DNA of 38,234 nucleotides, from the NCBI GenBank assembly GCA_021158265.1, contig JAGGUY010000037.1, positions 1 through 38,234 on the forward strand, given 5' to 3'. Source of the stretch: Thermoprotei archaeon (lineage in GTDB: Archaea > Thermoproteota > Thermoprotei_A > EX4484-217-1). The translations under genes were made by a program, and so were the position numbers. Under the pieces are notes generated by a model, which was not told the origin of the DNA, did not search any database, and saw only the letters and a list, made by a program, of their open reading frames with translations. The first letter of the stretch is position 1, and every line of letters starts with the position of its first letter. Of the stretch, positions 1 to 38,234 are shown piece after piece.

Positions 1-2
1 AC

Positions 3-98
3 TTTAAAGTTGAGGGTAAAGTAGATAATCCAGTAGATGTTGAGAGAGTTAGAAAGCTTATGGAGAAAGTTAGGAGGTTAAGAGAGAGTTCACTATGA
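3..98 (+). CDS. 3' end of a BtpA/SgcQ-family protein (partial, runs off window start)
   Basis: Frame from 3 reads FKVEGKVDNPVDVERVRKLMEKVRRLRESSL*, resembling the BtpA C-terminal FK.dG....VD.eRV motif; TGA overlaps the mobA ATG (ATGA). Confidence 0.65.
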   Translation, partial: FKVEGKVDNPVDVERVRKLMEKVRRLRESSL

Positions 99-748
99 AG
101 AGTTCGCTAATAATATTGTCTGGAGGATTAGGTAGGAGGGTAAATTTTCAATTTAAACCTTTCCTAAAAGTATGTGGCAAACCACTCATAAAATTGGTTC
201 TTGAAAGACTGTTTAGTGAAGAGTTATTTGAAGAGGTAATAGTTGTAGTTAAAAACGATAAACAGAAAGCCATGCTGGAAGAGGCTTTAAGACATTTTAA
301 AGTAAGAATTGTTGAAGATGAGAAGAGGTTTGAAGACGGTCCTTTAGTCGCTATTTATACCGGTGCGAAACATGCTAGAATGGAGTATGTGTTTATAGTA
401 GCTGTTGATTATCCATTAATGACTGCCGACGTTGCCAAGAAGATGTTGTTAAAGCTTAAAGAATGCGATGCCGTAATACCTGAATGGCCGAATGGTTTCA
501 TAGAACCTTTGGTTTCAGCATATAGGAGAGAAAAGCTTGTTAAAGCATCTTATAAAGCATTATTGTTGGGTATGCGTAAAGCAAGAGCACCGCTAGAGTT
601 TCTAGAGAGACCCTGTTTAGTTAGCGTATTTAGCCTGTCTAAGAATCCAGAAATTGTCTTTACAAACGTAAATACTTTAGAGGATCTGTTAAAAGCAGAA
701 AAACTGTGTAGTATCCTGTCAGACAGGGTTCTTAACATCATCCCTTGA
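95..748 (+). CDS. mobA: Molybdenum cofactor guanylyltransferase
   Basis: LSGGLGRR, KPFL, GPL.AI, VAVDYP, EPL.S.Y and FTNVNT.EDL motifs typical of MobA. Confidence 0.88.
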   Translation: MKSSLIILSGGLGRRVNFQFKPFLKVCGKPLIKLVLERLFSEELFEEVIVVVKNDKQKAMLEEALRHFKVRIVEDEKRFEDGPLVAIYTGAKHARMEYVFIVAVDYPLMTADVAKKMLLKLKECDAVIPEWPNGFIEPLVSAYRREKLVKASYKALLLGMRKARAPLEFLERPCLVSVFSLSKNPEIVFTNVNTLEDLLKAEKLCSILSDRVLNIIP

Positions 749-776
749 CGGTTCATATGTGGTAGAGCATCATCAT
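719..776 (-). ncRNA. Box C/D guide sRNA, antisense to the mobA 3' end
   Basis: Minus strand: ATGATGA (C) - TGCTCTACCACAT - ATGA (D') - ACCGTCAAGGG - ATGATGT (C') - TAAGAACCCTGT - CTGA (D); TATA-like TATAAATA about 30 nt upstream (807-814). Confidence 0.82.
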
Positions 777-916
777 GTTCTAGTAGATATTGTAACTTCC
801 GCTGAATATTTATACTACGCTTTTCTCTATATGCTCCGTAATTTGTTGGCTAAGTTTAAATTTCACCACTTATAACACCTTTATAGGGCTTTTACGGCGT
901 TAATGGTGATTAGACT

Positions 917-2113
917 ATGAAGCTGTATGTTGCTTCGGAGGAGGAAATTCTTTCAGGAAAAGCAACTGATGTTTACTTTGTACGAACAGAGAATATTTTG
1001 CGTAAAAAGGGGCTGGACAGTGTTAAGGTTAGAATGGAGTTTCACGTATATAGTTTACCTGAAGGTTACGAATGGGCTATATTTACAGGTTTAGAGGAAG
1101 TGCTAAAGGTTCTTGAAGGAAAACCTGTGGATGTTTGGGCATTACCTGAGGGTACATTGTTTAAACCCTTTGAACCATTAATGATTATTGAGGGTAATTA
1201 CGCAGATTTTGCTGTTTTCGAAACAACAATCCTAGGTATTTTAAGACACTACACAAGTATTTCAACAGCTACGGCGCGAGTTAAAAGACTTGCTAGAGAC
1301 AGAACAGTTCTATTCTTTGGTTTGAGAGTTCTTCATCCAGCAATACAGCCCATGGCGGACAGAGCGGCATATATTGGTGGTGCTGATGGTGTTTCCGGTG
1401 TTTTAAGCGAGAAATACATTAATGTAAAACCTAAGGGTACAATGCCTCACGCTCTTATCATAGTTTTTGGTAGTCAAACTGAAGCTTGGAAGGCATTTGA
1501 CGAAGTAGTTGAAAAGGAGGTTCCGAGAATAGCTCTTGTTGACACATTCTATGATGAACGAGAAGAAGCATTAATGGCAGCTAAGCTTCTAAAAGAGAAA
1601 CTCTATGCTGTAAGACTAGATACTCCAAGTAGTAGAAGAGGCGATATGCTAAAAATTGTTAAGGAAGTCAGATGGACACTTGACATTAACGGCTTCTCAC
1701 ATGTTAAAATATTTGTAAGCGGAGGAATAAATGAGAAATCGATAGTTAAACTTAGAGATTATGTTGATGGTTTTGGTGTTGGTACGTCTATAGCCTTTCC
1801 TAAATCAATAGATATTAGTGCGGACATAGTTGAAGTATTCATCAACGATAAATGGGTGCCTAGAGCTAAAAGAGGAAAATTACCCGGAGCTAAACAGCTT
1901 TACGTATGTCCAAACCACATTAATGAGAGAGTAGTAGGTCTCTTAAGCCGTAATGAAAAACATACATGTAAACTATGTTATTCGCAAATGAAACCCATGT
2001 TGGTAAAATATATTGAAAACGGTAAAATATTGCGTAAGCTGCCATCAGCTGACGAAATAAGAAACTATGTTTTAAATCAGATATTCAAATTACCGGAGCC
2101 AAGCATTAATTAA
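917..2113 (+). CDS. pncB: Nicotinate phosphoribosyltransferase
   Basis: TDVYF, FGLR..HP, GTMPHA, LVDTF, VRLDTP, SGGI and FGVGT motifs. Confidence 0.93.
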
Positions 2114-2751
2114 CTTTCCTCCTCGGTTGAGACAATACATAAGTACGTTTTTCTATAAAATGTCGGCTTAGAAATAACCTCTATACCCTTATAATCAATG
2201 TTGTATAGTCTAAGAGGATACTTTGTTGGGCTAATGCCGTTTTTTACGAGTTCTTCACGCATAATATTTATGAGTATTTGTACTGCATCCTTTAACTTCT
2301 TCGTTCTACTTGAAAGCTCATCTGCATGTTCATCGTAGTACTTGTAAATTTGCTTTAGAGAATACCAGTTAAGAAAGAACATGGAATATACTAGACCAAT
2401 GCCTATAAATAACGATGCTAGTGTTAATTCGCTTCTACCAAAAATTAATGCAATTACCGTTCCGATGATTATTATTACGATACCTGTGTTTGTTAATGTT
2501 CTAGTCCATCTAAGTAGCTTATAGTGTCTAAAGACCCTACCATCTTTCATAGGGTACCTTATTAGAGACTGAATGATCCTTTTAATGTACCTCCATTTTA
2601 TTGGTAAATCAATCGTTATATTGTAATATGCTTTTTCCATCATTGAAAGAGAAACTCCCCTACCTCTCCGAAAACCATCTAATGCTTCTATTAGTAAGAC
2701 TAAGTTCTTTAAATTATTCTTTACTTCAACTGTGACCTTCTTTTTATCCAT
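2110..2751 (-). CDS. Hypothetical membrane protein (two TM helices); true start may be ATG near 2642
   Basis: Two hydrophobic segments followed by a soluble C-terminal domain; directly downstream of the DtxR-family gene. Confidence 0.7.
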
Positions 2752-2773
2752 TTAATTAGAACCCCGTTTTATT

Positions 2774-3223
2774 CTAACATTTTCTTGTCTCTATAAACAG
2801 TTTTAGCTTATTCTTAAGTTCTTCACTAAGACAGTTATCTATGAAGAGTGTTAGTAATGCTATTTTTTCTGCTGTTTCCTTAGAAAGATCATGCTCTATA
2901 TTGCATGCATCTGTACTGGCTTTATCCTCGGGAATACCTAGGATATCGTGTAGTAAATGTTTAAGCACAATCCATCTATCGTAAAGTTCCTTAGCTACTT
3001 TTTCACCCTCACGTGTTAAATCTACGAATCCATATCTTTCATAATATACTAGCCCTAGTTTTGAAAGTCTCTTCATAGCATCTGTTACGCTTGGCATTGT
3101 AACTTTAAGTTCAGCTGCGATATCTTTTACCCTAATTACCTTCTTTCCTTGCTCCACTTTTAGCCTATATATTGATTTAAGGTACTCCTGAAGTGTTCGC
3201 GTAAGATATTGTGCTTTATTCAT
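2774..3223 (-). CDS. DtxR/MntR-family metal-dependent transcriptional regulator
   Basis: EYLKSIY, DIAAELKVTMPSVTDAMKRL winged HTH and DACNIEHDLS metal-site motif; no FeoA domain. Confidence 0.93.
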   Translation of the reverse strand: MNKAQYLTRTLQEYLKSIYRLKVEQGKKVIRVKDIAAELKVTMPSVTDAMKRLSKLGLVYYERYGFVDLTREGEKVAKELYDRWIVLKHLLHDILGIPEDKASTDACNIEHDLSKETAEKIALLTLFIDNCLSEELKNKLKLFIETRKC

Positions 3224-3288
3224 TACATATGTTCCCCTTGACTTGTTACTTTAATATCTAGCAGATCACAGATATAAATTTAACATTT

Positions 3289-3302
3289 TTAGACTTGCTT
3301 AA
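3289..3302. promoter_or_regulatory. Possible DtxR/MntR operator upstream of the regulator
   Basis: TTAGACTTGCTTAA matches 10/14 of the DtxR core TTAGGTTAGCCTAA; lies just upstream of a minus-strand TTTATA box (3271-3280). Confidence 0.3.
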
Positions 3303-3307
3303 CAATA

Positions 3308-3598
3308 TTAAATGTTTCTATATTTTGGGGTTTCTCTAATTAAAATCTTGATTTCGGGATCTATTGTTTTTATGGCGCTTACTATTTCATATAGTTTTTC
3401 TTTTGATTTTTCTCCTGAAATTTCTTTATTATAGTTTATTACGCATGTGTTTTCTAAAGGGAAAATATATATTGAGCAGAGGATTTTTCCCTCACTCATT
3501 ATAAGGTACTCATAAGCATGTAGTCTTACGTAATATCCTCTTTCCCTTAACATTATGGCAAGTTCTTCTCTTTTCTCCCTTCTTTCAAAAATGTGCAA
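3308..3598 (-). CDS. Hypothetical protein
   Basis: 96-aa ORF 3 nt downstream of tsaC with a GGTGA ribosome site; normal composition. Confidence 0.7.
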   Translation of the reverse strand: MHIFERREKREELAIMLRERGYYVRLHAYEYLIMSEGKILCSIYIFPLENTCVINYNKEISGEKSKEKLYEIVSAIKTIDPEIKILIRETPKYRNI

Positions 3599-3601
3599 AC
3601 A

Positions 3602-4237
3602 TTATTCACCAATAACTTCTTCAATTTCCTCTATACTTACTGGACCTAACCTAATTATTTTGAAAGGCTTAACAGTTACGTCGACGATAGTTGAAGGTAT
3701 CTTCTTAGGTGATAGACCAGCATCAAGAATAAGTCCTACTTTGCTTTCTAACATTTTCTTTGCTTCACCAGCTGTCTTTGCCGCTTTAAACCCTGAGATA
3801 TTAGCGCTAGTACCTACTATTGCTCCACCTAGGGATTCAGCAAGTTTTAGAGCTACATTATGATTAGGCATACGTAAAGCTATTTTGTCTTGTCCTCCTA
3901 AAGCTAGGCTTGCAATTCCCATTTTTCTTCTAACCACTATTGTCAATGATCCTGGCCAGAATTTTCTAGCTAATTTTAGGGCTCTTTCGTCAAAAACACC
4001 TAGCTTTAATGCAGTATTAATATCAGATACTAGTATCGGAAGAGGCTTATTGAATTCTCTACCTTTAATCTCGTAAACCTTTAACACCGACATTTCATTA
4101 AATGGATTAGCACCTAAACCGTAAACAGTATCCGTTGGAAACACTATTACCTCTCCGAATTTGAGCATAGAAGAAGCTATTGTTAAGATGCTGTTCTCAG
4201 GTTTTTCAGGATCAATCCTTAATACTATTGTACCCAA
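3602..4237 (-). CDS. tsaC: L-threonylcarbamoyladenylate synthase (TsaC/YrdC type, no Sua5 C-terminal domain)
   Basis: FPTDTVYGL, KGR..NKPL, WPG.LT, TSANISG, PSTIVD and IRLG motifs; 211 aa. Confidence 0.93.
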   Translation of the reverse strand: MGTIVLRIDPEKPENSILTIASSMLKFGEVIVFPTDTVYGLGANPFNEMSVLKVYEIKGREFNKPLPILVSDINTALKLGVFDERALKLARKFWPGSLTIVVRRKMGIASLALGGQDKIALRMPNHNVALKLAESLGGAIVGTSANISGFKAAKTAGEAKKMLESKVGLILDAGLSPKKIPSTIVDVTVKPFKIIRLGPVSIEEIEEVIGE

Positions 4238-4280
4238 TGTTCATCACCACAAGATTATTCGCAAAAACCATATGGTTTAA

Positions 4281-4368
4281 TCGTAAGAACACATCATCGC
4301 CCATGCAAGGGCTCATCCCTTGTAAGCTTCATCAACCTCCAAATTTGCGGAGTCGAGCGCCGCGCGGC
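4281..4368 (-). ncRNA. Atypical (permuted or multi-K-turn) C/D-like RNA upstream of tsaC
   Basis: Two GA-stem-loop-NNN-GA K-turn hairpins (TCGA-CTCC..GGAG-GTTGATGA and ATGA-GCCC..GGGC-GATGATG) separated by a 12-nt spacer AGCTTACAAGGG; GC-rich island in AT-rich intergenic DNA. Confidence 0.55.
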
Positions 4369-4415
4369 ATAAACTTATATGTCTCCCGAGGCTTAAATGT
4401 TAAACGCATAAGAAT

Positions 4416-4465
4416 GTGATGAGTACTTCCCAGGCTGATGAAGTGATGACGGATCAACAGTCTGA
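4416..4465 (+). ncRNA. Box C/D guide sRNA (likely 16S rRNA target)
   Basis: GTGATGA (C) - GTACTTCCCAGG - CTGA (D') - TGAA - GTGATGA (C') - CGGATCAACAGT - CTGA (D); four perfect boxes and two 12-nt guides. Confidence 0.92.
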
Positions 4466-4478
4466 AATTTCTTATGGA

Positions 4479-5618
4479 ATGTTTAGCAAGAAATACTACA
4501 TAATGACTCCTGGTCCTACAGAAGTTCCGCGAGAAATTCTTGAAACTATAGTTTCAGATGAAGCATTGCTTCCAGATTACCAGGAAATATACGATATTGA
4601 TGTTAAGCTTGTTAAGAAACTCCTGAATAACGATGGAGAAGTAGTTATTATGGGCGGCGGGGCTACAGTGGGTTTAGAAGCACTAATATCGACATTTATT
4701 AGTGAGAATTCGAAAGTTTTAGTGCTTTCAGCGGGCTATTTTGGAGAGATATTAGCTAAGCTCATTGAAATGTATCATGGTAAAGTTTATGTTATAAGGG
4801 AGAGACAAGGTAGAATCCCGAGTATTGAAGCTATAGAGAGGTATCTTTCCAAAAATAATGTAGACTATGTGGTATTTGCGCATTGCGAAACATCTGCCGG
4901 AACAATTTTCAATATTGAAGAGATAGCTGAGGTGGTTAAGGAGAATTCTAACGCAAAAATTATCGTTGATGCTGTTTCAACAGCAGGGGCTATACCAATA
5001 AATGTTAATAGCAGTAAAAAGGGAGTAGATGCTGCAGTTTTTGGTGTTCAAAAAGCACTAAACATGCCACCAGGTTTAGCGGTAATAAGTTTAAGTAGAA
5101 ATATTGTTGAAGAAATGGAGAATTTAAAACCCAAAGGCTATTATTTAAACCTTAAGTTATGGCTGAATTTCTGGAAGACCGCAGGAAGACTGCCATCTAC
5201 ACCACCTATAAACCTACTTTACGGTCTAAGGAAGTCCTTAGAGAGAATATTTACTGAAGGAATAGAGAACGTTTATAGAAGGCACATGCTAGTCTCTAGA
5301 AAGCTGAGGAGAGCATTGAGGAAAATGGGCTTAAAGATAGTTGCTGAATCTGATGATATCGCTTCACCTACAGTCACTGTAGTTTACATGCCTAATAGTA
5401 TTAAAAGCGAGATTATTGTTAGAGAGTTATGGGAGAAATACGGTATTCTCGTAGCTAAAGCTTTAGGTGATATTTCAGATAAAGCGATTAGGATAGGTCA
5501 TATGGGAATTACAGCTACACTTGATAACATATTTGCTGTAATATATGCCTTATCAAAGGTTTTAATGAGCAAGGGAGTTAGCATAAATTTAGAAGAAGTT
5601 TTATCGTTACTCACTTGA
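4479..5618 (+). CDS. Class V PLP aminotransferase (alanine-glyoxylate/serine-pyruvate type)
   Basis: MTPGPT, GYFG, HCETSAG, VDAVS, QKALNMPPG (PLP lysine) and IRIGHMG motifs. Start moved from 4416 to ATG 4479 because the upstream 63 nt are the C/D sRNA. Confidence 0.9.
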   Translation: MFSKKYYIMTPGPTEVPREILETIVSDEALLPDYQEIYDIDVKLVKKLLNNDGEVVIMGGGATVGLEALISTFISENSKVLVLSAGYFGEILAKLIEMYHGKVYVIRERQGRIPSIEAIERYLSKNNVDYVVFAHCETSAGTIFNIEEIAEVVKENSNAKIIVDAVSTAGAIPINVNSSKKGVDAAVFGVQKALNMPPGLAVISLSRNIVEEMENLKPKGYYLNLKLWLNFWKTAGRLPSTPPINLLYGLRKSLERIFTEGIENVYRRHMLVSRKLRRALRKMGLKIVAESDDIASPTVTVVYMPNSIKSEIIVRELWEKYGILVAKALGDISDKAIRIGHMGITATLDNIFAVIYALSKVLMSKGVSINLEEVLSLLT

Positions 5619-6263
5619 TTTCTTTACATATTTAAGGGGGTTTTTCAGAAGGTTTAGTATGAAGCTTCTCCAGCCTTTACTAACTATTTCCTCAATTATC
5701 ATTTCCCAATTAACCTTCACTATCAAAAACATAAGTATTAGTGTAGCAACTATTGCTACAATAGAAGCTATTGTAGATGACTCACCAACCAAGAACCTTA
5801 TTGTTTCCCCAAATAACAGAGCCATATAGGTTATTATTGCTTTCCCTATTGCTGCTGCGACGAAGAATTTAAATGGACTATAACCCATCGCGCCGAGAGG
5901 AATGTAAAGAACATCGTCTGGAAGAGGTGTTGCGGCAAAAATCAGAACAGCTATGAAAACGCTTTTGCCTGCAAGCTTCATGAAGAGCTTCATACTCTTC
6001 TTATCTGTTTCCGGAAGTATTTTCCTTGTAGCTGATCCTATAAGTAAAACAATTACTTTACCTAAGGCGGCACCTATACCTCCTAGGATAGCTATCTCTA
6101 TCATGCCTAAAGTTTCGGTAACTGTTGTTCCATAGTGGACTATAAGTACTAAGTAGGGTATTGTGGAGTAGGGTATTACGTTGCCAAGGAAGGAGACTAA
6201 GAATATTCCGATAGGTCCATAGATATAGATTAGTCTTTCCATATTCTCTAAAAACACTAGCAA
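5607..6263 (-). CDS. VTT/SNARE-associated (DedA-like) membrane protein
   Basis: Hydrophobic; GGIGAALGK, FAATPLPDD, PLG.MGY.P.KFF and GK motifs. Confidence 0.85.
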   Translation of the reverse strand: MLVFLENMERLIYIYGPIGIFLVSFLGNVIPYSTIPYLVLIVHYGTTVTETLGMIEIAILGGIGAALGKVIVLLIGSATRKILPETDKKSMKLFMKLAGKSVFIAVLIFAATPLPDDVLYIPLGAMGYSPFKFFVAAAIGKAIITYMALLFGETIRFLVGESSTIASIVAIVATLILMFLIVKVNWEMIIEEIVSKGWRSFILNLLKNPLKYVKKSSE

Positions 6264-6358
6264 TTGCCCTCTAAGTGTTTTGGCTAAAACGTTTTGGCCA
6301 TGAAGTTTAGATTATGAGATGAGCTTATAAACATTTTGTCTATAAAAGGTAAAAATAG

Positions 6359-6419
6359 ATGATGATTTTTCGGGGAGTAAGACCGAAAGATGGAATGATG
6401 GATGCGGTTACCCGGCTGA
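6359..6419 (+). ncRNA. Box C/D guide sRNA candidate
   Basis: ATGATGA (C) - TTTTTCGGGGAGTAAGA - CCGA (D') - AAGATGGA - ATGATGG (C') - ATGCGGTTACCCGG - CTGA (D); TATA-like boxes at about 6325-6347. Confidence 0.72.
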
Positions 6420-6426
6420 ATAACTT

Positions 6427-7122
6427 CTAAATTGGCTTTTCACTTAAAAGCTTCTCTGCTTCTTCTACATCCTTATGTGTGTCTATACTCTTCCATAGTA
6501 CGTTATCAAAGGCTGCAGCCTTGAGTAAGCCTTCTTTAGCTAATTTTGGAAACGTCGTTTTCTCAATGTCTCCTCTCTCTGGTAGGTATTCAAATATTTT
6601 CGGTGTTAGGCAGTATACTCCGGCGTTTATCCAGTATTCCTGTAGTATTGGTTTCTCTATGAAGCTCAGTATTTTACCTGTTCCTTCATCAAATCTTATT
6701 ATTCCATAGGGTGATCTTAGAGGGACAACAGCTATTACTCCAACAGTTTTTTCATCTAAAGCTTCGCTAAGCTTTTTCAGATCAAGATTAGTTATTATGT
6801 CTCCATTTAAAACGTAAAAGTATTTTTCATTGCTTAGCAGATGCGCTGCGTTCTTTAGCCCGCCTGCTGTACCTAAGGGTTCGTCTTCAACTACATATCC
6901 TACTTTTATTCCGAATCTTTTTCCACTACCTATTTCCTCAATAATTCTCTCTTTAAGATAGCCTATCGCCAATATTACTTCACTAACCCCGTTTTTCTTA
7001 AGCCAGTCAAATTGCCAAGCTAAAATGGGTTTACCTTTAATTTCTATAAGTGGCTTAGGTTTTTCCTGAGTCAGTGGTCTTAATCTTTTCCCATAACCTC
7101 CGGCTAATATTAAAGCTTTCAT
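6427..7122 (-). CDS. Sugar-phosphate nucleotidyltransferase (NTP_transferase family)
   Basis: ILAGGYGKRLRPLT..KPKPL, EPLGTAG, LNGD, EKP and INAGVY motifs. Confidence 0.92.
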   Translation of the reverse strand: MKALILAGGYGKRLRPLTQEKPKPLIEIKGKPILAWQFDWLKKNGVSEVILAIGYLKERIIEEIGSGKRFGIKVGYVVEDEPLGTAGGLKNAAHLLSNEKYFYVLNGDIITNLDLKKLSEALDEKTVGVIAVVPLRSPYGIIRFDEGTGKILSFIEKPILQEYWINAGVYCLTPKIFEYLPERGDIEKTTFPKLAKEGLLKAAAFDNVLWKSIDTHKDVEEAEKLLSEKPI

Positions 7123-7250
7123 AAAATTTCACCTCAGTTTCCTCACTAGAGTACTGAGTAATATATTTACGGTTATAGACAAAAAACTAGTGGTAAAAAA
7201 TATTTCAGCTAATTTTACTTATGAAATGGAAATTTAGAATGAGGAACAGT

Positions 7251-8411
7251 TTACTGTTTTTTCTTTGCTGCTTCCTTTGCTTTCTTCTTAGCTAACCATT
7301 CCTGATACCATTTAGCTTCTTTCTGTTGCGCTTTAACTTCCTCCTCTAATCCATAGAATTTCTTTATGAATTTCCATGCTGACCTCTTCTTCCTCATGTC
7401 AAAGTTTATTATTTTGGTCCATCTATCTTCAGGTAATGGTTGCTGTTCGATGTATCCACGTTCTACAGCTGCTTTCCATAACTCCTTTCCTTTATCGTTC
7501 ATTATTAATACGGCATTCCATCCTTGCAGGCCCAATGCCCCCACGTTTATGTCAGCATAGTAGGATATGAATTCTGGGCAGTGCTTACATGCCGGTATTA
7601 GGTATTTTGCTGCATCCTTAAGTGAATACTCAACCACCTTTCCGTCTTTCAGGTAGAAGAAGAACTTTGCTTTAATATTCTGTTTTACTACATCTTCAGG
7701 CTTAAGTCCGGCTGAAGCCATCATTTCCAGCATTTTGCTCCATTGCCAGTTTTCGGAGCAGAAAATGCTTATAGTGTACTTGATCTTATCAACGAATTTT
7801 CTGAGCCCAACTTCTCTTGCCCTATGAATAGCTCTTATTTGGCATGGAAGACCTACTGTTAATACCTTCTGAAGCTCCGGATGTGTGAATGCTAATGTTT
7901 CTAGGAGATTATTTACTGGACTGTAAACATATTTGCTACCAGCAGCTTTAATTACGTCCTCAGGTGTTTTAGCAATTATAGGTACTGGTCTCCATTTTTC
8001 ATCTCTTGCCACCAGAAATGCTGCATCAATTAGTCCTTCTTCTAAAGCGGCGATTATGAGTGTTGATGTTACTCCTCCATCCTGCATTACTGGGTGTAGT
8101 TTTTCAATCTTTGTTCTTGCCAAATACTTCTCCATGGGATTAGGTAGCTCAACAAACATTTGTTTATCCATTGCTACATGAGGGCAGACCATGGAACAGA
8201 GGTTGCAGTATATGCAGAGATCCTCGTTTATTACTGGTGTGTCTGGTTCGTCAAACTTGTAGCTTAAAGCCTTAGTTGGACATACAGCAGTGCATGACCC
8301 ACAGTATGAGCATAAGTCATTATTTATTATTTCGAAAACGTTTACAGGAATTATTCTGCTAAATGGTCCCTTGTATGTTACAAACTTTATTTTAGGATGC
8401 TCTAGTGCCAT
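7251..8411 (-). CDS. F420-dependent oxidoreductase beta subunit (FrhB/FpoF-like) with N-terminal 2x[4Fe-4S] domain
   Basis: CSYCGSCTAVCP and CIYCNLCSMVCP; QDGGVTS, AAGSKY, GLPCQ, IFC, ACKHC and ADINVG motifs of FrhB/FdhB. Confidence 0.88.
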   Translation of the reverse strand: MALEHPKIKFVTYKGPFSRIIPVNVFEIINNDLCSYCGSCTAVCPTKALSYKFDEPDTPVINEDLCIYCNLCSMVCPHVAMDKQMFVELPNPMEKYLARTKIEKLHPVMQDGGVTSTLIIAALEEGLIDAAFLVARDEKWRPVPIIAKTPEDVIKAAGSKYVYSPVNNLLETLAFTHPELQKVLTVGLPCQIRAIHRAREVGLRKFVDKIKYTISIFCSENWQWSKMLEMMASAGLKPEDVVKQNIKAKFFFYLKDGKVVEYSLKDAAKYLIPACKHCPEFISYYADINVGALGLQGWNAVLIMNDKGKELWKAAVERGYIEQQPLPEDRWTKIINFDMRKKRSAWKFIKKFYGLEEEVKAQQKEAKWYQEWLAKKKAKEAAKKKQ

Positions 8412-8527
8412 AACATCAACATCCCCATATTAATGGTTAATACTCGTGAACTTTTAATGTGAAGGTATTAATAATGTTTTCCCATAGAGAAATCTAAAAA
8501 CACTAGATAGGAACAATAAAAAATACA

Positions 8528-9280
8528 TTATTCTTGTCTACTGCTTTTCTTCTGTTGTAGTGAAAGTATTTTCTGAAGAACCCTTGAAGGAACCTTAAAT
8601 ACTTCAGAAGCGATAATGTAAATATATCTATCGCTTGGCATGTTCTTTTGAGAGTTTATTCTAACAGCTATTGCATGCTTTAAAGCCTCTTTAGCTACCC
8701 TATTTTTAATCTCCCTTTTAGCTATGGATTCAGCTAATTTAAAAGCAATGTAGAATCTCTTATAATTACGGATGGTATCTTCAAATTCCGGGTATTCCTT
8801 AATTATTTTCTCAAGGAACTTGGAAAACGCGGTTTCCTCCATAAATCCTAGTATTACTCCTGTAAAAGGCACTCTCAATATTTTTATTAGGTCTTCCTTA
8901 GTTATAGATCCTAACGTTTGTTTAAGGCTTAAATCCTCATTTTTCATAAGTTTAGTTACAAGCTCGTCAATCTTTGCTTCTAATGCTAAAGGTCCGTTGA
9001 ATATTTCTGGACACTCATCAATCAATCCTAAACCGTACTTTCCAACAAAATATAGGCTTGAAAGTTCTTTTTCAAAAATATCTGGCGGCCTTTGCTTTCC
9101 ACGTAGTGGCTCTATTTTCCTTCTAGAATATTCGGCAAAAACAAGGTCTGCTAATTCCTCTCTTGTCCAATCTCTCCTATTTGACGATGCTATTTCGCTC
9201 CATACCTTTATTAATGCCTCTATTCTGGTTTTATAAGGTTTTATCCCTATACTTACCACCCGCTTTGCTACGAAATTCAT
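8528..9280 (-). CDS. DUF2192-like crenarchaeal conserved protein
   Basis: EPLRG..RPPDIFEKELSSLY.VGKYGLGL motif, recalled from the crenarchaeal DUF2192 family. Confidence 0.75.
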   Translation of the reverse strand: MNFVAKRVVSIGIKPYKTRIEALIKVWSEIASSNRRDWTREELADLVFAEYSRRKIEPLRGKQRPPDIFEKELSSLYFVGKYGLGLIDECPEIFNGPLALEAKIDELVTKLMKNEDLSLKQTLGSITKEDLIKILRVPFTGVILGFMEETAFSKFLEKIIKEYPEFEDTIRNYKRFYIAFKLAESIAKREIKNRVAKEALKHAIAVRINSQKNMPSDRYIYIIASEVFKVPSRVLQKILSLQQKKSSRQE

Positions 9281-9397
9281 GATTCAACGATGCCATTATC
9301 GAATTCGGGATTATAACCAGATTTTAACGTACCTAACGATTAGATGAAACTAACCCATTTAAATACTTTTAGTGAGTTAAAATTTACGGTGTACAGT

Positions 9398-10774
9398 ATG
9401 AAGCAAGCGAAAATAATAGCAACCATAGGACCTGCATCAATGAATTTAGATACTATAACTAAGCTTGTTCGTGAAGGTGTAGATGCCTTCCGCTTCAACT
9501 TCTCCCATGGAACATATGAGGAAAAGGATAAGGCAATAGAGAACGTAAGATTTGTTGAAGAAAAATTCGACATAGAAATACCGCTAATAGCTGATCTTAC
9601 GGGTCCAACTATAAGATTAGGTGAGATAGAGGAGACGTATCTAAGGAAAGGCGATGTAGTATATATTGTTAATTCATATAAGGGAGATTCTAAAAGCAAG
9701 CACATACCCTTACCTGACAAGAGAACTTATAATCAAATAGAGGAAGGAGATGAAATACTGTTAGATGACGGTAAAATAACGTTACTTGTTGATGAAGTAC
9801 TTGCTGATAAAATTAAGTGCTTAGTTCTTAACGATGGAATAATAAAGTCTAGAAGAACGTTTGCGATTAAAGGTAAGGAAGTAAGCGGGCCCGCACTAAC
9901 TCAAAAGGACATTAATGATGTAAAATATGCTGTTTCTAAAGGTTTCGACTATGTAGCTCTATCCTTTGTTAGATCGGTAGGTGATATTGAGAGGTTAAGG
10001 AAGCTTCTAAGGGAACTTGGAGAGGAGGATATGAAAATTATTGCGAAAATAGAGACGAGAAGTGCTGTTGAAAAAATAGATGAAATAATTAGTGAAGCTG
10101 ACGCGGTTCTTGTCGCTAGAGGGGATTTGGGGATGTACTTTAAACTTGTTGAAATACCTAAAATACAAGAACTTATAATTAAGAAAGCATTAGCTTACGG
10201 TAAACCATCAATTGTTGCAACACAACTTCTAGAGTCAATGGTTAATAACCCTATACCTACGCGTAGCGAAGTAGTTGACATTATGAAGGCTGTCGAGCAA
10301 GGAGCTGACGCACTAATGCTCTCAAACGAGACAGCTATAGGAAAATATCCTGTAGAATCCGTTAGGTGGTTAAGGAAGATTATAGAAGCATCACCTCCAT
10401 GTGAAAGGGTTATCGAAGGAGTTAATGAAACAATTTATGACAAATTTGCTAAAGGAATAGTTTTACTTGCAGAATCGTTAGGTGCGAAAATAGTTGCCTT
10501 TACACGCTCTGGAGCAACAGCTAGAAGACTTTCAAGGTATAGGCCAAGGGTTCCCGTATACACAGTCACTAATGATAAAAGAGTTTCCAGACAGCTAAAG
10601 ATTCTTAGAGGAATAAGTTCATGCTACTTAGAAGATGCATCACCAGAAAACTTCTGGGAAAAAGCAAGTAAAATACTTGAGGATAAGGGAGAATTATCAT
10701 CAGGTGACATAGTAATAGCCATTAGGGGTATGAGGAAAGAAGCAACAGATCTTGTGAGAATAGAGAAATTATAG
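9398..10774 (+). CDS. pyk: Pyruvate kinase
   Basis: KIIATIGPAS, RFNFSHG, AKIE, VARGDLG, ATQLLESM, PTRSEV.D and MLSNETA.G.YP motifs; start ATG 9398 fits the homology start. Confidence 0.96.
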   Translation: MKQAKIIATIGPASMNLDTITKLVREGVDAFRFNFSHGTYEEKDKAIENVRFVEEKFDIEIPLIADLTGPTIRLGEIEETYLRKGDVVYIVNSYKGDSKSKHIPLPDKRTYNQIEEGDEILLDDGKITLLVDEVLADKIKCLVLNDGIIKSRRTFAIKGKEVSGPALTQKDINDVKYAVSKGFDYVALSFVRSVGDIERLRKLLRELGEEDMKIIAKIETRSAVEKIDEIISEADAVLVARGDLGMYFKLVEIPKIQELIIKKALAYGKPSIVATQLLESMVNNPIPTRSEVVDIMKAVEQGADALMLSNETAIGKYPVESVRWLRKIIEASPPCERVIEGVNETIYDKFAKGIVLLAESLGAKIVAFTRSGATARRLSRYRPRVPVYTVTNDKRVSRQLKILRGISSCYLEDASPENFWEKASKILEDKGELSSGDIVIAIRGMRKEATDLVRIEKL

Positions 10775-13700
10775 GTTAACAAATTCTTCATTAAATGTAG
10801 GGTATGTTACACCCTTCCTTCTAGCTTCGTAAACAACCTTCATCGTTTCATCATAAAACTCTCTTAATACATCTACGTAGTTTGTCTTTCCTAATTCTAC
10901 TTCGTCTATTTTCTCCTGTAAAATCTTGGTTCTGTTTTCATTTACGAGATCGCTAAAGTTTGCTGAGAGAAACTCGTAAATTCTTTTACCCCTCGATGTA
11001 GCTACAAGCTTTCCCTTACCTACCTCTAAAACATATCCTCTACGCCTTAGATTTTGAAGAATTTTAGCATAGGTTGAAGGCCTACCTATACCTTTCTTCT
11101 TCATCAAATCTACTACGTCACTGTATGAGTATAGTGGATATTCTGGAATAAGCCTTAAGCTTAAATCTTCAATATAGTATTCTCCTTCACTTATTTTTGA
11201 AGCTTCTTCGAGAATACGGAATTTAGCTAAGACTGTGAATCCCTCGAATAATACTTTAGTGGTGAACGTAAATTCTCTTTCAAGATCTCTAAAGACAAGT
11301 TTTAATGAGATCTTCTCAACCTTAGCCGGAGCCATTTGGCTTATCATGAATCTCTTGAAGATTAAGTCGTATAGTCTAAGGTCATCTTGTCTTATAGGTA
11401 CGGCTAATCTGAGAACGCCTGCTGCTCTAAGAGATTTTATTTGACGTGAATCTAAGGGTCTTGTCGGTCTAATACATTCATGCGCACCTGGTTTCTCCCA
11501 CTTCCTGGGTTTAAAATATTCTTCACCATAAACTCTTGTTATGAAGTCTTTAGCTATAGATATTCCAACGTTACTTACTGTTGTACTGTCGGTTCTATGG
11601 TATGTTATTAGTCCTGCTTCGAAGAGTCTCTGTGCAGAATCCATTATTGCGGGAGCTGAAAGTCTTAGTACACGTGATGCTTCTGATAACATCGAGTCTG
11701 TTGTGTATGGTGGTGGTGGATTTACTTCAACAACTTCTTTTTTAACATTTGTTATGGTGATTTTTCCTTCCTTAAGTATTTGCTCAGCTGTTCCTCTGGG
11801 AGCTTTGAATATTAGCGTTAGGTTTAGCCCTTTAAGTTTGAGCATTATAAGTTCGGCTTTTTTCTTATTCTTCTCTGTCCTATCAACAATCCATCCTAAT
11901 ACTGGTGTTTGCACTCTTCCTGCTGACAAGTAGTTTATTCCGAACTCCTTCCATAGGATAGGGCTTAAGCTGAAACCTATCCATCTATCTTCGATTCGCC
12001 TAACAATTTGTGCTTTAACAAGGTCTTCATTTATTGTAGTTAGATTGTTAAGAGCTTCTCTTAAACCCCTTCTTGTGACTTCGTGAAATCTAACTCTCCA
12101 AATGTTTTTGTTAAGAGGTTTCAAAAGTAATGTTATATCCCAAGCTATTTTTTCACCTTCACTGTCGGGATCGGTTCCGACAAGTATTTCATCGACTTGT
12201 GAAGCTAATTGTCTTAAAGCGTTTATTATGGGTCTACTCTCTATGAATACTTTCCCTCCACAGTATGGGCATGATTCTTCCTCTTCTGGAACATCTCTAC
12301 CGCATCTAATGCATCTTTTTATAGGCTTATATGTAGGTACGAAGTATCCGTTCGCGATTTTTACTCCGAATATTCCAAAGTCTTTTACCAAATCAAGCAC
12401 ATGACCGCCGGTTGCGGTAATTATCATTAGCCTATTCTCAGTTATTACCTCATATGTTTGGAGGGTACCTATTGTTTTTCTTGTAGGTTTACCGAACATT
12501 CTCGAGATTGTTCTTGCCTTATTCGGTGATTCAACAATGAATAAAGTGGTTTTCATGAGCTCATGTTCTTTAGGCCTATATTTGCCCTCAATAGCTAATC
12601 TAACCTTCCTACGATCATCATCTATTTCCTTCAATATTTTCTCTAGATTTACTTCATCTAACTTATAGAACTGAACAGTTTCTAGAAGCCATTTAAGATC
12701 CTTTAAGAGGGAGTTGAAGGCTTTTTCTTCATCAATAACTATTACGCTTAAACCCTTAGTTAAACCGCCAACATAAAGCCTACTTGTTCTTCCGCTTGCT
12801 TGAATGTATGCTGTTGCATCAGGTATTATGAAGAAGTATTCTCCCTCTTTACCGCCGAAAGTTATTGTTGGGCTTTTCCTTAGTTTCTCAAGAACTTCTT
12901 CATCTTTCAGAACCGTTAGGAGGAAATCAAGCGTTTCCTTAGCTACTCTTCTAACGAACTCAGGATATCCTTCAAGCGTTTCGTTTTCTGCAAGAGCTTT
13001 CCTTACCTGTTCAAGAACATCTCGTGTTGCTGTCCTTACCCTAATGAGTCCTCCGAGAACCCTATCAAACATTCTAGGGTACTTATCGTATACCACATCT
13101 TTTATTTCATTCAAAAGTATGAGCCATCTACTTGGTTGAAACTCATCAACGCTAATTCTTATTCTAAACTTAGGGACTCCAGCAAAGACAGCATACCTTA
13201 CTCTTTCAGGTAAGTCTATACCTCTTGTTAGCGGACTTCTATATGATGCTATACCTACAAGAACATCTATATCTCCAGCAACATATTTTTCGAAAACCCT
13301 CTTTCTAGCTCCAAGATATGCTTCAGCATTTACTCCTCTTTCTTTCAAGTACTCTGTAAGCTTCTTAACGTATTCAGCACCCTTGTCCATAGGTACATAA
13401 ATTAGTCCTCCTCCACCCAGTTTCGCAACTATATTGGCAACTTCTTCTTCTATGGAGAAAGAGGGTTTAACATAAGTGTCAACAATGTTCCTTCCAACTT
13501 CAACTTTTCCTCCAACTGTAAATCCGAATAGCGAGCTGAGCAACCTTACTCTCTTAGTCCTTCTAGCTGTTTGTGTAGCTCCACTAACTACTATTTGGCC
13601 CTTTACGTTCTCCCTTACCTTTCTCTTCAACTCTGAAGCCTTTCTGAGGAGCTCTCTTGCCTCTTCAGGACTATCTCTTGAAAGCTTTCTTGCCGTACTC

Positions 13701-14422
13701 TCCATTTTCTGAGCTTCTTCAATAAGCGCTATTTCCTCGGGAGAAACACCTAGCATTTTAAGTACTACATCAACACTTTTACTCCTTCTTAAGAAACTAT
13801 CTACATCGTCTATGAATGCTACGTCTATTTTTTGCTGTAGTTCCTCACGTTTCATTAGGCTTATTGGTGTTGTAATTATTATTGAAGCTTCATCCATTGA
13901 TGCTAATTCCATTTGTTTCTGCTTTTCACTCAATAAGCTGTGGTATGCTGCAACTTTAACACTGTCCAATTCTAGCTTGGAGCGTATCTCAATCACTTTA
14001 TTTTGAACTTGATGTACGAGTAGGCTTGTAGGTAGAAGTATAAGAGCTCTTTTTCCATAGTTTGCTGAAGCGTAAAGCCCAAATATTATTTGGGCTGTAG
14101 TTTTACCGCTTCCCGTTGGAGCAACCATGGCGAAGCTTTCGCCATTAAGAAATCTGCGAGCCCATAATCTTTGCAAACCCCACATTTTAGATCCTATTGC
14201 TTTAACGAATAATTTGTTGATTTCGTTAACGTGTTCTTCAACATCCCATACCTTTACAAGAAAACCTTTAATTACAGGGTATTTTAATTCTGGATTAGGT
14301 AGACATTTTTCGCAAGGTAAACTCTTTTCTAACCTTTCCGAAGTAATATCGCTACCGCAGTTCGGACATAGCCCCTTAAATATCGCTGGTATCATGTATT
14401 CACACTCTAACTTCCCTTTCAC
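10769..14422 (-). CDS. rgy: Reverse gyrase
   Basis: N-terminal Zn finger (CPNC..CEKC), SF2 helicase-like APTGSGKT/DDVD/QASGRTSR, topoisomerase IA TOPRIM (VESPNKA, DPDSEGE) and catalytic LITYHRTDS. Confidence 0.98.
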   Translation of the reverse strand: MKGKLECEYMIPAIFKGLCPNCGSDITSERLEKSLPCEKCLPNPELKYPVIKGFLVKVWDVEEHVNEINKLFVKAIGSKMWGLQRLWARRFLNGESFAMVAPTGSGKTTAQIIFGLYASANYGKRALILLPTSLLVHQVQNKVIEIRSKLELDSVKVAAYHSLLSEKQKQMELASMDEASIIITTPISLMKREELQQKIDVAFIDDVDSFLRRSKSVDVVLKMLGVSPEEIALIEEAQKMESTARKLSRDSPEEARELLRKASELKRKVRENVKGQIVVSGATQTARRTKRVRLLSSLFGFTVGGKVEVGRNIVDTYVKPSFSIEEEVANIVAKLGGGGLIYVPMDKGAEYVKKLTEYLKERGVNAEAYLGARKRVFEKYVAGDIDVLVGIASYRSPLTRGIDLPERVRYAVFAGVPKFRIRISVDEFQPSRWLILLNEIKDVVYDKYPRMFDRVLGGLIRVRTATRDVLEQVRKALAENETLEGYPEFVRRVAKETLDFLLTVLKDEEVLEKLRKSPTITFGGKEGEYFFIIPDATAYIQASGRTSRLYVGGLTKGLSVIVIDEEKAFNSLLKDLKWLLETVQFYKLDEVNLEKILKEIDDDRRKVRLAIEGKYRPKEHELMKTTLFIVESPNKARTISRMFGKPTRKTIGTLQTYEVITENRLMIITATGGHVLDLVKDFGIFGVKIANGYFVPTYKPIKRCIRCGRDVPEEEESCPYCGGKVFIESRPIINALRQLASQVDEILVGTDPDSEGEKIAWDITLLLKPLNKNIWRVRFHEVTRRGLREALNNLTTINEDLVKAQIVRRIEDRWIGFSLSPILWKEFGINYLSAGRVQTPVLGWIVDRTEKNKKKAELIMLKLKGLNLTLIFKAPRGTAEQILKEGKITITNVKKEVVEVNPPPPYTTDSMLSEASRVLRLSAPAIMDSAQRLFEAGLITYHRTDSTTVSNVGISIAKDFITRVYGEEYFKPRKWEKPGAHECIRPTRPLDSRQIKSLRAAGVLRLAVPIRQDDLRLYDLIFKRFMISQMAPAKVEKISLKLVFRDLEREFTFTTKVLFEGFTVLAKFRILEEASKISEGEYYIEDLSLRLIPEYPLYSYSDVVDLMKKKGIGRPSTYAKILQNLRRRGYVLEVGKGKLVATSRGKRIYEFLSANFSDLVNENRTKILQEKIDEVELGKTNYVDVLREFYDETMKVVYEARRKGVTYPTFNEEFVNL

Positions 14423-14467
14423 TCAATAAGGTTAGCTTCTCTTTGAATCTTAAAAATGTTTATGCCG

Positions 14468-15496
14468 CTATGGAAGAGCGATTGCCGGTATCGAAAGCCT
14501 TTTTCTTATTTCTTTAGCTAAAATATGCGCTGAACCTTCTCTTGAAGCATCGGTAACTACGACTTTGGGTTTAGATTCCTCAACATACTCTAGAAGTTGC
14601 TCGAAGTCTGCATGATCGCTTAAAGCAACAATGTATGTTTTATTGTTTAGCCTTCTTAGGGGTTCTTTAAATTCCCATCCTGTCAAAATAATACTTAAAG
14701 AGGACACTCTATGATAGTAGTTTCTCTTAGGAGAGTTTATGTGCGCAAAATACACGTACCATTTGCTTCTCATTATTTCCTCCGCCTCCAATGTTTTATC
14801 GTAATATAAGCCTTCAACGTTTAATCCATGCTTAATTGCCGCAAGAGTTACATCATAGACTTTTCTTGGAGCTATGAATGGAGCATCTATACCTCCTGAT
14901 CTAAGTATCTCCATGGCCTCCTGAAGCTTTCCATGATACCCGAAAACATATACTGGGCCATGCGGTAAACCCGATTTTACTAAGTCTATAAATAAGCTTT
15001 CAACTTCATACTTAAACGGTCTAACATGTTCAGGATTACCGTAGGTTGCCTCTATTACTAATAGGTCAGAATCAAGTATGGGTGTTGAAGGAAGTTTGAA
15101 ATCTCCCGTGTACACTAAACGTGAACCATCATTATCGACTGCGAGAACTTGCGCGGCGCCTACAATGTGTTTTGCTTTATGAAGGGAGAGTGTTAAATCA
15201 CCTATCTTAAATTCTTGGTTATAGTTTAATGTGAACGTCTTCTCTTTAGGTATTCTATATCCTAATGCTGTGAGTATGTCGTAGGTAGCTTTTGTCATGG
15301 CTATGAGAGGATTCTTACGAATACTATCCCGTAGCCCATATAGGTGGTCTTTATGGGCATGCGTAACGATACGTACAAGGGATTCACTATAGAAACCATC
15401 TATTGAAACTATGTCTTTAAACACGATAGCATGTTCATGTGTTATCTTAACTTTAGACAGTAGCTCATTTACAACTTTACTCAACGTTATAGTCAA
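14468..15496 (-). CDS. Metallo-beta-lactamase / beta-CASP nuclease
   Basis: THAHKDH, HIVGA, YTGDF, IEATYG and LSDHADF motifs. Confidence 0.88.
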   Translation of the reverse strand: MTITLSKVVNELLSKVKITHEHAIVFKDIVSIDGFYSESLVRIVTHAHKDHLYGLRDSIRKNPLIAMTKATYDILTALGYRIPKEKTFTLNYNQEFKIGDLTLSLHKAKHIVGAAQVLAVDNDGSRLVYTGDFKLPSTPILDSDLLVIEATYGNPEHVRPFKYEVESLFIDLVKSGLPHGPVYVFGYHGKLQEAMEILRSGGIDAPFIAPRKVYDVTLAAIKHGLNVEGLYYDKTLEAEEIMRSKWYVYFAHINSPKRNYYHRVSSLSIILTGWEFKEPLRRLNNKTYIVALSDHADFEQLLEYVEESKPKVVVTDASREGSAHILAKEIRKRLSIPAIALP

Positions 15497-15588
15497 TAAT
15501 ATCCCTCATAGTATCATTTGTAACACTCTAACAAGGTGTTTTTTGAAGCCAAATTTATCTATTTTCCTTTAAGGCAATAGTTAGAAGT

Positions 15589-15712
15589 GGTTGCCCGTGC
15601 TTTATCTTTTGGGTGTTTTGGTGGTTTGCACGGGCTCCCCCTTCATAGGGTTCGGGGCTTCATCTCCATCGGGGGGCGTTCAGGGTTCCCACGGAACCAC
15701 GAAGCCCCACAT
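15589..15712 (-). ncRNA. Residual omegaRNA/right end of a decayed tnpB element
   Basis: GC-rich; shares ATGTGGGG..CCTGAACGCYCC..GATGAARCCC and terminal AACC with the 3' end of the intact tnpB; 8-bp inverted repeat GCCCGTGC/GCACGGGC (15593-15635). Confidence 0.6.
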
Positions 15713-15869
15713 CTTGAGTGAACAAGTTTAAACCTCTTAAGGCCAAGTTCCATGAAGCAACAATATCCCTTGTAATGATGTGTTCGCTTGGTAGCATTAC
15801 CCACCTATAATTAATGAACACAAGTCCTCCTCCTATTGGCGATGTTTTGGACGTGTTTCTAGGGTCTAC
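15660..15869 (-). pseudogene. tnpB: C-terminal fragment of a second, Zn-finger-less TnpB
   Basis: Translates VDPRNTSKTSPIGGGLVFINYRWVMLPSEHIITRDIVASWNLALRGL...; VDP..TS and RD..A..N (RuvC-III) motifs; no N-terminus. Confidence 0.8.
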
Positions 15870-15884
15870 ACAGCCGTAGCAAGG

Positions 15885-15911
15885 TTTATATGTTTGTATA
15901 TGTTTTTATAT
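15885..15911 (-). repeat. Left subterminal repeat array of the tnpB element
   Basis: Reverse complement ATATAAAAACATATACAAACATATAAA versus right copy ATATAAAATCATATACAAGCATATAAA. Confidence 0.85.
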
Positions 15912-15916
15912 ATTCT

Positions 15917-16063
15917 TCATGGGCTGTCTTCTTCGTGGAGTAGTAGTATTTTTACCTTCTTCCCGTGCAGCTTGGCTATTTTCTCTCTGTATTGTTTTGG
16001 TGGGTATATGTAGTAGCGGTTGCCCATCCTGATTACCCTCGCCTCAAACAAGAGGATGACCAC
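15917..16063 (-). CDS. Small AbrB/SpoVT-like protein (48 aa), divergent from tnpB; absent from the ORF track
   Basis: MVILLFEARVIRMGNRYYIYPPKQYREKIAKLHGKKVKILLLHEEDSP*; beta-hairpin/helix/strand pattern of AbrB; GGTGG site upstream; paralogous fragment at 17395-17472. Confidence 0.72.
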   Translation of the reverse strand: MVILLFEARVIRMGNRYYIYPPKQYREKIAKLHGKKVKILLLHEEDSP

Positions 16064-16135
16064 GTATACCACCCATACTAGTTTATGGATGCAAATATTT
16101 ATAAATCTTCATGCAGATAATCATTAATGGTGAAT

Positions 16136-16190
16136 GCCTCCGATGAGGGGGTGCACCACTTGTAATGCATGGGTGGTTCTCCGAGGATGC
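16136..16190 (+). promoter_or_regulatory. K-turn hairpin in the tnpB 5' leader
   Basis: GCCTCC-GAT-GA-GGGGG ... TCTCC-GA-GGATGC with internal ACCAC/GTGGT stem; TTTATAAA box at 16098-16105; ATG at 16194. Confidence 0.45.
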
Positions 16191-16193
16191 AAG

Positions 16194-17384
16194 ATGCTGA
16201 CCCTAAAAGCAAGAGGAGTACTAGTAGACGGCTCTCTTTGGGAGCTAAGAGAAGAACTATACCTTACACGAAGAGCAATACAATATGTCATAGATGCATT
16301 ATGGGAACTAGACAAACTACCGAGCATTAACCAAGCACACCAGATATTCTATAAGATGTTGAGAAAACAAGGGTTCCGTGCACACCAGTGCAAGCAGGCG
16401 TACAAGTACGCTCTAGGAATAGTCAGGTCAGCTAAGAAGAATAAAGGGAGAAAACCAGTACTAAGGAAGCTGTCAGCACGTCTAGACAAATATGATGCGG
16501 TAGTTGATTTAGAGAACCAAGTGGTAGTCATAAAGCTAAGAAACAAAACATTCAAGATAAAGTTACTACACCGTAGGAACTACATAAGGAAGTTCATGGG
16601 AAGGAAATGGTACGAGGTAATCATAAGCATTGATAGGCAGGGAAGGATATGGGTCTCTATACCCTTTAGATGGATATACGAACCATACAGTCCTAAGAGA
16701 TTGATTTCCCTTGACATTAACCTGAAGAAGGTGGTGGTCTACGACGGTAGGAGTGTTAAGAGGATCGATACTAGGTTTGTTGAAGCGTTGTATCTGAAGA
16801 TTCACGCTGAGAGGGTTCAGAAGAAGTATTCTAGAATGTGGAGGCACAATAAGAGGATACTCAATAGGATAAGAGGTCTTCATAGACGCTCAAGAAACAT
16901 AGTAATTGACTGGTCTCGTAAATTTGCTAAATACTTTGTCTTTAAAGCGAAGAGAACAGGAAGTGCTATAGTATTAGAGGACTTAGAGAAACTATGGTTT
17001 AATGTTTCACAAAAGTCTTCTACCCTAGCTAATAGGTTGTCAAGGTTCGCTTACTGTAAGTTACAACTAGCAATAGTAACTAAAGCGATAGAGTATAACA
17101 TACCAGTAATCTACGTGGACCCTAGAGGAACATCTACACTATGTCCTAAGTGTGGGGCAAAGCTATCATATACTCATAGACTAGCTATATGTGGGAACTG
17201 CGGATTCATAGCTGATAGAGATACGGTAGGTACTATGAACGTACACCTTCGAGGTTTAAGGGGTATGTGGGGAAGCCTTGGGTCTCCCCTGAACGCTCCC
17301 GCAATGAACGATGAAACCCGAGGGAGCGGGAGAACCATAGATGAGCCGATGACAGTTCATATAAAATCATATACAAGCATATAA
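16194..17384 (+). CDS. tnpB: RNA-guided endonuclease TnpB
   Basis: RuvC-I SLDIN, RuvC-II VLEDL, VDPRGTS, Zn finger CPKC..CGNC and RuvC-III DRD..G..N all intact. Start uncertain (ORF open from 16134). Confidence 0.93.
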   Translation: MLTLKARGVLVDGSLWELREELYLTRRAIQYVIDALWELDKLPSINQAHQIFYKMLRKQGFRAHQCKQAYKYALGIVRSAKKNKGRKPVLRKLSARLDKYDAVVDLENQVVVIKLRNKTFKIKLLHRRNYIRKFMGRKWYEVIISIDRQGRIWVSIPFRWIYEPYSPKRLISLDINLKKVVVYDGRSVKRIDTRFVEALYLKIHAERVQKKYSRMWRHNKRILNRIRGLHRRSRNIVIDWSRKFAKYFVFKAKRTGSAIVLEDLEKLWFNVSQKSSTLANRLSRFAYCKLQLAIVTKAIEYNIPVIYVDPRGTSTLCPKCGAKLSYTHRLAICGNCGFIADRDTVGTMNVHLRGLRGMWGSLGSPLNAPAMNDETRGSGRTIDEPMTVHIKSYTSI

Positions 17385-17416
17385 AGAGGAGAACCCGAAG
17401 GAGTACCAGGAGAAGT
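17265..17416 (+). ncRNA. Predicted TnpB omegaRNA (scaffold overlapping tnpB 3' end, plus ~20-nt flank-derived guide)
   Basis: Stems GGGGA/TCCCC (17269-17289) and CGCTCCC/GGGAGCG (17294-17328); TnpB guide RNAs are known to overlap the gene end and run into the flank. Boundaries approximate. Confidence 0.6.
17359..17385 (+). repeat. Right subterminal repeat array of the tnpB element
   Basis: CATATAAAAT-CATATACAAG-CATATAAA; inverted copy of 15885-15911. Confidence 0.85.
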
Positions 17417-17472
17417 TAAAGAAACACCATGGAAAGAAGGTAAAAGTAATCGTAATCATAGAACCAGAATAG
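17395..17472 (+). pseudogene. C-terminal half of a paralog of the small AbrB-like gene
   Basis: PKEYQEKLKKHHGKKVKVIVIIEPE* aligns with PKQYREKIAKLHGKKVKILLLHEE; no in-frame start; begins exactly at the CC junction. Confidence 0.75.
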
Positions 17473-17625
17473 AGGTTCTTATAATATTTAGAAGTTTTAC
17501 ATAATTACTAAAACACTCTAAGTATGCAAATAACCGAATAGTCTTTAAGAAGGGAAGTAATAATGCTAATAAATCCTTAGCCTTAAAAGTTACAATTGAA
17601 GCTAAAGTAGGCAAGGGTGTGTTTA

Positions 17626-19053
17626 GTGAAGTTAAAGGTAACTAATACGTTAACTGGTAAGAAGGAGTATTTTGAACCATTAATTCCAGGTTTTGTAAGA
17701 ATGTATGTCTGTGGACCGACACCATATGATCATACTCATATAGGGCATGCTAGAACATACATAGTATTTGACCTTGTAAGGAGATATCTGGAATATTTGG
17801 GGTATACTGTGTTTCATGTTATGAACATTACAGACATTGACGATAAAATTATCAGAAGGGCTAAGGAGCTAGGTGTTGATTGGAGGGATGTTCCCGAAAA
17901 ATACACTAGAGAATTCATTGATGTTCTTGTGAAGCTTAATATTAAAATGCCTCACGTGATGCCTAAGGTTACTGAACATATAGATGACATTATAGAGTTT
18001 ATTCAGGATTTAATACGTAAGGGTTATGCTTACGAAAGTCATGGGAGCGTGTATTTTGAGGTAGATAAGTTTCCGGAGTATGGTAAGCTTTCTAAAAGAA
18101 GAGTTAGTGAGGAATGGAGGCAGGAGGAGGAGTTTCTTAGGGAGAAAAAGAAACCTTACGATTTCGCATTATGGAAGAAAGCTAAACCAGGTGAACCTTG
18201 GTGGAATAGTCCTTGGGGTCCTGGAAGACCCGGATGGCATATTGAATGCTCCGTTATGAGCAGTAAGTACTTAGGACCTCAATTCGATATCCATGGTGGA
18301 GGTCAAGACCTAATATTTCCGCATCATGAAAACGAAATTGCCCAGAGTGAAGCAAGATTCGGAATTACACCTTGGGTTAAGTACTGGCTTCACGTAGGGT
18401 ATTTGACGATTAAAGGCGAAAAAATGAGTAAAAGCTTAGGAAACATTATTCCCGTATATGAGGTGCTGGAAAAGTATAAACCTGAAGTTCTTAGACTATA
18501 CCTTCTAAGCTCATACTATAGAAGTCCCATGGACTTCACATGGGAGGGTTTAGAACATACAAAAACGTTGTTTAATAGGTTAGTAAAAGTTGTTGATGGT
18601 TCTAAGAAAATACTGTTAGATGAGAAACCGCCGCATAAGTTAAGCTCCACCATTAGGGCTCATGTGAATAAAATTGTTAAACTTAAAAGGATGTTCTTTG
18701 AAAGTTTAAGTGACGATTTTAACATGGCGAAGGCTATGCCGTACCTTCATGAGCTAATAAGTTTCAGTATGAAGAAACTAGATAGTGAGCCCTCATACGC
18801 TTTAGCACTTACAATATATTCCGCACTTAAGGAGTTAAACGAAGTTCTCGGGGTTTTAGACAAATACTTCTATGGGGCAAAAGAAGTTGAAGAGAAATTA
18901 AGAAGAATTGTTGAGGCAGTAGTCTCTGTAAGGCATGAGTTTAGAATGAAGAAGCAATACGATGTTTCAGACAAGATCAGGGATGCACTAGCTAAAGTAG
19001 GCGTTAAGCTCTATGATTTTAAAGATAGAACAACATGGGTTATAGAGTACTAG
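17626..19053 (+). CDS. cysS: Cysteine--tRNA ligase
   Basis: YVCGPT, HIGH, DFALWK, GRPGWHIECS, FPHHENE and KMSKS motifs; GTG start at 17626 (or 17617). Confidence 0.97.
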   Translation: MKLKVTNTLTGKKEYFEPLIPGFVRMYVCGPTPYDHTHIGHARTYIVFDLVRRYLEYLGYTVFHVMNITDIDDKIIRRAKELGVDWRDVPEKYTREFIDVLVKLNIKMPHVMPKVTEHIDDIIEFIQDLIRKGYAYESHGSVYFEVDKFPEYGKLSKRRVSEEWRQEEEFLREKKKPYDFALWKKAKPGEPWWNSPWGPGRPGWHIECSVMSSKYLGPQFDIHGGGQDLIFPHHENEIAQSEARFGITPWVKYWLHVGYLTIKGEKMSKSLGNIIPVYEVLEKYKPEVLRLYLLSSYYRSPMDFTWEGLEHTKTLFNRLVKVVDGSKKILLDEKPPHKLSSTIRAHVNKIVKLKRMFFESLSDDFNMAKAMPYLHELISFSMKKLDSEPSYALALTIYSALKELNEVLGVLDKYFYGAKEVEEKLRRIVEAVVSVRHEFRMKKQYDVSDKIRDALAKVGVKLYDFKDRTTWVIEY

Positions 19054-19092
19054 AAACTAAACCTTAATATTCTGAATAAAACCTAGCAGTCC

Positions 19093-20055
19093 ATGAGGAT
19101 TACGGATATGATTGTTTTTCTAAGTGGAGGTACGGGTACGCCAAAGCTTATCGAAGGATTTCGCCACATAGTAAGTGATGAGGAAATAACGGTAATAGTC
19201 AACACATCCGACGACATATACTGGAACGGTCTCTATATATCACCGGATCTAGATACCATAGTTTATCTTTTCGCAGGCTTTTTAGATACTGAGAAATATT
19301 GGGGGATAAAAAACGACACTTTCAACTTTCTCGAGCAAGCGAAAATTTATGGTTTAGAGAAAACATGGTTTAACATTGGCGATAGAGATCTTGCGATGCA
19401 CGTTTTAAGAACATACCTTATGAATAAAGGTTTAACGTTAACCGAAGTTACTAAGTACATTAGTAGAAGACTAGGGATTAAGGCCCGTATTTACCCTATG
19501 TGTAATGAACATGTAGAAGCATTTGTAGAGTTACTTGATGGGAAAGTGCTGAATATTCAAGAATACCTGGTTAAACATAGGTTCGAACCCGAGGTTAAGA
19601 GAGTTTTCTTTAGAGGACTTGAGAGAGCTAAGGCTGAAGAAGAAGCTCTAAAAGCTATTCTGAGCTCTGAATTAATAATCATAGGTCCGAGCAATCCTAT
19701 TAACAGCATAGGACCCATACTTAAAGTTAAGGGTGTTAAGGAGGCTCTAAAGGAAGCAAAAGCACCTATAGTTGCTGTATCACCAATTATCTCAAATAAG
19801 CCTGTTTCTGGTCCCGCAGATAAATTCATGAAAGCTTATGGGCTCGACCCTTCACCCTTAGGGATAGCGGAGTTTTATAAGGGAATAATTGATGGATTAG
19901 TAATAGATGTCGCTGATGAAGCGTTAAGGTTAGTTATTGAGAAGAAATTTAAAATAAGAGTTCATGTGGCAAAAACAATTATGGAGTCCTTAAATGATAA
20001 GGTAGCGCTTGCCAGAGAAATCATGGAGTTTGCAAGGACATTAGGAGAAGAATGA
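19093..20055 (+). CDS. cofD: 2-phospho-L-lactate transferase
   Basis: LSGGTGTPKL, ISPDLDT, IGDRDLA.H, IGPSNP..SI.PI and SGPA motifs. Confidence 0.95.
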   Translation: MRITDMIVFLSGGTGTPKLIEGFRHIVSDEEITVIVNTSDDIYWNGLYISPDLDTIVYLFAGFLDTEKYWGIKNDTFNFLEQAKIYGLEKTWFNIGDRDLAMHVLRTYLMNKGLTLTEVTKYISRRLGIKARIYPMCNEHVEAFVELLDGKVLNIQEYLVKHRFEPEVKRVFFRGLERAKAEEEALKAILSSELIIIGPSNPINSIGPILKVKGVKEALKEAKAPIVAVSPIISNKPVSGPADKFMKAYGLDPSPLGIAEFYKGIIDGLVIDVADEALRLVIEKKFKIRVHVAKTIMESLNDKVALAREIMEFARTLGEE

Positions 20056-20699
20056 AAATGAGAATTGCTGCGATAATTCCTGTTAAGAATCCTTCAACAG
20101 CTAAATTAAGACTTTCAAAGGTTCTTACGCAGGATTTAAGAGAGAAACTTACTCTCGAAATGCTTAAGGACATTATTGTTTCTATTACCTCATGTAAGCT
20201 CATAAATTACATAGTTATTGTTACCCCCGGAGAAAAAGCGAGTATTGTGAAAGAATATGGTAAGAACATTTTCCTAATAAGGGATGAGGGTAAAGGCCAA
20301 ATAAATGCTGTAATGAAGGGAATAGACTTTGCACAGAAAACTCTTCAAGCAAACATAGTTGTTATTCTAGTTGCTGATGCACCATTAATAGGTCCATGGG
20401 ATCTTTATGAAATAGTTAGGAAAGGATATGTTTGGAATAGTGTTGTTCTAGCTCCTTCTGATGATGGAGGAACGAATGTAATTCTTCAGAACCCACCTAA
20501 AAACATACCTTTAAGATATGGTAGAAGTAGCTTTAAAAAACACTTAAGTGAGTGTGAAAAAAGAAAGCTTAAATGCCTAGTTTATTCATCAGAAAGTATA
20601 TCACTTGATATTGATGCACCTAGCGATTTAGAGAGACTTAAACAATCAGGTAAAGGAACATACACATATTCGTTCATAAGAGAGGTGTTTAAGAATTAA
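20052..20699 (+). CDS. cofC: 2-phospho-L-lactate guanylyltransferase
   Basis: IPVK....AK.RLS, ML.D, AD.PL, DGGTN, YG..SF..H and DID.P.DL motifs; ATGA overlap with cofD. Confidence 0.92.
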   Translation: MKMRIAAIIPVKNPSTAKLRLSKVLTQDLREKLTLEMLKDIIVSITSCKLINYIVIVTPGEKASIVKEYGKNIFLIRDEGKGQINAVMKGIDFAQKTLQANIVVILVADAPLIGPWDLYEIVRKGYVWNSVVLAPSDDGGTNVILQNPPKNIPLRYGRSSFKKHLSECEKRKLKCLVYSSESISLDIDAPSDLERLKQSGKGTYTYSFIREVFKN

Positions 20700-21747
20700 T
20701 TTAGAAAACGAGTTCTTTATTGAAGGAGATTTTATCGAAGACATATACGGCATAATATTCGATGTTAAAGGGTATGAGCATCCACCAGAAAGAGTTGTAG
20801 CTTATCCTAGATATGTTCCTTCACCCTCTGGAAATAGATGTAGAAACGGGGAGTGCTATGAGAAAATATATGATCTAAACATTAGGTATGACTTCTTAAA
20901 GAGTAGGCTTAAGGAATACCTTGTCTATGACGATGTTTTTGACACGTATGTAAGTGAAGTCCCCTTGAAAAACATCGTTAAACACTATATTCCATCAAAA
21001 TACTTAAGGAATCTATTGAAACATAGAGATTCCCTTAAAGGTTTAAAGAGAAAAGCCCTAGACTTTGCCCTAACTATAGCTAACGAATCAAATGTGGATA
21101 CCAGAAATCTAGGTATAAGTGGTTCGTTGCTTGTAAATCTACATAGGGAGAATAGTGATATTGACTTAATAGTTTATGGTACCGACGAATCTAAAAAGGT
21201 GGCTGACGCTCTCACCAAGCTTTTTTCTAAAGGTGTTCTAAGAAAACACACTATTGAAGAATATAGGAGATTATTTGAGTTTAGGAAAGCATATAAAGTT
21301 ATGGATTTCGAAACCTTCGTCAAACATGAAAGAAGAAAGATTTTCCAAGGATTCTTTGCGGATAGAGAGTTCTTCATAAGATTCGTTGAGAAACCTCAGG
21401 AAACCCATAGGTATGGTGAATTTAAGTATAAAAACATGGGAGAAGTTACTATTAAGGCTAAGGTCGTAGATGATTCAGAGTCTATATTTACACCAGTTAG
21501 CTATAAAATCGAGGTGATTAAAGTTATAGATTCAAGTAAGCTTAAAGGTAAGAATATGGATTTTAATAAAATACGTGAAGTGGTTTCGTTTAGAGGAAGA
21601 TTTTGCCAGCAAGTTTTCTCAGGGGAAATAGCTATAGTTAGAGGTAAGTTGGAGTGCGTGTTTCATCATGGTGAATTTAGTCATTATAGAATAATTGTTG
21701 GAGGTTCATATAATGACTTTATCATATCGGAAAGTCTTCTTAGATAG
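20695..21747 (+). CDS. Pol-beta-superfamily nucleotidyltransferase (COG1665-like), copy 1; probable ATT start
   Basis: Frame open from 20680; upstream of the track start it encodes EGDFIED..GIIFDVKGYEHPPERVVAYPRYVP, homologous to copy 2; GISGS...SDIDL catalytic motif; GAGGTG 7 nt before ATT 20695. Confidence 0.8.
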   Translation: MNLENEFFIEGDFIEDIYGIIFDVKGYEHPPERVVAYPRYVPSPSGNRCRNGECYEKIYDLNIRYDFLKSRLKEYLVYDDVFDTYVSEVPLKNIVKHYIPSKYLRNLLKHRDSLKGLKRKALDFALTIANESNVDTRNLGISGSLLVNLHRENSDIDLIVYGTDESKKVADALTKLFSKGVLRKHTIEEYRRLFEFRKAYKVMDFETFVKHERRKIFQGFFADREFFIRFVEKPQETHRYGEFKYKNMGEVTIKAKVVDDSESIFTPVSYKIEVIKVIDSSKLKGKNMDFNKIREVVSFRGRFCQQVFSGEIAIVRGKLECVFHHGEFSHYRIIVGGSYNDFIISESLLR

Positions 21748-22792
21748 GGACTTCGTCGAAGATAAGAACGGTTATCTTTACTGTGTTGTAGGGTATGTGC
21801 ATCCACCTGATAGAGTACTAGCGTATTTGAAATATGTACCTACACGAAGTCTAGACACTATATGGTTTAAAGGTAGAGTAGGTTACAATAGAGTACTTAA
21901 GTACTATAGTAGCGTTGCTGTGACGGAATCATTTAAAATATTAAAGAAGGTTAAGCCTCATTACATATATTACGATAACGTATTTAACATAACATTCATA
22001 GGTGTTCCAATTAGCGAAATAAGGAAACACTATATTCCTGAAGAAAGACTCAAGGAAATTATTGAGAGTGGAGGGAAGGACGAGCTAGAACAAGACCTTA
22101 TAGAGCTTGTAAAATATCTTTCCGAGACAACAAATGTTAAAATTCAGTCCTTCGGAATTTCAGGATCTATCCTCACAAGTATTCATCATCCTAAGTATTC
22201 GGATATTGATTTAACAGTTTATGGTATTGCGAACTCATGGACTCTCATCAAAGTATTAAGAGAAGCTGATGGAAAAGATAAGATAAAATTACCGGAAGAT
22301 AACGTTATTAGAGAATGGGCCCTAGAGGTCTCTAAACATCATCCACTAACTCCAAAGGAAGCTTACTTAATGTATGTTGAAAAGAAAATGAGACTAGTTT
22401 TCAAAGAATCCAGGGTTTTCTCAATTCATCCAATACTTCTACCTGAGGAGGTAAACGAAAAATACGGTGATAAGATATACGTACCCAAAGATCTCATAAA
22501 AATAAAGGGGAAGGTAATAGATAATAGGTTATCGATTTTCCTACCTGGGAAGTACATTGTTGATGATGTAAGTGTTCTTAAGGGTAAGAGAGAATATTCT
22601 GAAATAGAGGAAGTTGTGACTTTTGAGGGTCTATACTCAGGAATATTGGATGTAGATGAGGAATTTATTGCGTATGGCAAAGTTGAAGAGGTTCATGATA
22701 GAATTAAAGGAAGGAAATATTTGAGACTAGTCATAGGTTCTGCTGAAGCAAAAGGTAAAGACTACATTAAACCATTAAGGTGGCTTAGGTGA
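21713..22792 (+). CDS. Pol-beta-superfamily nucleotidyltransferase (COG1665-like), copy 2
   Basis: DRDFVED..GY.HPPDRVLAYLKYVP and GISGSIL...SDIDLTVYG motifs; beta-rich C-terminus; GGAGG before ATG 21713. Confidence 0.85.
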   Translation: MTLSYRKVFLDRDFVEDKNGYLYCVVGYVHPPDRVLAYLKYVPTRSLDTIWFKGRVGYNRVLKYYSSVAVTESFKILKKVKPHYIYYDNVFNITFIGVPISEIRKHYIPEERLKEIIESGGKDELEQDLIELVKYLSETTNVKIQSFGISGSILTSIHHPKYSDIDLTVYGIANSWTLIKVLREADGKDKIKLPEDNVIREWALEVSKHHPLTPKEAYLMYVEKKMRLVFKESRVFSIHPILLPEEVNEKYGDKIYVPKDLIKIKGKVIDNRLSIFLPGKYIVDDVSVLKGKREYSEIEEVVTFEGLYSGILDVDEEFIAYGKVEEVHDRIKGRKYLRLVIGSAEAKGKDYIKPLRWLR

Positions 22793-22801
22793 TAGGAGGT
22801 T

Positions 22802-23569
22802 ATGGCTAAAGAAATAGTGCTTATAGGGCTGGAGACATTACCGGAAATAAGGGAAGGTGATGATATAGGTAAGTTAATTGTTGAGGCATGCGCTAGAGAG
22901 GGAGTCAAGATAAGTGATGGCGATATAATCGTGGTTACACATAAAATTGTTTCAAAAGCTGAAGGTAGAATAGTCAGCCTTAAGGATATTGTTCCCTCGG
23001 AGAAAGCACGTGAAATCGCAGCAATTGTGGGAAAAGACCCAAGATTTGTTGAACTAGTACTCAGAGAGTCGAAACGTATTATTAAGGCTACAAGAGAGGG
23101 CCACTTAATTGTTGAAACACATCATGGAATAGTCTGTGCTAATGCTGGAATAGATGCTACAAACATCGCTGGTACAGAGGAAATAGTGGCTTTACTCCCT
23201 AAGGATCCTGACATGTCAGCTAAGAAAATAAGAAATAGGATAAAGGAGCTTACGGGAAAGAACGTTGCAGTCATAATAACAGATACCTATGGTAGACCGC
23301 TAAGAAATGGTATGATAAACATGGCAATAGGGCTTTCAGGCATTAACCCTTTCAGAGACTATAGAGGAAAAGACGATACCTTTGGGTATAAATTTAAAGT
23401 AACGGTCATTGCTGTAGCTGACGAAATAGCATGTGCTGCAGAACTTCTTACAGGTCAAGGCAAGGAGAGAATTCCTGTTGTTATAATTAAAGGGTATAGA
23501 TACGAAAGAAACGAGAAAGCATCTGCTAAAGAATTAAATATGCCGGAGGAAAAATGGCTTTTCAAATAG
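22802..23569 (+). CDS. cofE: Coenzyme F420-0:L-glutamate ligase
   Basis: LPEI..GDD, HKIVSKAEG, CANAGID.TN, LLP.DPD.SA, TDTYGRP.R.G and ADE.A.AA motifs. Confidence 0.96.
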   Translation: MAKEIVLIGLETLPEIREGDDIGKLIVEACAREGVKISDGDIIVVTHKIVSKAEGRIVSLKDIVPSEKAREIAAIVGKDPRFVELVLRESKRIIKATREGHLIVETHHGIVCANAGIDATNIAGTEEIVALLPKDPDMSAKKIRNRIKELTGKNVAVIITDTYGRPLRNGMINMAIGLSGINPFRDYRGKDDTFGYKFKVTVIAVADEIACAAELLTGQGKERIPVVIIKGYRYERNEKASAKELNMPEEKWLFK

Positions 23570-24791
23570 GTACTATTCCCTTCTCCTCTAGAAGTTCGTC
23601 AACGAATTCTCTTAATTTTCTAATACCCTCAATTATTCTTTCCTTCTTTATTGTAAATGCGAATCTAACGTATTTAAACCATCTACTATTTGATGAAAAA
23701 GCTGATCCTGGCAGTATCACTACTCCCTTCGTGTAGAGCAATTTTAACACGAATTCTTCAGTACTTATTCCAGCTTCATTAACTATTCTTTCAAAACTTG
23801 GAAACATGTAAAATGTCCCCTTAGGTACAATAACTTTTACGCCTGGAACCTTTCTCAATTCTCTAACCAGAATGTCTCTTCTTTCTCTAAACTCATTAAT
23901 CATCTTATTAACTTCGTCTTTGGGTCCTCTTAAAGCTTCAACGGTAGCTTTCTGCGCTATACTTGTAGGATTAGAGGTTGTATTTACTGCGAAATCCTTA
24001 AGCTTCTCTATAACCTTCCTATGAGCTATAAGCCACCCTATTCTCCAACCGGTCATACTGAACGTTTTACTTGCACCATTGACATAAAGTACAAAGTCTC
24101 TCCATTCAGTATCCTGCAATGCGCTCTTAAACTTACCTTCATATATGAAGTGATCATAGATTTCATCAGCTAAAACTATAATTCTTTTCCTCTTAGCTAA
24201 CTCAAGTATTCCCTCAAGTTCTTTCTCTTCGATAAGCCCCCCGGTTGGATTATGAGGGTTATTTATAATGATCATTTTAGTATTTGGTGTAACGTATTTT
24301 TCAAGTTCTTCTGCCGATAGAGAATATCCCTTTTCAGGGTCTAGGGGGACATGTACTGGTTTACCACCAGCAAATTTGACGAGTTCCTCGTAAACAGGGT
24401 ATGCGGGATCCGGTATTATTACTTCATCCCCTCCTTTAATATATGCTAAAATAGAGAATGCTATTGCTCCTTTCGCACCTACAGTTACACCTACTTCTTC
24501 ATGTTTCACGTCTGTTCCATATCTCTCATTTGTGTAATCGGCTATCGCTTCTCTGAGCTCATCTATTCCTATAGCTGCGGTATAGCCTGTAAATCCCTCG
24601 TCAAGAGCTTTCTTAGCTGCCTCTTTGATGTTCTCTGGTGTGTCGAAATCCGGTTGTCCTATGCCAAAGGAAATAACATCTTTGCCTTCTTTTTCAACTA
24701 TTTTTGCTAGCACCAGGTAGTCGAATGCTGCTTCAGGTTTCATTTCCAATATTTTTCTTCTAAGGTTAAGTACTGGTGGTTTAGTAGGCAT
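23562..24791 (-). CDS. Class I/II PLP aminotransferase (aspartate aminotransferase-like)
   Basis: GQPDFDTP, NNPHNPTG, DEIY and SKTFSMTGWRIG motifs; ATG 24791 follows AGGTG. Confidence 0.93.
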   Translation of the reverse strand: MPTKPPVLNLRRKILEMKPEAAFDYLVLAKIVEKEGKDVISFGIGQPDFDTPENIKEAAKKALDEGFTGYTAAIGIDELREAIADYTNERYGTDVKHEEVGVTVGAKGAIAFSILAYIKGGDEVIIPDPAYPVYEELVKFAGGKPVHVPLDPEKGYSLSAEELEKYVTPNTKMIIINNPHNPTGGLIEEKELEGILELAKRKRIIVLADEIYDHFIYEGKFKSALQDTEWRDFVLYVNGASKTFSMTGWRIGWLIAHRKVIEKLKDFAVNTTSNPTSIAQKATVEALRGPKDEVNKMINEFRERRDILVRELRKVPGVKVIVPKGTFYMFPSFERIVNEAGISTEEFVLKLLYTKGVVILPGSAFSSNSRWFKYVRFAFTIKKERIIEGIRKLREFVDELLEEKGIVPI

Positions 24792-24923
24792 AATATGGAG
24801 CACCTAGAAGTGTGGGGTTATGTAGAATATTAAAGCTTGTTCTTTGTAAACTACAGAAATATATAGGTGCTACGAATAAACTACATAAGGGTATTGAATT
24901 TCGAAGTAATAGGTGGAAATACT

Positions 24924-25970
24924 TTGTCGGCACGCAAGAAAAGAGAATTTGGTGAAATACGGAAAATTCAGGTAACTGGTGGTTCAACATATATTGTTTC
25001 GCTTCCAAAACACTGGGTAATAAATGCTGGTCTTAAACCTGGAGACTCAGTTGTTGTCTACGCGCAAAACGATAATACATTACTATTGATGCCTCTTAAA
25101 GAAGCCTCGAGAAAGAAGGATGTTGTTTTAACCATTAAGAGCAAAGACTGGTCAATAGGTAGAGCAATTAGAATGCTTGTAGCAGCGTATGTTTCGGGAG
25201 GAGACATAATAAAGCTTGTTGTTAAAGACGGTGTCGCACCAATAGAGGACAAGAAGGTTCTAAGAGATTTCATTAGGAGATATCTTGTTGGCGCTGAAGT
25301 GGTAGAGGATCTACCAGAGGGCCTCGTTATACAAGTCATAGTTAATGTTGAAGAACTTAAAGTAATCCATATTCTGCAGAGAATGCATAAGCTAGTGTGG
25401 AGCATGCTTAAGGACACAATAACGGCATTCATGAACTTAGATAAGGACTTAGCAAGAGACGTCATAATAAGAGATGACGAAATAGATAGGTTCTACTTCC
25501 TATTCATAAGGCAGCTAAACCTTTCACTACAAGATAGAAGAGTAATGCTTGATGTAGGATTGGAGCAATCAGCTGACGCTATAAATCTATCAATGATAGC
25601 TAGGAATATTGAGAAAATAGCTGACCATGCAGCATACATCGCTGATAAAACAATCAAGCTAGCTAAGAAACCCTATGAGCCATTAAAATCTAAAATAGAG
25701 CAATTATCAAGAGCAATAATAGAGATTTTCAATGAAGCAATGAATGCCTTTTATAGTATGAACGATAGCATGGCGTTAAGTGCCATAGAAAGGGCAGCAA
25801 AAACAATTAAACTTGAAGAAGACTTAGAAAATGTAATGTTAAGCTTAGATGTTTGCGATAGAGATACACCAACACTAAGAATGATTGTTGAATGTTTAAA
25901 GAGTATGCTAAGTGAAACTGCAGATATCGCGGAGCATACGATGGACATGATAGCTGTTAGGAAAAGCTAA
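24924..25970 (+). CDS. Archaeal phosphate uptake regulator (AbrB + PhoU domains)
   Basis: RKIQVTGGSTYIVSLPK.W AbrB domain; RDDEIDRFY and EKIADHA PhoU repeats; TTG start after AGGTGG. Confidence 0.9.
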   Translation: MSARKKREFGEIRKIQVTGGSTYIVSLPKHWVINAGLKPGDSVVVYAQNDNTLLLMPLKEASRKKDVVLTIKSKDWSIGRAIRMLVAAYVSGGDIIKLVVKDGVAPIEDKKVLRDFIRRYLVGAEVVEDLPEGLVIQVIVNVEELKVIHILQRMHKLVWSMLKDTITAFMNLDKDLARDVIIRDDEIDRFYFLFIRQLNLSLQDRRVMLDVGLEQSADAINLSMIARNIEKIADHAAYIADKTIKLAKKPYEPLKSKIEQLSRAIIEIFNEAMNAFYSMNDSMALSAIERAAKTIKLEEDLENVMLSLDVCDRDTPTLRMIVECLKSMLSETADIAEHTMDMIAVRKS

Positions 25971-26043
25971 AAACAAAAATTTAAAATTTATTTTGATTTA
26001 ATTAAGGAAACTTAGCAGTAAAAATAGCTAAAGAGCAGAATTT

Positions 26044-26556
26044 CTACTTAAGCTTATAACCAATCTTCCTCAGAAACTCTCTTCTCTCCTTAATTTTCTC
26101 TTCATCCTCTATACCAACAGGTTTAAACCCATCAACTACTCCTAAAAGCCCTCTACCTTGATCAGTTTCGATAACTACTGCTTGAATAGGATTAGCTGTA
26201 GCCGCAAAAATCCTTGTAACCTCCGGAACATTCTTTATAGCGTTTAAGACGTTTATTGGCCAACCCCCTCTAAGGTAAATTACGAAAACATGGCCAGCCC
26301 CTATTTTCAAGCATGTTTCAGCCGCAAGTTTCCTTAATTCCTCATCATTTCCTTCATGTCTGACAAGCCTATCGCCGCTTGCTTCACAAAATCCAAGCCC
26401 AAACTTTATTGAGGGACAACTATTAACTATTGTCTCGTAAATGTCCTCTGTCGTCTTTATGAAATGGCTTTGACCTATGATAACGTTTGTCCCTTCAGGA
26501 ATAGGTATTTGAATTATTTCTATTTTAAATTTCTCGGACAAAATACGAGCACCCAA
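26044..26556 (-). CDS. Adenosine-specific kinase family (DUF355) protein
   Basis: [32 protein letters not shown] and GRG..GVVDG motifs. Confidence 0.9.
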
Positions 26557-26643
26557 GGTTATTTTAGTTGTAGAAAATTCATAAATATAACTTATCTGTT
26601 AAGAATAATAATGCTTAACTAGAAACGTGATAGTGATTTTAAA

Positions 26644-28017
26644 ATGCAAGCATGTATTGAAATATATGAGGCATTAGCGAATTCAGACCAGTTACAACTA
26701 TTAATTAAGATTATCCTTAGCTTCTTCGTTGGAGCATTAATAGGCTTAGAGAGGGAGAAAGCTAGAAGTTCCCTGCTTAAGGAGGAAGGTGAAGCCGGCA
26801 TTCCTCCAGGAGTTCGGAGTTTCGGTTTCATAAGCATGCTTGGAAGTTTTGTTATAACGATTCCACCGATGGTTAGTGTATTGGGATATGAAGAATTCAA
26901 GATAGTCTCTATTTTACTAGCGTTTTTCGCCGTAACGTTAATACTCCTCTACGAAATATACAGACTATTCGTAATCAAGGATAGTGGTGTTACAACCCCT
27001 ATAGCTTTAATGCTTAGTTTTACACTGGGCTTGCTAATAGGTTTAGGTAGATTTATCGAGGCTATTGCAGCTTCAGTATTCATAACCTTCATGTTAGCTA
27101 TAAAGCTTAGGATAGAAGCCCTAATAAAGTTCATAACCTATGAAGAATTTCTATCAGCACTTGAAATAGGAATAATAGTCTTCCTTTTTGGACCATTTTT
27201 CGTAAAAGACGTTTACGACCCAATATTTCATGTGATAAACTTTAAAACGCTTTACGTGTTTTTCGTTGTAATTCTAATATTCTCGTATATGGGGTATTTC
27301 CTAGTGAAAATTAAAGGTCCGCAAGCTATTCAGTACTTCTCTTTCTTTGGCGGTCTCGTTAATAGTGAAGCAGCTGTTGTAAGTATTGTGCGACTCGTAA
27401 ATTCCATGAACCTTCATGAAAATATTGCTGTAGGAAACATTATAACGGCAACGACAGCAATGGTGTTTAGAAATATTGTGCTGACACTAATAATGGTTTT
27501 AATGACAATAGGTGCTGGAAGCGCAAGCATTCATGCATTTATGGTTTTTGTCGCCTCATATATGGCTTCAGCATTAGCTGGGTACTTTCTGATTAAACTC
27601 TCAATAGTTTCAGTAGCTATAGAACCCGGTAAATTTAAGGTGCTGACGCTCGAAAAACCTATAAGCTACTCTATTGCCCTTAAAGCTCTCCTTGTTTTCG
27701 TAGCTATGCTTATAGCAACAACATATATTACATTAAGCTTCGGCGAACTTGGGGTACTTTTCTCATCTATTTTCGGAGGACTTGTTAGCGCTGAAGCACT
27801 AATATTCACTGTGTTTTCTCTCGTATCTGTAGGTAAAATAACAATAAACACTGCTCTTGCATCCGCTCTTCTTGCTACGGGATCAGCAATACTTAACAAA
27901 CTACTTTTCGCCCATGCAGCCGGAGCTAAAAAAGTAATTCTTAAGAAAATAATCTGGCAGCTCCTAATCATAGCATTACCCGTAGAGTTAGCTGGGGCCT
28001 ACATAGCTGTAATGTAG
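26644..28017 (+). CDS. MgtC/SapB-family membrane protein with DUF4010
   Basis: GALIGLERE, GVRSF, GVTT and two GGLVN/SxxA motifs; multi-pass. Confidence 0.88.
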   Translation: MQACIEIYEALANSDQLQLLIKIILSFFVGALIGLEREKARSSLLKEEGEAGIPPGVRSFGFISMLGSFVITIPPMVSVLGYEEFKIVSILLAFFAVTLILLYEIYRLFVIKDSGVTTPIALMLSFTLGLLIGLGRFIEAIAASVFITFMLAIKLRIEALIKFITYEEFLSALEIGIIVFLFGPFFVKDVYDPIFHVINFKTLYVFFVVILIFSYMGYFLVKIKGPQAIQYFSFFGGLVNSEAAVVSIVRLVNSMNLHENIAVGNIITATTAMVFRNIVLTLIMVLMTIGAGSASIHAFMVFVASYMASALAGYFLIKLSIVSVAIEPGKFKVLTLEKPISYSIALKALLVFVAMLIATTYITLSFGELGVLFSSIFGGLVSAEALIFTVFSLVSVGKITINTALASALLATGSAILNKLLFAHAAGAKKVILKKIIWQLLIIALPVELAGAYIAVM

Positions 28018-28061
28018 TGGAGTAACCCTTAAATACTATGATGAGAAGGGTAGAGCAAGAA

Positions 28062-28086
28062 AGCCAGCAAGAAATTCTTGCTGGCT
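28062..28086. promoter_or_regulatory. Perfect palindrome (12-bp arms) upstream of ssb
   Basis: AGCCAGCAAGAA-A-TTCTTGCTGGCT, about 27 nt downstream of TATA-like CTTAAATA (28028-28035). Confidence 0.6.
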
Positions 28087-28114
28087 AAACACGGTTAAAA
28101 TAGAGAGGAAAAAT

Positions 28115-28537
28115 TTGTCTAAAAAAGAAGTTAAAATAAAAGATCTAAAACCCGGAATGGACAATATAGATCTTAAAGTACGGGTTCTAGAGGCATATAA
28201 GCCAAAAATTATTCAGACAAGAAAGGGTTCAAGAATAATTTCTGAAGCAATTGTAGGTGACGATACGGGAAGAACGAAAATGACGCTATGGGGTAAAAAG
28301 GCGGGAACTGTTGAAGAAGGAGATGCTTTGGAAATAAAGAATGCCTTTGTAACAGTCTTTAAGGGACAAGCTCAACTTAACGTAGGTAAGCAAGGGGAAA
28401 TAGTGAAAATAGAGGATAATGAAGTAGTTTCTAAAGAAGAAGTACCCGAAAATGTACCTAAAGTTGAAGGAGGCTATAGAAGAACATTTTCTCCTAGGAG
28501 AAAAGGTCCTTATAGGAATAAACGCAGAGGTTACTAA
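28115..28537 (+). CDS. ssb: Crenarchaeal single-stranded DNA-binding protein
   Basis: Single OB fold (KIKDLKPG..VRVLE..IQTRKG.R.ISEAIVGD.TGR..LWG) plus a basic flexible tail. Confidence 0.92.
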   Translation: MSKKEVKIKDLKPGMDNIDLKVRVLEAYKPKIIQTRKGSRIISEAIVGDDTGRTKMTLWGKKAGTVEEGDALEIKNAFVTVFKGQAQLNVGKQGEIVKIEDNEVVSKEEVPENVPKVEGGYRRTFSPRRKGPYRNKRRGY

Positions 28538-28538
28538 A

Positions 28539-28817
28539 ATGCAAAGTGAGAATATAGGGGAGGAAAAGTTCGTAAGAAATGGCACTGCCGTGGGGAAGAG
28601 CGAAGAAGGATATATTGTATCATTAGATGAGGAACACGCCTACTCCTTAAACCCAGCAGCATTCTACGTATGGCTTCTCTGTGATGGAGAATTAACTGTG
28701 AATGAGATCATAGATAAAATAGCTAAATCAACGGGTCTTGTACGAAGCGAACTTGAAGAACCTGTGAAACTTATCATAAATGAGCTTGTAAAAGCAAGTT
28801 TACTGAAAAAGGCTTAA
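28539..28817 (+). CDS. PqqD-like (RiPP recognition element fold) protein
   Basis: YSLNPAAFYVWLLCDGELTVNEI..I...L...SLL is the PqqD pattern; ATG 1 nt after the ssb stop. Confidence 0.8.
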   Translation: MQSENIGEEKFVRNGTAVGKSEEGYIVSLDEEHAYSLNPAAFYVWLLCDGELTVNEIIDKIAKSTGLVRSELEEPVKLIINELVKASLLKKA

Positions 28818-28914
28818 GATGAAAACTAATAGCCTAATATTGAAATAACTTTTATTTTTTCGAAGTCAATATTATAATGTTTAAATACTTTGATTTCTTA
28901 GTTAAAGAAATAGT

Positions 28915-29577
28915 GTGAATGGCGAGATGCAGGCTGAAATAGCTTTCAGACTAGGTATACCTGCTTTAGATGAGAGAATAGGAACTATTAAATCAGGATA
29001 CCTTATTCTCATAGAGGGAGGCGTTGAAACTTACCCTTATCTCTTGCTACATAGGATAGGCTTTACTATTGCAAGAGACTACGGCTTAAAAATAACATAT
29101 ATTGTGATGTTTGATGATTATGAAGAATATTATGAAGCATCTGTTAACGTAGGTTTAGACATAAGGACGTTGAGATACAGGAAACTTTGGAAATATGTTA
29201 GAGTAGATTCATTCGAATCTGTCATTAAACAGGTTTTAGACGAGAGTGAAAAGACTGTAATTTTAGTTGATGCTACATCAGCTAAAATAAGGTTTGGTCA
29301 TAAAGAACTTGCGTTCTTAAAGAACTCTCTAAGAAACAATAATTTAGCTTTACTTCTAGCTATAACACCTGAGCTCCTCGACAAAGAGGAAGTAGCAGCT
29401 GCGGAAAAAATAGCAAATATAGTGTTAAGACTTCATTTCAAAATAGTGTCTGATGAGCCTAGATATATTATGGAGCTTATAAAACATAAAACAATGCCTA
29501 AAAATGCGGTGATATTAACGTACAGTATAGGGGCTTTAGGTGTGAGAATAGAAAGACTTCAGAAAATACCCTCCTAG
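28915..29577 (+). CDS. Degenerate KaiC/ArlH-like RecA-fold protein
   Basis: LGIPALDE.IG.I..G.LILIEG start typical of the KaiC family; Walker A replaced by GGVETYPY; VILVD Walker B-like strand; IRIE-like tail. Confidence 0.72.
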   Translation: MNGEMQAEIAFRLGIPALDERIGTIKSGYLILIEGGVETYPYLLLHRIGFTIARDYGLKITYIVMFDDYEEYYEASVNVGLDIRTLRYRKLWKYVRVDSFESVIKQVLDESEKTVILVDATSAKIRFGHKELAFLKNSLRNNNLALLLAITPELLDKEEVAAAEKIANIVLRLHFKIVSDEPRYIMELIKHKTMPKNAVILTYSIGALGVRIERLQKIPS

Positions 29578-29667
29578 AATATTAAGGCCAATAAAATTTT
29601 AAACATATTATCTAACATAGATAGTTTATGTGAATATGTCAAAAATAGTGTATAGTAGGAGGAAGCA

Positions 29668-31275
29668 ATGGGGATAATAGATAGGGTATTTAGGAAAAAT
29701 AATAACAATAACACGGTGACTGTAGAGAAGAAACCATCCATTTCAACTCACGCATTGGTTTCGGAACAAAAGACTATTACTAAGGAAAGAGTCATAGTAA
29801 AGAATATTTATGCAGTCAATCCTCCATATGCTTATATCATGATCTTCACAGATAAAAAAGGCATATTAAGATACCATGTTCTTGAACCTTTCCTAACAAT
29901 TGAAGAAAAGGATATATTAAAGGATCTTAAGGAGCTCATACTTGAAGAAGTAAGAATACCTATAGGTGTTCTTAAAAACTATGAAGAAGCTAAGAAATCT
30001 CTTAGCCAAACAATAGATTCCTTAGTTAAGAGTTATCGAATACGTCTTACAAAACAGTCACTTAATAAGATAAAATATTACATAATAAGGGACTTGATAG
30101 GTTATGGTGAAATAGACCCCATTTATAGAGACCCCTATGTTGAAGACATAGTTTGTGATGGCTACAATATTCCAGTGTATGTGTATCATAGAGATTTCGA
30201 ATGGATGCCTACAAACGTGGTTTTCAAAGATCCTGACGAATTAGAAAGCTTTATTAGAAGATTAGCTTTTCGTGCAGGACAAAGCATAACATATGCTCGA
30301 CCCATAGTTGAAGGACCGTTACCTCCTGAAGGGTTTAGAGCTCATTTAACATTAAAGGAGGTCTCTAGAAGAGGAAGCACATTTACAATTAGAAAGTATA
30401 GTGCAGAACCATATACCATTGTTAACCTACTTAAATTTAACACCTTAAATACGGACATAGCTGCCTACTTATGGCTACTTCTAGATAATGTTATGAGCTT
30501 AATGGTCTTAGGCCAAATGGCCTCCGGAAAAACAACGCTACTTAACGCCATAGCTATGATGATTAGACCTGAAGCAAAAATCGTCACAATAGAGGAAACC
30601 CCTGAAATAAGACTGGCCCATGAAAACTGGGTTCCCATGACAGTAAGGCCAAGCTTTGAACCTGGAGTTCAGGATATCACACTTTTCGAACTTCTGAAGA
30701 GCGCGTTAAGGCAAAGACCCGAATACATAATCGTTGGAGAAATTAGAGGGAGAGAGGCATACACTTTCTTCCAAGCTATGGCTGTAGGTCATGGAGGATT
30801 AACTACAATACATGGTGAAAGCGTCCAAGCAGTTATTTCAAGACTAGAGAATGAGCCCATGAATATTCCTAGAATACTCATACCACTCATTAAAACCTTC
30901 ATCCACATGGGCAGAGTTAGAGTGAGAGGCGAAGGAGAACTTAGAAGGAGAGTTCTCAGGGTAGTTGAAACCGTAGGTATAGAAACAACAACGAAAGAAA
31001 TAATACTTAACGAAGTATATACATGGGACCCATTAACTGACTCGTGGAAGTTCTCTGGAAGAAGCTTTGCTTTCGAACATATAGCTACAAACAGAGGAAT
31101 ACCATTAAGTGACGTTTACAATGATTTTGAACGTAGAAAGGTAGTGTTAGAATGGATGAAAATAACTAATAAGACAACATTTTCAGAAGTAGCTGAAGTA
31201 ATAAGAAGTTACTACAGAGATCCTGAGGAAGTTTATAGAGAAGCAGAATCTGTCGTTAGAAGGAGGGTGCTTTAG
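29668..31275 (+). CDS. Type IV pilus/secretion assembly ATPase (PilB/ArlI family)
   Basis: GYGEIDP..DP.VEDI.CDG, TIRK, GQMASGKTT, TIEETPE, LRQRPEYIIVGEIRG and GHGGLTTIH motifs. Confidence 0.95.
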   Translation: MGIIDRVFRKNNNNNTVTVEKKPSISTHALVSEQKTITKERVIVKNIYAVNPPYAYIMIFTDKKGILRYHVLEPFLTIEEKDILKDLKELILEEVRIPIGVLKNYEEAKKSLSQTIDSLVKSYRIRLTKQSLNKIKYYIIRDLIGYGEIDPIYRDPYVEDIVCDGYNIPVYVYHRDFEWMPTNVVFKDPDELESFIRRLAFRAGQSITYARPIVEGPLPPEGFRAHLTLKEVSRRGSTFTIRKYSAEPYTIVNLLKFNTLNTDIAAYLWLLLDNVMSLMVLGQMASGKTTLLNAIAMMIRPEAKIVTIEETPEIRLAHENWVPMTVRPSFEPGVQDITLFELLKSALRQRPEYIIVGEIRGREAYTFFQAMAVGHGGLTTIHGESVQAVISRLENEPMNIPRILIPLIKTFIHMGRVRVRGEGELRRRVLRVVETVGIETTTKEIILNEVYTWDPLTDSWKFSGRSFAFEHIATNRGIPLSDVYNDFERRKVVLEWMKITNKTTFSEVAEVIRSYYRDPEEVYREAESVVRRRVL

Positions 31276-31277
31276 AC

Positions 31278-32162
31278 GTGGGGATCTCCCATTTCGCATA
31301 TAGCATTCTCAGAAACACTTTCATTTTCAAAGGATTTTTTAAATATCTTTCATGGCTTGAGCCGTATCTTGTGTATTCAGGCATTCAAATGCCACTTAGA
31401 AGATATGTAGCGCTAATTTCATTTATAACAATCTCGGTATTCATAGTGTCAATGCCTTTATTTGTAATTGTTCATTTTATTTTCTTAAAATACAACTTAA
31501 CATTTTCAATTATAGCTTCCTTAATACTTTCATTCATATTAACCATAATTACCCTTTCATTAATGATATATTTTCCAGTGTTTAAAGCGAAAAGTAGGCT
31601 TGAAGCTCTTGAGGCAAGGCTTCCATACATAATTTCGTACATGACTGTTCTATCTTATGCTGGAAGGAATCTTGAAAGTATTCTTGCTAAATTAGCTGAG
31701 AAAGGCGAGCTATTTGGAATGAAGGAGGATGCAACACGTATGCTAAGGAAGATATCTATTCTGGGTATGGATACTGCAAGAATGCTTTTAGAGGAAGCAA
31801 AGAACACCCCATCAATAATATGCTCTTCTCTTCTTGAAAGCTTAGCTGGAATTGTTGAAACAGGTAAAGGGTTAAGTGAATTTTTAGAGCAAGAGCTAAC
31901 TAATGTTTTAAGGGCAAGAGAAGCTAAAATGCGTGAGGTACTTAACTCTCTTTCTGTATTCATGGAGCTTTTCGTTAGCCTCGTAGTTGTTATGCCGTTA
32001 GTTTTAACAATAATGCTTTCAATAATGGCTACTCTTGGAGGCCGAGGGTTACCTATAAATCCCATGCAATTGCTGTTCCTAATACACTTCATAATAACCC
32101 CTACTTTAGCTATAATAATAGTGATAATGATTGACTCGTTAATATCGAAGATTTCAGCATAG
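31278..32162 (+). CDS. Type IV pilus platform membrane protein (TadC/PilC, T2SSF) 1
   Basis: TM helices, LP....YM..L and TPS....L..L...VETG motifs; follows the ATPase. Confidence 0.88.
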   Translation: MGISHFAYSILRNTFIFKGFFKYLSWLEPYLVYSGIQMPLRRYVALISFITISVFIVSMPLFVIVHFIFLKYNLTFSIIASLILSFILTIITLSLMIYFPVFKAKSRLEALEARLPYIISYMTVLSYAGRNLESILAKLAEKGELFGMKEDATRMLRKISILGMDTARMLLEEAKNTPSIICSSLLESLAGIVETGKGLSEFLEQELTNVLRAREAKMREVLNSLSVFMELFVSLVVVMPLVLTIMLSIMATLGGRGLPINPMQLLFLIHFIITPTLAIIIVIMIDSLISKISA

Positions 32163-32179
32163 CGGAGGTTAAAGGCGTA

Positions 32180-33127
32180 ATGAAAAGAAAGATGAGAAGG
32201 AAAATAAAAACTAGGCAAACAACAAAAGAGCTAATAATTTTGCTTGGATCATCAATTACCTCGCTTATTTTACTCTTCTTAGCGCTATTTGTCTTCAAAG
32301 TTTTAAAAAACATAAAGACACTAATAATGCCAGGACCGGTACCTATAATCCTACCCTACAATGTGGGCTTCATAAATTTAATGGTGCTTTTCATACTTAC
32401 CCTCATAACACCATATGCTGTATACAAGTACATGCTCTTTAGGAGGAAGAAACGTGTTGAAATGCTAATGCCCATACTACTGTACGATTTAGCAGGACTT
32501 GTTAGAGCAGGACATACTGTACCCAAGGCGTTAGAGATAGAGTTAGAGAAAGACCTGGGACCACTTAACGAGCTCTTAGAGAAAGCTCTCATAAGAATAA
32601 CTTTAGGAGATGATGTTTCACGAGCTTTAAGCGAAACATTCAAAGACCAAACGATAGTTACTAGGAGGTTTATTGAAACCATAGCTGAAGCTCATGAAAG
32701 TGGAGGTAGAGCAGCACAAGTATTAATGGAAGCTTCAATGCATGCATCAAGACTTCAAGCTTTCGAAGAGGAGAGAAAACGTAACATGAAGGTTTATGTT
32801 TCAATAATCTATGCTGCAATATTAATTTTCCTTGTTTCTTCAGCCTTTCTCTTATTCTTTAATGCTGCTCTCTATGAAGAAGCTGCTCGTAAAGGGGCTA
32901 TGGGCACCTTCATAACTCTCTTTCTTAGACCTGACCAACTTAAGGGAATACTTTATTATGCAACAATATTCATAACTATTCCTTCAAGCATAGCTATCGG
33001 GAAGATAAGGTCCGGCTATGCTGTTGAAGGGTTAATACATATGGCTATATTATTGACTATAGTTATGGTGTTCTACACGTTTGTAGACTATATGGTTCAA
33101 TTAATGCTTAAAACTATGATTTTTTAG
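32180..33127 (+). CDS. Type IV pilus platform membrane protein (TadC/PilC, T2SSF) 2
   Basis: P..L.DLA....AG, GPL, A.ESGG....VL and GKIR.G....GL.H motifs. Confidence 0.88.
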   Translation: MKRKMRRKIKTRQTTKELIILLGSSITSLILLFLALFVFKVLKNIKTLIMPGPVPIILPYNVGFINLMVLFILTLITPYAVYKYMLFRRKKRVEMLMPILLYDLAGLVRAGHTVPKALEIELEKDLGPLNELLEKALIRITLGDDVSRALSETFKDQTIVTRRFIETIAEAHESGGRAAQVLMEASMHASRLQAFEEERKRNMKVYVSIIYAAILIFLVSSAFLLFFNAALYEEAARKGAMGTFITLFLRPDQLKGILYYATIFITIPSSIAIGKIRSGYAVEGLIHMAILLTIVMVFYTFVDYMVQLMLKTMIF

Positions 33128-34136
33128 ATCGTATTTTAGAGGCAATATTTCTTACGACATTCAGAACGTTATTTATTATCTCTTCTATGCTTCCGCCATG
33201 AACCAAGTTTATTCCTTGGCTTGAAGCTACCCTTATAACATTCTCTGAAATTTTGTTGGAAACATAAACATATTGTATCCCTGGGAAGTCCATGTACTTA
33301 GCTATGTGTGCTAATAAATCAGTAACTTGTGTTTCATCGCCGGATGAAGGTCTATAGTCTATGCTGATTATTGGGGTTCCGTTACTCTTAATTACTATGT
33401 CAAATCTATGATTTACTCCAGAAATACCTTTTAATTCAACATTCGTTTCAGTTTCAAATCCTGCTTTTCTTAAAGCTACAAACATGAGTTTTCTTACAAG
33501 ATCTCCCGATGTAATAAGTTCTGTGCCTTTATCTGTTATTTTGAACATATATACTGGCTTATAGTTGGCTGTTAGAATATCGAATGTAGTATTGCAGTTT
33601 CTACATATGAATTCGATTTTAGGCCTATCTGCTCTACGTCCACAATCTAAACATTCAAATATTTCACCTAAAATTCTATAGTCTACATCGAGTTCTCTTA
33701 GTCTGATTCCACAATTAGGGCAAACAAGCATTTCCTTGCCTTTCTCAAATACTCTTTTAAACCTTATTTCGGTATCCACATAACCACACGTTATGTGCTG
33801 TATTATGCTTGTTCTAACCATGTTTATTGAGTTGCATGATGGACATTTATACCTTGTTCCGACATGTATGCTACCACATTTGGGGCATTCAATAACTCTA
33901 TCAACTATTTCTCTTTCAATAAATTTTAGGTCTATAAGTTTCTCTATTTTCTCTGACCACTCGGGAAAGTTTTTTAGCTCGGGATATTCAATGCCTTTCT
34001 CAAGATGTATTATGGGTTTTATTTCTCTCCTATTAACCATAATCTCTAGTATTCTAAGCAGAACAGGGTCTTCGAGAAGCTTCTCAGCAAGAGCAGTTAT
34101 GTCTATGGTCTCTTTTGCTTCAACAGCTTCGGACAA
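33114..34136 (-). CDS. TackOD1-like multi-zinc-ribbon protein with C-terminal restriction-endonuclease-like domain
   Basis: CPKC, CPSC, HITCGY, CPNC, CLDC and CRNC ribbons; C-terminal ELKGISGVNHRFDIV motif. Confidence 0.78.
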   Translation of the reverse strand: MSEAVEAKETIDITALAEKLLEDPVLLRILEIMVNRREIKPIIHLEKGIEYPELKNFPEWSEKIEKLIDLKFIEREIVDRVIECPKCGSIHVGTRYKCPSCNSINMVRTSIIQHITCGYVDTEIRFKRVFEKGKEMLVCPNCGIRLRELDVDYRILGEIFECLDCGRRADRPKIEFICRNCNTTFDILTANYKPVYMFKITDKGTELITSGDLVRKLMFVALRKAGFETETNVELKGISGVNHRFDIVIKSNGTPIISIDYRPSSGDETQVTDLLAHIAKYMDFPGIQYVYVSNKISENVIRVASSQGINLVHGGSIEEIINNVLNVVRNIASKIRSKKS

Positions 34137-34246
34137 GTGTTAGCACCTTTATTTTTTAGCACTTGCTTTTCGGTAAATGCCGTGTTTCTTTAGTATCTAA
34201 ACTTTTTAATAAAATTGTTCCCAACGAGAACTATGCTTCAAGTAGG

Positions 34247-34690
34247 TTAATAGTTTCTCGCTCTATGCTTATATGTTTTGTCGAAACCTATTATGTGTAT
34301 AACTGTGTAACCTTGTTTTACAAGAGTATCTGATATGAATCTTCTATGGCATTTGAACCAGAGCTTTTCAGAACACATTATTGCAACATTGTGCTTACTG
34401 CTGTTAATAATTCTTTTTAACTTCTCTATGCCCTTTACATATTCCTCTGTGTTCATGTAGTGCTTGTATCCACCACTTCTAAACCCTCCTAATTCCTTAC
34501 CAAGCCAAATATATGAGATACCTTCCATTAGGAGGGTTTTGGATAGGTTGTTTCTTTCGAAGTGAGGGTATTTTTTACTTGTAGGAAATCTTCTAACATC
34601 AATTACTGTGCCTATATTGTAATGTTTAAGTAATCTAATGAATTCATCTATACTTCTATTAGAGTGTCCTACTGTATAAACGATCTTTAC
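34247..34690 (-). CDS. DUF488-family protein; N-terminus lacks an in-frame canonical start
   Basis: Frame extends to VKIVYTVGHSNRSIDEF..VIDVRRFPTS, then ELGGFR and MCSE....CHR; the only nearby ATG (34690-92) is out of frame (ATG TAA). Confidence 0.82.
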   Translation of the reverse strand, partial: VKIVYTVGHSNRSIDEFIRLLKHYNIGTVIDVRRFPTSKKYPHFERNNLSKTLLMEGISYIWLGKELGGFRSGGYKHYMNTEEYVKGIEKLKRIINSSKHNVAIMCSEKLWFKCHRRFISDTLVKQGYTVIHIIGFDKTYKHRARNY

Positions 34691-34779
34691 ATGTACTCAC
34701 CATAATGTTTTATTATTTTCTGAGGATATTAATGATTTTTGAGGCTAAATGTTCTCTATTTCATGAGGAAGTATGGGTC

Positions 34780-35265
34780 ATGGTGAAATCTAAAGGAAAA
34801 TTTACTATTAGAAAAGCTACGATTAACGATATAGATAAGGTTATCTACATAAATAGGGTTTCTCTTCCTGAAAATTACACTAGGTATTTCTTTGTAGAAC
34901 ACCTTAACAAGTGGTCTAACGCATTTTATGTTGCAGAGGTTGACGGAGAAGTTGTAGGTTACGTTATGTCACGTGTTGAGCTGGGATGGGGTATTACGAA
35001 GCTTGGACTTGTGAAGAAAGGGCATATTGTCTCTCTGGCTGTTCTCGAGAAGTATAGGCGTAAAGGCATAGGAACAGCTCTTATGAAAGCTGCCTTAGAG
35101 GGGTTAAAAAACTATGGTGTTAAGGAAGTATATCTTGAAGTTAGGGTTTCAAACACACCAGCAATAAGGCTTTATGAGAAACTCGGCTTTGTTAAGAAGA
35201 GAATAATTCCCTCATACTACTTAGACGGAGAAGATGCATACCTTATGGTTAAACCTATTCAGTAA
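34780..35265 (+). CDS. GNAT protein N-terminal acetyltransferase (Ard1/RimI type)
   Basis: LPENY, VGYVM.RVE.G, GHIVSLAV..YRRKGIG, LEVRVSN..AI.LY and YY.DGEDA motifs. Confidence 0.93.
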   Translation: MVKSKGKFTIRKATINDIDKVIYINRVSLPENYTRYFFVEHLNKWSNAFYVAEVDGEVVGYVMSRVELGWGITKLGLVKKGHIVSLAVLEKYRRKGIGTALMKAALEGLKNYGVKEVYLEVRVSNTPAIRLYEKLGFVKKRIIPSYYLDGEDAYLMVKPIQ

Positions 35266-35334
35266 TGCAAAGAACCCTAGATTTTTTAAACGAAACTTTG
35301 GAAAATAGACTTCTACGAAGAGGGAGGTACTGCT

Positions 35335-36066
35335 ATGTCCGAATCGAAATATGTTCTAGTAAGAATAAAAAGAGGCTTAATCAATGGACTTAAGGCAAAA
35401 TACTATGTTTTAGCTGCTGAAAAACCTGTTGAAGAACAATTCACAAACGAAAACCTTAGATTGGAGAGAATAGATCCACAAATAAATTTTGTATGGTGGG
35501 ATAAGCCTGCTCCAGAAATTCCGGCAGACTTCTTTGGTGTAGAATGGGAAGGCTTTCTTAGAGTAACTCAGGGAGGCCTCTACAGATTCTACCTACTCAC
35601 AGACGATGGCGCTAAACTATGGCTTAATGACGAATTAATAATTGATGCTTGGAAAGATCAAGCACCTACGGTCTACCATAGCGACCTATTAGGGCTAGGT
35701 GCAGGCTACCATAAGATCTTTGTTAGATTTTACAATAAATTCGCTTTCGGGGAGATAATTCTGGGATGGATAAGGCCTGATGGTGTAGCTGAAATTATTC
35801 CTCAAGAAAACTATGCTATTCCATCAGATACTAAAATAGTTGTTGAAGGAGTTACTGAAGGGTATCGTGTAGAATTTTGGAGCGGAGGTAAAATACTTGA
35901 AGCAGTAGCTAATAAGAAGAACAAGGCGATCCTAGATGCAACTAAGCTTGTGAAACCACAGGATGGATACTTTAAAATACTTACGCCTGATGGAAAACAT
36001 GTTTTCGAAAGCCCGGTTATAAGGGATGTATGGGGAGGAGATGTTTTCCAGCTAGGCGAAGGCTAG
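35335..36066 (+). CDS. PA14-domain protein
   Basis: NGL.AKYY, RIDPQINF.W, F.V.W.GFL, YRF...TDDGA.LW and YHKI motifs; no signal peptide. Confidence 0.85.
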   Translation: MSESKYVLVRIKRGLINGLKAKYYVLAAEKPVEEQFTNENLRLERIDPQINFVWWDKPAPEIPADFFGVEWEGFLRVTQGGLYRFYLLTDDGAKLWLNDELIIDAWKDQAPTVYHSDLLGLGAGYHKIFVRFYNKFAFGEIILGWIRPDGVAEIIPQENYAIPSDTKIVVEGVTEGYRVEFWSGGKILEAVANKKNKAILDATKLVKPQDGYFKILTPDGKHVFESPVIRDVWGGDVFQLGEG

Positions 36067-36122
36067 CACAGAATTTAAATCCACCTCATCTATGCTTTTA
36101 AATTTCCAGACTTAACTAGTGG

Positions 36123-36458
36123 GTGTTTAGGAAAGTGAAAGGTAGGGATGCTATCGAAGTTAAGAAAACGTTGGGAATAATAATTTCTGATTCTAAATTG
36201 ACAGTTCTAGGCTTCAGTATAAGTGAGGCTTTCGAATATGTGGAGAAAATTTGGGAGAAATTAAAGAAGGAAATACCGGAAAGCCTGTGGAATAAGATTA
36301 CTGTTGAAGTTTCCGGCATAAGCAATTTAGGAAATAAAATGTCATTTAAGTGGAGCGTAACAATAGACACTAATGGTGAAAACGAGGTTTTCGAAGATTT
36401 ACTCCTAATGCTTACTGAAAATAACTTCTTCGTTAAAGGCGATATAGAAATAATATAG
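36123..36458 (+). CDS. Hypothetical protein
   Basis: 111-aa ORF co-oriented with neighbours, normal composition; no motif recognised. Confidence 0.6.
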   Translation: MFRKVKGRDAIEVKKTLGIIISDSKLTVLGFSISEAFEYVEKIWEKLKKEIPESLWNKITVEVSGISNLGNKMSFKWSVTIDTNGENEVFEDLLLMLTENNFFVKGDIEII

Positions 36459-36541
36459 GGTTACAGTGTTTTACAACACAAGGTTTAAGTTTAAAAGCAG
36501 TATAGAGCTTTTCTTGAAGAAATATCGAGGTATATTAAACT

Positions 36542-38005
36542 ATGGTTATTACAAGCATACTTAAGCTTAAGTGGGGCTTTATAAGGGATCCAATTTATAA
36601 TTACATACCTTTCATAAAGGAAGTTGAAGGCAGAATTATAGATACACCATATGTTCAAAGACTTAGAAGAATACATCAACTCCAAATTGCTCACTACATA
36701 TATCCTGGAGCTGACCATAAAAGGTTTCAGCATAGCTTGGGCGTAATGCACTTAGCTGGATTATTTAGTGAACACTTACTTTCAACTGCTGTAGCGCTTG
36801 AGGGAGAAAATGTTCTTGAAGGTTTTTCCCTTCAGGAATTAATTGAAGCCTCTAGAATTGCAGGATTACTCCACGATGTAGGGCATGGGCCTTACAGTCA
36901 CTCTTTTGAAGACTCTGTTCTTTTGAAAAGTGATGTTCTCAAAAAGGAGGGGTTAAACGATCATGAAAAAGTAGGTGTTGCACTAATAAAATACACTGAT
37001 CTAGGAAGTTTAATAGATAAAATAGGTAAAGAATACGGGTTCGATAATCTTTATGATTTAGTATTAAAGCTTCTAGAACATTACAATCCAACATATCCTA
37101 ACATTATTAAATTACTTCAGAAGGTTGTCAAGAACTGGATTTACCCCGCAGACATTATGGACTTCCTCATTAGAGATAGTTATTATGCTGGAACTAAGGA
37201 GTATGGCACAATAGACTACTATAGGCTGATATTCTACAGTTATCCATATAAGGACCTAATAGTTCTTGATGAGAAAAACATTAACACGCTAAGAAGTTTT
37301 CTGCAAAGTAGGCAGTACATGTTTGAAACAGTTTACTTACATCCTATTTGTAGATCATTTGAACATACAATACAGTTAATGTTAAGCCATGCTAAGGAGG
37401 CTCTCGATTTAGAAGGTCGTGTACTAAGTATTAAGGAAGGTAAGCCTGAACGCTACTTAGAGCTTGATGATTACTCCATACTATATATGATAAGGTCTTT
37501 AAACAATAATTCTGAAGATGTAAAGAAAGCTAAGCAGTATGCTGAAGACATAATTAATCGTAGAAAAAGATGGAAACCTGTAGGTAAACCCTATGAGATA
37601 TCTTTACCTGCACATAATGCTCCATTCTTCTATAAGTTTGGAGACCCAGCTATTGCTGCTAAGGAAATAATGAGGGTTCTTAGAGAACACTTAATAGATA
37701 GGGGATTTAAAGAATTCGTAGACGACTTCTGGATAGACCACAACATGAGGAGGACATTACCTGCTCTACCATATCCTCTACATTTCATTCATTTAGCGAG
37801 AAAACTAGAGGGAACAATAAAAATTGTTGATGGTATACCACTATCTAAAATTCTTGAGGATGCAGGTCTTCAACCTAAAATTACCTACACAGTCTATGGG
37901 CCCATAAACATTTTGAAAGATTTTGAGAAAAGAAAGGCTTTGGAAGAGATAATTCATAACGTCTTTATCGAAGTCTTCGGTACTACACCGGGAGTAACTA
38001 TGTAG
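36542..38005 (+). CDS. HD-domain phosphohydrolase (SAMHD1/dNTPase-like)
   Basis: IRDPIY, QRLRRIHQL, YPGA.H.RFQHSLG, LLHDVGHGPYSH.FE, D..DFL.RDSY and VYLH motifs. Confidence 0.9.
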   Translation: MVITSILKLKWGFIRDPIYNYIPFIKEVEGRIIDTPYVQRLRRIHQLQIAHYIYPGADHKRFQHSLGVMHLAGLFSEHLLSTAVALEGENVLEGFSLQELIEASRIAGLLHDVGHGPYSHSFEDSVLLKSDVLKKEGLNDHEKVGVALIKYTDLGSLIDKIGKEYGFDNLYDLVLKLLEHYNPTYPNIIKLLQKVVKNWIYPADIMDFLIRDSYYAGTKEYGTIDYYRLIFYSYPYKDLIVLDEKNINTLRSFLQSRQYMFETVYLHPICRSFEHTIQLMLSHAKEALDLEGRVLSIKEGKPERYLELDDYSILYMIRSLNNNSEDVKKAKQYAEDIINRRKRWKPVGKPYEISLPAHNAPFFYKFGDPAIAAKEIMRVLREHLIDRGFKEFVDDFWIDHNMRRTLPALPYPLHFIHLARKLEGTIKIVDGIPLSKILEDAGLQPKITYTVYGPINILKDFEKRKALEEIIHNVFIEVFGTTPGVTM

Positions 38006-38019
38006 AAAAAATCTAGTGT

Positions 38020-38196
38020 TTAGACAACTATTCTAACTTTTTTTGACTTAGCTCTTCTGATTTTCTCTCGTTCCTCACGTAGCAATTCCATAAGGGCTTT
38101 TCTTATAACTTCGCTACGAGTTTCTCCTCTAAGCTCAGCATATTGGTCTATAAGCTCCAATAGTTCCTCCTCTATTTTAAAAGTAACTACTCTCAT
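38020..38196 (-). CDS. Ribbon-helix-helix (CopG-like) regulator, 58 aa; absent from the ORF track
   Basis: [39 protein letters not shown]...; GGAGGCGGGG upstream. Confidence 0.85.
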
Positions 38197-38234
38197 CGAA
38201 CCCCGCCTCCGTATTACTGATTGTATCGAGAGAA

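Follow-up and report, generated by a model that had tools for sequence, protein, structure and literature searches.

Two paralogous pol-beta-type nucleotidyltransferases in an archaeal F420 operon may belong to methanopterin-type cofactor biosynthesis

The window analyzed here, a 38,234-nt stretch of DNA from a vent archaeon, carries cofD, cofC, two nucleotidyltransferase genes (NT1 and NT2) and cofE in this order on one strand, with junctions that overlap or measure 9 nt (Table 1). The start of cofC lies over the stop codon of cofD (4 nt overlap), the open frame of NT1 begins within the 3´ end of cofC, NT2 begins 35-53 nt before the end of NT1, and the 9-nt gap separates NT2 from cofE. Gene calls and curated-model scores confirm this tightly packed order, which had been described in an earlier annotation of the letters alone (the sequence-only reading). 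NT2 could start at TTG 21695 or ATG 21713, of which ATG 21713 is the probable start, as it better fits the N-termini of relatives. A scan with a bacterial-type model, uninformative for an archaeon, gave 10 promoter-like sites (17.1 expected) and no terminators.

Table 1. Features of the cofD-cofC-NT1-NT2-cofE operon, in positions of the window.
Feature	Start	End	Strand	Evidence
cofD (2-phospho-L-lactate transferase)	19093	20055	+	PF01933 187.6 bits; TIGR01819 344.2 bits (cut-off 257.45)
cofC (2-phospho-L-lactate guanylyltransferase)	20052	20699	+	PF01983 121.5 bits; TIGR03552 141.4 bits (cut-off 105)
Candidate NT1 start region	20682	20697	+	Shine-Dalgarno-like GAGGTG (20682-20687), 7 nt, ATT (20695-20697)
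NT1, clade B, three-domain family	20695	21747	+	frame open from 20680; 347 bits to family model
NT2, clade A, same three-domain family as NT1	21695	22792	+	469 bits to family model
cofE (F420-0:gamma-glutamyl ligase)	22802	23569	+	PF01996 277.5 bits; TIGR01916 287.4 bits (cut-off 180.65)

Between the stop codon at 20677-20679 and position 20965, the NT1 frame contains no ATG, GTG or TTG. The earliest of these codons, TTG 20965, lies 3´ of the N-terminal motif described below, and full-length NT1 therefore needs a non-canonical start, for which the ATT following the Shine-Dalgarno-like sequence is a candidate. This ATT overlaps the cofC stop codon by 1 nt, and the arrangement of GAGGTG, 7 nt and ATT or ATA is also present in loci L004-L006 from three related species. 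The idea that NT1 is a truncated gene beginning at TTG 20965 was dropped because the N-terminal 85 codons, upstream of this TTG, show 28 synonymous versus 7 non-synonymous differences to L004; as judged from this comparison, the upstream part of NT1 is under purifying selection. An assembly error was also rejected, since contigs from four runs in four studies lack the start in the same way and agree here without indels.

NT1 and NT2 share 31% identity over 345 residues (E 2e-38), which bears out the view that they are diverged paralogs. Both keep the motif G-x-S-G-S...S-D-I-D-L and a second, N-terminal motif, G-Y-x-H-P-P-x-R-V-x-A-Y-x-[RK]-Y-V-P (the HPP motif), as had been claimed. Three parts make up proteins of the family: a small beta domain with the HPP motif at the N-terminus, a nucleotidyltransferase core of the pol-beta type and, at the C-terminus, an OB fold. 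In the family tree the two proteins fall into separate clades, NT1 into B and NT2 into A. Residues G140, G143, S144, D155, D157 and E236 of NT1 are invariant across 25 clade-B sequences; among 33 clade-A sequences, G154, S158, D170 and D172 of NT2 are invariant and E252 is found in at least 90%. Like minimal NTP_transf_2 and PAP/TUTase-type enzymes, both proteins have the pol-beta G-[GS]...D-x-D signature (here G-S...DxD) with a later acidic residue, and by position E236 of NT1 and E252 of NT2 would be the third carboxylate. Matches to NTP_transf_2 (PF01909) are weak: NT1 (19.2 bits) and NT2 (15.2 bits) score below the cut-off of 21, which some relatives exceed (22.5, 26.1 and 28.8 bits), and no Pfam or NCBIfam model spans the whole of either protein.

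In an AlphaFold2 model of NT2 (pLDDT 93.2), the C-terminus, noted earlier as beta-rich, is predicted to form a five-stranded OB barrel. VIA comparisons of residues 262-365 gave matches to MCM-N (Z 8.5, rmsd 3.2, 83 residues), SSB (Z 8.3 and 8.2) and RPA (Z 7.2-7.5), with Z values of 8.0-8.5 over 82-85 residues for the MCM-N and SSB OB domains. The modeled core, residues ~125-250, superposes on Pol X (Z 7.5, rmsd 3.1, 91 residues), TUT7 (Z 7.2) and GLD-2 (Z 7.0), values below 8 that the tool rates as not decisive. The N-terminal HPP domain folded alone with a pLDDT of 86.7 and gave no usable structural match, the best VIA Z being 4.7 to Sm/SH3-like small barrels. With the full-length NT2 model, Foldseek returned no PDB match at E ≤0.001, only domain-level rows, and a profile search of PDB sequences gave none at E up to 1. 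Matches in the ESM Atlas were archaeal clusters, part of them partly with PF01909. The predicted complex of NT2 with NT1 scored 0.00, which has no bearing either way on a heterodimer. A literature search found no paper on the family, nor any under COG1665, a possible name for it. The claim of two diverged paralogs of an undescribed pol-beta nucleotidyltransferase family in a cofactor-biosynthesis operon is supported, and the family itself is an old, uncharacterized archaeal enzyme family. Genomes carry two to six paralogs, and the pairing of clades A and B is also old, given that 33 of the 46 clade-B genes have a clade-A gene within 3 kb.

The family was found in 211 of 401 genomes sampled from one archaeal phylum and in 101 of 151 from a second. 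In the first, it occurred together with a CitG-like gene (PF01874) in 194 genomes, with 17 having only the NT, 5 only CitG and 185 neither, and the two agreed in 28 of the first 30 taxonomic families listed. In the second, CitG was present in 93 of the 101 NT genomes, yet 31 of the 124 CitG genomes lacked an NT at E 1e-5. The beta-RFAP synthase (TIGR00144), a methanopterin marker, was found with the NT in 154 of the 401 genomes; 57 had only the NT (absence scored at E 1e-15), 6 only the synthase and 184 neither, such that 154 of the 160 synthase genomes carry an NT. In family f5, the NT (in a divergent form), the CitG-like gene and RFAP synthase are present in all five complete genomes, none of which has Ftr or Mch. 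In the genome of the window, a DUF447-CitG-like pair is on contig C13, FwdC-Mch-MptN-like on C12 and RFAP synthase on C8. DUF447 genes are also among the NT neighbors elsewhere.

Neighborhoods were compiled within 7 kb of NT genes at 47 loci in 43 genomes, and at 50 independent metagenome loci of at least 8 kb each. At the genome loci, the neighbors were Ftr (14), CitG-like (12), Mch (10), FwdA (10), FwdC (9), FwdB/D (9), MptN-like (8) and Mtd (6); at the metagenome loci, they were Ftr (29), Mch (12), FwdC (12), MptN-like (10), CitG (9) and Mtd (7). CitG lies within 3 kb of 16 of the 46 clade-B genes, and in genome G037 a divergent NT homolog directly adjoins a CitG-like gene.

Because the family tracks methanopterin-type genes across archaea, the NT pair is a stronger candidate for an unfilled step of the methanopterin pathway than for one in F420 synthesis. 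That the family serves in the synthesis of one-carbon cofactors of the methanopterin type, works with the CitG-like enzyme and is not specific to F420 strikes us as quite plausible, if somewhat short of probable. In methanopterin, an alpha-ribofuranosyl 5-phosphate is esterified to hydroxyglutarate and, to our knowledge, the enzymes for the late side-chain steps have never been assigned. CitX and MdcG, which have the nucleotidyltransferase fold, act on the triphosphoribosyl product of CitG and MdcB. As a possible mechanism, the CitG-like protein encoded on contig C13 would use ATP to transfer a 5-triphospho-alpha-D-ribosyl group to the ribitol hydroxyl of an arylamine-ribitol pterin intermediate, with release of adenine. 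NT1 and NT2 would act next, in the manner of CitX and MdcG, on the triphosphoribosyl product. Attack on the alpha-phosphate by a hydroxyl acceptor, which in methanopterin would be the hydroxyglutarate 2-OH, would displace diphosphate and give the ribose-5-phosphate diester tail of the pterin cofactor. Gene order, paralogy, the predicted fold, catalytic motif and the phyletic and neighborhood associations are directly supported by the analysis; the substrate, the acceptor and the division of labor between NT1 and NT2 are suggested by analogy. More tentatively still, the CitG-like protein and the NTs could be the enzymes from which methanopterin-type cofactors receive their alpha-ribosyl-5-phosphate-hydroxyglutarate tail, with ATP as the ribosyl donor, paralogs of clades A-D could install different tail groups in different archaea, and the operon in the window could be a combined F420-plus-pterin operon. 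F420 and the pterin work together in Mtd/Mer-type reactions, and placement of the NT pair, presumably co-transcribed with the F420 genes, in one operon with cofD, cofC and cofE would have the two cofactors made together. In published gene tables, a CitG-family gene is listed in bacterial mch-orf5-orf7 methanopterin clusters (PMC3615186, PMC11533326). The literature search found no paper on a role of CitG in the methanopterin pathway.

The proposed system resembles CitG plus CitX of citrate lyase and MdcB plus MdcG of malonate decarboxylase in that a gene of the CitG family and one for a pol-beta-type nucleotidyltransferase occur in the same genomes and are often adjacent (at the frequencies given above), and in that ATP-derived triphosphoribosylation would precede a transfer step in which a hydroxyl is the acceptor and diphosphate is lost. 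Unlike CitX and MdcG, NT1, NT2 and three relatives had no Pfam CitX or MdcG match at E up to 10, in a search whose filters drop most matches above E ~0.1, and the NT proteins have extra N-terminal and OB domains and several paralogs. The archaeal CitG-like proteins score 45 bits, versus equivalog cut-offs of 272-282 for CitG/MdcB. The proposed acceptor would be a small molecule rather than a serine of an acyl-carrier protein, and no carrier-protein or lyase genes were among the conserved neighbor clusters annotated. The proposed chemistry would also resemble the CofC/CofD route, whose genes flank the NT pair in the window: there too, a nucleotide-activated intermediate serves to join a 2-hydroxy acid to the sugar-alcohol core of a cofactor by a phosphodiester bond. 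However, CofC has a MobA-like NTP-transferase fold (PF01983/PF12804) rather than the pol-beta fold, and the NT family is distributed independently of cofD. Several observations run against a role in methanopterin synthesis: the missing CitX/MdcG matches; a CitG partnership that is not obligate (31 of 124 CitG genomes without an NT and 17 NT genomes without CitG); the 57 NT genomes in which RFAP synthase was not detected at E 1e-15; the link of Ftr, the commonest neighbor, to methanofuran, whose genes clade A also adjoins; an OB fold and PAP/TUT-like core that would also suit an RNA substrate; the closest genes in the window, which are for F420 and not a pterin; and a number of paralogs that exceeds the need of the single proposed step.

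The sequence-only reading proposed a role related to F420. In such a role, the pair would modify Fo or F420, activate a precursor or stand in for CofC. Indeed, the pair lies among the cof genes in the window and in the three related species, the distant genome G328 has cofE, cofD and a clade-A NT in a row with no CofC detected at E 0.001 in this 98% complete genome, and CofE-like genes adjoin the family at four further loci. Nevertheless, an F420-specific role fails because the family is distributed independently of F420, an outcome named beforehand as refuting it: the NT and cofD occur together in 98 of the 401 genomes, the NT only in 113, cofD only in 76 and neither in 114, so that 113 of 211 NT genomes are without cofD and 76 of 174 cofD genomes are without an NT. 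One taxonomic family has cofD in 61/61 genomes and the NT in 0/61, and the class of the window's organism has the NT in 58/63 and cofD in 0/63. The cof linkage is not unique to this genome, but it is rare, with cofD within 7 kb at 5 of the 47 genome loci (the window, L004-L006 and G328) and cofD, cofC and cofE at none of the 50 metagenome loci, and is not conserved. The G328 NT clusters in the tree with orthologs from cofD-less genomes, and the divergent CofE-like neighbors are found in genomes without cofD and therefore cannot act on F420 there. We regard an F420 role as very unlikely. Methanofuran offers another reading, in which clade A (NT2), if not the whole family, would build or tailor this cofactor and not the pterin. 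Ftr, which uses methanofuran as well as methanopterin, is the commonest neighbor, formylmethanofuran dehydrogenase subunits are found at 9-10 of the 47 loci, and MfnB and an AA-kinase (MfnE-like) lie within 3 kb of 11 and 9 of the 124 clade-A genes, respectively. The same counts hold for the 59 clade-A genes without another NT nearby, 9 of which also have Hydantoinase_A and 6 a His_biosynth Orf17-like gene within that distance. According to passages of PMC8141765, methylofuran synthesis requires Orf17, and it is unknown which enzymes attach the further glutamates of methanofuran. Adjacency does not separate the pterin from the furan cofactor, since both gene sets are intermixed in the clusters. 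Methanofuran is not known to contain a ribose or phosphodiester that would call for CitG/CitX-type chemistry, and the pterin is favored because the five f5 genomes have the NT, CitG-like and RFAP synthase genes without Ftr or Mch, though their NT is the divergent form; we consider methanofuran unlikely.

A role in salvage or repair, with the NTs, an ECF S-component-like membrane protein and a PfkB kinase re-activating imported or damaged fragments of one-carbon cofactors instead of de novo synthesis, is in our view distinctly unlikely. It would fit with the ECF-like gene lying within 7 kb at 13 of the 47 loci and no more than 3 kb from 11 of the 46 clade-B genes, with a 165-residue domain, sometimes fused to ribokinase-like PfkB, at 7 of 47 loci, and with the 57 NT genomes lacking RFAP synthase at E 1e-15. 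However, the match to a transporter is weak (28.6 bits to PF07155 for one copy, lower for others), the ECF-like gene is absent from the operon in the window, and the presence of the NT in nearly all RFAP-synthase genomes fits de novo synthesis. We consider it highly improbable that the family acts on RNA or DNA, for example in 3´-tailing or RNA repair, in which case the OB fold would bind the nucleic acid. The modeled C-terminal domain does match OB folds of SSB, MCM-N, RPA and aaRS anticodon-binding domains (Z 6.7-8.5), the core matches Pol X, TUT7, TUT1, GLD-2 and Trf4 (Z 6.7-7.5), and Foldseek weakly lists poly(A) polymerase and OAS1. Yet all of these matches are at the level of a common fold, with Z below 8 typical of chance-level best matches according to the tool; no RNA-processing genes were among the conserved neighbor families annotated, and the phyletic pattern tracks a cofactor pathway.

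The NT family has no Pfam or NCBIfam model of its own despite its spread across two archaeal phyla, and so makes a pathway question accessible to a concrete and inexpensive assay. The case of the window also warns that neighbors alone are poor ground for annotating NT1 and NT2 as F420 enzymes. If the family does work with the CitG-like enzyme in making methanopterin-type cofactors, CitG/CitX chemistry would have been carried over from the prosthetic group of a protein to a cofactor that is free.

The window corresponds to contig C41 in a metagenome-assembled genome of 0.89 Mb and 60% completeness, whose closest public relatives are uncultured Desulfurococcales; the stretch was found in sequencing runs labelled as hydrothermal vent or sediment metagenomes, and it encodes a reverse gyrase. 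Five genes lie head to tail in the operon (cofD, cofC, NT1, NT2 and cofE), with a 4-nt overlap between cofD and cofC, an NT1 frame that opens within the cofC 3´ end, an NT1/NT2 overlap of 35-53 nt and a 9-nt gap before cofE. The NT1 and NT2 products share 31% identity across 345 residues (E 2e-38), and both carry a G-S...D-x-D motif and an N-terminal G-Y-x-H-P-P motif. Gene order, identity and common motifs therefore confirm the observation, made in the sequence-only reading, of a paralogous nucleotidyltransferase pair embedded in a cof operon. A TnpB/Cas12f-like ORF lies ~1.7 kb upstream of cofD, ahead of a cysteinyl-tRNA synthetase gene, and a mobile element this close to the operon fits a recent rearrangement. 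A gene for an 'adenosine specific kinase' family protein is found 2.5 kb downstream of cofE, beyond genes for an aminotransferase and a PhoU/MazE-domain protein.

Features of the window and of other loci with NT family genes (L, genome locus; G, genome; C, contig)
Feature	Position	Strand	Profile match
Reverse gyrase	window 10769-14422	minus
TnpB/Cas12f-like ORF	window 16134-17384		PF07282 (TNB domain), 53.8 bits
cofD	window, first gene of 19093-23569	plus	TIGR01819, 344 bits (cut-off 257)
cofC	window, after cofD	plus	TIGR03552, 141 bits (cut-off 105)
NT1, NT2 (two unannotated frames)	window, between cofC and cofE	plus
cofE	window, after NT2	plus	TIGR01916, 287 bits (cut-off 181)
Adenosine specific kinase family protein	window 26044-26556	minus	PF04008, 248.8 bits
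cofE-cofD-NT (clade A) tandem	L043 9184-12173 (G328:C11)
Divergent CofE-like protein	L047 7488-8384
Divergent CofE-like protein	L049 7990-8874
Divergent CofE-like protein	L063 6278-7198
Divergent CofE-like protein	L066 11740-12585
Divergent CofE-like protein	own genome C8:3328-4128
ECF-like membrane protein	L041 7095-7859
ECF-like membrane protein	L042 7223-8047
ECF-like membrane protein	L075 10779-11489
Clade-B module, Caldisericota bacterium	L009 92-9920
Block beside clade-A NT	L043 4609-9049
Block beside clade-A NT	L047 10631-13856
Clade-A NT and M20 peptidase fusion	L069 1850-4159 (G123:C77)		PF01546 (M20 part), 100 bits

The NT1 frame has no ATG, GTG or TTG ahead of codon 91 of the conserved protein; in the sequence of 20677-20965 the first such codon is at 20965, downstream of the conserved N-terminal motif. 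Three kin species have a TTG or GTG inside the cofC 3´ end, and the same codons are TAA and GAG in the window. Compared with L004, the locus of one of these species, the 85 codons 5´ of 20965 differ synonymously at 28 codons and non-synonymously at 7, and are therefore translated. Contigs from four runs of four studies, one of which may be the source of the window, cover 20500-21100 without indels, and none of their seven SNP places gives an in-frame canonical NT1 start. The window and the three kin species have in common GAGGTG followed by 7 nt and ATT or ATA (ATA in two of the kin), overlapping the cofC stop. This conserved arrangement suggests an isoleucine-codon start or coupled re-initiation for NT1, and we infer that the protein probably begins at ATT 20695.

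No Pfam or NCBIfam model scored over its cut-off on NT1 or NT2, and PDB sequences searched with the NT family profile gave 0 matches. An AlphaFold2 model of NT2 made from 27 relatives (pLDDT 93.2) divides into three. The first part, a small beta domain (about residues 20-113), bears the most conserved motif of the family and, folded alone, had no clear structural relative in a structure comparison (best Z 4.7); it is followed by a pol-beta core (about 125-250) that aligns structurally with Pol X, TUT7, GLD-2 and Trf4 (Z 6.9-7.5) and by an OB fold (262-365) that aligns with MCM-N, SSB and RPA (Z 7.2-8.5). Over all loci, 226 NT ORFs were at least 200 residues long, and a tree of 84 family members resolved four clades, with NT2 in clade A and NT1 in clade B, each grouping with its counterpart gene at the loci of the three kin species (L004-L006). 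Because NT1 and NT2 fall in separate clades, B is usually near A (a clade-A gene within 3 kb of 33 of the 46 clade-B genes) and the catalytic motif is retained in both clades, the window holds an ancient A+B pair and not a local duplication. At one locus, a 769-residue protein fuses a clade-A nucleotidyltransferase to an M20 peptidase that includes the M20 dimerisation domain.

To survey neighbourhoods, 20-kb regions round 40 hits picked by score, six further loci and the window were brought together (47 loci, 43 genomes), every ORF lying up to 7 kb from an NT gene was clustered, and the clusters were named by Pfam/NCBIfam. Ftr was found at 14 of the 47 loci, an ECF S-component-like membrane protein at 13, a CitG-like gene at 12, Mch and FwdA-like genes at 10 each, and FwdC, FwdB/D and CofE or a divergent CofE-like protein at 9 each. 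An ATP-grasp protein occurred at 8 loci (best NCBIfam match MptN, 279 bits against a cut-off of 350), a 165-residue domain, in some cases fused to a ribokinase-like PfkB, at 7, Mtd at 6, cofD at 5 and cofC at 4. Among an independent set of 80 metagenome NT loci, the 50 of 8 kb or longer gave Ftr 29, Mch 12, FwdC 12, FwdB/D 11, FwdA 10, MptN-like 10, CitG 9 and Mtd 7 times. A CitG-like gene lies within 3 kb of 16 of the 46 clade-B genes, and the ECF-like protein within 3 kb of 11; the latter (PF07155 up to a weak 28.6 bits; three copies are tabulated and 10 further loci have it) hints at cofactor or precursor uptake. Solitary clade-A genes (59) adjoin MptN-like (16), Mch (13), FwdC (11), MfnB (11), AA-kinase (9), Hydantoinase_A (9) and Orf17-like (6) genes. 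A common block adjoins the clade-A gene in two lineages (L043 and L047), comprising ATP-grasp_3, His_biosynth (Orf17-like), Hydantoinase_A, AA-kinase and MfnB (4-HFC-P synthase), and looks like a methanofuran-type biosynthesis cluster. On a Caldisericota bacterium contig, a clade-B homologue stands amid CitG-like, Ftr, Mch, FwdA, FwdC, MptN-like and MobA genes, so the module also occurs outside the archaea.

The sequence-only reading had proposed that the pair forms an F420 tailoring or precursor module. In 401 genomes across the window's phylum, a profile search found the NT family in 211 and cofD in 174, with both in 98, NT only in 113, cofD only in 76 and neither in 114. One taxonomic family has cofD in 61/61 genomes and NT in 0/61, the window's class (nine families) has NT in 58/63 and cofD in 0/63, and among the first 30 families listed 15 were concordant and 15 discordant. 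The family's distribution is thus independent of cofD, an outcome which that reading had itself named as refuting its proposal. Among the 47 loci, cofC occurs near NT genes only in the window and its three kin, and cofD, cofC and cofE were each found at 0 of the 50 longer metagenome loci. Together, the phyletic and neighbourhood counts do not support the F420 interpretation. The fifth locus with cofD belongs to G328, a 98%-complete genome of another taxonomic family, in which cofE, cofD and a clade-A NT gene stand in tandem and a TIGR03552 search of the genome found no CofC at E 0.001; CofC is present in all four other cofD genomes checked. This single case could reflect an assembly gap or replacement of CofC, and on G328 alone a CofC-like role for the family retains a small probability. 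A divergent CofE-like protein (281-306 aa; PF01996 40-81 bits for the three copies scored, at L047, L063 and L066) adjoins NT, CitG-like and MptN-like genes and occurs also in genomes without cofD; it may add glutamates to a non-F420 cofactor.

The distribution of the NT family followed that of a CitG-family gene (PF01874; 199/401 genomes): both were present in 194 genomes, NT only in 17, CitG only in 5 and neither in 185, and 28 of the first 30 families were concordant. Beta-RFAP synthase, which catalyses the first committed step towards methanopterin, was found in 160/401 genomes, 154 of which have NT; it was not found at E 1e-15 in 57 NT genomes. In a second phylum, reached via locus L008 (151 genomes; NT in 101, CitG in 124), NT was again nested within CitG genomes (both 93, NT only 8, CitG only 31, neither 19), yet a quarter of the CitG genomes (31/124) lacked NT at E 1e-5, because a divergent NT form there escapes the profile or because the CitG-like enzyme can act there in the absence of the NT family. 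Since the genomes are related and not independent, all counts are given without a statistical test.

Genes that use methanopterin, genes that use methanofuran and genes that make methanofuran occur intermixed around NT genes, so adjacency does not decide between methanopterin and methanofuran. Five complete genomes of one taxonomic family have NT, CitG-like and RFAP synthase genes, with Ftr and Mch each in 0/5, and one of the five has its NT homologue directly adjoining the CitG-like gene. This pattern favours a pterin over a furan, subject to the caveat that the NT of these genomes is divergent. The window's genome has a DUF447 gene together with a CitG-like gene at C13:4966-5883, FwdC-Mch-MptN-like on C12, and RFAP synthase near a second, divergent CofE-like gene on C8, and the organism therefore has a pterin pathway besides F420.

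CitG uses ATP to form 2'-(5''-triphosphoribosyl)-3'-dephospho-CoA, and CitX, an enzyme of nucleotidyltransferase fold, moves this product onto the hydroxyl of a serine, releasing diphosphate. In methanopterin, the ribitol bears an alpha-ribofuranosyl 5-phosphate that is esterified to hydroxyglutarate, and the same two-step logic would make this ribosyl-phosphate-hydroxyglutarate tail. Such chemistry for the CitG-like and NT proteins is suggested by their association and by analogy. By sequence, none of NT1, NT2 and three relatives was found to belong to CitX or MdcG. The dephospho-methanopterin of methylotrophic bacteria is described, in a passage of one article, as lacking the phosphate and hydroxyglutaric acid (PMC8141765), and published gene tables place a CitG-family gene within the bacterial mch-orf5-orf7 methanopterin cluster (PMC3615186; PMC11533326). 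Literature searches found no paper on the NT family or on a CitG role in the methanopterin pathway. NT1 and NT2 are the B and A members of an uncharacterised family that, with its CitG-like partner, is the best current candidate for methanopterin-type side-chain steps. Because cofD is absent from the other sampled genomes of the window's class and NT is nearly universal there, the cof genes appear to be newcomers that joined a resident NT pair in the window's lineage, and the outcome would be a single operon serving two cofactors that act together.
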